DNA from: a virus
Taxonomy: Duplodnaviria; Caudoviricetes
DNA: 50,202 nucleotides
Virus record (IMG/VR): IMGVR_UViG_3300031519_008035
Location: 1-50,202 of that record
Direction: 5' to 3' (one strand)
How positions within the stretch are numbered: position 1 is the first letter of the stretch; each line of letters begins with the position of its first letter. The translations under genes were made by a program, and so were the position numbers. Below, in pieces: positions 1 through 50,202 of the stretch. The notes below the pieces were generated by a model. That model did no database searches and had not been told where the DNA came from. It worked only from the letters and a program-made list of their open reading frames with translations.

Positions 1-928
1 CATTAATCAATCCCACTGTGCTTGATATGTAGAAATCAACATTTGGGCAAACTTCTAACATACGTTTTCTATTTGCTACAACATCTTTCCACACAGTTCC
101 TTTACGCATGTATTCCCCTCTGGCACCTTCTGCGTCTAGACTTGCTCCAATTGAAACTGAATCAAATTTTTTCCATAATTCTAAAACATCAATGTCTTTG
201 TATTTTGTTCTTGTGAAGTTTGTATTATAAATTAATCTCACATGATACATTTTACGTCTATCTAATTCTTTTAATATCCTATAATGTTCTTCCATTATGA
301 TCGGTTCTCCACCAGCAAAGTAAAATTGTTCTACATGTTCAAACTGCTCCAGCATTTGATCCCATATGTCGTTACTACTTCTGCCCACTTTTAGGATCTT
401 TGCATGGTTGGGTGGACTGCCTGTAAGTTTCTTGTGATCCTCGTACCAATTTGAACTGAACCATGTACCACAACTCCTACAAGCAAGGTTACATAAGTTA
501 CTGAATCTTATATCCCAGTACTTGATTACGAAATCTGCACTGCCGTCTTCCTGTGTGTTCTCTACCATGCCTATGTTGTGTCCGAAGTGTTTGTTTGAAC
601 TTAGACGTAGTGAGAAGAATCCCGACTTCTCTTGGTCATAACATTTGCCACACTGTTTGCTTGGCTTTGCGGCCAGCATGTTTTTTCTGAGCTGTTTCAT
701 GTCCTTGCCATTAAACACCGTTTCCATGGAATCTTTGTTTAGATCCCCAACAGGATATTTGTCTAATGCAAAACAACAAGGATATGCCCTGCCGTCTGGA
801 AATGCATGAATGTGTAACCAAGGCATCATGCAGAATGCATCATTATCGATTAACAACTCCTTCTCTTTAGGAGTCATGTCTTTTATCTTTAATTTCTCAG
901 GCTCTTTGGCGCCATAATCATATGCCAC
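1..928 (-). CDS. Radical SAM protein with N-terminal twitch/SPASM-like Cys cluster (partial, runs off window start)
   Basis: Not in ORF track. Read manually from GTG at 928: MAYDYGAKEPEKLKIKDMTPKEKELLIDNDAFCMMPWLHIHAFPDGRAYPCCFA... then YWDIRFSNLCNLACRSCG (CxxxCxxC) and FYFAGGEP. Confidence 0.85.
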   Translation of the reverse strand, partial: MAYDYGAKEPEKLKIKDMTPKEKELLIDNDAFCMMPWLHIHAFPDGRAYPCCFALDKYPVGDLNKDSMETVFNGKDMKQLRKNMLAAKPSKQCGKCYDQEKSGFFSLRLSSNKHFGHNIGMVENTQEDGSADFVIKYWDIRFSNLCNLACRSCGTWFSSNWYEDHKKLTGSPPNHAKILKVGRSSNDIWDQMLEQFEHVEQFYFAGGEPIIMEEHYRILKELDRRKMYHVRLIYNTNFTRTKYKDIDVLELWKKFDSVSIGASLDAEGARGEYMRKGTVWKDVVANRKRMLEVCPNVDFYISSTVGLIN

Positions 929-2261
929 GATACCATTCTCCTATTATTGGAAAAGTCTTTTCGAAATCTTTTCCGCTCCGTTTGTCGTATTGACTGTAAA
1001 ATGTCTTGAAATCTTTCTGTAACTTTTCCTGCGTGGCCGCACCTGCGTGTGGTGTTTTGACAACATCTAGGTAGTCTATCAGTCTTTGTGTTTGATTAAC
1101 TTCCATGTGTTCTAAGTGCTTCACATTGTTATTTAAAAACTTCTGTATGTCACCCTTAAATTTATTCCTTAAATCATCCGGTAACACAAGCGGTGATTGG
1201 AAGCTAGGAAACCTCAATATGTTCAGTGTGTAGTTGACCTTTGCTCCATACACCTTACCTGCATTTTTAAAGAAAAGAATTTTTTCTAATAACTCGGGCA
1301 GTGATTCTAAACACAGTGCATTGATCGTACACATGTTGTGGATCTCTGACGGTACTTTATCGACCATCATGTGTAAGAAATTTGAGAACCATTCACCGTA
1401 GTCTAGCCCATCCCTAATATACTCTGCCTGTCCAAATGTTGCTTCCATGCTGGTGTACAGATGGAAGTTATTGAATCCCTTTAGTTTCGTTTTAAATCTA
1501 TCTATGATGCTCTGCTTTGCACCTAGGTTCGAATTTATCGCTATACGCATTTCAGGATTCATCTTGTCTCCCTGTGTTTCTATCCAGTCTAAAAGTCTCC
1601 ATAGGTTTGGACTCATCATAGGTTCTCCACCTGTGATCCTCAATTCGTCTAGGCTCTTGTGTAAATCCGTTTCCCACCATTTATAGAATGCTTCAACGTA
1701 GGGATTGCTTTCATCTTTCTTGTATGGTTCTGCTGAATCATGTGCATGGGTGAAATGATTACGACCGTCCGTTGTCATTCCCGTGTATGGTCCTTGCCTC
1801 TTGATATTGTTTGCCCATGTAGAGCTAAACGCAGGATTACAATACGTACAAGCAAAGTTGCAGGTCCTGTCGAATGCTATCTCTAGTGTTTTTAGATTCA
1901 CATCTGTATTGTAATCTGTGTTGTATGCAGTATCTAGATCATCATTTGTAAATATCTTAGATTTGTAAACTCTGTCACTGATGTTGTCCCTGTCTATGTC
2001 CTCTATCTTCCAACAGTACTCGCAACCTTTTGGCCTATCACCACACTGCATCTGTTTACGTTCTTCTTTCTTCTGCACCGTGTTATGTATGGCGCTAGGA
2101 TTGGTCTTGATCGCTTCCAGATTAATCTTGTGTGGTAATGGGTGGTGACAGCTCGTGGTCATACCACTGCCCAACCATATGGTTGCATTGTACCACTTAG
2201 CTCCACAGAAACTTGCGGACTTCGTGTCTAGTATTTTTTTCTTAAATTCAAGATCTTCCAT
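918..2261 (-). CDS. Radical SAM protein with N-terminal twitch-like domain
   Basis: CNFACTYC SAM motif, ITGGEP, N-terminal C-x(18)-CH...CEYC cluster. Confidence 0.9.
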   Translation of the reverse strand: MEDLEFKKKILDTKSASFCGAKWYNATIWLGSGMTTSCHHPLPHKINLEAIKTNPSAIHNTVQKKEERKQMQCGDRPKGCEYCWKIEDIDRDNISDRVYKSKIFTNDDLDTAYNTDYNTDVNLKTLEIAFDRTCNFACTYCNPAFSSTWANNIKRQGPYTGMTTDGRNHFTHAHDSAEPYKKDESNPYVEAFYKWWETDLHKSLDELRITGGEPMMSPNLWRLLDWIETQGDKMNPEMRIAINSNLGAKQSIIDRFKTKLKGFNNFHLYTSMEATFGQAEYIRDGLDYGEWFSNFLHMMVDKVPSEIHNMCTINALCLESLPELLEKILFFKNAGKVYGAKVNYTLNILRFPSFQSPLVLPDDLRNKFKGDIQKFLNNNVKHLEHMEVNQTQRLIDYLDVVKTPHAGAATQEKLQKDFKTFYSQYDKRSGKDFEKTFPIIGEWYRGI

Positions 2262-2962
2262 TGTGTCAATTTCCTGTATTCCCCTTCGGGTGGTTCAATA
2301 TCACTTTCAAACATTATGTCTTTCACCCAGTGGTAGTGTGTTAATGGCAAAGGATGTTGGTCACTTGCTTCTGCAAATTCTTCTGGATATAATTCATGTG
2401 CAAATTCCCACATTCCTAATTTATCTTTGTAGAACTTAAATTTTGCCCAATCAATCTGTTTATACAAAGCATTCTCTGAATTTGATAAATTCTTGTGCTG
2501 TAATACATCTGCTTTGTATACCATCATCGTATATTTTACATTGTGTTTCTCCAAAAACATCTGTGTGTACAATATCCTTTCCAGTGTCCTGTACCAATTG
2601 TGTCTTTCGTTCAAGAAGTGTTTTTGATATTCCTTATGTTTTTTAATATCTGGGTGTCCACCAAACCATACACACCAATCGAAGTCTGGATCAAATCTCG
2701 AATATGTTGCAAGATTATGCTCTAGCTTTTCTTCCTTGTCATGTATTACTTCGTACCTGTCAGATCCCGACCACATGATGTACATATGTTCTATGTTTTT
2801 ATGTTTCATCACACTGTTTACAACTCCCCTTGCAATAGTTTCGTTTCCACTGGCACTGAATCCGTTGTTGTGCACCTCGGCCTCTGTAAACCATTTCACA
2901 AAGTTTGGCCAACAAGCCCATTTGTATCTTGTGAAACTACATCCATGACAAATTATACTCAT
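2228..2962 (-). CDS. SGNH/GDSL-hydrolase-like or acyltransferase-like protein
   Basis: N-terminal GCSFT (block I-like), NNGFSASGN, C-terminal DQHP (DxxH-like). Start placed at the ATGA overlap with the upstream stop (2959-2962). Confidence 0.55.
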   Translation of the reverse strand: MSIICHGCSFTRYKWACWPNFVKWFTEAEVHNNGFSASGNETIARGVVNSVMKHKNIEHMYIMWSGSDRYEVIHDKEEKLEHNLATYSRFDPDFDWCVWFGGHPDIKKHKEYQKHFLNERHNWYRTLERILYTQMFLEKHNVKYTMMVYKADVLQHKNLSNSENALYKQIDWAKFKFYKDKLGMWEFAHELYPEEFAEASDQHPLPLTHYHWVKDIMFESDIEPPEGEYRKLTQWKILNLRKKY

Positions 2963-4329
2963 GTGTTCTTGCACTCCATGTAAAATTCTTCCATCTCAGG
3001 AAATATGTTTAAGAAGTTTGTTTGTCTTCTTCTGTCGTGTTCGTTAAAAAATGCGTAAAAGTTCTTTTTTTGTTGCGTACTTGTGTCTACATTTTCTTGC
3101 CAGTGTGCTAGATTGCGTTGCATTTTTTGAATCTCAAAGTCCTTGAATATGTGTAGCCCGTTCTCCTCTCCGGAATTGGCCTGCATGTACTTTATGTTGT
3201 CCTCATGTATGCTCTGGTATGACTCTGGTAGCAGTGTGATCTGTTGCCATGCGGGTTGCCTCAGCAGTGGCACGTCAAACCACACCCTCTGATAGGTCTT
3301 GCTGTACTTTGTACGCAGTTCCAGTATCTTCTCCAACAGCTTGTCCATACTTGTGATGCTTAGATTGTTGTATGTGCATATGAACGTTATCGAGTTACGC
3401 ACAGGTATACGCTCTAGGAATTCCTCCACGTTGTCCATCATGTAGTTGAAGTCCAATCCATTACGTATGTACTCTGCTTTTTTACCGTAAGCATCCACGG
3501 AAACAAACTGCATCATGTGTTCTACTTTCTCTTGCATACATATCTCTTGTGCCATATTGAAGTATTTGTCCTTTATCTTTTTGTCTGCAGGACACATGTT
3601 GCTTGTCACATTCAAGTGTAGATCCTTCTTTGGGTGGTCTATTATGTATTGGAAGACCTTGTAGGTATTGACATCCATCATGGGTTCACCGCCCGTCATT
3701 CTGAAATGTTTTAGATTCTTGTACAGTGTGGGCCACCATTTCCAGAAAGCAGTCACGTATGGATTGTCCTCCCTGTTGGGTATGGGCTTACGTCTGCCCT
3801 GGAAGTGTTCTGGTGAATTGTGGGGAGGAGATGTGGGATATTGGCCATACCTGTCTACCTCCTTGCCCCACGTGGTTGAGAACTGTGGAGAACAGTAACT
3901 ACACTTCAAATTACAAGCATTGTTAAAGTTCACTTCCACATACCTCGGTGTCCAATGTTCGTCTATTGGATTCTTTCTAATATCCTCAAAGTCCTGCATG
4001 GCCCATGGTTCACCGGATCTGTAGTGCCTGTCTGACATCTCCCCGGTCTTCTCCATGTTCCAACAGTATGAACAACCCTCAGGCTGTTCTCCTTGGAGCA
4101 TCTGTTGTCGTTGATTCAGTTTCTCTGCTGTGTTGTGCAGTGTGGCGGGATTCAGCTTGACTGCTTCTGCGTCCATCTCGTGCAGTGGTGGGTGATAGCA
4201 TGAGTTGGTCAGTCCCGTGGGCAGATGCAGTGATGTCTGGTTCCACTTGGCCAGGCACATAGTAGGAGAAATCTGTTCTAGTTTCTTTTTGGCTTCGAGA
4301 GCATCTGTTTTGTAACTACTGGTACTCAC
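2959..4329 (-). CDS. Radical SAM protein with N-terminal twitch-like domain (paralog of 918-2261)
   Basis: CNLKCSYC, MTGGEP, CLAKW...SCYH...CSYCW. Start reassigned to GTG 4329 with AAAGGAG upstream, which avoids a long overlap. Confidence 0.88.
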   Translation of the reverse strand: MSTSSYKTDALEAKKKLEQISPTMCLAKWNQTSLHLPTGLTNSCYHPPLHEMDAEAVKLNPATLHNTAEKLNQRQQMLQGEQPEGCSYCWNMEKTGEMSDRHYRSGEPWAMQDFEDIRKNPIDEHWTPRYVEVNFNNACNLKCSYCSPQFSTTWGKEVDRYGQYPTSPPHNSPEHFQGRRKPIPNREDNPYVTAFWKWWPTLYKNLKHFRMTGGEPMMDVNTYKVFQYIIDHPKKDLHLNVTSNMCPADKKIKDKYFNMAQEICMQEKVEHMMQFVSVDAYGKKAEYIRNGLDFNYMMDNVEEFLERIPVRNSITFICTYNNLSITSMDKLLEKILELRTKYSKTYQRVWFDVPLLRQPAWQQITLLPESYQSIHEDNIKYMQANSGEENGLHIFKDFEIQKMQRNLAHWQENVDTSTQQKKNFYAFFNEHDRRRQTNFLNIFPEMEEFYMECKNT

Positions 4330-5221
4330 GATCTTGCACTCCTTTGTTCCTGTGTTGTGGCATAACAAATCTATAAAACTTGCTGTCGTCTTCGCAGTAT
4401 TCTGCAATCGGTATGTCCAGTTGTTGTCTTAGACTGTTGCCGAACAACTGTAACTCCTCATCGATGTTACCATTTTCTACTGCCAACTCTGCAAAATATT
4501 TTTCTAGTTCGGTCAAATCCCTAATCTTAAAAAATTCATTATTTGGTTCTATCACAGTGTAGAAACAACCCATCCTTGCACCCAGCATGGCATACTTGCC
4601 ATTATCAATATCTGCACCTATTGTACACCATGTACTCAAAATATTAAGATTGTTCCTCCAGATAGATTTATTGTAATTTTTTGCTGTAATAGGTTTGCCT
4701 TTTTCTGTACTCATTTTTACACCTTCTCTGTATCCTGCCACAAACGCCTGTTGTGGTGTTGCATTGATAACAGTGGTTGAGTAGCAATTATGTAAATTTT
4801 CATGAGGTACTCCCCAACAAAAATCAATTTGATTTTCTTCTGTGATAGAATTTTCATGCGTTTTCATTTCGAGGCATGTTTCCTTGTCCCATCCAACTAG
4901 TCCGCCGTTACCGTACACTAAGCCGTTTATGTTGTTCTTAGCTCTCCATCTGTGTACCGCTTTCTTGTTGGTCTTTTCCCAATCAAGTGTTTGCAGTAAA
5001 AATTGTTCATCTATTATATTATCACCATCAACACTTATGAAAAAATCTGTTTCTGCCAGCTCTGCCGCGGCCTTGTGTGCAGAATCAAATCCTTCTACAC
5101 CGTCCACACGCTTTGCCCATGGCACCTTGTTCTTTAGATCTGCCCAGTTCTGTTCCTTGTTGGGTTCTGCATAGCTGATGTAAACGAAATCTAGATCACT
5201 TATTCTGATTCTCTCTGCCAT
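4316..5221 (-). CDS. Putative GT-A-fold glycosyltransferase / nucleotide-diphospho-sugar transferase
   Basis: DFVYISY start, AHKAAA helix then FFISVDGDN (DxD motif after a hydrophobic strand), YGNGGL. Confidence 0.6.
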   Translation of the reverse strand: MAERIRISDLDFVYISYAEPNKEQNWADLKNKVPWAKRVDGVEGFDSAHKAAAELAETDFFISVDGDNIIDEQFLLQTLDWEKTNKKAVHRWRAKNNINGLVYGNGGLVGWDKETCLEMKTHENSITEENQIDFCWGVPHENLHNCYSTTVINATPQQAFVAGYREGVKMSTEKGKPITAKNYNKSIWRNNLNILSTWCTIGADIDNGKYAMLGARMGCFYTVIEPNNEFFKIRDLTELEKYFAELAVENGNIDEELQLFGNSLRQQLDIPIAEYCEDDSKFYRFVMPQHRNKGVQDREYQ

Positions 5222-5502
5222 GTGACCCCTCCATCTATTATCTTGTCAGGCCAGTGTATATCCCCATCAAGGAAATCATATCCTCTGTCGTCCTTTTGCA
5301 GTGTTCTATAAGTTGTCTTTGTTGTTGGTTTGGGTTTTAAAACAAACTCGTCTCCCTTCCAAACATAGGCTTCCGCTCCGTGTTGTAACACTTCCAGACT
5401 TCTCTTTAGGCTCACTTCAACAGTCTTGCCCTGTATGGTCACAAAATGTTTTTTCTTTGTTAACGGAGGCAAATTCTGAAATGCTTTAAGAAGTTCTGAC
5501 AT
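5200..5502 (-). CDS. Hypothetical protein
   Basis: 100-aa ORF with AAGGAG RBS, coupled to both neighbours. Confidence 0.75.
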   Translation of the reverse strand: MSELLKAFQNLPPLTKKKHFVTIQGKTVEVSLKRSLEVLQHGAEAYVWKGDEFVLKPKPTTKTTYRTLQKDDRGYDFLDGDIHWPDKIIDGGVTWQRESE

Positions 5503-6280
5503 GTAACTCCTTGTCGTGATAGTGCCACACCCTGCTCACACGTGTTTCCCCCAGATACAATGCGTCACCTGACTTATTTGGATAGAGGTATTGATTATGA
5601 TCCTTTACTCCATTCAAATTGTGAATCGCTGGCTTGTGATGTATAAACTTGAACCATTCGTAATCAATCAAATGTTGCATTGTTGTATCCATTATTCGGT
5701 ACGCCAGAGCGAACACAACATCTGTACTTGGATATGTGTCATGACATGCTATCAACATCTTGCTTCTGACTTCTTGCCAATTCTTTACTATATATTTTGC
5801 TATCTCATAGAATTTCTGTGCTTGTGTACTTTTCCTAAAATACATAAGTCCGTTATAGATGTTTGGCAACTGATTCTTAACGAACAACTGTCTATAGGTC
5901 TTGTCCTTGACTACGTTGTCCCGGTAGTCTCTGCAATCAACACTGAACACGAGATCGTGTTGCCACAAATAGTTCCACCACCAGTCTGTGTTCGTTGTCC
6001 ATAGCATATCACTTTCTAATTTTATTGTGTGTGTAAACGGAGAAAGTTGAAATGCTTTATATTCGTTTGCCCATTTAATTTTGTGATCTGCACTCTCGTC
6101 TGTGTTCATTATTTTAACAACATCTACATATTCACTTTCAAATTTACTTTTTTCATCTGTTACAACACAGATTGCATTTTCTTTGTTGTGCTGTTTTATT
6201 GACTTAGCCAGTTCTATACTACATCTAACATAGTCTGTTGTGTCGTTGTTCTGTGCGAACCATAAAAATCCCTTAGACAT
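5486..6280 (-). CDS. Putative glycosyltransferase (GT8-like)
   Basis: GFLWFAQN...LAKSIK...ICVVTD, LSPFTHTIKLESDM, YNGLMYF, STDVVF, WHYH. Start ATG 6280 with GAGG RBS. Confidence 0.65.
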   Translation of the reverse strand: MSKGFLWFAQNNDTTDYVRCSIELAKSIKQHNKENAICVVTDEKSKFESEYVDVVKIMNTDESADHKIKWANEYKAFQLSPFTHTIKLESDMLWTTNTDWWWNYLWQHDLVFSVDCRDYRDNVVKDKTYRQLFVKNQLPNIYNGLMYFRKSTQAQKFYEIAKYIVKNWQEVRSKMLIACHDTYPSTDVVFALAYRIMDTTMQHLIDYEWFKFIHHKPAIHNLNGVKDHNQYLYPNKSGDALYLGETRVSRVWHYHDKELHVRTS

Positions 6281-7022
6281 CAGCAACCTCCTTATTCAGC
6301 ACATGCACATCCTGTTGTTCTGTCCAGTTTATCTGATCGTTGTATCTCCAGGCTATGCCATTATCTGTCATTTTGACTATTTCACAGTCCGGTGGCAGTG
6401 TTGACAGTGCAAATGGAAACGTGTCGTATCCAACAAATCCGTTCAGCTGTTGCAGTGCAATAGCGAACACATAGTCATTACGTAGGTTCTGTGCGAAAAT
6501 TCTGTACAGTTGATTGAAGTATGGATAATTTTGTTTCACATACTTGATCATGTCAAATATCTGCTTGGCTTTTGCTGTCTTCTTGAAAATAAACACAGTC
6601 GCCCATACCATGGGTATCATACTCCACACACGTTGGTGGAAAGTGTTGCGTTGTGTTAAATCGTGTGCTTGATCCGGTATAAGGAAATCATATACAGTGT
6701 CCATGAACTGTAAGAGATTGTCTGTGTAACAGAAATAGTCTATGTCTATAACCAGTGTTGTATCGTAGGGCGATAGCTCATAGGCCATGTGCCTGTCTTT
6801 GTTGTTCCATACCTGTCCGTTTTTGGAATTGCCTGGCTCAGGCTCTATGAACTTGTAATTGATGAAACCCAAGGGCTTTGTTTTCTTGAAAGTTGCGTGA
6901 TCTGTGACTACTGTTATTTCCAGTTTGAGATTTTTCTTGATCAGATGCACACACTTCTCCAATATCTTGTGATACCTTGTGTGTTCCGTGTCAAAACAGA
7001 ATAGTAATACGCCTCGAGTCAT
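6273..7022 (-). CDS. Putative glycosyltransferase (GT8-like, paralog of 5486-6280)
   Basis: ITVVTD, LSPYDTTLVIDIDY (DxD), WATVFIF, RNDYVF, HVLNK. Confidence 0.7.
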   Translation of the reverse strand: MTRGVLLFCFDTEHTRYHKILEKCVHLIKKNLKLEITVVTDHATFKKTKPLGFINYKFIEPEPGNSKNGQVWNNKDRHMAYELSPYDTTLVIDIDYFCYTDNLLQFMDTVYDFLIPDQAHDLTQRNTFHQRVWSMIPMVWATVFIFKKTAKAKQIFDMIKYVKQNYPYFNQLYRIFAQNLRNDYVFAIALQQLNGFVGYDTFPFALSTLPPDCEIVKMTDNGIAWRYNDQINWTEQQDVHVLNKEVADV

Positions 7023-7339
7023 CAGTCACCTTTGTTTTCAAATGTTTTGTACATCTGATGGTACGAATTGAGGCTCTCTTGATTTCTTTCAATCAGTTTG
7101 GATAAGAAATCACCTGGATCTGTTATCTCAACAGGATTGTTGTTTGTGTCGAGGATGAAGAACGTGTCTTGTGTTTCCTTCAGTGTCCTAGCAACACAGA
7201 TAGTGTGTGGATCCGCACGGAAGATGTGTTCATTGTACACTATTATCTGTCGTGAATGTGCTTTCTCCAGGGCATTGCGTTTTGCGATCGCTATGCTGTA
7301 AGAGAGATCCGATTGTTTTTTTAAAGAGCCAATATCCAT
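7022..7339 (-). CDS. Hypothetical protein
   Basis: ORF coupled to the downstream GT. ATG 7339 lies 6 nt after a TATAAT box. Confidence 0.75.
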   Translation of the reverse strand: MDIGSLKKQSDLSYSIAIAKRNALEKAHSRQIIVYNEHIFRADPHTICVARTLKETQDTFFILDTNNNPVEITDPGDFLSKLIERNQESLNSYHQMYKTFENKGD

Positions 7340-7345
7340 AACACA

Positions 7346-7374
7346 ATTATACAATTAATTATTGGTAAAATCAA
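7346..7374 (-). promoter_or_regulatory. Sigma70-type promoter for the GT/radical SAM cluster
   Basis: TTGATT (7374-7369), 17-nt spacer, TATAAT (7351-7346). Confidence 0.6.
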
Positions 7375-7385
7375 CACCTAAAAAA

Positions 7386-8303
7386 TTATCTTGCTTGTCT
7401 GATACCGTATGCAAGTAGCACACCACGTGGAATGTTACCAGTGTACACCAAGCTGTGTACGAACCTACAATTGTTTATGAATATAGGTTTGCTGACGTCT
7501 ATCAGCCCTACGTTTTTGAATTTAAATTTTATACCCTTGGAGTCTCCGGACAGCACACAGTACAACTGGGTCGGGCCGTCTATGATGCTCTTACCATCCT
7601 CGTAGGTGAAGTCATCCCTGTGTATGGGTAGCACTGAATTTGGTTGCAACTCCACATACTGCATCTGTAATATATCTGTAAATCCAAACTGTTGCATGGT
7701 GTTCCTCAGCTTTTGGTTTTTTATCTGATCCAATCTAATGGTTGGCAGTACTGGTTGGGGTTTCAGTGACTTACACTGTCCTTGGCCATAGAACTTCGTG
7801 TCTATGAATTGCAGGTCCTCGTCCAATTCTATGTCAGTGTCTACATCACCATCGTATTCTATGTATGGTAAGTTATGGAAATCGTCTTTGGGATACCAAT
7901 AAGGACCTTCTCCTGTGGCAAAAAATTGTTTGACACTGGTTGGTATGAAATCTCCCTCCACTGTCTCGTTCCAGCTCTCTGTGATCAAGTATTTGTTTTT
8001 TAAGTTTTTGAATCTAAGCAGGTCTTCTTGTGCTATGCACTTTGATATCCTTGAGAAATATTCTGCCGGGTTTCCGTGCAACCATATCTCGTAACCATTG
8101 TCTGTGTTGACTCCTGAATTCAGACAGTGCTTTATGGATTCCCCACCTATCTCTATGTCAGTAACATCTGTCCTCTGTAAAGGGATTATGATCTTGTGCC
8201 AAGTTGGCGCCAATTCAAATGTCTGGTTATGCGTTACTATCTCACTATCGAGATCCTTGCACATAATTTGTGTATTGTTCTTTGTGGATATTCGTACCTG
8301 CAT
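7386..8303 (-). CDS. Putative 2OG-Fe(II) oxygenase (Asp/Asn beta-hydroxylase-like C-terminal domain)
   Basis: LQPNSVLPIHRDD (HxD) ... FINNCRFVHSLVY...R, a double-stranded beta-helix pattern. Start ATG 8303. Confidence 0.55.
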   Translation of the reverse strand: MQVRISTKNNTQIMCKDLDSEIVTHNQTFELAPTWHKIIIPLQRTDVTDIEIGGESIKHCLNSGVNTDNGYEIWLHGNPAEYFSRISKCIAQEDLLRFKNLKNKYLITESWNETVEGDFIPTSVKQFFATGEGPYWYPKDDFHNLPYIEYDGDVDTDIELDEDLQFIDTKFYGQGQCKSLKPQPVLPTIRLDQIKNQKLRNTMQQFGFTDILQMQYVELQPNSVLPIHRDDFTYEDGKSIIDGPTQLYCVLSGDSKGIKFKFKNVGLIDVSKPIFINNCRFVHSLVYTGNIPRGVLLAYGIRQAR

Positions 8304-8309
8304 GAACAA

Positions 8310-8315
8310 TATTTA
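8310..8315 (-). promoter_or_regulatory. T4-like late promoter core TAAATA
   Basis: TAAATA 6 nt upstream of ATG 8303. The same motif recurs before several late genes. Confidence 0.6.
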
Positions 8316-8342
8316 ATTGCACAAACAGTTGGCTGGAAATTA

Positions 8343-9314
8343 TTATGATACTGTGTTGCTGGTTGCCGCTGATCCAGATATGCCGTACACCGGGTCAAGT
8401 CCACCATCGGTGTTGGGAGTGATCGTGAACAGTTTGGTCACCATCTTGGGAGTGTCCTTGGCCGCGGCCGCAACACTGTTCAGGTTACCGGCAGTGTACT
8501 GATCGTCTGCCGCCCCGTCCGTAGCCACCATCTTGATGGTGATTGACGTTGCGTTACCACTGTCTCCGTCACCACCTCCAGTCTTGGCGGACATCACTAT
8601 GTGATTGCCCGTGTAATTGCTGTTGTCTGAAGTAAGTTTGATTAGTACTGCGTAGCCCGTGTTCAGGTCCTGGAAACCGTTTGCAAGTCCGTTAGTGGTC
8701 AGTGTCTCACCTGATCCTGATCTCGTGCTTGTCAGTGAATTTATGTCTAGGTTGCCCAATGCAGTACCCAAATCCTTAAATGATGTGTCCTTGCTAGATT
8801 CAGCCGCGGCAGATATGCCCACCGTGACCCTGATCTTGCCTCCAGCGTTGAAGAAAAATCTCATGTTGTTGGCGTTTGCGAATGTGGCTGTAACTTCCTG
8901 TGTGGCTGTTGAGTTCCAACCCTCTGATCCTGTTGTCACTGTCTGCAGTGCTGATGATGTTGTCAGATCCGTTGCACTTGTGCTACCGCCTGCCACTTCT
9001 GCCGCCAATGATGCAAGGTCTGCCACTATGGCCGCCTTGATCCCAATGGTGTCTCCTGCCGTTACTGCTGTCCTGGCTGTCAGTGAATCATTGGTGTGAC
9101 TGCCAACATTTGCCATGCCAGTAAGAAGTGCATTCCACTGTGCCGCTGTGACTGTGTTGTCTGCCGCTACTACTGGAGGTATTTCTGCCTGTCCCAGTCC
9201 GTAAACTGTTGCGCCTACGCCTGCGATATGGTTGTACCCAAATGGTGACGTTGAAGGCGTCACAAATGTGTTGAACTCGTCGTCTAAAATTGTATCACCT
9301 GCCGTATATGCCAT
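8343..9314 (-). CDS. Virion structural protein (tail/fibre-associated)
   Basis: MAY start, A/T/G/S-rich composition, RFFFNAGGKIR motif, last gene of the structural block. Confidence 0.65.
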   Translation of the reverse strand: MAYTAGDTILDDEFNTFVTPSTSPFGYNHIAGVGATVYGLGQAEIPPVVAADNTVTAAQWNALLTGMANVGSHTNDSLTARTAVTAGDTIGIKAAIVADLASLAAEVAGGSTSATDLTTSSALQTVTTGSEGWNSTATQEVTATFANANNMRFFFNAGGKIRVTVGISAAAESSKDTSFKDLGTALGNLDINSLTSTRSGSGETLTTNGLANGFQDLNTGYAVLIKLTSDNSNYTGNHIVMSAKTGGGDGDSGNATSITIKMVATDGAADDQYTAGNLNSVAAAAKDTPKMVTKLFTITPNTDGGLDPVYGISGSAATSNTVS

Positions 9315-9318
9315 AAAT

Positions 9319-10947
9319 CTATTTAACTCCTATAACACACTCTGTTAATTGTGTGTCTTCATTATATTTATCCTGGATTAGTCTGCCCAGGGTGTTGAAA
9401 GTGGTTGCTTCTCCCGATCTGGCCGTACGTGCTTCTCCGTATCCTGCCGATACCACACGATCGCCTGCTAGGCCCTGCCCTGTAATCTTAACCGGAACAC
9501 GTCCTTTCAGTGCTATTGCCGGATGTGTGTCGTTGTTGCCTGCTGTTGAATTCATCAAATATGCCGGAGCATTAGATACAACGCCAAATACTGCATCAGA
9601 CTTGTCTTCCATGCATTTCGTTATCTCTTCGTTTCCTCCCAGGATCACCACTTCTCCAGTTTCCAAAGGAGTGTCCGTGGCATATCTTTCCGCCAAGTCA
9701 GCGTACTGTGCCGATGTTGATGTTGCATGTACTATGTTGGCCCTGACGTCCACTAGTGTAGCGGCTGACAGTTCGTCATCTCCACCACCTGACTTGAATG
9801 CTGTCCAGGCACCACCTGCGTTTCCATGGGTGGTCGTGCCATCGTCTGCGAAGGTCTCGTCCCACACCCAGTATAAATTCTGCTCAGTAGCCGCGGATGT
9901 CTCACCCCTGTTTACTTTTAATCCTGTGAAGCTGGGCATACCTGCGTTGTTGGATATGTTCCTGTTCAGTTCTATGATATTGTCCTCTACTGAAAGTGTT
10001 GTTGTGTTTAAAACTATGTTTGATCCATCAACTGTGATATCTCCCACCCTTAGGTGTTCAATTCTTCCCGTAGATCCTTTTATCCTCAATGCCTCTTTTG
10101 TGGCTCCGCCATCGTTCACTGTGAATATTATGTCCTTGTCCTGTGTAGTTTGGGCTATGGTCAAATCATCGCTCGATAATGAGAACGTAACGTCCGAACC
10201 TCCACCTAATGTCAGTCCTCCATCATTGAGAATTCCAAACGTTCCTGAGGTTGTGTCATTGATATTTGATCTCAAGTAACTGGCCGCCGCCACTCCGTTC
10301 AGTGCATCCGAGTCTGTTGCTGTTCCCCTGAATTTAGCATTCGATACCGATGACGATAACTGTATACCCTGTGCCACTGACGAAAAGCCAGCCGCTATCA
10401 GAGCCGCCGCATTTGTTTCAGTGGAGCTCGGAGTGAATGCTATGTTTGATACAACTCCTATAACAGTATCGTTGGCTACCATTTTCAATATCGACTTGTT
10501 TACACCTGTGTTGTCTTCTACTATTTCACTAGTAAACTGTGTCACCCCTGATCCAGCAACTGTTGTTGGACCTATCAAAGTCCATACCGTGCCCGTGTAC
10601 ACATAAAGTTGTGTGTTTGTTGTGTCGAACCATGTATCTCCAAGCACTGCATTTGTCGGTTGTGTCGCTGAATTTGTCGACCCGCCAGCTGGCTTGAATT
10701 TTGTTCCGTCGTATACGTTCAGTATTTTGTTTGTTTTATCAAACCAAAGCTGACCTTGTATTTTGTTGTTCGGTGCTGATGTGTTGTTGAAATTCTCCAA
10801 CATTTTGACAAGATTTTCATTCAGCTTCTCACCGAAACCTGCATAACCTTTTCCGATCAGTGTAAGATCGGTTGCGGCAACGTCAATGGTTCCGTCCGCT
10901 AACGTGACCAATAAGGTCCCAAATGTGTTGTTAATCTTGTATGTCAT
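9319..10947 (-). CDS. Tail fibre/baseplate-associated protein with C-terminal intramolecular chaperone (peptidase G2-like) domain
   Basis: N-terminus shared with 14274 and 15684 (GKGYAGFGE.LNEN...GQLWFD). C-terminus AQYADLAERY...GVVS..PAYLMN...ALKGRVPVK. Confidence 0.75.
   Translation of the reverse strand: MTYKINNTFGTLLVTLADGTIDVAATDLTLIGKGYAGFGEKLNENLVKMLENFNNTSAPNNKIQGQLWFDKTNKILNVYDGTKFKPAGGSTNSATQPTNAVLGDTWFDTTNTQLYVYTGTVWTLIGPTTVAGSGVTQFTSEIVEDNTGVNKSILKMVANDTVIGVVSNIAFTPSSTETNAAALIAAGFSSVAQGIQLSSSVSNAKFRGTATDSDALNGVAAASYLRSNINDTTSGTFGILNDGGLTLGGGSDVTFSLSSDDLTIAQTTQDKDIIFTVNDGGATKEALRIKGSTGRIEHLRVGDITVDGSNIVLNTTTLSVEDNIIELNRNISNNAGMPSFTGLKVNRGETSAATEQNLYWVWDETFADDGTTTHGNAGGAWTAFKSGGGDDELSAATLVDVRANIVHATSTSAQYADLAERYATDTPLETGEVVILGGNEEITKCMEDKSDAVFGVVSNAPAYLMNSTAGNNDTHPAIALKGRVPVKITGQGLAGDRVVSAGYGEARTARSGEATTFNTLGRLIQDKYNEDTQLTECVIGVK
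9320..9325 (-). promoter_or_regulatory. T4-like late promoter core TAAATA
   Basis: Overlaps the last codons of the upstream gene (GTT AAA TAG), 5 nt before ATG 9314. Confidence 0.6.
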
Positions 10948-10953
10948 AGCTTA

Positions 10954-11130
10954 CTAGTTTGATGTGTTGTCTCTGACTTCTGTCAAGAAACTGACATCTC
11001 CAACTAACTTGATTAATATAGTCGCAAGTTCCGGGTTCAGCATAGCATCTATTTTTGCTTCTTCTTCTGCTGTCCAGGCCGCTTCGTAGTTGTCGTTAAT
11101 GTAATCTGCTACTTCTTGTTTTGTTGCCAT
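10954..11130 (-). CDS. Small acidic hypothetical protein (58 aa)
   Basis: Below ORF-track cutoff: MATKQEVADYINDNYEAAWTAEEEAKIDAMLNPELATILIKLVGDVSFLTEVRDNTSN*. Strong AAGGAG RBS and upstream TAAATA. Confidence 0.8.
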   Translation of the reverse strand: MATKQEVADYINDNYEAAWTAEEEAKIDAMLNPELATILIKLVGDVSFLTEVRDNTSN

Positions 11131-11148
11131 TTAAATGTCTCCTTATGC

Positions 11149-11613
11149 TTATTTATTATGCTTTTCAATCTGCTCATCGTCTGATATCCAAGTTAAATCC
11201 TCAGAATAAGAGCCATCTAGGTCACGTAGGAAAGTTTTCACGTTGCTCTCCGTAAGCACCATATTGTGGTATTTTGTGTATCTTTTATGTAGTGCCTGTT
11301 CTTTTGTTGCTGTATATACTAATTTCATACCCTTTTGCTTGGCCAGTTCCATTATACGATCAATACATAATTTTAAACATTTATGTACTAGTCGTTGTTC
11401 TGCATTCTTATCCCTCACTACCCATTCCATAAATGCAAACTGTGTCCCTGTACCTATGTACAGTCCTGTGGCGCAAATAGGTTTTCCTTCGTGTTCAACA
11501 ATGATACCGTCTGGTGGCAAGCATTCTTTTGGTACTGTTCCGAACTGCCAGTCAGTCCACCACTTCACTAGTGTGTCGTAGTCCTTGTCTCTGTCCCATA
11601 ATCTATCTTGCAT
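11149..11613 (-). CDS. GNAT-fold acyltransferase-like protein
   Basis: GIIVEHEGKPICATGLY...FAFMEWVVRD...LKLCIDRIMELAKQKGMKLVYT, which follows GNAT motif A/B topology. Confidence 0.6.
   Translation of the reverse strand: MQDRLWDRDKDYDTLVKWWTDWQFGTVPKECLPPDGIIVEHEGKPICATGLYIGTGTQFAFMEWVVRDKNAEQRLVHKCLKLCIDRIMELAKQKGMKLVYTATKEQALHKRYTKYHNMVLTESNVKTFLRDLDGSYSEDLTWISDDEQIEKHNK
11150..11155 (-). promoter_or_regulatory. T4-like late promoter core TAAATA
   Basis: Within AAT AAA TAA at the end of the GNAT gene, upstream of the RBS of the 58-aa ORF. Confidence 0.55.
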
Positions 11614-12190
11614 TTTTTTGTATCACTATCTTATTGACATTGAATGTTGATTCAAAACAGTAACGCACTGCTTCAGCCACTTCTTGTGCTTTTAATTTTG
11701 GTAGATGTTCCCACAACCCTTTGGTCATGTCTGTGTCCACTACATCCGGACAAATATCGTAGACAGACAAGGGTTTTGATACTAATTCCTCTTGTAACTC
11801 CTTAATGTATTCTATTAATTCTTTCTTTATTTCGCAGTACTGCACATATTCAAATTTGTTCCACACTTTGAATTCGTTGTAATCTGCCCCTTCGTCGGTC
11901 CCGGACGTGCTTGTGATTACTGCAACTTTCATATCGTCGAATGTGTGCATGCCGTATATCCTTTTGAGTAATGACAACTGTCCCCTGCCGTCATGAGCAT
12001 TAATGACAACGAGATTACAACCTTCCAGTTGTTGCATTATTTTTTCTTGTTCTGATACAATATCGTAGCCGTTGCTTTTGCTTAATCCCACAACTTTATA
12101 TTTTTTTATTTTGTATAGATCAGATATGGCTTTGCCTATACCTCTTGTGTGGCCTATTACTGCTATCTTATTTTTGTTTTCTTGTTTCAT
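11603..12190 (-). CDS. Short-chain dehydrogenase/reductase (SDR)
   Basis: IAVIGHTRGIGKAI (GxxxGxG), VINAH, ITSTS, YCEIK (YxxxK), PDVVDTDM. Confidence 0.85.
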   Translation of the reverse strand: MKQENKNKIAVIGHTRGIGKAISDLYKIKKYKVVGLSKSNGYDIVSEQEKIMQQLEGCNLVVINAHDGRGQLSLLKRIYGMHTFDDMKVAVITSTSGTDEGADYNEFKVWNKFEYVQYCEIKKELIEYIKELQEELVSKPLSVYDICPDVVDTDMTKGLWEHLPKLKAQEVAEAVRYCFESTFNVNKIVIQKNAR

Positions 12191-12836
12191 ACACATCCAC
12201 TAAATTTTCCAACCCTTCAAAACATTCCGAATAGTGTTGGTAATATTCTTCAAACTTCTCTTTAGTGTATAGTGATTCTTTGAAAAAGTCAATTAATAAC
12301 GTAGTTCTCTCGCCTGGATTGTTGTTGAAACCATTATGTACTTGTATGTCTGGTTGAAAAATAAAAGCTTCTCCTGTTTTCCATGTGTATAAATCTTGTT
12401 TTCTAGTTTCCAAATTCATTACATACATACCACTTTTGTCTCCACCCCCATCATCAAGACACATCTGATATCTCCACCCGCCTTCATTGTCTGTGTGGTT
12501 ACCAATCTTTGTGTCAGGTCCCACAGTCATAATCGCTACATTGGTCTTGTGTGGAAATTTCCTCAGTATAGAATACAACATGGGATAGTCATTAAATGAC
12601 TGTCCTTCGTGTTTTCCCGACTGTACTCCTAATGCTTTCCACTGTCCATGAACATAGTCTCCTGACTTGTCATCAAAATCATCTGGAAGTCCCCTAACAC
12701 TATCTGAGAAGTCTTCTGGATCTAAAAATACTTTGTTAGGTTGCGAATCAAACTCGTGTTTGATTTCTTGGAAATATTTTTCTAACTGTTTAAAACACTC
12801 GCCTTGCTGTCCGTGGTAATATGATTTATCAAGCAT
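12168..12836 (-). CDS. Aspartyl/asparaginyl beta-hydroxylase family 2OG-Fe(II) oxygenase (LpxO/AspH-like)
   Basis: GQWKAL, VGPDTKIGNHTD (HxD), WKTGEAFIF...HNGFN...RTTLLIDF. Confidence 0.85.
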   Translation of the reverse strand: MLDKSYYHGQQGECFKQLEKYFQEIKHEFDSQPNKVFLDPEDFSDSVRGLPDDFDDKSGDYVHGQWKALGVQSGKHEGQSFNDYPMLYSILRKFPHKTNVAIMTVGPDTKIGNHTDNEGGWRYQMCLDDGGGDKSGMYVMNLETRKQDLYTWKTGEAFIFQPDIQVHNGFNNNPGERTTLLIDFFKESLYTKEKFEEYYQHYSECFEGLENLVDVYETRKQK

Positions 12837-14271
12837 TCAGTATATTAACATTTTTATCATGTATCTGTCTATCATGATCCTGCCAATTACTAAAAAATTC
12901 TTCACCGTGATTTACTAGTTCTTGTTGTTCACTTAATTCGAAGTAGTCTGTAAATTCTGTGTTGTTAATGATGATTCTTCTGTGTTGTGATCCAAACACG
13001 TACACTATCACTTCGTCATCTCCCAAAGAAACACCTAGTCTACTGTCCTCAACCCTGGTCCATGCACCGTCTTCTTTGACCATGTGCGTTCCTGACACCT
13101 GGATGCCATTGTAGTCATACAAGTTGTCTATCAAGAACTTACCTGTTGCAAAAACTTTTCCACCAACAGAAACCTCATCGCCAATATCCACTTGTTCAAC
13201 TGCTTTTAACTTGCCATCCTGCATTGAGATCATTGTTCCTGCTATGAAACAACCACCGCCGCTACCTGAACTGCCTGAACTAGTGTTACCGTTTGAATTT
13301 CCAAATCCAGCCGCTGTCTGTGTGAAATTAAGTCCTGAGTTAAACAGTGCCTTCCAGGCTCCTGAAACCTTCACGTAACCTGCCGTGACTGTCTTCCATG
13401 CACCTGAAACTTTTGTTTGTATGCTTGTTATATCTTTCCATACACCACCAACTTTTGTGCTGGCCTGTACACCCACGTTGAAAACAAGAACTGCCAATCC
13501 ATTCCCTGCCGATCCTGAACTGCCTGCAGTTCCTACTGCCGCACCTGAATCATAATACTGAATACTGTCTATAACTAGTGATGTTACTCCCGGTACTGTT
13601 CCCGATCCGTTGTCTTCTGATCCACTCGATGGAACTAGGTTCGAACCTGAGTAGCCACCGCCGCCACCGTTGTCTCCTGAACCACCCGATCCACCTTTGC
13701 CTCCATCGGCTCCACCGCCTCCGGCACCTCCACCACCACCGTCTCCGGAGTGATCTGCACCGTCCTCCCCTAGTGTTCCTGGGCTTTCTGATGTTGCTGA
13801 ATTCGTGTTTATACCTGATCCACCGTTGGAACTTTTACCCGCTCCACCACCTGCTCCACCACCACCTGCTGTTGCAACTGCTGATCCGTTTACGAACAGT
13901 GTCGTGGCACCGCCTGCTCCGCCACCTGATCCTGAATATGGTTGTGGTCCGGCATTACCGCCTTCACCACCTGAAAAATCTGTCTTTCCTTTACCGTTGG
14001 TTCCGCCCGGTGCTCCGCCACCTGACCCACCTCCTTGACCGCCGCCGCCTACTGCCACTTCTAGTACATGGCCAACATTTGATGATAATGAATAACTTGT
14101 TTTTGCAACATAATGTCCTGCCGCACCCGAACCTCCCGGTCCTCCTGCATCAGATCCACCACCTGCACCTGCTCCACCCCATAGGTACATGTCTACAGAC
14201 GTTGCACCTGCTGGTAACGTTACCTGGTTAAGTGTTCCTGAGTATTGGAATTTTTTAATTATTGTAGGCAT
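12829..14271 (-). CDS. Glycine-rich (polyglycine-II) adhesin-like tail protein with C-terminal Hint domain
   Basis: Long GGxGG repeats, three KVxGxWK repeats, then GGG|CFIAGTMI...VEQVDIGDEV (Hint block A), VSGTH (block B), VYVFGS...FTDY. Confidence 0.8.
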   Translation of the reverse strand: MPTIIKKFQYSGTLNQVTLPAGATSVDMYLWGGAGAGGGSDAGGPGGSGAAGHYVAKTSYSLSSNVGHVLEVAVGGGGQGGGSGGGAPGGTNGKGKTDFSGGEGGNAGPQPYSGSGGGAGGATTLFVNGSAVATAGGGGAGGGAGKSSNGGSGINTNSATSESPGTLGEDGADHSGDGGGGGAGGGGADGGKGGSGGSGDNGGGGGYSGSNLVPSSGSEDNGSGTVPGVTSLVIDSIQYYDSGAAVGTAGSSGSAGNGLAVLVFNVGVQASTKVGGVWKDITSIQTKVSGAWKTVTAGYVKVSGAWKALFNSGLNFTQTAAGFGNSNGNTSSGSSGSGGGCFIAGTMISMQDGKLKAVEQVDIGDEVSVGGKVFATGKFLIDNLYDYNGIQVSGTHMVKEDGAWTRVEDSRLGVSLGDDEVIVYVFGSQHRRIIINNTEFTDYFELSEQQELVNHGEEFFSNWQDHDRQIHDKNVNILNA

Positions 14272-14273
14272 GG

Positions 14274-15674
14274 TTATGCCTCATACTTGAACCAGAGATC
14301 ACCATTGGCTCCGTCACTTCCAGTTGGGTCACCTGTTTGAACAAATTTTGCAGAGCCGCCCCATAGGTTTCCGAATGTTGCTACCTGTCCAATAGTCGGT
14401 ACAGTAGTTAAACTAGTGTTCGAAGTTGTTATCGCCGTGCCTACTGCCGCCAATGTTAGTGTAGTGACTTTCAAGTCACCTGTTGATGAATCTGTAGTTA
14501 ACGGTTTAGTGCCTTTGTTAGCATCACCGTCATCAGTTAGATCTGATAATTTCAGTAGTGCTGAATATGTTTGTGCTTCACCTGCCACCCATTGGTTTTC
14601 AGATACATCATAGAACAGTCTAGCATCGTCAGTATCACCAGTTTCAACTATAAGTCCTGCGTCTGCTTCTGAACCACCTGCGTTCACTTTCAAGAAAGTG
14701 TCTGAGTGTTCTACTATGTTTGATGATGTGTAGTTGTATGCACCACTTACATTCAGGTTACCTACTATTGTAAGGTCACCAGTGATGTCTACTCCACCGT
14801 CTGCACCTGTCAATTGTAAGGGTGTTTTAGTCGTTCCGCCATCGTTCACTGTGAATTTTAAATCTTTGTCCTGCGATGTTTGTGCAACTGTTACGTCATT
14901 ACTTGAAACTGTCACTGTCAGTTCCTGTGCGTCTCCAACTATGATACCCGAATCTGTGTCTACTGTCAGTGCGCCTGTCGTTGTGTCTGCCGCATCTGCT
15001 CTCAGGAAGTTACCACCTGCGATTACTGTGCTTGATGTATTAGATGTAGATGATACATCTATTTGTGAGGCCTGCGTGTTTGTGCCATCAAACACAGCAC
15101 CAAGTGTTGAGTTCAATGTGATTCCTGCCTTGATTGATGCAAAGCCTGACTGTGTCACGCTTGGTGTAAATGTTTCTTTTGAAAGTATTGCAACTCTTGT
15201 GTTGCCTGCGTACATCGAAGAAACAACCTTGTTTCCTGCTGAGCTGGCAAGTGTCTCGATTAACCAACCTGACAGTGTCTGTCCTGCTGTGTAAACTGGT
15301 CCAACCAATTGGAACGCTGATCCTGTGTAGATGTAAAGCTGATCATCGTCTGAATCGTGCCAAAGGTCTCCAGCTGAGGGAGAAGTTGGTGCCGATGCTT
15401 GTGATTTCGCGGCGCCTGTTGGTTTGAACGCTGATCCGTCGTAAACTTTTAATTGTCCTGTGTTTGTGTCAAACCATAACTCACCTTTTAGAGGTGCTGT
15501 TGGTGCCGATGTTGAAGCGGCGTTCTCTAGTAGTTTAACAAGATTCTCATTCAAACCCTCACCAAACCCTGAAAAGCTCTTTCCAAAAAGCTGTACGGAA
15601 GTGGTATTATCTACTGTACCATCTGTTATGGTAGTTACTACTGATCCATCTGTTTTGTTTATTGTGTACGCCAT
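14274..15674 (-). CDS. Tail fibre/baseplate-associated protein (paralog family)
   Basis: MAYTINKTDG...GKSFSGFGEGLNEN...GELWFD. Ends PTGSDGANGDLWFKY. Confidence 0.75.
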   Translation of the reverse strand: MAYTINKTDGSVVTTITDGTVDNTTSVQLFGKSFSGFGEGLNENLVKLLENAASTSAPTAPLKGELWFDTNTGQLKVYDGSAFKPTGAAKSQASAPTSPSAGDLWHDSDDDQLYIYTGSAFQLVGPVYTAGQTLSGWLIETLASSAGNKVVSSMYAGNTRVAILSKETFTPSVTQSGFASIKAGITLNSTLGAVFDGTNTQASQIDVSSTSNTSSTVIAGGNFLRADAADTTTGALTVDTDSGIIVGDAQELTVTVSSNDVTVAQTSQDKDLKFTVNDGGTTKTPLQLTGADGGVDITGDLTIVGNLNVSGAYNYTSSNIVEHSDTFLKVNAGGSEADAGLIVETGDTDDARLFYDVSENQWVAGEAQTYSALLKLSDLTDDGDANKGTKPLTTDSSTGDLKVTTLTLAAVGTAITTSNTSLTTVPTIGQVATFGNLWGGSAKFVQTGDPTGSDGANGDLWFKYEA

Positions 15675-15680
15675 TTTGTA

Positions 15681-15686
15681 TATTTA
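15681..15686 (-). promoter_or_regulatory. T4-like late promoter core TAAATA
   Basis: Uses the TAA stop of the upstream gene, 6 nt before ATG 15674. Confidence 0.6.
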
Positions 15687-17177
15687 GCACCTTCCCACTA
15701 CTATATTAATTGTGCCTGTTTCGTCTGAATCATAATCTTCCAGTGCTTTTCCGATCACACTTCCCACTATCGGGTTCTGTGATTTTGTTGCACATCCTGT
15801 TCTCTCTGATGCTACAAGCATTGTTCCTTTTTCAATGATACCATGCACTTTACATTTCACTTTGCCGGCTAATGCAACAGGTTGTCCTTCTGATTTATTG
15901 TTCATCAAGTATGCTGGATTTTCACTAATGACTCCTGCCACTCTTGTGTCGTATTTTTGTCCTGTTGTAGTAATTTCTTTAGTACCGCCAAACACAACAA
16001 CTGTGCCCACTTCATAATCGTCGTCAGTTTCGTAGATCTCAGCCAAATCAGCGTACTGTGCCGATGTTGCTTTGGCATGGACTGTGTTGTATCCTTTGCT
16101 TGATGTTCCTATATCATAAGAAGCATCTGTGTCTGGAATTATTGCTTTCGATGTTAATGTACCGCCCAGTACTAAAGTGTCCATTGTGTTGGCACCTGAA
16201 CTTGTTAAGTTTCCTGTTACGTTACCTGTCAGTGGACCTGCGAATGCTGTTGATGTTGTAGTTCCTGATATGTCTAATTTTGTTGATGGCGTAGTTGTGC
16301 CAATACCTATTCGGCTAGCCGACCCGTCTACTGTCATCACAGTGGTTGTAACACCACCATCGTTGACTTTGAATTTTATGTCTGTATCTGATATAATGTT
16401 TGAAATGTTGACCCCTAACGAATCTACTGTGATTGCTAGATCACCATCTGCACCAACAGTCATACCCGAGTCTGTTACGATGCCCAGTGTTCCTGATGTT
16501 GTGTCATTTTCATTAGATCTTAAAAAGTTCGCCGACGATACTCCACCTAGTGCATCTGCATCTGTGGCTGTGCCTTGGAATTTTACGTCTGATATTGCTG
16601 TTGTTAAAGTTATACCTTTCTTGATTGTTGTGAAACCTGATAAAGTAGTCTTTGGTGTGAATTCGTCCTCTGATATTATTGCAATAAGATTCCCGTCATT
16701 GAAAAGTTTTGTGATGTTCTGTGATGCGTCTGTAGAATCCGATATCGTGTCAAACGTGAAACCGCTTGTTGTTCCTGTGGCACTGGGAGGTCCAACCAAC
16801 ACTGATGCTGATCCGTTGTAGAAATACATCTGCCCTGTGTCGGAGTCTATCCAAAGATCTCCTGCGGCCAAATTGTTGGGTGCCGCAGATTGGTATGGTG
16901 CACTACTGCCTGCTGTTTGAAATGCTGATCCGTTGTATACTTGTAATTTATTGTTTGTGCTATCCCACCAAAGTTGACCTGTTATTGGTTTAGTTGGTGC
17001 TGTTGTATTTGCGAAGTTCTCCATCAACGCTAGGAAGTTTTCTGCTATCACTTCTCCATACCCTGCATAGCCTTTACCTACAAACGAAATGTCAGTCTGT
17101 GTGTTTACAACTCCATCCTGTACCGTGTACTGGTTAGGCGATGCCGCACTATTGGTTTTGTTTACAGTGTATGCCAT
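15684..17177 (-). CDS. Tail fibre protein with C-terminal intramolecular chaperone (peptidase G2-like) domain
   Basis: Paralog N-terminus, RIGIGTTTPSTKLDI fibre repeat, AQYADLAEIY...VAGVISENPAYLMN...ALAGKVKCKV...IGKALE. Confidence 0.75.
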   Translation of the reverse strand: MAYTVNKTNSAASPNQYTVQDGVVNTQTDISFVGKGYAGYGEVIAENFLALMENFANTTAPTKPITGQLWWDSTNNKLQVYNGSAFQTAGSSAPYQSAAPNNLAAGDLWIDSDTGQMYFYNGSASVLVGPPSATGTTSGFTFDTISDSTDASQNITKLFNDGNLIAIISEDEFTPKTTLSGFTTIKKGITLTTAISDVKFQGTATDADALGGVSSANFLRSNENDTTSGTLGIVTDSGMTVGADGDLAITVDSLGVNISNIISDTDIKFKVNDGGVTTTVMTVDGSASRIGIGTTTPSTKLDISGTTTSTAFAGPLTGNVTGNLTSSGANTMDTLVLGGTLTSKAIIPDTDASYDIGTSSKGYNTVHAKATSAQYADLAEIYETDDDYEVGTVVVFGGTKEITTTGQKYDTRVAGVISENPAYLMNNKSEGQPVALAGKVKCKVHGIIEKGTMLVASERTGCATKSQNPIVGSVIGKALEDYDSDETGTINIVVGRC

Positions 17178-17902
17178 TAGTATCCTGTGTTACTACCTGA
17201 TGTTGTTCCACTCACTGTGTTGGATGTTGACAATGCTGTCGAGCTTGTTTCAGTGAATGTTGTTAAACTCTGAATCCTTAAAGTGTAATCAATTTGTATC
17301 AGTCTGTTTAGAGATTTCTGAACCGGGTGGAATATAACGTGTGTCAACAATTTGTTAGTTGCGCCATTCTCTGTTCCTTCCCAGCTTTTTAATCCCAGTT
17401 CATCAAACACGTAATCACCATTGAAATCTGTTGTGTTATCAAACGCCGCTTGTCCTGTAGGCTCACCGTAATCTAGTGTGCAAGTCACAACAATGTCAGT
17501 GTACTTGTTACCTGCGGTGTGTCTAACTTCCATTTTGTTTCTTGTCGTGTCTTTGTTGGTGGCAGAGTTATCATCTACTACTTTGTAATATGTTTGATTG
17601 TATAAAGAAGCATTTGTACCTGTTGAGTTTGGTGTTAGATAAGTGATTATACCTGTTGGGTCAACACTCGTTCCGCCATTACCCAGTGCTATCTCGTGTA
17701 CAAACCCTGTTGTTTTGTTTGCTAACGAATTAGCTAATGCCTGAGACATGTTCTCATAGTGTATCGCATTTCTTTTGTCTACGATCACCTCACCAGTCTC
17801 TGGATCTGAAATCTTGATATGCCCCGTCATCATAACACCTGTGTTATCCTGAGGCTTTTTGTCTTCTTCTTTTGATTCTGTGGGTTTATTGTTCTGTGTC
17901 AT
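17177..17902 (-). CDS. Virion structural protein (baseplate/collar-like)
   Basis: GHIKISDPETGEVIVDKRNAIH...FDELGL...LLTHVIFHPVQKSLNRLIQIDYTLRI, in structural context. Confidence 0.7.
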   Translation of the reverse strand: MTQNNKPTESKEEDKKPQDNTGVMMTGHIKISDPETGEVIVDKRNAIHYENMSQALANSLANKTTGFVHEIALGNGGTSVDPTGIITYLTPNSTGTNASLYNQTYYKVVDDNSATNKDTTRNKMEVRHTAGNKYTDIVVTCTLDYGEPTGQAAFDNTTDFNGDYVFDELGLKSWEGTENGATNKLLTHVIFHPVQKSLNRLIQIDYTLRIQSLTTFTETSSTALSTSNTVSGTTSGSNTGY

Positions 17903-17908
17903 CTAGTG

Positions 17909-17914
17909 TATTTA
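17909..17914 (-). promoter_or_regulatory. T4-like late promoter core TAAATA
   Basis: Uses the TAA stop of the giant gene, 6 nt before ATG 17902. Confidence 0.6.
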
Positions 17915-20900
17915 TTCAGGTGCGTTTGTTGGTTCGTTAGCTATGAATTTAGCTTGTTGAGTCGTAGAAGCCTGTAATCCCTTACCATCCGCTGGATTAC
18001 CATCTAATGCCGTGTACCATACCTGTCCTCTCTTGTGTAAGATTTTAACCTGTGTTCCCAATGCTGGAACAGTGCTTAAAGTCACTGCAGATCCTGACAC
18101 AGAATAGTTAATAGTTGATCCGTCCTCGCTAGTAAGCAACAATCGTTGGCCACCAATGAATATGTCTAACTCACTAGCGGAAGCCGGGGTTTGTGATAGT
18201 GGAAACACTGTCTCACTACCATCACCTGTGAAGGTGTTAGTGTATACTGTGTCCGCATAAGGTATAGTTTGAGTTCCGCTGGCATCTACCACTAGTGTGC
18301 CATCGCTATGGTCCTTAATTCCTGTTCCAAGTGTTCCACGTCTAAGTTGCCCCAACGTGTTTCCGTTCTTGGTAAAATATTCTATTCTTTCCTTGTCTAC
18401 AAAGACAACGCCCGGCATGTTGTTTGATGCATCCGGTTCTTGTAATGCTGTTCCGTCCTTGACTTGTAGTGTGTTTATTGTATCGGTCAAGTCATCAACT
18501 AATTCCGTTGTTGATGTTTTACTGATACGTTTGTAGAAAGTCCTGTTCAACATATCTTTGAATATTCTAAATCCTGTGCCTCCTATCGCTGAATCCAATG
18601 CAAAGTACATCACATCCAGTCTGTCCGACACCGTTATTGTAGTGTTCAGTACCGTGATTATGTTACCGTTCAGTGTGTAGTCATAGTTTTGTATCAATTG
18701 TTTACCATTCAGCCAAACATAGGCGTACGTGGCATTCAGTGGATCGAATCTCAAGTGGAACACGTTATCTGGTTGTCCTTCTAAAACTTCTCTTCTCTGT
18801 TTCATGCCAAGTGCATTGTTAAATGTTGTTACTGATAAAACGTCGTTTGCGGTCAGTGTCTGACCATCTGATGCCAACCGTGTTTGGTCTAATATTATGT
18901 CTGCCCCTTCATTGTAGTACTGGTAACCTGTCAATGTTGTTATAGCAATTAAATCTGTGCTTGCCGGTGCAGTGACAAAAATAACCTGATCTGGTTGTCC
19001 TGCTCTATCTGTTGTTGTTGTTGATAAATCAGCTGTCTGTGTTGATATATCAGCTGTGTTTACTCCGTTTCCTAGATCGACCGTGTAGTCGGTATTCAGA
19101 GTCTGCTGTACCCCATTCACATGTATCTGTATCTGCGAAGCACTCGTAATGACCTTTATAGGATCTATTGTTGAATCCTCTCCTAACCGTTTGAAGTCAA
19201 ACTCTAGGTCTGCGGTCTTATGAATTGTGTCTGATGTCTCTGTTGATATGTCTGTCGTGTGTGCGACGTAGCCAACAGTTGACAGTGGATTGAAGCCATA
19301 GCTAACAGTAGTTCCGTCTCCCAGATAGTAACTGATGTCTGGCCCTCTTAGAACTTTCCCATTTGCTTCTATCATCGTCAGTCCTGAGAACGGTCCTATA
19401 GATCCAGGTGGGTAAGTTAGAGTGTATCTGTCTGTGCTACCATCATATGTTATTGCTTGATTCCTAATACTAGCAAAACTCCGTGTGCTTGATGTAGATT
19501 TGTTGAACCCTGCGATCTGTACAAATGCATCTGCCGCCGGAGCAGAGTTGAATGTTACTGTCACTGTATTAGCAGTTGTTGTAGTCGAGAATGCTGTTGT
19601 TGGTACACCATCAACTGTTATGTACATGTCAGACACAGTTGAATCTAAATTGAATTCACCCCTCGTTGAGGTCGTGAACGTGATTGTGCTTCCGTCTCCT
19701 GTATACTGATCCAATACCCTATAATTCTCTCCGCTTATTGCAAAAACTTTTGTTGACACAACAGAATACTCTGCAGGTGCGGTGTTAAACGTAATTGTTT
19801 TGTTGCCAACATCTATTGTGTAGTCTGTCGTTAATTTTTTAACAACGCCATCTACCGCAACAGTAACCGAACCAAGTGTTCCTGGATAGTCCCCAATGCT
19901 GAATGTTGTTGTTGAACCTTCAACTCTGTGATTCTTTTCTGAGATAAACGGCACTCCTGATTCTGGAGATGTGTAAACTTTTATGTCTAGTGTATCAAAC
20001 ATTTGTCCCGGAACTGTCTCTTCTGGTGCGTAGCTAGTGTCTGGTGATATGAAATCATCACCTTCCAATATGATATCACTTGGTGCGTGTCCAAGTGCTG
20101 ACCCAAAAAGTCCGCCCTGCACTATAGAGTCCAGTGTCCTATCATCCGTTGGCGTTAGCACACCGTCGTCATCGAATGGTATAAATTCTATCAATGCATT
20201 TTCATCGGCTATTTCACTGATAGTGAAGTTGACTGTTGATCCGTCACCTCTGATCACATCAGGAAGTTTTTTCCTTGTGCTGTCATCCTGTGTGATGTAG
20301 ACTTGATAAACATCTGTAGTTGTCGGCGCCAATGCAAAAGTATATACCGATGTAGATCCGTCTGCCCTAAATGCCTTGACTCTAGAGTCCCCGTAGTTGT
20401 CCCATGGGAAATCGTACCAGCCTGCTTTGTCCCACCCTTGTTCCTGTGAGAATAGTAATCCTGTAACCATTGTTCCACCGTAGTCAACTCCCGACATCAC
20501 TTGTGTCAATTCGTTGCCTGGCATTCCCGAACCCGGGGTATAGAAACCTTTAGTCCTGTCTGCGGCTGTGAGTTCTGTTTCGTCACCGTACACTTTATAA
20601 ACACTTCCTATGGTGTCATCAAATACTGTGGTTGCTGTGAAGGCATTGGTCACTTTGTAAAGCTGATTTTTGTACCTAAGCAGATCATTGTATGCATAGC
20701 TAGTCAATGCTGTCCAATCGACTACCCTCGATGTACTAGAAACTCTATCAAATTTTATTGTTGTGTTTATGTCCCTAACAAGATCATTGCCTAGGTTCGT
20801 GTATGCTCTAGCAGTGTCAGACGGTGTTGATCCATCAGATGCACCACCCGTCAGTACTACCATAGGTGTCGAAGTGTAGTTTGCGCCAGCACCTGTTACA

Positions 20901-23900
20901 GTTATTTTTGTTACCTTGCCACCAACAATCGTTGCTGTAGCAGTCGCCGCAGTAGTAGCCGGTGTTGTGTACATCTTGTATGCACCGGATATTGTTGACT
21001 GTGCGTGATTAGAAATTTGACTGTCTGGCATGTAGAACGTTCCTGTGTACCCATCAAATGTGTGAGAGTGTGATGTACCAGATCCGCCATTTTGCGAATC
21101 CCAAATGTTAGATTGTTCAAGACTAGTGAACAATGGATAGTAGTAACCGTAACTGCCTGAAGACGCTCCGCTCGAACTTGTTGCTAATATCTGGAACGGA
21201 CCTGTTGATCCCACCATTCCTCCCACTATTGTGACTGTAGGGGCTGTGGTGTAGCCGGATCCACCTTTGCTGACTGTTATAGATGAAACGTATTTCTTGT
21301 GGTAGTCATACCACATCTGGTATGGGTATTCTGTTAGTTTGGCCGTATCACTATTCACATTCAACGATCTAATCTTGCCTATTGTGGCATCGTAGAATGT
21401 TGGGTTGTCAAAATCAGTGAACAATCCATCCTGTGTCTCTAGTTTGTCGTACCCTAGTTTGTACTCCCTCAATTTTGTATGGAAAGGCTTGACCTCGTTG
21501 ATGTAGCTCTCTATCCAACTGTCTGTGCCTGTTGTGTATGTTTTTCTCTGATCCAGTTTCCTGACCGAATTTTTGGCGTTTATGAATGATGTTTTGAACA
21601 CCCAATCCACGTATGTCTGTTCCGAAAGCACTTTCCTCAATCCAGTGAAGAACAAGGTATTGTATTCTACTGCAAGATCGTTTATAAACAAGTCATCCCT
21701 TAGTGCTGTTAATACCCTCCTGGTCTCTGTGCTTGGTTCTTGGTCAAAGAAGTTGTCATCAAAGTTATCATCACCTGCGAAACCGGAGGCATCTTGTGAG
21801 TAATCATATAATTTAGTAGATAATCTGATCGTTCCGTTCTCTGTTCCAATGTTCTCCCATCCTGATGCAGTTTTCATAAACAGTTTCCACCCACCAGTGT
21901 CAGCACTCTTTACCTTAACGTGTTTACCTATTGCAAGGTCTAATAAGTCCAGTTCATACTGGTATGTGACCTGCTTGTCTATCTTAGTGTTCGCATCATG
22001 GGTCATGTCGCCGTCCGTTTTGTACCAATCTATATAACTCCAGTATGCCGAGGTGTTGTAGGTCTGAAGTTTAGTCCTCGACCACTCTGTGCCGTCCCAG
22101 TTGTATATCGCCCAGTAGTTGTTGGCGGTCTCGTCCGACTTGACCAGATAGTTTATAGTGCCCGATATGTCCGCTGTGTTGATGTAATTCAGTTCAGCAT
22201 ATGTGTCCACAGAAGCGTCCCACTCCAAGCTCTGTATTGTTGGTTCTGGTTCACTGTCATTCAGATTAGTTAATTTTATCTGTCCGACTAACTGGTTCTT
22301 TTTCAGAACCGTGTTAGCGTAGTCTATTATTTCTTCTAGGGCCTTGTATCTATTCACATACCAACTCTGTCTAGGTCTTATGCTGTTACCGTATCTCTCG
22401 TTCAGTGGTAAGTCTGGGTCTGGAACAAGATCACCTGTACTATTCTTACCTATCAACGAATCCCACCAACGTGTCTCTATGTTATTTCCTGGTCTGTAAT
22501 CGGCGTCTCCTTCCCTGACTAATTTCCATACACTGTGCGAATCTCCCTCGAACGTGTTTGTACGTATGTCTACGTTTAAAACAATGTTGTCATTGACTAG
22601 ATTATTAACATTGTTAATCATTAATTTATTTGTATCGGTCACTGAGTAGTATTTGAAGCCAAACCCACTAGGGTTCTGTATCAGATTAGCGACATATGCC
22701 GCTGTGTTCTTCCTCATGACCACACTGTTAGCAGGCATAGTTGTCGTGCCTTTGACCCAATAGTAATAGAAGTTGACTAACCTGTCTAATCTAGAATCGT
22801 ATCTCTGCGTCACCGTGTACTGCGAATCGTCTCCGTAAAGTGCTGTCCCTGATATTATACGTGTACGTCCTGCGCCTTCTGATCTATTATTCCATTCACT
22901 TGGTAGCAATCTCGATTCTGTCCATTCGTAGATGTCTATGCTGGATCCCGGGAAAGTCTGTCCCCAGTGGTTGTTTTTGTACTCCTGTGTGTCCTGCTCG
23001 TACCATAACCATTTGACTGTTGATAAATTCCACCAAATCTCACCCACATGATTCTCTGCCCATGGTGTCTTGGTGTTGGCATTTGTGCCTGTGTTGTAAG
23101 TTGCAGGATCCCATGTTGTTTTTATATTAATTTCTCTATCAGCTATTCCTAGTATCCTGCCCTTAATAGGATCATAGAGCTCGTAGTGATCCCTGATCTG
23201 TTTGTTCTTGTTATCAAATTCAAAAACTTTTCCTAATTTATCTATGTCGATCAATGCTGTTTCCTTTACTATATTCTTCCAAGCGTACTCTCCGTTGATT
23301 GTCAGGTCAAAACAAGTAAGTGTGCCATCATCGGTAACACCGGTGTTACCATCATCTTTAGGTGCTCCTACTATTACTGTGTTGTTGATCATGCATACAC
23401 CACGACCGAAGTCATCGTTCTCCGACATACTGTCTGATACCAATTTGTCATCAATAACAAACTTGGTGTTGTACATAGTGGCTGTGAAAGCACCTCCCGA
23501 TCCTGTGTTTATGTCACCAAACGTTGTGTCCTGCAGGTCAAAAGTGGTCTCACCCAAATCAAGCTTCATTTCTCTAGCTGTGGCAAAGTTCTCTGCACCT
23601 ATCACTACCCTAGTGCCTGAGTGGTCGATATCAAGGCTTGTGCCAAATTTCATGTTGTTCTGTGTTTCCGGTGATTTCAAAGTCTGTTGCAATGTATATG
23701 TGTTTGTCGACTCATCAGCATTCCACTTGTAGTAGTAGATTGCTCCACCATCTATCTGTCCTGTGCTACTGTCATCAACGCCCGGTGCTCCTATCATAAG
23801 AGTGGTGCCGTCCTTACTCATTGCCATCGAATCACCAAATGCTGTGTTCAGTGAAGATCCGTCACTGGATACACCAGTAAGTGTCTGTGCTAGTGCGAAT

Positions 23901-26900
23901 GAATTCTGTGAGCTTCCGTCATTGCTCTGCGATGTCTTTACGAAAATCTCTACCTTGCCGGCATTGCCTGGTGCAAGTGAACTGACTGCTAATATGTCGC
24001 CGTTGTCGTTGGCCTGTATTCTGTGACCAAATCTCTGTCCTGATCCACCGTCCGGTGCTTCTATTGTGTAGTCCTGTGTCCAGGTATCATAGGTTGAACC
24101 ATCTGCACCAATTCCCCAAGTGTACATGTACACCCTACCTGTATCGCTATCATGTCCTGGTGCTGACACAAACAAATACTTGTCGGCTGTTGTCCTAACA
24201 GACGAGACTCCTGGCTCTGATATCTGATGTTCCCACCCGAAGTTAAGATCTTCATTCGAACTAGAGCCGTCTGTCGGTGGTATTATTGTGTCTAGTATAC
24301 CATACTTGAATGTGCTTGGATCCCAAATATAAATTTTTATTAATCCGGCATTCTGTTGCCTAGTACTTCCGTCCAGCCCAATTGTGTTGGTGTACGGCGC
24401 TCCTGCAACCACAAAGTTCTCATCTGTGCTAATCGACAGAGAATCCCCCAGTCTGCTGGTGTTGTCATCGTTATCAGTCATTGTGGCTGTTGATTGTGTC
24501 TGTAGTGCTGTGCCTGCCGTTGTTGTTGATCTGAATAGGAAGTGTATCTCTCCCTGTCCTTTTCCTGGTGCTGACGTAACTATGGTCCTTCCGTCGTTAC
24601 GTGCCACTATCCTGTGTCCAAACTCCTGTTCAGCAGTACTGGTGTCTGGTGATAAGACTGATACTTGTGTGTATGGATCTTGTTTCTCGTACACACGCCA
24701 CAGACCGGCACTGTCCGCATCAGCGAACACCTTGTCTCCTGGCTGGTCTATTGCATCATCTTTGTCGGTGTAATCATTATAGTTCAATATGTCGTTCGCA
24801 TTGTCCATGGATGCCAGTCTCACAGATATGAATTTGTATATGTTACCGTAACTGTCCGCTGTTGACCCATCTTCCAGTGCTGGTATAAAAGCAACATTAC
24901 CCGTGTAGTCTATGATCACAGTCTTGTGGTCCGGCGTTGCAGAAACTTGATACACACCGTTCAATGTGGGTTCTTCACTGTTTGAGATTGCAAAGTAATC
25001 AGCCAGTGTTGTTGTTGAGCCTGCTGTCAATCCATGTGAGCCTGTAAAAGTTATCTCCAATTGCGTTGATTCGTTTATCAAAAGTAGGTTAGCTATCTTG
25101 AAGCCCGCACTGGTGATCCTAAACACGTCCCAATCCCTGTTGCTCTTGTTGGCAATCCAGATTAAATCGTTGGTCGTAATAGCGTTCATGTCAAGGTTAA
25201 GTATCTCTCCTATGTTGAAAGCGGTGTGTTGCACCTGAGCCAATTGCGGATACCCTGCTGTCTTGAAAACCTGGGCGTTGTCCCTGCTGATCCCTTCCTT
25301 GCTGTAGTCTAATCTGCTGAATGTGTTTGCCGCCGTGTACTCCACTGGTTTGTAATAGAAATTATCCTTGAGTATAGCCTCCGACCTTGCGTATTCAACA
25401 GTATCAGATGATGTGTCTAGCAGTTCGATGCTCTGCGGGTTTGCTGTTATTCTATTATCCTTTAAGACGAGCTGTATGTTCTCTACAGCATCCATGTTAC
25501 CAAAATTTCCAGTCCTGACCATCCATTCTGGATATAATTCCAATGAGATATCTTCACCTTCGTACTTGGCCTTAAGGATTTTGTCTATAGCATTCTTTGT
25601 ACCTTTCTCCTTGATGTATCCTTGATAGAACTTGTACTGCGAAATATCGTTGACGAATAAGTTTTCTAGATAATCTCTGCTTTGATACCCGGTCAATCTC
25701 TGTGCGAGTCGTTGTTGCGAATCGTCAAAATTGTTGGTTTCTAACTCGTAGAAATCGTTGAACTGTGAGATCTTGTACTCGAAGTTCGGTATGAGTTGTG
25801 GTGCTGGCTTATTGTCCTTGAGTGTCCAATTTGCAGTTTCGAAAATTGCTCCCGAGTTGTGATTTGTCTTTGACACATAGAACTTTCCTTGGTATTCCAC
25901 ACTGTCGCCTATCCTGTAATCTGTGTTGGCCAACCAGTATGTGACCTGTGCGGCATCAAATACAAAGCCCGGTGCGTAGTAGTCACCGTTCCACCCTGCC
26001 GTCTTCCATCCAACTATTTTTAATCTCTGTTGTCTGAATCCTGTTAACGGATCATATATGATGTCTGCGAACACTGTGCTGTTGTCAAACAACAGTATGT
26101 GTTCCTTCTGCACTGTGTTCAAAGCAATGTTGTATAGTCCTACCGTGTCAGACTTGATACCTAACTCGAATGTCTTACCTGTACGCTTGGTTGATATCTC
26201 TCTGACGTCAATTTTTCTGCCTCCCGAATCCAATATCGAGTAGTCACCTGCTAGATTCCTAAGTCTACCCACAATACTGTTGTTGGTGTCTAATTCGAAT
26301 CCGTCTGCGGCTGGTGAAACTGTTATCGCTGATCCCGGTGACCATTCCTGCGTAGTCCAGAACAAGAACTCCTTGATAGCGTTTGCCCAGTTCAGTGTTT
26401 CCTTTAATTCTGTAGAGAACTTGTTGAATCGGAATCCTTGACTTTCCAACCAGTGGCCGTACCCAAACAAGAAGTCTGCCACGTCCTGTATTGTGTTGAA
26501 CACATATCCATATGGTATGGTCTGTGTGATTTCTTGGTATGTTGCATACTGTTTGATCGCCGTTGACCCTTCTACCGACACTGCATTGGTAGTTGTAGTC
26601 TTGACCGGATAGTTGAAATTAAAATATGGTTTGACTGTGCTGTACCCTAACACCTTGTATCCGCCCAATACAGTGGATCCGTCACTGCTGACATCTGTAT
26701 TTTTTTCAATCAGCACGCCCGAATATTCAAAACTTTCTACAGGATTAGATGTCCTAAACAGTATCTTGTAGTTCTCATCTGGTATGAATTTTGATCCTGA
26801 TGTTGATCCAGGCGATACTGAATCTGTCAGTATTTTTAAATTGTCCTTGTCTGTGAATCCTCCCAGCTTGTACGCCATCTGCACTGTTAGGTTCTTCATC

Positions 26901-29900
26901 TTGTCATAGTAGAAGGCCTTGGGATCCATGTTCCTCGAGATCAAGTAGTTGATCACAAAAGGTTGATAACCCGCTGTCTGGTATCTAGTTGTAACACCTG
27001 TTGATAGATCCGTCTCCGTCTCTAAATGATATTTCGCTGTTGCTAGAGTTTTCCTAATACCTGTCTCTGAATATACTTGGTTACCTGCCACGTTCGTTGA
27101 TAATCTAGACGGGTCAAATAAGTTCGAAAAGAACTTTGCCGGTTTGGTCAGTGCCAACGTCTTCGTCGCAGTGAACGGATAAGCACTCGATCTCCTCCAG
27201 GCTGTCTCCGCTGGTGCTTGATCGCCAAACTTCCATGCGTTCTGCCTTCCTGGTATGTCAAAGTTGTCTACAAGTCCTGCCGCTAATGGATCTAAAAGAT
27301 TTCCTGATGCATCAACGGGAATGTAGCTCGCTATCTCCGGTTTGCCGTACCTGCCTGGCTCTGTCGCTATTGCATTCCATAACACAGTGTTGCCCGATGT
27401 GTATGGTGCTGTTCCGTAAGTTGCGTCCCAATTGGTAGGTTTTTCTGAATGACCTAAAATCTCCCATGGTCTAACATGTGGAGCATCAGTGTCATAGAAA
27501 TATTTGTAAATTCCCCTCCAGTATCCTGGTAGTTTCTCATCTATCAATCTGCCTGTTGATCTTGCATAGTTGTAAGTGAAAGGCGATCCCTCTGTGAATA
27601 CAGTGTTATTGATGTACTGTACATTGTTACGACCGGCCCACTGGTAGAAGTCTGCTCCCATCGCATTGTTGACTTCCTGTAGTGTGTATTCCGTTGACGT
27701 GAAAGCACTAGGCAACACATCGTGAAAATCCACCAAAGTTGAATCGTAATTTACTTTTATGTTGTTGTAGATCCTCTTTTCAAGTTCCAAAATCAGGGCG
27801 TCACGTTCGTCGCCATACGCCTTTATAATCGAGCCGTCGTGTTTCCGGATCATTGCTGTGTCTGTGAGATATGTTGTGTCTGTGAATGTTTCGGGTGTGA
27901 ACTTTGGATACATGCCAAGTGTTGTAGGTGATGGTGGCATATAACTGCCTGTAGTGTCTGCATAATCCTTGATTATAATCTTGTCACCTTCGGCAAGTGT
28001 TTTACTGATCTTCACACTGTCGTCTGTTGTGCTGAATGTGTATTCTGTTCCTAATAATAATTGCACATCATTTAGATACACATAGACTGCCCTATTGCTA
28101 GGTGTTGTGATATCGTGTTGTGAATCCAATGCATATTCTGTCTGTGATACACCCAGCACCGTATATGATCTGATTGAAACATTCTCTCCCCACCCTATCA
28201 TGTCCTCATAGAAAAACGGGAATGTGCTGTTCCTGCCTGGAGTGATTACTGATATTATCTCGTCAACCCTGTCTGCGGGCACACCTTCGTATGCTGTTCC
28301 CGTGGCATGTGTGAGGAATGCGTTGTACCATTTTTCATATTCCTGTCCTGCATAGTCAATAGATGTAACGAAGTTAGCGTCTTGATCCACTAGATTGAAT
28401 ATGGCAGGAAGTAGTGATCCTTCATGCTGATGTATAGTCCCGCCTTTCAATCTCGCATCTGGTTTGTCTCGCAGATTAGAAACTCCTGGTATTGTACCTG
28501 TAACTTCTTGGTTCTTATCAAATATGTCCCTGACATGGTTTAGTACCTGTCCAAAAGTAAACGTTCCCAACTGTTGATTGAGACTATTGGTTGCTAGGTT
28601 CTCTGGTATCTCGTAAATTCCTTTATTGGGCAACTTATCGGCACTACTGTATCCTGCTATCCGAATCTGATCATTAACTGACAAAATCTTGTTGAACTTG
28701 ACATATCTGTTCTTGGTACCTGTTTCCAGTGTGTAATCTGTTGTAAGTGATTTTCTTGCTCCGTTAACCGATACTGATAATTCCAAATCTGTTAGATCCG
28801 CTGAGTTCTTGTAGAAGTCGATCGGAAACAACTGTTTCTCTGTGTCGTCAACTATCATCGTCCTGGTCACACGCTGTTTACTATCTGTGGTCCTTTTTAT
28901 CCAAGCACCTTTTGAATTGTGTGTACTCCTTCCTGTGGTGTAGTGTAAGTGTCCCTCTGCTAGATTCACAGTCAGCGTCTGTGTACCACTCTTGTAAGTG
29001 AATGTCCCTGACGTGTGATCTGACTCGAAAACTATGTCTCCCACATTGTTGACTGTGTTGTACTTGACCTTTATACCAAGCACCGTGTCCGTTGTTGCCG
29101 TGTCTGATGTGGCAAAAGCAAAAACCTTGGCTCCTGCGAAAGTTGAATTTGGGTATGTTGTTGTATCATCGAACGCAGTGTGATCGTTGTTGAACATAGC
29201 AAACAACGGCTGTTGGTTCACTCCTGCCTTTTGCTGTGCTTCCACAAACGATAACGTTGCACTGTCATAGTAGAATGTTTTACCTTGATTTATTGTACCA
29301 AATTCAATGAATATGGAATCATTACTTGTTGGTGTGGCATCAGAGGCCTCGGTCAAATTAATGACCTGTGTTGAGTCTCCTGCAGTAACGAAATTTACAT
29401 CATATATCTTGTTCTTCACTATCGGGTCAGTGTCCGCCGCAAACACAATCCTCATTCCATTTGCCAGTGGTAAACCATCCACGATGTAACCTGTCTGTCT
29501 GACCACACTACTGAATGCGTCTGTTGTCACCGTATCATAAAGTGTGACCGATTTCTTGGCTACTATTCCGTGATTGTACAAAGCGAGTCCCGAATCAAAT
29601 TCTATAATGGGCCTCTTGGCCCTGTCATCCTCGTTCAACGTTGGAGCGAAACCGCCAACTCTTGCTGTTTCCTCGATTATGGACTTGTGGAACCATCTGT
29701 TGTATCTCGACCATGCATTACGATCCTGTGAATCTCTTTTGATTGTTATGTAATCTTTAGTGTCTGGTGTATAGAATGCCTTGGCATACGGTCTGGAATC
29801 ATAGCCTACTTGGTCATACAGTATCGTTGTTTCAGTGGCGTAACTGCCCGGTGTTATAAGATCATCAACATCGGTTAATGTAATAGCTTCGCCAACACCT

Positions 29901-30919
29901 TCTACGTAGTATTCTTTGTCCTGGTATGCAGTTGGCACTAAAGAATTAGTAAATTTAATCTTCATGCCGTTTGAAAGATCTAAAGTCCTTAGACTGAAAT
30001 TCTTAACCCCTATTATATCATCTTCAACATTTATAGCAGTTGTACTGCTGGCGTTTCTGATCTGCAGTATACCATACATGGCATCATGGTTGCCACACTG
30101 GTAGTATAAAGTGTCGGGTGCACCAGTCGTGGGCACTGTGAACGTTACTGTGCCATAATCTGTACCGTTATTTGTAACACCTGTATCAAACACAGTTGAG
30201 GTCGATCCGTCTATTGACAACTTGCTCTTGTATGGTTCTGTCATTATCCATAACGGATGTCCTTTGGCGTTTACTTCAAACTTGTATGTGTTACCCCTGT
30301 AAAGTGTCAGTATGGGATTGTCTTCATTTTCTCTGTGTGTAAACTCATAGGCCTTTTGAATATTATTTTTCACGCTATATTCAACTACAGCTGAAGGTCC
30401 AACCGAATCTATTTCTATAGATCCAGGTCCTATTGGCATCCAGTAGTACTCCCTGTAGTTTACTAACTTGTCGTAGTCTATGGCAGGGTTCCAACCGTAT
30501 ACAGTCTCCTTGTTGAGTCTGTCGTGGTTGTTTATGTTTCCACCTAGGTATTTGATCTGGTTTATATAGTCGTCGTACGTCCCTGTAAATTTGACCTGGT
30601 CCTCTGGATTAACAGAAGTAGTATCTCTATCTGTGTACGTGACTGTTGGTTCCAGCTGGTATGCAAATCTATCCCTGCTAGTGGCTGTAAGGTACCTGTC
30701 GTTGACATTTCTAGTGTAGGCATCCTGCCTACCGATGTACCCATCCAATCTCTCAAGGGATCCTTGCTGAACCAAAGGATCCATCGTGCTTGATAGAAAA
30801 CGTTGGTTTGTGTCTGTCCTGTAGAAAGCAGGTAGGTGTTGCACAGTACGTCTGTACTCGTTGTTGTCTTGTTTGACAACTTCGTTATTGGTTAATGCGT
30901 TTGTGGGATTGTCTGCCAT
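17912..30919 (-). CDS. Giant (4,335 aa) multidomain virion protein, baseplate wedge (gp7-like position) with adhesin-type domains
   Basis: Follows gp6. Contains a cupredoxin-like segment, FG-GAP-like propeller repeats, W..Y..GD.V.Y.G..Y carbohydrate-binding-like motifs, GSGYTTAPTV and GDGST..F repeats, and KPFHTKLREY. Confidence 0.75.
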   Translation of the reverse strand: MADNPTNALTNNEVVKQDNNEYRRTVQHLPAFYRTDTNQRFLSSTMDPLVQQGSLERLDGYIGRQDAYTRNVNDRYLTATSRDRFAYQLEPTVTYTDRDTTSVNPEDQVKFTGTYDDYINQIKYLGGNINNHDRLNKETVYGWNPAIDYDKLVNYREYYWMPIGPGSIEIDSVGPSAVVEYSVKNNIQKAYEFTHRENEDNPILTLYRGNTYKFEVNAKGHPLWIMTEPYKSKLSIDGSTSTVFDTGVTNNGTDYGTVTFTVPTTGAPDTLYYQCGNHDAMYGILQIRNASSTTAINVEDDIIGVKNFSLRTLDLSNGMKIKFTNSLVPTAYQDKEYYVEGVGEAITLTDVDDLITPGSYATETTILYDQVGYDSRPYAKAFYTPDTKDYITIKRDSQDRNAWSRYNRWFHKSIIEETARVGGFAPTLNEDDRAKRPIIEFDSGLALYNHGIVAKKSVTLYDTVTTDAFSSVVRQTGYIVDGLPLANGMRIVFAADTDPIVKNKIYDVNFVTAGDSTQVINLTEASDATPTSNDSIFIEFGTINQGKTFYYDSATLSFVEAQQKAGVNQQPLFAMFNNDHTAFDDTTTYPNSTFAGAKVFAFATSDTATTDTVLGIKVKYNTVNNVGDIVFESDHTSGTFTYKSGTQTLTVNLAEGHLHYTTGRSTHNSKGAWIKRTTDSKQRVTRTMIVDDTEKQLFPIDFYKNSADLTDLELSVSVNGARKSLTTDYTLETGTKNRYVKFNKILSVNDQIRIAGYSSADKLPNKGIYEIPENLATNSLNQQLGTFTFGQVLNHVRDIFDKNQEVTGTIPGVSNLRDKPDARLKGGTIHQHEGSLLPAIFNLVDQDANFVTSIDYAGQEYEKWYNAFLTHATGTAYEGVPADRVDEIISVITPGRNSTFPFFYEDMIGWGENVSIRSYTVLGVSQTEYALDSQHDITTPSNRAVYVYLNDVQLLLGTEYTFSTTDDSVKISKTLAEGDKIIIKDYADTTGSYMPPSPTTLGMYPKFTPETFTDTTYLTDTAMIRKHDGSIIKAYGDERDALILELEKRIYNNIKVNYDSTLVDFHDVLPSAFTSTEYTLQEVNNAMGADFYQWAGRNNVQYINNTVFTEGSPFTYNYARSTGRLIDEKLPGYWRGIYKYFYDTDAPHVRPWEILGHSEKPTNWDATYGTAPYTSGNTVLWNAIATEPGRYGKPEIASYIPVDASGNLLDPLAAGLVDNFDIPGRQNAWKFGDQAPAETAWRRSSAYPFTATKTLALTKPAKFFSNLFDPSRLSTNVAGNQVYSETGIRKTLATAKYHLETETDLSTGVTTRYQTAGYQPFVINYLISRNMDPKAFYYDKMKNLTVQMAYKLGGFTDKDNLKILTDSVSPGSTSGSKFIPDENYKILFRTSNPVESFEYSGVLIEKNTDVSSDGSTVLGGYKVLGYSTVKPYFNFNYPVKTTTTNAVSVEGSTAIKQYATYQEITQTIPYGYVFNTIQDVADFLFGYGHWLESQGFRFNKFSTELKETLNWANAIKEFLFWTTQEWSPGSAITVSPAADGFELDTNNSIVGRLRNLAGDYSILDSGGRKIDVREISTKRTGKTFELGIKSDTVGLYNIALNTVQKEHILLFDNSTVFADIIYDPLTGFRQQRLKIVGWKTAGWNGDYYAPGFVFDAAQVTYWLANTDYRIGDSVEYQGKFYVSKTNHNSGAIFETANWTLKDNKPAPQLIPNFEYKISQFNDFYELETNNFDDSQQRLAQRLTGYQSRDYLENLFVNDISQYKFYQGYIKEKGTKNAIDKILKAKYEGEDISLELYPEWMVRTGNFGNMDAVENIQLVLKDNRITANPQSIELLDTSSDTVEYARSEAILKDNFYYKPVEYTAANTFSRLDYSKEGISRDNAQVFKTAGYPQLAQVQHTAFNIGEILNLDMNAITTNDLIWIANKSNRDWDVFRITSAGFKIANLLLINESTQLEITFTGSHGLTAGSTTTLADYFAISNSEEPTLNGVYQVSATPDHKTVIIDYTGNVAFIPALEDGSTADSYGNIYKFISVRLASMDNANDILNYNDYTDKDDAIDQPGDKVFADADSAGLWRVYEKQDPYTQVSVLSPDTSTAEQEFGHRIVARNDGRTIVTSAPGKGQGEIHFLFRSTTTAGTALQTQSTATMTDNDDNTSRLGDSLSISTDENFVVAGAPYTNTIGLDGSTRQQNAGLIKIYIWDPSTFKYGILDTIIPPTDGSSSNEDLNFGWEHQISEPGVSSVRTTADKYLFVSAPGHDSDTGRVYMYTWGIGADGSTYDTWTQDYTIEAPDGGSGQRFGHRIQANDNGDILAVSSLAPGNAGKVEIFVKTSQSNDGSSQNSFALAQTLTGVSSDGSSLNTAFGDSMAMSKDGTTLMIGAPGVDDSSTGQIDGGAIYYYKWNADESTNTYTLQQTLKSPETQNNMKFGTSLDIDHSGTRVVIGAENFATAREMKLDLGETTFDLQDTTFGDINTGSGGAFTATMYNTKFVIDDKLVSDSMSENDDFGRGVCMINNTVIVGAPKDDGNTGVTDDGTLTCFDLTINGEYAWKNIVKETALIDIDKLGKVFEFDNKNKQIRDHYELYDPIKGRILGIADREINIKTTWDPATYNTGTNANTKTPWAENHVGEIWWNLSTVKWLWYEQDTQEYKNNHWGQTFPGSSIDIYEWTESRLLPSEWNNRSEGAGRTRIISGTALYGDDSQYTVTQRYDSRLDRLVNFYYYWVKGTTTMPANSVVMRKNTAAYVANLIQNPSGFGFKYYSVTDTNKLMINNVNNLVNDNIVLNVDIRTNTFEGDSHSVWKLVREGDADYRPGNNIETRWWDSLIGKNSTGDLVPDPDLPLNERYGNSIRPRQSWYVNRYKALEEIIDYANTVLKKNQLVGQIKLTNLNDSEPEPTIQSLEWDASVDTYAELNYINTADISGTINYLVKSDETANNYWAIYNWDGTEWSRTKLQTYNTSAYWSYIDWYKTDGDMTHDANTKIDKQVTYQYELDLLDLAIGKHVKVKSADTGGWKLFMKTASGWENIGTENGTIRLSTKLYDYSQDASGFAGDDNFDDNFFDQEPSTETRRVLTALRDDLFINDLAVEYNTLFFTGLRKVLSEQTYVDWVFKTSFINAKNSVRKLDQRKTYTTGTDSWIESYINEVKPFHTKLREYKLGYDKLETQDGLFTDFDNPTFYDATIGKIRSLNVNSDTAKLTEYPYQMWYDYHKKYVSSITVSKGGSGYTTAPTVTIVGGMVGSTGPFQILATSSSGASSGSYGYYYPLFTSLEQSNIWDSQNGGSGTSHSHTFDGYTGTFYMPDSQISNHAQSTISGAYKMYTTPATTAATATATIVGGKVTKITVTGAGANYTSTPMVVLTGGASDGSTPSDTARAYTNLGNDLVRDINTTIKFDRVSSTSRVVDWTALTSYAYNDLLRYKNQLYKVTNAFTATTVFDDTIGSVYKVYGDETELTAADRTKGFYTPGSGMPGNELTQVMSGVDYGGTMVTGLLFSQEQGWDKAGWYDFPWDNYGDSRVKAFRADGSTSVYTFALAPTTTDVYQVYITQDDSTRKKLPDVIRGDGSTVNFTISEIADENALIEFIPFDDDGVLTPTDDRTLDSIVQGGLFGSALGHAPSDIILEGDDFISPDTSYAPEETVPGQMFDTLDIKVYTSPESGVPFISEKNHRVEGSTTTFSIGDYPGTLGSVTVAVDGVVKKLTTDYTIDVGNKTITFNTAPAEYSVVSTKVFAISGENYRVLDQYTGDGSTITFTTSTRGEFNLDSTVSDMYITVDGVPTTAFSTTTTANTVTVTFNSAPAADAFVQIAGFNKSTSSTRSFASIRNQAITYDGSTDRYTLTYPPGSIGPFSGLTMIEANGKVLRGPDISYYLGDGTTVSYGFNPLSTVGYVAHTTDISTETSDTIHKTADLEFDFKRLGEDSTIDPIKVITSASQIQIHVNGVQQTLNTDYTVDLGNGVNTADISTQTADLSTTTTDRAGQPDQVIFVTAPASTDLIAITTLTGYQYYNEGADIILDQTRLASDGQTLTANDVLSVTTFNNALGMKQRREVLEGQPDNVFHLRFDPLNATYAYVWLNGKQLIQNYDYTLNGNIITVLNTTITVSDRLDVMYFALDSAIGGTGFRIFKDMLNRTFYKRISKTSTTELVDDLTDTINTLQVKDGTALQEPDASNNMPGVVFVDKERIEYFTKNGNTLGQLRRGTLGTGIKDHSDGTLVVDASGTQTIPYADTVYTNTFTGDGSETVFPLSQTPASASELDIFIGGQRLLLTSEDGSTINYSVSGSAVTLSTVPALGTQVKILHKRGQVWYTALDGNPADGKGLQASTTQQAKFIANEPTNAPE
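18995..19060 (-). repeat. Short coding tandem repeat (21-bp unit, TADxSTx) in the giant protein
   Basis: gttgataaatcagctgt / gttgatatatcagctgt 21 nt apart, encoding TADISTQTADLSTT. A related TTDISTETSDT lies near 19230-19260. Confidence 0.5.
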
Positions 30920-33900
30920 TAGTATCCTGACCCACTACTGCCGGTGCTTGACCCGGAACCTGTTGTAGTAGAGCCTGACACTGCTGATCCTGTTGTCGTA
31001 CTGTTTGTGGCAGTTGATGTAGATGTGACCACAGTACCGGATGTCGCCAATTGGTTGGCTCCAAGTGCTGTTATTATCGACACATCATCAACGGTGGCCC
31101 CACTGATAAAAATTTCGTCTGTCGCTGAGTTAAGTTGGAACAAGGACCCAAATCCTTGTCCTGACTGGTTTGGCACGATCACTACCGTCAGTAAATCTGG
31201 AGCAAGTTGATTGTGTATGTAGGCGGCTAATTCTGTGAAGTAGAAAGTGTCTCCAAAATCCCAGTTGTCCAAGGCAAAGAATTCGTTGATAGCGGCAATA
31301 GTCCTTGTCTTTATCACTGCGTCTGTGACATTTGTTTTTGTATTTTTAACAACTTTGAACGTTGCTTGTAATTCTTCGTCTGCACTTGTACCAAACAGTA
31401 TTTTGTATTTCACTGGATGGTAGATGATTTGGTCTGATAATGATTTCAAGGGGTTCAACGTGCCCGAGTAGTTTATCCTCAGCTGATCTGCTGTTGACGT
31501 TGATGGCTTGACACCCCCATCTTGTAGATAAATTCTGAAAAGGTTGTCATACGTCCTCTCTAATAGATACACATCAACGAGGTTAGACACACTGGGATCT
31601 ATCCTTGTCTCCTGCCCTGCATGATGTTTGTATTGGAATGATAAAGAACTCCTGCCTTTCCTTGCTATGTAGTCGGTGGTGGTGGTAAGTGTATTTGTAG
31701 TCAAATTATATTTTTTAATAACATCCTCATCAGATGCATAGAAGTAAAATAATTGTTCATCTGTGTAACTTGCCGAGTTGAGATTTATGTCCGTTTCGTT
31801 CTCTGCTACAATGAAGTTAGATGATGCGTATGGTCTGTATCTTTCAATATTATCATAAGATGTGTATTTTTCGTAGAAAACAAATTTTGTCGATTCTGAT
31901 AGAGTAGGTTCGATTATGATGTCAAATATATCTGGGTTGTCAACAACACCATCGTCGTCATCATCGTAAAATCCAACTTTGACTTTCCTGTTGTCCTGGA
32001 AGCCATCTGTTTCAGTCACTGTGTCCACAACCTGCCAAGTTATAGGATAACCTACGCTGTTGCCTGTTGAAACAACACTGTTGGTCTTTAGTAGTTTTAC
32101 TGTGTCCTTGACCGTTTTTCCTGTGGTGTAGTCATAAATTTTCTCTTCCACATCATAGTGGAACTTGTTCTGTGACTCAGATTCAAAAATGTAGTCCAGT
32201 TTTCTGTACTGCACTGTGTAAGTGTTCCCGTCGTTTGTGAACTTGAACCACCAACTCGTGTCTGCGTTCGTGCTTGTCGTGGAACCCGCATTAGCAATAT
32301 CAAACACTGCACTTGTTGACAAGTTAGTCGATGTGATCACCTTCCACGTCTCAGAATCAACATCGTATCTCAGGCCAAAATCCTCGTACGCCTCGATCCT
32401 ACTCAACAAGTCCGCTTCGAGTGTTGTTGAGAATGCTGTTGTGAAATTTGGAATGATTGAATTGATAACTGATCCCTGTGGGACTATATTGCTCAGTGTT
32501 ATTGGTCCAACACCTGATTCTAAATTACCCGTTCCACTGTTGGCTCCATCGCCGACCACTGCACCTATCTTGACCCATAACCTATCCTCTGCGTTGTCCG
32601 TTGTTGAAGTTACTAAAGTACCATTTAAAAACTTCCTAGTGTCCGGGGAAGTAAATTTGATCAATGCTCCTGCCTTGGCGAACTTCATGTTCGACGTTGC
32701 GAAATCTCCTGTAACCAATGCACCGCCTGAAGTGAAATATCCTGTGTTGGTGTTGGTTGAGGTTGTTGTAGAATTCCATGTGGCAGACAACGTACTAGTA
32801 GACTTGGTAGCATATTTTAGATAGTAGAACTGCCTTGCGTATGCCTCTTTCAATTTTGCTTCAACAGATGTATCTATGGTCGACTGTATGTCGCTACGGT
32901 TGTTGAACGTGAATGTAAACTGTTGCGTTGACTCTTCCCTGTACAATATGCCGTCTTCTGCAAACACACTGACATTCGAGTATGCGCCTGTTGGATCTAG
33001 AATCTCTTTTGCTCTCGATATGCCTGATGCGGATCTGTTGACAGATCTGACCTTCACAATTTCTTGTGAAGCAGAAAGAGGCACAACTTGGTAGTCTTCC
33101 GCTGTAATCATCCTGTTCTGTGAATAGTATACCTGTGGTGCTTTCTCCTTGATTGAATCATTGGATTCTGTCGCGGCTGAATTGTAAACACTGGCCTTCA
33201 AACTGATACTCATCGACAATGACTGTTGTGCACCATTGGCGTCCGTGTATGGGACCGTCAACTGTACATTCTGCATGTCCGAAGACTGTATCGCATATTT
33301 GGCGTTGTCACTGATCCTGTAGTACGTCCTGAAACTGCCCAACGGTATGTTAGAGAAATTACCATCACCAAACACAAAGTCAACGGCGTCGTTATTTTTA
33401 GTCACCACATTGAAGATATTTCTCTCTGCTTTGGAAAGTGAATTGTAAATTGCGTTGTTGCCTGATAGTGATGGGACCTTTGTCCAAGATTCCGACAACT
33501 GTCCGAACTGGTCTAACTTGTAAAGCCAAACATCCGAGTCGTTGATGTTCGTGGCATCTAACGATTTAACGTAGTTGGTCACTGACGTGTCCACTGCGAA
33601 GTCGGTCTGCTGTAGAGTCCCTTGCTTGAATAGGAAGAAGAATCCTGTGTTGTTCGAACTGTCTCCGGATCCGTCTGATCTGTAAGTATAGGTCAGGCCT
33701 GTTCCAGGAACCGGTGATGCTTCGTAGATCGAGTCTGAATCTGTTATTGTGCTAGGCACTATCTCGAACCCTCTCGATATGCCTCCCACCGACTTTGAAA
33801 ATTTAAATATTGGAAGATCGAGCTGGTTAGAACTTAAAGTGTAAACTTCTGTGCTTATACCACCTATGGTTCCTGACTCTCTCGGATTGCCAAAAAGTTG

Positions 33901-34401
33901 TCCCGTCTGGTTGGCCGCATTTAGTATGGCTGTGAATTGTTCCCTGTAATTTGAATTTGCACTATCGTTCCAAATGATATTTGAATTTGCTAGATTGGTT
34001 CCTGAACTGTCTGCAACATCCTGTGTCGTAGATATCGAATCTATCTTCAACATGCCTGTGGCTGGTTGGTTTCTCTTGGCGTTGTAGTTGATCAGCCTTG
34101 CAAGTCTGAGAACTGAATTCCTTCTCTCCGCCGTTTCAAGAAAATTTTCCCTAGCATTCAAGTCAACTCTAAAACTCAAGGCCTGTGATATGTATGCAAT
34201 TAGATCTATTAAAGCAACGTACTCAGAACTCTCCACGAAATCATTGAAATCGTCCGGGTAGTTCTCACGCAGATACGCCACCATGGTCCTTCTAAGTGTC
34301 TCGAAGTCGTAGCTCTTGAAATCTGCCTGTTGGAAGGACTGGTAGATCTTTCTCCAATCTTCCGCTACTAGTAATCTGTTCTGTCTATCTGTTGTGGCCA
34401 T
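30919..34401 (-). CDS. gp6: Baseplate wedge subunit (T4 gp6-like)
   Basis: YDFETLR...NDFVESSE...LIDLIAY...ENFLETAERRNSVLRLARLINY, FGDGNFS.IP, ESNDSIKEKAP..YYSQNRMITAEDY. Confidence 0.88.
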   Translation of the reverse strand: MATTDRQNRLLVAEDWRKIYQSFQQADFKSYDFETLRRTMVAYLRENYPDDFNDFVESSEYVALIDLIAYISQALSFRVDLNARENFLETAERRNSVLRLARLINYNAKRNQPATGMLKIDSISTTQDVADSSGTNLANSNIIWNDSANSNYREQFTAILNAANQTGQLFGNPRESGTIGGISTEVYTLSSNQLDLPIFKFSKSVGGISRGFEIVPSTITDSDSIYEASPVPGTGLTYTYRSDGSGDSSNNTGFFFLFKQGTLQQTDFAVDTSVTNYVKSLDATNINDSDVWLYKLDQFGQLSESWTKVPSLSGNNAIYNSLSKAERNIFNVVTKNNDAVDFVFGDGNFSNIPLGSFRTYYRISDNAKYAIQSSDMQNVQLTVPYTDANGAQQSLSMSISLKASVYNSAATESNDSIKEKAPQVYYSQNRMITAEDYQVVPLSASQEIVKVRSVNRSASGISRAKEILDPTGAYSNVSVFAEDGILYREESTQQFTFTFNNRSDIQSTIDTSVEAKLKEAYARQFYYLKYATKSTSTLSATWNSTTTSTNTNTGYFTSGGALVTGDFATSNMKFAKAGALIKFTSPDTRKFLNGTLVTSTTDNAEDRLWVKIGAVVGDGANSGTGNLESGVGPITLSNIVPQGSVINSIIPNFTTAFSTTLEADLLSRIEAYEDFGLRYDVDSETWKVITSTNLSTSAVFDIANAGSTTSTNADTSWWFKFTNDGNTYTVQYRKLDYIFESESQNKFHYDVEEKIYDYTTGKTVKDTVKLLKTNSVVSTGNSVGYPITWQVVDTVTETDGFQDNRKVKVGFYDDDDDGVVDNPDIFDIIIEPTLSESTKFVFYEKYTSYDNIERYRPYASSNFIVAENETDINLNSASYTDEQLFYFYASDEDVIKKYNLTTNTLTTTTDYIARKGRSSLSFQYKHHAGQETRIDPSVSNLVDVYLLERTYDNLFRIYLQDGGVKPSTSTADQLRINYSGTLNPLKSLSDQIIYHPVKYKILFGTSADEELQATFKVVKNTKTNVTDAVIKTRTIAAINEFFALDNWDFGDTFYFTELAAYIHNQLAPDLLTVVIVPNQSGQGFGSLFQLNSATDEIFISGATVDDVSIITALGANQLATSGTVVTSTSTATNSTTTGSAVSGSTTTGSGSSTGSSGSGY

Positions 34402-34415
34402 AGTATATACAACGA

Positions 34416-34421
34416 TATTTA
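34416..34421 (-). promoter_or_regulatory. T4-like late promoter core TAAATA
   Basis: In the 42-nt gap upstream of gp6. Confidence 0.55.
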
Positions 34422-34443
34422 TGTGTTAGGAAATGTGCGTGTA

Positions 34444-34857
34444 TTAAGATAGACGCAACAGTGAGTTCTCATCAAAGTTGAATCTCAGTTTCTCAGTGAT
34501 GTTCAGGGGAACATATGTTATTGTTGCCTGTATGGCTATGCCCTTGTCTGCTTCCGTGACCAGTATTTCCTCTGTGGCTATACGTGGATCTGCATTCAAG
34601 TTGGCTGTGATGTCCTCAACAATGGCGTCTTTCAGTGCCTCTGTGAACGGTTCAAATATGGCATCGTATATTATGGTGCCAAATTCCGGGTTCTCCACCC
34701 TCTCGCCCTTACGTATGCTCAACCTGTTGATCAGATCCTGCTTGGCCACCTCAAAGTCATACAGTTTGAAGTTCTGCTTGTCCGCACGTGAGCTGAAACC
34801 CTTGAAGGTCACAGTCTTGTTTGATAAATCTCCTGATCCTGAATCTCCGTATGCCAT
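34444..34857 (-). CDS. gp25: Baseplate wedge protein gp25/GPW-like
   Basis: KQDLINRLSIRKGERVENPEFGTIIYDAIFEP...DPRI. Confidence 0.9.
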   Translation of the reverse strand: MAYGDSGSGDLSNKTVTFKGFSSRADKQNFKLYDFEVAKQDLINRLSIRKGERVENPEFGTIIYDAIFEPFTEALKDAIVEDITANLNADPRIATEEILVTEADKGIAIQATITYVPLNITEKLRFNFDENSLLRLS

Positions 34858-34858
34858 C

Positions 34859-37327
34859 CTAATTTAATCTCCTAAATTCAACATCCACCTTGCTGTAATC
34901 TACCATGTAGTATCCTGTGTCTGTCATTTCTCTCGCCCATGGAACTTCCTGTGCCATCACGCCCTCGTATGTTCCATCAGTGTGTATGTATTTAAACTCG
35001 TAGATGTTGATTCCCTGTGGCGATCTTGAAATTAATTTTATATCTTTTTTTAACCTGGCATCGCTGAACGTGAATCCTGAGAAGAAACTCTTGACCGCCC
35101 CGCCTATGTTTCCTATCTTGTTTGATAAATTCACACCCACGTTCTGTAAGAAAGTTTGGCCACCCCTCGCGGCGTCCCTAGCATTGAACAGTCCCGCCTT
35201 GCTCGCCAGGCTCTTGACCTGGTTCATGCCCACTATCTGTCCACCCACCACACTGGTGTAGGTCTGGCTTATGCTGTTGAGATTGGCTATGGTGCCGTCT
35301 ATGTTCCCGGACGACAGATTCTTGGTCAGTCCTTGCACGGAATTAAGACTGCTGTTCAGCAGGTCTATGTTGCCACTTATTCCTGAGATTGTGTCGCTCC
35401 CCAGTGTGAACAGCTCTCCCGCACTGTTGACGAAAACATTGTCCTTGAACAGTTCTGTGCTCTTGCCTGTGAATTTCTCCACGACCTGTGAGGTAAGATT
35501 ACTGGTCAGGTCCTTGAGAGGAGAATTGAAATCTAACCCCTTGAACTTCTCTGAAATACTGTCCTTGATGTCGAACGGCAGATTTATCTTTTCCGAGATA
35601 CCGTATATCTCATTGTATTTGGTTCCAAACTCGGTCAGCAGTTCCTTGGCCTTGGCGGCGTTGGTGCTGTCACCTATTTTCTGTTTGACCCATTGCACTG
35701 CATCTTCCTGGTACTGGGCGTCACGGATCGCACTGTTCTCAGCCAATCTGTTCCTCATGTTCACGTACTCAGGAGTGCCTGGTGTGTTGGCCAACCTGCT
35801 CCATTGTTTCTTGTCATCGGCGTCCACGGGTATGATCCCGTCACTGGCTATCACGCTGGCCCTGAACATGGGCTCGTGTGTTACGAATCTGTGCACCGTG
35901 GTCTTGGTCTTCCTGGTGAATGCTTTCAGAGGTCTCTGAGCCTTGCCTGCCAACTCTACGTCGCCCTCGTCACGCAGTTGCATACCGACCTTGTCCTTGG
36001 TCAACCATGCTGGCCCCCATTTATCTATACCACCACCGCCGCCGGATCCTGGTCTGCCCATGGGCAGATTGAAGTGCACCTGAGAGCCTTGTAGGTGAAA
36101 CTGTCCCGAAGCACCGTGTAACTGCTGTCCCGGAGTGAATGATGAGATAGAACTCAATGCATAATTTTGTATACCACCCGCGGGCGAACTCTGTAAGATA
36201 CCTTTTTCTCCAACTGTCAGTATCGCATCAGCAGTTTGAATCATCTCCTTGGCCGAACTCATCCTGATCTGACCGTTGGCGTGCATGTTGATGTTGGAGT
36301 CCGAGTGCAGGTTGAAGTCCCCTTCCGTCCTCAAGTTTATTCCTCCCACTCCAGAATACACATCAATCCTGCCGTTCCTCTGCATCTCTATGTAGGCGTT
36401 ACCTGAACCGTTGGCTATGTACACCACACCTTCCGTGTCGTGCATCAACAGTTGGTGTCCTGATGCTGTTCTCAATCTAGTTAATTGGTTAGTACCGTCC
36501 TCGGCACCGTCGTCCATGACGAAAGTGTGTCCTGTCTTCCTCGTGACGTAGTCCTTTGCCCCGGAGTCTTTTGTGCCCACGTTCTCTTTTGTCGTGCCTC
36601 TGTCCTTACGGCCTGGTGTGCTGATACCAAAAACTTGGCTAGGTGTCTCCCTACGTGCTGAACTGGAGGTGTTACCCCTGATGTCATCCGCACTAAGACC
36701 CTGTTTCAATAGTGTTTCCGCGAACGGGTGTATGGGTTTTGGTATCGACTCGTAGTTGCCGTTCTGTAAGGCACCTTGCCTGTTCCTGTTCAGTTCTCCT
36801 GATGGTACATTGGTTGATCCGTATTTCGATTGTTTGTCATCCTGGAATCCTGCATCTGCTCCTTCGAACGTTCCATCCAGTGCGTCGTTGGTGTTTGTGC
36901 TGGACGCTATGCCCGGCATCATGTGATTGGTGTATGGCTCCTGCACACAACCCATCCAGTAGGCCTGCTCCATCTTGCCTTCAGCGAATATGACCAAGAC
37001 CTTTGTCTCCAGATCAGGTGGCACCATCCACATACCATATGAGTGCTGTGAGTCTTCGAATTCTGTGCCCGCTCCCTTGGCGTACTTGCCTCCCTTGGCT
37101 CCGTAGAAAGGTGCTAGGTATTCGCAGGTTATAAGTTGGTTCTCTGATGGGTCTGACGTTTTTGCCAGGCTTGGAATGTGTACTTTCAACCTACCCATCC
37201 TGGTGGGATCAATGTTGCCCTTGACTACGCCCAGGTATGGTCCCGGATTCTGTCCTGTCCATGACCTGTCTCCGCCCGGTGCTTTCGATGTGGAAGCGTC
37301 TCCCTTTAGATAGTTGTGCAATGACAT
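34859..37327 (-). CDS. Baseplate central spike (gp5/VgrG-like) with C-terminal peptidase S74 chaperone domain
   Basis: OB-fold GVVKGNIDPTRMGRLKVHIP...PPDLETKVLVIF...YWMG, beta-helix GHTFVMDD...RTASGHQLLMHD. C-terminal FSDARLKKDI...IYEFKY...GVMAQEV...VDY. Confidence 0.8.
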   Translation of the reverse strand: MSLHNYLKGDASTSKAPGGDRSWTGQNPGPYLGVVKGNIDPTRMGRLKVHIPSLAKTSDPSENQLITCEYLAPFYGAKGGKYAKGAGTEFEDSQHSYGMWMVPPDLETKVLVIFAEGKMEQAYWMGCVQEPYTNHMMPGIASSTNTNDALDGTFEGADAGFQDDKQSKYGSTNVPSGELNRNRQGALQNGNYESIPKPIHPFAETLLKQGLSADDIRGNTSSSARRETPSQVFGISTPGRKDRGTTKENVGTKDSGAKDYVTRKTGHTFVMDDGAEDGTNQLTRLRTASGHQLLMHDTEGVVYIANGSGNAYIEMQRNGRIDVYSGVGGINLRTEGDFNLHSDSNINMHANGQIRMSSAKEMIQTADAILTVGEKGILQSSPAGGIQNYALSSISSFTPGQQLHGASGQFHLQGSQVHFNLPMGRPGSGGGGGIDKWGPAWLTKDKVGMQLRDEGDVELAGKAQRPLKAFTRKTKTTVHRFVTHEPMFRASVIASDGIIPVDADDKKQWSRLANTPGTPEYVNMRNRLAENSAIRDAQYQEDAVQWVKQKIGDSTNAAKAKELLTEFGTKYNEIYGISEKINLPFDIKDSISEKFKGLDFNSPLKDLTSNLTSQVVEKFTGKSTELFKDNVFVNSAGELFTLGSDTISGISGNIDLLNSSLNSVQGLTKNLSSGNIDGTIANLNSISQTYTSVVGGQIVGMNQVKSLASKAGLFNARDAARGGQTFLQNVGVNLSNKIGNIGGAVKSFFSGFTFSDARLKKDIKLISRSPQGINIYEFKYIHTDGTYEGVMAQEVPWAREMTDTGYYMVDYSKVDVEFRRLN

Positions 37328-39636
37328 TAACTTATTAATCCTTTAATCTTGTTCGTGATTTTGTTCTTGATCCTACTCACATTTGCAGAAGCAAGATCTA
37401 TATATTTCTTCCCAATACTAGTTAAGTTGGATTTGACGTTGGTCAATTCTTTTGCACTGTAGAATTTGGTTAGTTCGTTCTTCAACACTACATATGATGT
37501 ACCATCTCTTAAAATGACGCTGGCGCTGGGTACAGGGTCTGATATGATCACGCCCTGGTTGTTGAATCTAGTGAGGTTCAACACGTTGGTGTACTTGCCA
37601 TCCGTGAAATTGTGTTCCACCTGCACCACCCTGTACAGTCCACTGAATTCCGCTGACTGGTCTGTCTGCAGTTCGTACACACCGGTCTGGTCGTTGAGGT
37701 CAGTCGGCATCCTGAAGTTCAGCAGTATGATCGGTTCCGCCACGTCAGTGTTGTAGCAACGTAGGTCACTGTTCCAAATTCTGTCCTTGTTACGCCTCCA
37801 ATACCCTATGTCTGGATCTGATGCCGTTCCGGCCCCTCTTGCGAAGTTCTTGGCGTTCAGTGGAATGAACTGTGACTGGCTGATCCATGCGGGGTCTCCC
37901 AGGATCTCCAACCTCACGTTGACCATGTCTGCCAATGGGTGTGTAAGAGAATCCAGGAACGAGTCCAACTGCGTTGGTGTGCCGCCGGTCTTACCTGCAC
38001 CCTCTCCTTTGGCATTTGATACTTCTGATTTTAGCAGTAGGTTACCGTCGGTGTTGTGTTCCGTGGCACTAGTACCACCAGTGGCCTTGTCAGAGGCGTC
38101 CTCGATCGTGTTCTTACGTAAATCTGTGGCTTCGAAATCCTTGAGTCGTGCCTGGAAGTATGCCACCCTGTAGTTGATGTCTAGGTCCATCACGTCCACG
38201 TTGTCGCCTGTGAATATGTAGTTGTAGGTCTTGAAAACGAAATTCTTGAAGTTCTGTCCTGTGCTGACACCCGGTATGGCCAATGAGTAGGCGTGTACCT
38301 TATATGGTTCAACATGGAAGTTGATCTTCTTCCTATTCGTAGCACGTATTTTGTCAAAGTCACCCTCAATAGGCACCACGCTGGCCCTGATCTTGAAGTA
38401 GTCAAAGTAGAAGTCTTGTGCCTTGTCCAACACCCCCTGTGCACCACCCTTGAACTGTGCGACATTAAGTGTATTTGTCACCTTGGTCTTCCACTGGTCG
38501 AACTTCTTGTCCGAGTATGCGGGATGGCCCTTCATGATCTCTTCCAGTATCTTTGTGATGGCGTTGCTGGAGTTTATCTTCATGTAGTCAGGTGGTATCT
38601 CTATGCCTGACGCAACATAATCTGCACCATCCGGTCCATTCACACCTTGCGAGGCCATTCCTGACTGTTCTAAGTTTTCAGTCGTGATGAAAGTGTCCTC
38701 TATGTAACTGTCTCCTTTCATATCCGCAGTTGCTCCTTTTACATCACCAGTAGACCTACCGGCAAACGTGATGGAGTATATGTCTGGTTTCTCAATCAGT
38801 CCTGTGTCCTTCTCGTCCTCGTTCTGTTTGTTCAACAGTGTTTCCAGTGTCTTGAACACGTCTGAAAGTCTCTTTCCATCCGGCGACAGTGTTCCTGCAG
38901 TCCTTGGGTAGTTGTACCTGTTCACATAGGCAAATTCGTTGTAGGGTATGGCCTTGACAGTGTACACCGTGCCCGCCTGGGTCACACTCATCTGCATGTC
39001 CACAAGTTTTACAGGTATCAGTCTTTTCATGTTCTGTGAATCCTTCGTTGATGCCGATCTGCCCTGTTCGTCAAATCCCTTGAAGTCTATGGTCAACAGG
39101 AACGGGGCATCTAGGTGATCCAGATATCCGTTGTTGACTGCGGCACCACGTATCCTCTCTAGTAACGTTATACCGGCTGGTTCAATGATCTCCATGGATA
39201 TCTGCGTCACAGACGTGAGTCTCCTCTTTTCGTTGAGACCTGGTATGCTGTTCATTGTGACGTTCCTGATGTAAAGGTCCCTGTTCTTTCCTAGCGTTTG
39301 CCTACTTTTTGAGAGGGCTGATAGTTGTCGTTCACTGAGGGTTGTACCTTTTGTAGCCTTTGCCAGATCCGTGGCCGGTGAGCTTTGATTCACATCTGTG
39401 CCAATACCAGAACTCCTCAATATGACGTCATGTGGTTTGGAGTTCAGCAGTGTTGTTGTGTCCTCGAGATCATCCTGTGATAGAGCACTCAGTGTAAACA
39501 GTGAAGTGTATGATGCGAACTGGTGTAGGGCGTTGGGATCGTTGATCGTGGTAACGTAGGTGTCGTTGCCCTTATTCAGTGTGCTTTTTTCTGTGTTCCC
39601 AAAACCAAACTCAGGACCATTATAATTAGTTGCCAT
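37327..39636 (-). CDS. Baseplate hub protein (gp27/late control D-like)
   Basis: Position between gp53-like and spike genes. LEILGDPAW and FSGLYRVVQVEHNFTDGKYTNVLNLTR hub-type C-terminal motif. Confidence 0.7.
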   Translation of the reverse strand: MATNYNGPEFGFGNTEKSTLNKGNDTYVTTINDPNALHQFASYTSLFTLSALSQDDLEDTTTLLNSKPHDVILRSSGIGTDVNQSSPATDLAKATKGTTLSERQLSALSKSRQTLGKNRDLYIRNVTMNSIPGLNEKRRLTSVTQISMEIIEPAGITLLERIRGAAVNNGYLDHLDAPFLLTIDFKGFDEQGRSASTKDSQNMKRLIPVKLVDMQMSVTQAGTVYTVKAIPYNEFAYVNRYNYPRTAGTLSPDGKRLSDVFKTLETLLNKQNEDEKDTGLIEKPDIYSITFAGRSTGDVKGATADMKGDSYIEDTFITTENLEQSGMASQGVNGPDGADYVASGIEIPPDYMKINSSNAITKILEEIMKGHPAYSDKKFDQWKTKVTNTLNVAQFKGGAQGVLDKAQDFYFDYFKIRASVVPIEGDFDKIRATNRKKINFHVEPYKVHAYSLAIPGVSTGQNFKNFVFKTYNYIFTGDNVDVMDLDINYRVAYFQARLKDFEATDLRKNTIEDASDKATGGTSATEHNTDGNLLLKSEVSNAKGEGAGKTGGTPTQLDSFLDSLTHPLADMVNVRLEILGDPAWISQSQFIPLNAKNFARGAGTASDPDIGYWRRNKDRIWNSDLRCYNTDVAEPIILLNFRMPTDLNDQTGVYELQTDQSAEFSGLYRVVQVEHNFTDGKYTNVLNLTRFNNQGVIISDPVPSASVILRDGTSYVVLKNELTKFYSAKELTNVKSNLTSIGKKYIDLASANVSRIKNKITNKIKGLIS

Positions 39637-39639
39637 GGA

Positions 39640-39939
39640 TTATATCCCTAGGTCTTTGAGAAGATTTTCCTTCTTGGGCAACTGTATGGTCACTCCTGGT
39701 TTGAAATCGTATATGGGATCTTCTATCTGGTCTGGATTCCTCTGTGCGAACACCCACCACAGTCTAGGTGAGCCGTACAGGTCATAGGCCAACAGGTCAG
39801 GCCTGTATGCGTATGTCCTCTCTACGGTGTAACTCTGGTCATCCTGTTCCGCTGTCAGCGTCCGTGGATTTAAAATATCTAGGTAATCCGCAACTTCCCT
39901 TGTCTCGAAATACGGTGATGTGTTTGAGTACTTGGCCAT
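39640..39939 (-). CDS. Baseplate wedge protein (gp53/LysM-like, tail X-like)
   Basis: YRPDLLAYDLYGSPRLWWVFAQRNP...DPIYDFKPGVTIQLP. Confidence 0.8.
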   Translation of the reverse strand: MAKYSNTSPYFETREVADYLDILNPRTLTAEQDDQSYTVERTYAYRPDLLAYDLYGSPRLWWVFAQRNPDQIEDPIYDFKPGVTIQLPKKENLLKDLGI

Positions 39940-40766
39940 TAGATGAATCCTACCTCGTTGCCCTTGCCATTAAGTTCACCGTTAACGAATTTCTTCATAG
40001 AGAAGTTCTTGATGGAATCCCTGCTGTAGATCGGTGTCACCAGCACTGATATGTTTGACAGTGTGGGTGCCCAGGTCTGATCTTTATCCAGCTCTGGCAA
40101 TCCCATACGTTCCCTTGTCCTGGGTGTTGAGTAGCCGTCTGGATTTTGTTTAGTAGAAATGTAATCTATGCCCGGTCTCAACTCAACGTTGAATGTGTTT
40201 ATCACCACTGGTACCCTGTTGAACATATGATCTCCGTAACCATACAAGTGCATGATCGGTGGTGGATTTCCTTTGAGTCCATCTAGGCCGTCATCACTAC
40301 CAAAGAACATCTTGGTCGCTGTCCTTAGGAAGTTTACGGTTGCTACCCAGTGCTTGGCATCCTCAGAATTCTGTACAGGAAATTCTCCAATTATGTTAAG
40401 CGAGTCCACCTGTGAGTTTTGGTATGCTTGATGTGGGAAATTGCTGTGTACTTGATCCATTGCGTTGTAGTTTGCAGAATGCTGTATTACCACTGCTGGT
40501 GTCAGTGGCCAAAACATGCCATTAGATTCTGCCAATGGGTTCATTATGGGATTGTTATCAAAATCAAAGAACTTCTTCAATGGTCCTTCCGGCACCTGTA
40601 ATCTCACACGCCAGTCTCTCTTATCGCTACGTCCGGACCACTTGGCCCTCGCATTCACTAGTCTGCTGTCCGTGGAAATACCCGCTCCTAAAAGCCTGCC
40701 CAAGGTCCTGTCGAATATGCCCGATCCCACGTTCTTGACTATCTTTCCAATTTCTCCAAATGCCAT
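39939..40766 (-). CDS. Tail tube initiator / baseplate-tube cap (gp48/gp54-like)
   Basis: FWPLTP...FLRTATKM...GNPPPIMHLYGYG..MF..VPVVI..FNVEL, first gene of the tail operon. Confidence 0.6.
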   Translation of the reverse strand: MAFGEIGKIVKNVGSGIFDRTLGRLLGAGISTDSRLVNARAKWSGRSDKRDWRVRLQVPEGPLKKFFDFDNNPIMNPLAESNGMFWPLTPAVVIQHSANYNAMDQVHSNFPHQAYQNSQVDSLNIIGEFPVQNSEDAKHWVATVNFLRTATKMFFGSDDGLDGLKGNPPPIMHLYGYGDHMFNRVPVVINTFNVELRPGIDYISTKQNPDGYSTPRTRERMGLPELDKDQTWAPTLSNISVLVTPIYSRDSIKNFSMKKFVNGELNGKGNEVGFI

Positions 40767-40774
40767 CTTAACGG

Positions 40775-40803
40775 TTGCTTTCCTTTGTTAAATTCAGTAT
40801 ACT
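40775..40803 (+). promoter_or_regulatory. Sigma70-type promoter for gp55-gp47-gp46 operon
   Basis: TTGCTT (40775-40780), 17 nt, TATACT (40798-40803). Confidence 0.6.
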
Positions 40804-40810
40804 TAAACTA

Positions 40811-40818
40811 TATTTATA
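40811..40818 (-). promoter_or_regulatory. Full T4 late promoter consensus TATAAATA driving the tail operon
   Basis: Exact TATAAATA on the minus strand ~45 nt upstream of 40766. Confidence 0.75.
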
Positions 40819-40884
40819 GGCATTTTCTAGGCACACTTAATTACCCATACGGCGCGAATCACAACAACATAAGGTAAACGAATT

Positions 40885-41874
40885 ATGAAGAGAGTCAAGT
40901 ACCTAAACAACAGAGATCTGTTGGCGCAGATACATGCCAGCAAGAACACCTACTGCTCATACATCACACCAGAGGACGCACGGTTTGATCTGATAGTGCC
41001 TACCCTCAAGAAAGTCAATGCCAGTGCTGTGGCACAGGCACGTAAGGCCAAGGCCAAAAGACTGACACAGGAGGCCTGGGAGGCGGCCAAGGATTCGGGA
41101 CTGAAGAAGATCAAACTAGTAGACTACACAGTGAGTCCCAGGAAGATAGAGAAGACAGATCTTGTGTTCAGGGTTATGATGTTTGATCATGTTCCCATGG
41201 ACGATCAACGAAAGAAGAATCCAAAGACCGTCGCAGATCATCATGCTAAAGTCAACTTCCCACCGTTCCAACACTACAAGTTTGATGGGAAAGACAATCT
41301 AGTGTGTGTGGGTAAATCACACTGGATAGGTGGAATGGACAACGGACACTGGTCAACAGATCACGGAAAGATGACCAACACGCTGGCACTCATGTACATG
41401 AAGTTGTGTGAGAGATATGGTACCAGGGCCAATTGGCGGGGCTACACCTACAACGACGAGATGCAGTCACAGGCACTGATGCAACTGAGTCAGATAGGTC
41501 TGCAGTTTGACGAATCAAAGTCAGACAATCCTTTCGCATACTACACGGCGGCGATAACAAACAGTTTCACAAGGATATTGAACATAGAGAAGAAGAATCA
41601 ATCGATCAGGGACGACCTACTGGAGTACAACGGCATGATGCCCAGTTTCACCAGACAGAATGAGAACACCACTGCGGGTCCTTCATACAAGAAGATGATG
41701 GAAACAGCACACGGTGATGTACATGAGGTTAACAAGACTGGACTCGCAAAGCTGAACAAGAAATTTAAAAAGAAGGGCGAAAATCTAGATCTCAAGGACG
41801 ATTTTGAGGGAGTCAAATTCAAGAACAAGATAGACATGACCAATCACAAACCAACCGTCAAGAAGAAATGGTAA
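40885..41874 (+). CDS. gp55: Late transcription sigma factor (T4 gp55-like)
   Basis: YLNNRDLL...NWRGYTYNDEM...QFDESKSDNPFAYYT..ITNSFTRILNIEKKNQ. Confidence 0.9.
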   Translation: MKRVKYLNNRDLLAQIHASKNTYCSYITPEDARFDLIVPTLKKVNASAVAQARKAKAKRLTQEAWEAAKDSGLKKIKLVDYTVSPRKIEKTDLVFRVMMFDHVPMDDQRKKNPKTVADHHAKVNFPPFQHYKFDGKDNLVCVGKSHWIGGMDNGHWSTDHGKMTNTLALMYMKLCERYGTRANWRGYTYNDEMQSQALMQLSQIGLQFDESKSDNPFAYYTAAITNSFTRILNIEKKNQSIRDDLLEYNGMMPSFTRQNENTTAGPSYKKMMETAHGDVHEVNKTGLAKLNKKFKKKGENLDLKDDFEGVKFKNKIDMTNHKPTVKKKW

Positions 41875-41877
41875 CCA

Positions 41878-42900
41878 ATGGCATTCTTTAAGAAAGTAGC
41901 CTGTTTCACAGACATTCACTTTGGATTGAAGGGCAACTCCAGGATTCACAACGATGACTGTGAAGACTTCGTAAGATGGTTCATAGAACAGGCCAAAGCC
42001 GAAGGCTGTGAGACCTGCATATTCCTAGGTGACTGGCACCATCACAGGTCAGCTACCAATGTTTCCACAATGAACTACACAGTTTCTAACATGGAACGAC
42101 TGGGTGCGGCATTTGAGAAGGTCTATGTGATCATGGGCAATCATGATCTGTATTACAGGGAGAAAAGAGAGATCAATTCCATGGAATACATCAGGAACAT
42201 TCCCAACATACACATCGTCAACCAATGGTTGGTAGAAAACGACGTTGCCATAATCCCGTGGATCGTGGAAGACGAATATAAAAAGATTGAGAAAATGAAG
42301 CAGAAGTATGTGTTTGGACATTTTGAACTGCCATACTTCAAGATGAACGCCATGGTAGAGATGCCAGATGTCGGTACTATACAAGCAGATCATTTCGCAG
42401 GATGTGGTAAGGTGTTCTCGGGACACTTCCACAAGAGACAGAACATGAAGAACATCACATACATGGGCAATGCGTTTCCCCACAACTACGCAGATGCCTG
42501 GGATGACGACAGAGGAATGATGATATTAGAGTGGGATGGTGAGCCCAAATATATAAACTGGCCGGACATGCCTAGATATATCACAATCAAAATAAGTGAG
42601 TTGTTGGCAGAACCAGAGAAATACCTAAAACCAAAGATGTATGTGAGAGTAACACTGGATATAAAGATCTCGTACGAAGAGGCCAACTTCGTCAGGGAGA
42701 CATTCATAGACAAATATAAGTTGAGAGAACTACAACTGATACCTGAGCAGGTAGACAACGCACAACAACCACTTGTGGAAGTGCAGAAGTTTGACAGCGT
42801 GGATCAGATCGTTATCAAACAGTTACAGGGCGTGGATTCCGAGGTGTATGACAAGAACGTATTAACAGCAATCTACAACGATCTCGATGTTGCGAATTAG
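41878..42900 (+). CDS. gp47: Recombination endonuclease subunit, Mre11/SbcD-like
   Basis: Phosphoesterase motifs DIHFG, GDWHH, GNHD, GHFE, SGHFH. Confidence 0.93.
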   Translation: MAFFKKVACFTDIHFGLKGNSRIHNDDCEDFVRWFIEQAKAEGCETCIFLGDWHHHRSATNVSTMNYTVSNMERLGAAFEKVYVIMGNHDLYYREKREINSMEYIRNIPNIHIVNQWLVENDVAIIPWIVEDEYKKIEKMKQKYVFGHFELPYFKMNAMVEMPDVGTIQADHFAGCGKVFSGHFHKRQNMKNITYMGNAFPHNYADAWDDDRGMMILEWDGEPKYINWPDMPRYITIKISELLAEPEKYLKPKMYVRVTLDIKISYEEANFVRETFIDKYKLRELQLIPEQVDNAQQPLVEVQKFDSVDQIVIKQLQGVDSEVYDKNVLTAIYNDLDVAN

Positions 42901-43132
42901 TAAGAAGAAATTAATTAAGGTGTTAAAAGGTGAACTCGATGAACCCGCAATATCAAAACAAACATTGTTGAATCAACTTGCAAAACCTGTGACACAGGAA
43001 GAATGGTTAAAAGGATACAAACGCTGGAAGAAACACATAGAAGAACACACAATTTCAACACCGTTGTCAGAATACGAAGCAATAGAAAACATAGGCAAGA
43101 AACGTAAAAGAAGAAAAAATGTTAACAATTAG
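42887..43132 (+). CDS. Small basic hypothetical protein
   Basis: 81 aa, overlaps both gp47 and gp46 by 14 nt. Confidence 0.6.
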   Translation: MLRISKKKLIKVLKGELDEPAISKQTLLNQLAKPVTQEEWLKGYKRWKKHIEEHTISTPLSEYEAIENIGKKRKRRKNVNN

Positions 43133-44894
43133 AGAACTTACAGTAAAGAACTTTATGAGCGTGGGTAACCAAGTGCAGGCCATCAACTTCGCTGACAAAA
43201 GCCTAGTGCTGGTCATCGGTGAGAACATGGATCTAGGTGGCGATGACGCAGGTGCCAGGAATGGCACAGGTAAAACAACGATCATCAATGCACTGTCGTA
43301 TGTGTTCTTTGGTGAAGCATTAACCAACATCAGGAGAGATAACCTCGTCAACAAGACCAACGAAAAGGGCATGGTTGTGAGTGTCAAGTTCATAAAGAAT
43401 GGAGTCACCTACACAATCGAAAGAGGGAGAAAACCTCAGATATTCAAGTTCTACGCAAACGACATAGAACAGAATCTAGAATCAAACGAAGCACAGGGCG
43501 AGAATCGGGAAACACAGGCAGAGATCAACAAGTTGATGGGCATGACACATTCCATGTTCAAGAACATAATAGCACTGAACACATACACACAACCGTTCTT
43601 GTCAACCAAGGCGGCGGAACAAAGAGAGATTATAGAGCAGTTGCTTGGCATAACCTTGCTGTCACAAAAAGCCGACCTTTTGAAAGAGAAACAGAAAGCA
43701 ACCAAACAATCGTTGACAGAAGAGAAATTAAAGATAGATGCCAGGGTAGCTTCAAATGAGAAGATACAGGAATCAATAGAAAGTCTTAAGATAAGATCCA
43801 CTGCATGGGCCAGCCAGAAAGACGAAGACATAAAAAGTTTCCAAGAAGCAATAGCAGAATTAGACAAAGTGGACATCACCAAAGAACTAGACGCACACAA
43901 AAGACTGTCCAAACACAACGAAATGCAGACTGCATTAAGAAGTTTGGAGAAGGAGAAAGCATATCATGAGGATTCGTTGACCAAAGCAGAAAGCACAGTT
44001 GGGAAGACAGAGAAAGATCTAGAGTTTGCGGAGGCGGCCAAATGTCCCACATGTGAACAGGAACTGCACGATGATAAACATGAACATCTAGTTGGAAAAC
44101 TTAAAACAACACTAACGGAATCAAAAGAATACGCAGAGAAACTCACAGACGATCTTGAAAAAATACAACAGGATGTAGATGCAATAGGCGACTTGGGCAA
44201 CATACCCGACACATATTATGACACAATGGACGAAGCGTACAATCACAAAGGGTCGTTGCAGGATCTAAAACGCCAGCTGGAGCAGACCGAGAAAAAAGAG
44301 GATGTGTACGCAGAACAGATTGAAGAGATGCAGAACAAGGCTATACAGAAGGTGGACTTTGAAAAGGCAAACGGATTGGAAGACCTACACAGACACCAGG
44401 AATTCCTGTACAAGTTGTTGACAGCAAAAGACTCATTCATAAGGACGAGGATCATTGAACAGAATTTATCTTACTTGAACCAGAGACTGGCACACTTCCT
44501 AGGCAAGGTCAAACTGCCGCACACGGTGGTTTTCCAGAGTGACCTGTCTGTGGAAATATCAGAGCTGGGCAGAGAATTGGATTTTGACAACCTGAGCAGA
44601 GGTGAGAGAAACAGGTTGATCCTGAGTCTGAGTTGGGCATTCAGAGATGTATGGGAAAGTCTTTATCAACAGATCAACTTGCTGTTCATTGACGAACTGA
44701 TCGATGCCGGCATGGACATATCTGGTGTTGAGAGTTCAATGGCTGTGTTGAAAGACATGAGCAGAACACAAAAGAAGAACATATTCCTGATATCTCACAA
44801 AGACGAATTGGTAAGCAGGGTGAATTCCGTACTGAAGGTAGTAAAAGAGAATGGTTTTACCAATTATGCTAATGATGTAGATATAATAGTTTAA
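43119..44894 (+). CDS. gp46: Recombination ATPase subunit, Rad50/SbcC-like
   Basis: Walker A NGTGKTT, coiled coil with CPTC zinc hook, LSRGE signature, LLFIDE Walker B, ISH. Confidence 0.95.
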   Translation: MLTIRELTVKNFMSVGNQVQAINFADKSLVLVIGENMDLGGDDAGARNGTGKTTIINALSYVFFGEALTNIRRDNLVNKTNEKGMVVSVKFIKNGVTYTIERGRKPQIFKFYANDIEQNLESNEAQGENRETQAEINKLMGMTHSMFKNIIALNTYTQPFLSTKAAEQREIIEQLLGITLLSQKADLLKEKQKATKQSLTEEKLKIDARVASNEKIQESIESLKIRSTAWASQKDEDIKSFQEAIAELDKVDITKELDAHKRLSKHNEMQTALRSLEKEKAYHEDSLTKAESTVGKTEKDLEFAEAAKCPTCEQELHDDKHEHLVGKLKTTLTESKEYAEKLTDDLEKIQQDVDAIGDLGNIPDTYYDTMDEAYNHKGSLQDLKRQLEQTEKKEDVYAEQIEEMQNKAIQKVDFEKANGLEDLHRHQEFLYKLLTAKDSFIRTRIIEQNLSYLNQRLAHFLGKVKLPHTVVFQSDLSVEISELGRELDFDNLSRGERNRLILSLSWAFRDVWESLYQQINLLFIDELIDAGMDISGVESSMAVLKDMSRTQKKNIFLISHKDELVSRVNSVLKVVKENGFTNYANDVDIIV

Positions 44895-44907
44895 TGAGGT
44901 TAATATC

Positions 44908-45984
44908 ATGTTTTGTACACAACCATTTAATCATATAGACGTCGTAGTCGAAAACGACAAAGTACTCCTACAGCCATGTAACGTCTGGACCGCTGAAAAA
45001 CTTAACATAAAAGAATATAAAAATAATATACAACAGGTAAAAGATACATTATCCAAAACATATTATTATCCAGGATGTGAAGTGTGTTGTAACGAGGACA
45101 AAAACAATGTCAGATCCAGACGTGTCTCTCAAAATAAGTTTTCGCAAGACAACAATTTTTCAACACAGAAGTTACAAAGTCTAGGTGTAAGATACGGTAC
45201 TTTGTGTAATAGCAAATGTATAATTTGTAGTCATTACCGGTCGTCGTCATGGGTGACAGATGCTGAAAAACTAGGTATGGAAATAAAAGATCAACACAGA
45301 TTTAATAAAAGTCTGCTTCCGGGGGTTGATATTTTCTTTGAAAATTTTGATCTCGATGATCTAAAATTTGTAGAGTTCCATGGTGGCGAACCATTAATGC
45401 AGAAATACCCTACTGAGTTCTTAAGAAAAATTAAAAATCTAGATCAACTGATTGTTAAGTTCAACACAAACCTGACTGTGTTGCCTGCTCCAGAATTACA
45501 GGAGTTGCTGAAAAAATGTAAAAGGGTTGATTTCCTTTTGAGTGTAGACGACACCGGCGATAGGTATGAGATTTTGAGATTCCCGGGCAAGTGGGATATA
45601 TTTGTAAAGAATATGGAAATAATAAAGAAACTAAATCACAGAGTGATAGCATATAACTGTTTGTCATCATTGAATATATTTTATTGTGTGGATTTTTACA
45701 AATGGGCCATACGAAATTTTGGTACCGAGGTTCACTCTCAGATGGTCACGGATCGTAAGATGTTAGACATCAGTTATCTGCCACAACGGGCAAAGGATGT
45801 AGTCCTAGAAAAAATAAAAAATCACAAAGGAAAAACATTTAACGCTATCCGTGAGAAATTAAATGTGCAAAATGATGATCACAGCCAGGAACTTTTAGAG
45901 TATGTGAAAAGGTTGGATCAAATAAGAAAAACCAATTATCCAGACACTTTTAGGGAATGGTACACGATATTAAACACAAAATAG
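44908..45984 (+). CDS. Radical SAM protein with N-terminal twitch-like domain
   Basis: FCTQPF...PCN...GCEVC, CNSKCIIC, FHGGEPL. Visibly AT-richer than gp46. Confidence 0.85.
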   Translation: MFCTQPFNHIDVVVENDKVLLQPCNVWTAEKLNIKEYKNNIQQVKDTLSKTYYYPGCEVCCNEDKNNVRSRRVSQNKFSQDNNFSTQKLQSLGVRYGTLCNSKCIICSHYRSSSWVTDAEKLGMEIKDQHRFNKSLLPGVDIFFENFDLDDLKFVEFHGGEPLMQKYPTEFLRKIKNLDQLIVKFNTNLTVLPAPELQELLKKCKRVDFLLSVDDTGDRYEILRFPGKWDIFVKNMEIIKKLNHRVIAYNCLSSLNIFYCVDFYKWAIRNFGTEVHSQMVTDRKMLDISYLPQRAKDVVLEKIKNHKGKTFNAIREKLNVQNDDHSQELLEYVKRLDQIRKTNYPDTFREWYTILNTK

Positions 45985-46016
45985 TGTAGTTTGGTGAAAT
46001 TATCGACATTTTTATG

Positions 46017-46046
46017 TTGACAGAACCACTTCTTACGTGCTTTAAT
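46017..46046 (+). promoter_or_regulatory. Sigma70-type promoter for the Hc1-like gene
   Basis: TTGACA (46017-46022), 18 nt, TTTAAT preceded by TG. Strong AAGGAAGGA RBS before ATG 46099. Confidence 0.5.
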
Positions 46047-46098
46047 AACACTAACGTTAATTAATGTTATCGTACGACAACTAAAAGGAAGGACTAAT

Positions 46099-46293
46099 AT
46101 GTCACAACAAACACATGACTCAATCATGACAGCGATTCAAACTTACTCAGAAGAGAATGGGAAGTTCGTTGATAAGGGTGTAAAAGCCTCTGCAACAAGG
46201 GCCAGAAAGGCTTTAGCAGAATTATCAAAGTTGATCAAAGCAAGAAGAAAAGAGATTCAAGAAGTTAAGAACGCGGCAAAAACAGCGGCGTAA
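46099..46293 (+). CDS. Histone H1-like (Hc1-family) small DNA-binding protein
   Basis: KFVDKGVKASATRARKALAELSKLIKARRKEI matches the Hc1-family KGNKAAxxRARK pattern. Confidence 0.75.
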   Translation: MSQQTHDSIMTAIQTYSEENGKFVDKGVKASATRARKALAELSKLIKARRKEIQEVKNAAKTAA

Positions 46294-46315
46294 TCGATCA
46301 ATTGAATTGCAATTC

Positions 46316-46352
46316 AAAAGACCCCTAGCTATTTTTAGTTGGGGGTTTTTTT
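46316..46352 (+). terminator. Intrinsic terminator, probably bidirectional
   Basis: AAAAGACCCCTAGCTA-TTTT-TAGTTGGGGGTTTTTTT between convergent genes. Confidence 0.85.
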
Positions 46353-46758
46353 ATGACTTAAGGATTCCTTTGCCATGTACCCTCACACGGATATGACCAT
46401 TATAGTAATCATTGGTCTCTAAGACCTTACGTGAGAACTGCTCTCGTGCTTCCACATAAGATAACTCTGATCTTGATTTACAGTAGAACAGTATCTCCCT
46501 CTTGAAGTTTTCTTTGCCCAGTTTGAGGATGTCCATGGTCAGCTCATCACTTGATCCGTAGTAGTCCTGCCAGTCCGAGTCCACTTTATATCTACGCTTG
46601 TTCCTGTTTCCCTTGAGCGGTGGTCTGGATCTATTGAACCTGGCTAGTTTCTTGCCTATGTATTTCCTACCGTTGGTTGTGTTTGTTATCTCATACACGA
46701 AACCCTCACAGTCCGCGGGCAAGATGGCAATCTCATTTCCTTGGTAGGTCCAATCCAT
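46351..46758 (-). CDS. GIY-YIG family endonuclease
   Basis: GFVYEITNTTNGRKYIGKK, YYGSS, FKREIL, E-helix, YYN. Confidence 0.85.
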   Translation of the reverse strand: MDWTYQGNEIAILPADCEGFVYEITNTTNGRKYIGKKLARFNRSRPPLKGNRNKRRYKVDSDWQDYYGSSDELTMDILKLGKENFKREILFYCKSRSELSYVEAREQFSRKVLETNDYYNGHIRVRVHGKGILKS

Positions 46759-46759
46759 T

Positions 46760-47857
46760 TTAAGAGTCCAACTGTTTGTAAATTTTGTGTGTTAGTGTGT
46801 TCTCTCCGGCGATGCTGTCAAAAACTTGTTGTATGTGTGTGTAATAATGAAGTTTACGTTGATTCCAGAAATGCTGATAGTTGTGCTGTGCAATCTGTTC
46901 CATCTGTGCCTGTGCCAACTTGTCATTTTTAATGTGTGTTAAGAAGCTCTCTAGATAGGGCAGTTTTTTTTCTAACGCAGTTTCTGTGTGCCACTGCTGA
47001 TAAAATCCGTTGTCATACAAACGATATCCGTGGGCCAACAAACGATCGTACATGGGTTTATGACCCAGATGCACCACAGGAATACCCAATAGGATGGGTC
47101 TGAATGTTTTTTCTGTACACTGCACATTGCCGGAATTCCTAGTTTCGAGTATCAGTTCACAGAATATTTGTTCATACATTTTAAAATTGGGCAGGCCGTT
47201 TCCAAACGATGTGAGTGCGGATATGTGTTGTCCAGAGCCGTACTGTTGTGTGAAGTGTTGCAATACATCAGCGGCTTTGTTATATAGAGCAGTACTATTG
47301 GTTGATAGTGATGGGAAAAAGTCTTTCCACAGTGCCGACTCTTGTAGATAGGTTCCCACAGTTTTTCTAAAATCGTCTTTGAACACTGTTTGAATGGAAA
47401 ACATTTTTGTAGGCTGACGTTTTTTGTGCAGTAGTTTGGACAGCAACAGCACAAAACTGTGACTTAGCTTGTTTTCATTAGTATCTATAGAATAAATTTT
47501 TATGTTATTGTAGACATTGATATAATAGCCATTAACTATCATATTGATATCTGTTGTCATGGCAACAGTGTTTAAACGATCCAGTAACGAATCTGTAAAT
47601 AAAAACGGATGATTGTTAGATATCGTTAAGGTTTCCACCCGTTGTTGTTGTAACAGGTCTATAAGAATTTCTGTGTGTTCTATAACAAACTGTTCGTACA
47701 CTATTAAATGTTTTACCGGGCTCTGTTTGCACAGTTCTAATAACTGTGATTGGTCGATCGGACTGATTGATATCCCTCCCAAATTGTAGCAGAAATCAAC
47801 GAGCCAATCCGGAAGTTCTAGACCGTAAATTGGTATTATCCTGTCAGCTAATTGCAT
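46760..47857 (-). CDS. Putative glycosyltransferase-like protein (GT10/GT-B-like C-terminus)
   Basis: ILETR....QCTEKTFRPILLGIPVVHLG...LLAHGYRLYD...IAQHNYQHF, resembling the TEK motif of fucosyltransferase-type folds. Confidence 0.45.
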   Translation of the reverse strand: MQLADRIIPIYGLELPDWLVDFCYNLGGISISPIDQSQLLELCKQSPVKHLIVYEQFVIEHTEILIDLLQQQRVETLTISNNHPFLFTDSLLDRLNTVAMTTDINMIVNGYYINVYNNIKIYSIDTNENKLSHSFVLLLSKLLHKKRQPTKMFSIQTVFKDDFRKTVGTYLQESALWKDFFPSLSTNSTALYNKAADVLQHFTQQYGSGQHISALTSFGNGLPNFKMYEQIFCELILETRNSGNVQCTEKTFRPILLGIPVVHLGHKPMYDRLLAHGYRLYDNGFYQQWHTETALEKKLPYLESFLTHIKNDKLAQAQMEQIAQHNYQHFWNQRKLHYYTHIQQVFDSIAGENTLTHKIYKQLDS

Positions 47858-47863
47858 AATTGG

Positions 47864-47869
47864 TATTTA
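47864..47869 (-). promoter_or_regulatory. T4-like late promoter core TAAATA
   Basis: 6 nt upstream of ATG 47857. Confidence 0.55.
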
Positions 47870-47913
47870 AACTCAATATGATTGGACAGTTTTTTTTTAT
47901 GTGTTATATAGTA

Positions 47914-48352
47914 GTGAAGGGCAACAGTATCCTTCCACCAGGCAAACAAATTTCCCATAGGCAAACATAGCATCTTCTCAGTGAGCAGTGAAATGCACCG
48001 GATAACGGGATAAGTGAATCACTTGATGCACCATACAAAAATGATGAGGCTCTTAGAAAAAGATAATCCTCAAGTTTACCAAGAACCATTATACAGGGGT
48101 TTGGTAGGCTCGCGTTGTAATAGAATGAGCAAACGGGTACAGCACAACCGCCCGACGAGAGTAGCGATGTATAGTGACTGCGAACTCACCACAGGGTTCC
48201 CAATCAGTTCTGCTAGCAATAGCAGAATTGTGACTGCTCATCTACCACAGAGTACGCATATGCGTACACCGTTAATTTTTTGCTTTGCGTAAGCGTAAAT
48301 TAAGAAAAGAAACGAGCATAGCGAAGTTTCAGATGACTGCAAGTCATCTTTT
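47914..48352 (+). ncRNA. Candidate structured non-coding RNA (alternatively a structured replication origin)
   Basis: Dense hairpins with G-U pairs and GNRA loops on the + strand, an 8-bp long-range helix, an upstream TGGACA-18-TATAGT promoter and a terminal hairpin followed by TTT. Confidence 0.55.
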
Positions 48353-48372
48353 GCATGACCTTAAGTATTAGC

Positions 48373-49143
48373 ATGGAACTACTCTTTGATCACACCCACG
48401 GCAAACAGGAACACCAGGATCTTGTGATATGCCGACCCATGGCTGTCGTTGACGAGGACGAATCAATAGAGGCCCTTGACACCGGTTGGCTGGCGCTGGA
48501 TCACCCTGTGGGCAATTTCAAGGAAGTGTGGTACCAGAGCCGTAGCACACGTATCAATATGCAGAAGCACAGGCCACGTTACAAGCGGCACGTGTGGGAA
48601 GGCCGGGAGATCGGCATAAAAGTGATTGACGCCAGTGAGATGGTCAAGCTGTTGGGACTTCCCCACATATACCAACAGTACATGGCTAGAAAAAAATTTA
48701 CACAGGACTACGATCCCTTTGCCCACTACCATGCACGTGACCAGTTCATGCTGTTCTACACAGGCACGGCTGACAACATACTGGGATTCACCAAACAGAA
48801 GCGATACAGATACCAAGAGGACAACTACGCCATGGATGAGCGATACCCGGACCTGGCGGGGCTGGAGTCAGTTATACACGCCAACACTGTTCCCATATCG
48901 GACCTCACGCTGGACCTGGAGCTGGAATGGGCCGCTGAGAACTACGTAGCGTACTTCTACATGGGGTCGGGCTATGAAACTAGCTCAGAGTACAAGGCCA
49001 ACTACAGGGGCTTCGAATGGTGGACGGGCACCGAGTGGAGTACCAATAAAAAGTTGTACAGGAGTCTGTGTAGGAGGGATTCTAGGGTCGAGACTTTTGC
49101 GGATGTCGCCAAGTGCCAGTCACTGATTCCCGATACTTTGTAG
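48373..49143 (+). CDS. Aminoacyl-tRNA-protein transferase (ATE1/Bpt-like)
   Basis: ALDTGW and WYQSRSTRI (ATE N-domain-like), YFYMGSGYETSSEYKANYRGFEWWTGTEW (ATE C-terminal YLGY...YK..F...E...W-like). Start ATG 48373 after TAAGTA. Confidence 0.65.
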   Translation: MELLFDHTHGKQEHQDLVICRPMAVVDEDESIEALDTGWLALDHPVGNFKEVWYQSRSTRINMQKHRPRYKRHVWEGREIGIKVIDASEMVKLLGLPHIYQQYMARKKFTQDYDPFAHYHARDQFMLFYTGTADNILGFTKQKRYRYQEDNYAMDERYPDLAGLESVIHANTVPISDLTLDLELEWAAENYVAYFYMGSGYETSSEYKANYRGFEWWTGTEWSTNKKLYRSLCRRDSRVETFADVAKCQSLIPDTL

Positions 49144-49636
49144 ACCAGTTGTTGTAGTAGTCCGATTTCTCTAATATGTCAGCGAACTTCTTGAGTTTGG
49201 TCCTGCGTTGCACCAACAACAACGTGTACTTGCCTTGATTCAATTTCACGTCTTTCACCTTTTCCACCAACCTGGGATGGTCTTCCATGATCAACAGATC
49301 TCGATTTGCGTATGTGCCATTCAGTTGTGCCGCCAATTTCTGTGTGTAGTGTGGAGTCCATCTTTTTGCGTCTGCTATGATCACCAGGACGTCTTTCTTT
49401 TCAAAATCAAAATGATCTATGCTGGTCCATATGTTGGAGTCAGGCTCCATGTCTGTAAGTTCCACGAAGTCCACCTTGCCCTGCATCCTGGCCTGCTTGG
49501 CGTACGGACACGGAGGGTAGTCAGCGAACATGGGGTGTGGCACCTCCACGAACTCCTTGACCCACTGGATCACTTCCTCCCGTGGATTACTCTTCGTCTT
49601 CTGCTTTGATTTCTGTTTCTTGTGTTGAGTCTTCAT
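49082..49636 (-). CDS. Hypothetical protein, DUF1415-like (CPYA motif)
   Basis: QWVKEFVEVPHP...PPCPYAK...DHP...LLLVQR...YY.NW. 3' end overlaps the convergent ATE-like gene by 62 nt. Confidence 0.55.
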   Translation of the reverse strand: MKTQHKKQKSKQKTKSNPREEVIQWVKEFVEVPHPMFADYPPCPYAKQARMQGKVDFVELTDMEPDSNIWTSIDHFDFEKKDVLVIIADAKRWTPHYTQKLAAQLNGTYANRDLLIMEDHPRLVEKVKDVKLNQGKYTLLLVQRRTKLKKFADILEKSDYYNNWSTKYRESVTGTWRHPQKSRP

Positions 49637-49898
49637 GTATGCCTTTTATTTTTTCCAGTGCTTCGTCCAACAACTTGCCCTTGGTATCCAACTTGGCCTC
49701 CAGGTCCGCTATCTGCTTGTTCTGTTCGCCTATCTTGTGTCCCACCGTCTTCACGTCCTGTGTGGAGTGTTCCAGTTTGATCAGAACCTGCTTCATCCGG
49801 CTTTCCTTGGCCTTGACTTTGTCCAAGGCATCATCACGGTCTTTTGTGATTTCTACGATTTCAGCTTTGAGTTCTTTGACTAGGTCTTTCTCAGACAT
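49587..49898 (-). CDS. Coiled-coil hypothetical protein
   Basis: 103 aa, K/E/D-rich with heptad pattern. Confidence 0.7.
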   Translation of the reverse strand: MSEKDLVKELKAEIVEITKDRDDALDKVKAKESRMKQVLIKLEHSTQDVKTVGHKIGEQNKQIADLEAKLDTKGKLLDEALEKIKGIHEDSTQETEIKAEDEE

Positions 49899-49951
49899 AC
49901 AAGTAGTAATTATCGGGTTTGTTGGTTGCCATTAAAGTATTATATAACGAT

Positions 49952-50164
49952 CTAGAAGAAAGGTTGACCGCTTTTCTTGGTAGTTTCCATGTTTTCTTTT
50001 ACCAACTGTGACACTATTGCACGTTCGTCTGGTGACAGATTGAGTGATTCCTGCCATGCCATTCCACCACGCATGAACCAGCATATCTTCATTAGTTCCA
50101 GTTTTAGATTTTTCGTTTCGTTGTCGAAGTCCTTGAGGTAGGAGACGATGTCAGAGTTGTCCAT
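49952..50164 (-). CDS. Tail/baseplate assembly chaperone, C-terminal part (gp51/GT-like)
   Basis: LMKICWFMRGGMAWQESLNLSPDERAIV...ENME. Open in the -1 frame back to the slippery site of the upstream gene. Confidence 0.65.
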   Translation of the reverse strand: MDNSDIVSYLKDFDNETKNLKLELMKICWFMRGGMAWQESLNLSPDERAIVSQLVKENMETTKKSGQPFF

Positions 50165-50175
50165 TGACAGTAGCT

Positions 50176-50202
50176 TTACCCGAAAAAATTTGAGTTATCA
50201 AA
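50176..50202 (-). CDS. 3' end of a baseplate hub assembly/tail chaperone (gp26/G-like), partial
   Basis: FDNSNFFG* at the window edge. The ..NFF terminus is typical of this chaperone class, but only 8 codons are visible. Confidence 0.45.
   Translation of the reverse strand, partial: FDNSNFFG
50182..50188 (-). other. Putative -1 programmed ribosomal frameshift site T TTT TTC
   Basis: X XXY YYZ heptamer in the correct phase. The -1 frame reads FFRVKLLS into ATG 50164. Confidence 0.65.

Follow-up and report, generated by a model that had tools for sequence, protein, structure and literature searches.

In ColE1 RNA II, pairing between a G-stretch and a C-stretch nucleates the RNA–DNA hybrid. 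RNA II is a large folded non-coding transcript that arises from a host-polymerase promoter, and it provides the precedent for pairing of an upstream RNA with template DNA (PMC5043065, PMC11012335, PMC5703827); RNase H trims the persistent hybrid until only a few hybridised bases are left (PMC5043065). Phage T4 uses several R-loop origins that are shut off by UvsW; as these are described in PMC3016281, oriF and oriG need no folded RNA, and the T4 origins have no common sequence motif and need only an A+T-rich unwinding element. A different use of RNA is made by the DRT10 and DRT2 non-coding RNAs and telomerase RNA, which contain A-B-A' direct repeats that must match each other while their sequence may change; the copying route requires a reverse transcriptase (RT), as in DRT10 (10.1101/2025.10.16.682844). 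Also of relevance are GOLLD, ROOL and OLE, which are large, pseudoknotted and phage-associated (PMC12286853), and ncRNA004 of phage PA5oct, which made up 0.08, 0.03 and 0.02% of phage reads in RNA-seq and was published as a 'putative lncRNA' for which the accessible text gives no structure, family or function (PMC7318152).

We describe here an element in a 50,202-nt stretch of viral DNA (the window), itself a piece of a large T4-related phage with a late sigma factor and gp47/46-like, Hc1 and GIY-YIG genes upstream. We consider it nearly certain that this element is a real conserved RNA gene. As with RNA II, a host-polymerase promoter (predicted) lies upstream of a large folded non-coding transcript; unlike RNA II, the element belongs to a phage and not a plasmid, its repeats are free in sequence, it contains two pseudoknots, it has no Rfam or plasmid match, and its origin role is predicted. 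Features in common with T4 oriF and oriG are the T4-like replisome, which includes a UvsW-like helicase, the presence of several sites in one genome, and a promoter-driven transcript as the (proposed) primer (PMC3016281); the conserved fold of ~300 nt, which is under selection, sets the element apart from those origins. It resembles the DRT10, DRT2 and telomerase RNAs in its A-B-A' direct repeats, but no RT is found beside it or in the five records searched, no repeat product was seen, and its unit measures 47–87 nt compared with the 9-nt repeat of Eco3DRT10. Though likewise large, pseudoknotted and phage-associated, the element differs from GOLLD, ROOL and OLE in that it has no Rfam hit, a smaller core, twin matched repeats and a DNA-type tail. 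PA5oct ncRNA004, by comparison, is a homolog: it has the same apical motif, helices A and B, both pseudoknots, and twin repeats around a hairpin, although the PA5oct RNA differs in its insertions and its three copies per genome.

Fold and covariation of the element

A preliminary description had proposed an unclassified, structured phage RNA on the + strand, and all of the motifs that it quoted were located where it placed them. The region 47913–48360 folds on this strand at -128 kcal/mol (z -4.31), a value equalled by 0 of 100 shuffled sequences; the fold of the - strand is not clearly better than its shuffles (z -1.81; 4 of 100 as good). The non-coding gap (47858–48369) is indeed long, exceeding all gaps between open reading frames (ORFs) of at least 130 aa in positions 1–40000 (longest ~360 nt). 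When the window was checked against the Rfam covariance models there were no hits at gathering score, leaving the element uncatalogued, and the four hits at E<=10 were all at chance level. The exclusion of known RNA classes was likewise borne out: ARAGORN found no tRNA or tmRNA gene, and the element matched no covariance model for group I introns, RNase P or other Rfam ribozymes, nor the Rfam models for GOLLD, ROOL or OLE.

Our 61-pair structural model (Table 1) was suggested by mutual information and tested by pair counting in 57 representatives, taken from an alignment of 80 distinct close members. It is 97.3% paired, and 35 of its 61 pairs are compensatory; none of 500 shuffles scored as high and slid controls reached 33–41%, in a comparison that does not fully control for relatedness. 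An alignment of 32 members that includes diverged ones yields 22 compensatory pairs out of 25, a count biased by the fact that this alignment was fitted to the model. Many unpaired residues are invariant, and the core loops are mostly of the UNCG and GNRA types; the G-U pairs and UNCG loops together imply selection on RNA. Compensatory forms of pseudoknot 1 are apparent by eye in PA5oct and RaK2-type copies. Covariation, these RNA-type core loops, the empty Rfam result and an RNA-seq-detected homolog in PA5oct thus all uphold the designation as an unclassified structured + strand phage RNA. A topology-only descriptor was unspecific (41 hits in 1.06 Mb, with 5 of 7 known copies recovered) and was not taken as evidence.

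Table 1. Features of the element and its downstream neighbour (window coordinates)
Feature	Position	Strand	Observations
Sigma-70-type promoter-like site (predicted)	47883..47912	+	similar site in 60/80 close relatives
Variable leader	47913..47967	+	2–4 GGCA/GGCT motifs in 80/80; GAAGG/CCTTC hairpin lineage-specific
5' domain	47968..48030	+	helices 47970-74/48025-29 and 47987-91/48019-23; 3/5 pairs compensatory in each
Helix A	48040..48072	+	pairs 48045-49/48068-72; conserved GC..GAAA.AG apical motif
Helix B	48074..48109	+	11/12 pairs compensatory; loop 48090-95 is the 5' strand of pseudoknot 2
Pseudoknot 1	48113..48150	+	48113-17 with 48145-50, one bulged C; invariant in 57/57, partly fixed by the search pattern used to collect members
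Three-way junction	48129..48165	+	helices 48129-30/48164-65, 48134-37/48151-54 and 48155-56/48161-62; GNRA/UNCG loop
Pseudoknot 2, 3' strand	48168..48173	+	pairs with helix B loop; 6/6 compensatory, 99.1% paired
Repeat unit 1	48174..48199	+	TGACT motif, then repeat 1 (ACCACAG) in hairpin loop; helix 82.5% paired, weak
Spacer hairpin between repeats	48205..48230	+	GCAA loop; 98.9% paired, 4/11 compensatory
Repeat unit 2	48230..48250	+	TGACT motif, ATCT, then repeat 2 (ACCACAG); putative 3' end of stable RNA
Hairpin tail	48253..48352	+	tandem-GA mini-hairpin 48309-30, terminal hairpin 48331-49; predicted single-stranded DNA fold
ATE1/Bpt-like aminoacyl transferase gene	48370..49143	+	frequent, non-obligatory neighbour of the RNA

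Four stems of the earlier reading are supported by covariation: TGAGG/CCTCA, the G-U-rich long stem (48074–48109), CGGG/CCCG, and the GCAA-loop stem (48205–48230). The long-range helix that was thought to enclose them (47982–89 with 48233–40) did not survive, as none of its eight pairs is compensatory and it is 69.9% paired compared with 69.2% in shuffles; residues 47987–91 pair locally with 48019–23 instead. What stands is therefore a folded RNA, and not the overall fold first drawn, which included that helix and a terminator; that reading had also overlooked both pseudoknots, the twin repeats and the tail's tandem-GA hairpin. At the borders, the 5' GAAGG/CCTTC hairpin is present but conserved in just 23 of 80 close relatives, and the promoter-like site is at chance level when taken alone (1 found, 1.9 expected), its recurrence among relatives being the point in its favour. 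Although 79 of 80 relatives keep the terminal hairpin, its supposed terminator role mostly does not hold: only 15 of the 79 have at least five T residues in the next 8 nt, and a terminator scan returned no intrinsic terminators. Leader GGCA/GGCT motifs could pair imperfectly with the two TGACT motifs.

Distribution, homologs and transcripts

The element is common to many large marine and freshwater phages and to the cultured phage PA5oct. By sigma factor, the closest cultured relatives of the window's phage are PA5oct/Paride, Atu_ph07 and RaK2-like phages. Relatives of the downstream ORF define 67 viral loci, most with the element just upstream; a 17-nt pattern identified 119 stretches in half of IMG/VR (~240 estimated in total), of which three were chance occurrences in coding DNA and were dropped. 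Covariance model R1 recovered 16 of 16 diverged members tested, at 31–56 bits. A GTDB scan revealed no cellular copy of the marine type, its 10 hits comprising five phage-like contigs in metagenome-assembled genomes (MAGs) and five chance matches in coding DNA. Five clade contigs (L233, L234, L238, L239, L240) sit in GTDB MAGs of unrelated taxa, which suggests mis-binning.

The usual position of the RNA is between a gp46-Hc1-GIY-YIG block and a baseplate-hub block, and its neighbours change. Within 1.2 kb of 65 distinct elements, an ATE-like gene is present in 43, a GIY-YIG gene in 50 and neither in 6; the partnership that had been suggested for these genes is therefore non-obligatory. We also rejected a fixed pairing of the RNA with either gene, given that 22 of 65 elements lack the ATE-like gene and 12 of 12 distant ATE-like loci lack the RNA, covariance model R1 scoring nothing there within the fetched flanks. 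The ATE-like assignment of the downstream gene itself holds. Seven of the 17 aligned members (4 of 21 were left out) match the NCBIfam arginyltransferase, the top five PDB sequence matches are ATE1 (E 0.014–0.028), and a protein model (pLDDT 77) has human ATE1 as its best match (E 6.8e-6); a single-sequence fold reached a pLDDT of only 32.5. Two ORFs of the window may be recorded here: a lineage-specific one of 365 aa with no clear family (46760–47857, -), in a variable slot between the GIY-YIG gene and the RNA, and one of 4335 aa in the structural block (17912–30919, -).

Covariance model R2, which was built from marine/freshwater members only, ranks three PA5oct sites first among the non-window hits in 460 kb (E 0.0014, 0.0059 and 0.99). 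The helix-A motif of the marine alignment has exactly three matches in PA5oct, at the same three sites (0 of 200 shuffles). By eye, all three copies show the two pseudoknots as well as helices A and B, and in each a hairpin is flanked by the repeats; pseudoknot 1 carries compensatory changes, with three pairs changed. The repeats are 6/6 identical in the 246-kb copy, share five bases in the 76-kb copy, and match at 5/6 in the 13-kb copy. The 246-kb copy is ncRNA004 (PMC7318152), and it is present in 11 of 11 PA5oct-like records. The 3' end annotated for it, L243:1235, coincides with the final base of the second repeat (1230–1235), which leaves the hairpin tail outside; this end is a short-read call of uncertain precision. 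The third copy (12.9–13.5 kb; L289:12850-13500) is unannotated; as it falls inside the 39-kb terminal repeat of the annotation, it would be present twice in the virion genome. At 76 kb (L187:17120-17716), the small coding sequences gp338–gp340 overlap the syntenic RNA copy and may be mis-annotations. A separate RNA, ncRNA002 (L242:652-1102), is abundant (~5% of phage reads), GC-rich and 450 nt long; it has no Rfam hit, and neither it nor ncRNA003 scores with covariance model R1. A search of viral contigs with a PA5oct-type pattern found none.

In RaK2/121Q-like phages, a conserved non-coding stretch occupies the syntenic gap (74 records matched). Its pseudoknot-1 sequence is the same, a helix-B-like loop pairs immediately ahead of repeat 1, and its twin repeats match; there are up to four copies per contig. 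We regard this RNA as a probable member of the same family: the link is drawn from synteny, pseudoknot-1 sequence, topology judged by eye, the twin repeats and the tail, and membership is put as probable because neither covariance model, R1 or R2, detects the RaK2 type. The RaK2-type RNA is also found in 2 of 5426 E. coli genomes. The E. coli island, located at ffs (L241:4850-14900), contains this RNA, an IS3-interrupted integrase, unknown ORFs and a DUF4326/DUF488/dual-OB cluster; none of its five ORFs scanned is a recognisable replication gene, the ORF that follows the RNA bears no relation to the ATE-like protein, and the one that precedes the RNA has no phage match. In a literature search that covered sources other than subscription journals and bioRxiv supplements, the bare PA5oct annotation was all that was found for such an RNA. 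What appears to be new is that the marine type is linked to PA5oct and probably to RaK2, that the family has an expressed member already in print, and that the annotated 3' end of this member lies on repeat 2.

Another feature of the family is its tail. Of 98 marine/freshwater members, 88 have the mini-hairpin on the + (non-template) strand and 11 have one on the - strand, compared with 8.9 in shuffled sequences; for the 35 RaK2-type members the corresponding figures are 26, 8 and 4.2. GNA triloops are loops of the DNA type and favour DNA; they close the mini-hairpin in 19 marine/freshwater and 15 RaK2-type cases. In the marine set they are outnumbered by GNRA tetraloops (53), which do not occur in the RaK2-type tail. 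The tail is thus predicted to fold as single-stranded DNA, although the GNRA majority in the marine set means that it could act as RNA. When folded as DNA, the window's tail is structured on both strands (z -3.3 and -3.1).

As to transcripts, 14 runs catalogued as RNA contain part of the stretch, and the element is covered in all eight contig sets examined (six RNA, two unlabelled); these contigs speak for presence only, not for strand, ends or level. One metatranscriptome contig extends from 48037 through the tail to 48416, into the ATE-like gene, which reflects either read-through or DNA.

Twin repeats and the readings they allow

Two direct repeats of 6–7 nt flank the spacer hairpin: in the window both read ACCACAG (48188–94 and 48244–50), 56 nt apart. 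The two copies match each other within a phage while their sequence varies freely between phages. Thus columns 48188/48244 are AA in 66, GG in 12 and CA in 2 of 80 members, and columns 48189/48245 are CC in 62, GG in 13 and AC in 5; the mismatched exceptions resemble one-column alignment shifts. At least six identical bases were picked at the expected place in 97 of 102 distinct repeat pairs, by a picker that selects for identity (the other five were mis-picked or unpicked). Variants include GCCACA, AGTACA, AGCACA, ACATGA, ACGTGA, AGATGA, GGATGA, AGATAG and GGTAAT, with a spacing of 47–62 nt. The repeat periods vary and are mostly not multiples of three, and the matched stretch often extends past position 8. 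Both units are built alike (TGACT motif, pyrimidine, 7 nt, purine, with a possible closing pair), whereas the 6 nt between TGACT and the repeat differ between them. Within 700 nt, no complement of the repeats recurs at a common position among 31 representatives, so their partner is either the template DNA or a molecule acting in trans. Identity with free sequence and no partner in cis is explained most simply if the repeats pair by way of a complementary strand, either template DNA or a copy. A T-box riboswitch was rejected: it had no Rfam hit, the matched stretch is at least 6–7 nt compared with a 3-nt specifier codon, and there is no general terminator.

The parallel build of the two units could reflect a stand-alone scaffold RNA, akin to GOLLD and ROOL, in which two equivalent loops recognise one and the same trans partner, be it a protein dimer, a tandem nucleic-acid target or a single tRNA species. 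The shared TGACT motif, the possible closing pair and the many invariant unpaired residues would suit such a scaffold, as would the tRNA-using ATE-like gene adjoining in 43 of 65. We nevertheless find this somewhat doubtful: the matched 6–7 nt, often running past position 8, exceed a codon; the reverse complements of the repeats are, by eye, mostly unlike anticodon loops when set against the anticodon-loop consensus; 22 of 65 elements lack the ATE-like gene; and the DNA-type tail and the low PA5oct level are left unexplained.

If the complementary strand were instead a copy, the repeats would form an A-B-A' template of the kind used in DRT10, DRT2 and telomerase: an RT would copy from repeat 2 to repeat 1 and re-anneal at repeat 2, giving tandem repeats of 47–87 nt and perhaps acting as a host-enzyme decoy. 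DRT10 needs just such an A-B-A' pattern whose sequence is free (10.1101/2025.10.16.682844), and repeat 2 lies at the annotated 3' end in PA5oct. An RT is what is missing, which makes this reading unlikely: there is no RVT_1 match in 5 of 5 records (the control was detected in 4 of 14 genomes, and divergent RTs could escape) and no RT among the 75 shared proteins scanned. Furthermore, the periods vary and are mostly not multiples of three, and no joint from repeat 2 to repeat 1 is seen in 8 of 8 contig sets, a weak test since contigs drop rare forms. A crude scan for an RT-like YxDD motif flagged a sole protein, at its end (G003:C1:83653-84912, -), probably by chance.

A 3' end on repeat 2 might also be made by the RNA itself. 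The core could be a large ribozyme of a new kind, partly group I-like, which acts on both repeats by cleavage or ligation; the spacer hairpin would then be excised or circularised, or the RNA's own 3' end formed at repeat 2. Helices A and B, stacked and followed by a bulged pseudoknot, resemble what we take to be their counterparts in group I introns, P4/P6 and P7, and the loop residues are invariant. Against such an activity, which we judge improbable, there is no Rfam hit, no internal guide for the repeats in 31 representatives, and no skip or back joint in the same contig sets. A group I intron as such was rejected, and on grounds that also count against the ribozyme: the order P3-P7-P8 (P3/P8/P7) is absent because helix C encloses the 3' strand of pseudoknot 1, and pseudoknot 1 changes at three pairs in PA5oct, unlike the fixed G-binding site.

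At the level of DNA, the unit could be a mobile or once-mobile element, or a DNA-level site, whose repeats are homogenised by slippage around the hairpin. Multiple copies in changing contexts, the island copies in E. coli and the DNA-type tail are all in keeping with this, yet it is the reading to which we give least credence: long marine/freshwater records have one clear copy each at a fixed core locus (5 of 5), the two units keep distinct 6-nt stretches between TGACT and the repeat, and the G-U pairs and UNCG loops point to selection at the RNA level.

A proposed primer-RNA model

Bearing in mind that identity, rather than complementarity, covaries between the repeats, we tentatively favour, over the readings above, the hypothesis that the element is a ColE1 RNA II-like replication primer RNA of a clade of large T4-related phages. 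Host RNA polymerase would transcribe it from the upstream promoter, and the folded core would display repeat 1 in a loop. Repeat 1 would then pair with the template DNA at repeat 2 as that strand exits the polymerase, nucleating an R-loop; under this model the two repeats have to be identical because repeat 1 must pair with the template at repeat 2. RNA beyond repeat 2 would remain hybridised and be trimmed back to about repeat 2, and the trimmed 3' end would serve the phage polymerase for genome copying. The displaced non-template strand would fold into GNA-loop, tandem-GA hairpins, at which helicase and primase would load.

Under the primer model it would also make sense that an RNA end falls at repeat 2, that early expression is low, that a terminator is missing, that the tail is strand-specific and that there are multiple copies. 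It draws support from the end hairpin, which has no T-run in most relatives, from the copy number, which is three in PA5oct and as high as four on a RaK2-type contig, and from the replication genes of the clade: polymerase B, primase, DnaB, SSB, UvsX/Y, a UvsW-like helicase and a 5'-3' exonuclease make up a T4-like replisome, and no RT was found in a scan that covered 75 of the 91 shared protein clusters. A G (repeat 1)/A (repeat 2) mismatch bias that the model predicts is seen, but it is confounded by the closing base pair.

Several observations weigh against a primer. Base skew, rejected as an origin signal, tracks gene direction, and in none of the 4 long records does it switch at the element. 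The parallel unit build fits two equivalent sites better than unequal roles, two PA5oct copies have imperfect repeats, and the metatranscriptome contig runs through the tail. We found no sequence or Rfam similarity to ColE1-type replicons, and a search with the RaK2-type island copy gave 0 matches in 72,556 plasmids. The T4 precedents oriF and oriG, moreover, work without a folded RNA (PMC3016281).

An uncatalogued large RNA family thus occupies a core locus of a wide phage clade, and its link to the cultured PA5oct/Paride makes the marine element testable in laboratory hosts. Its matched twin repeats of free sequence point to pairing via a copied or template strand. It is conceivable, though we put it forward with reserve, that the clade, from the marine forms to PA5oct/Paride and probably RaK2/121Q, starts replication with a folded primer RNA whose sequence-free twin repeat locks onto the template. 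If so, this would be an RNA-programmed family of phage origins, recognisable from sequence. The finding would be notable either way: as a structured primer RNA that marks jumbo-phage origins, or as a telomerase-like template or ribozyme without a known enzyme.
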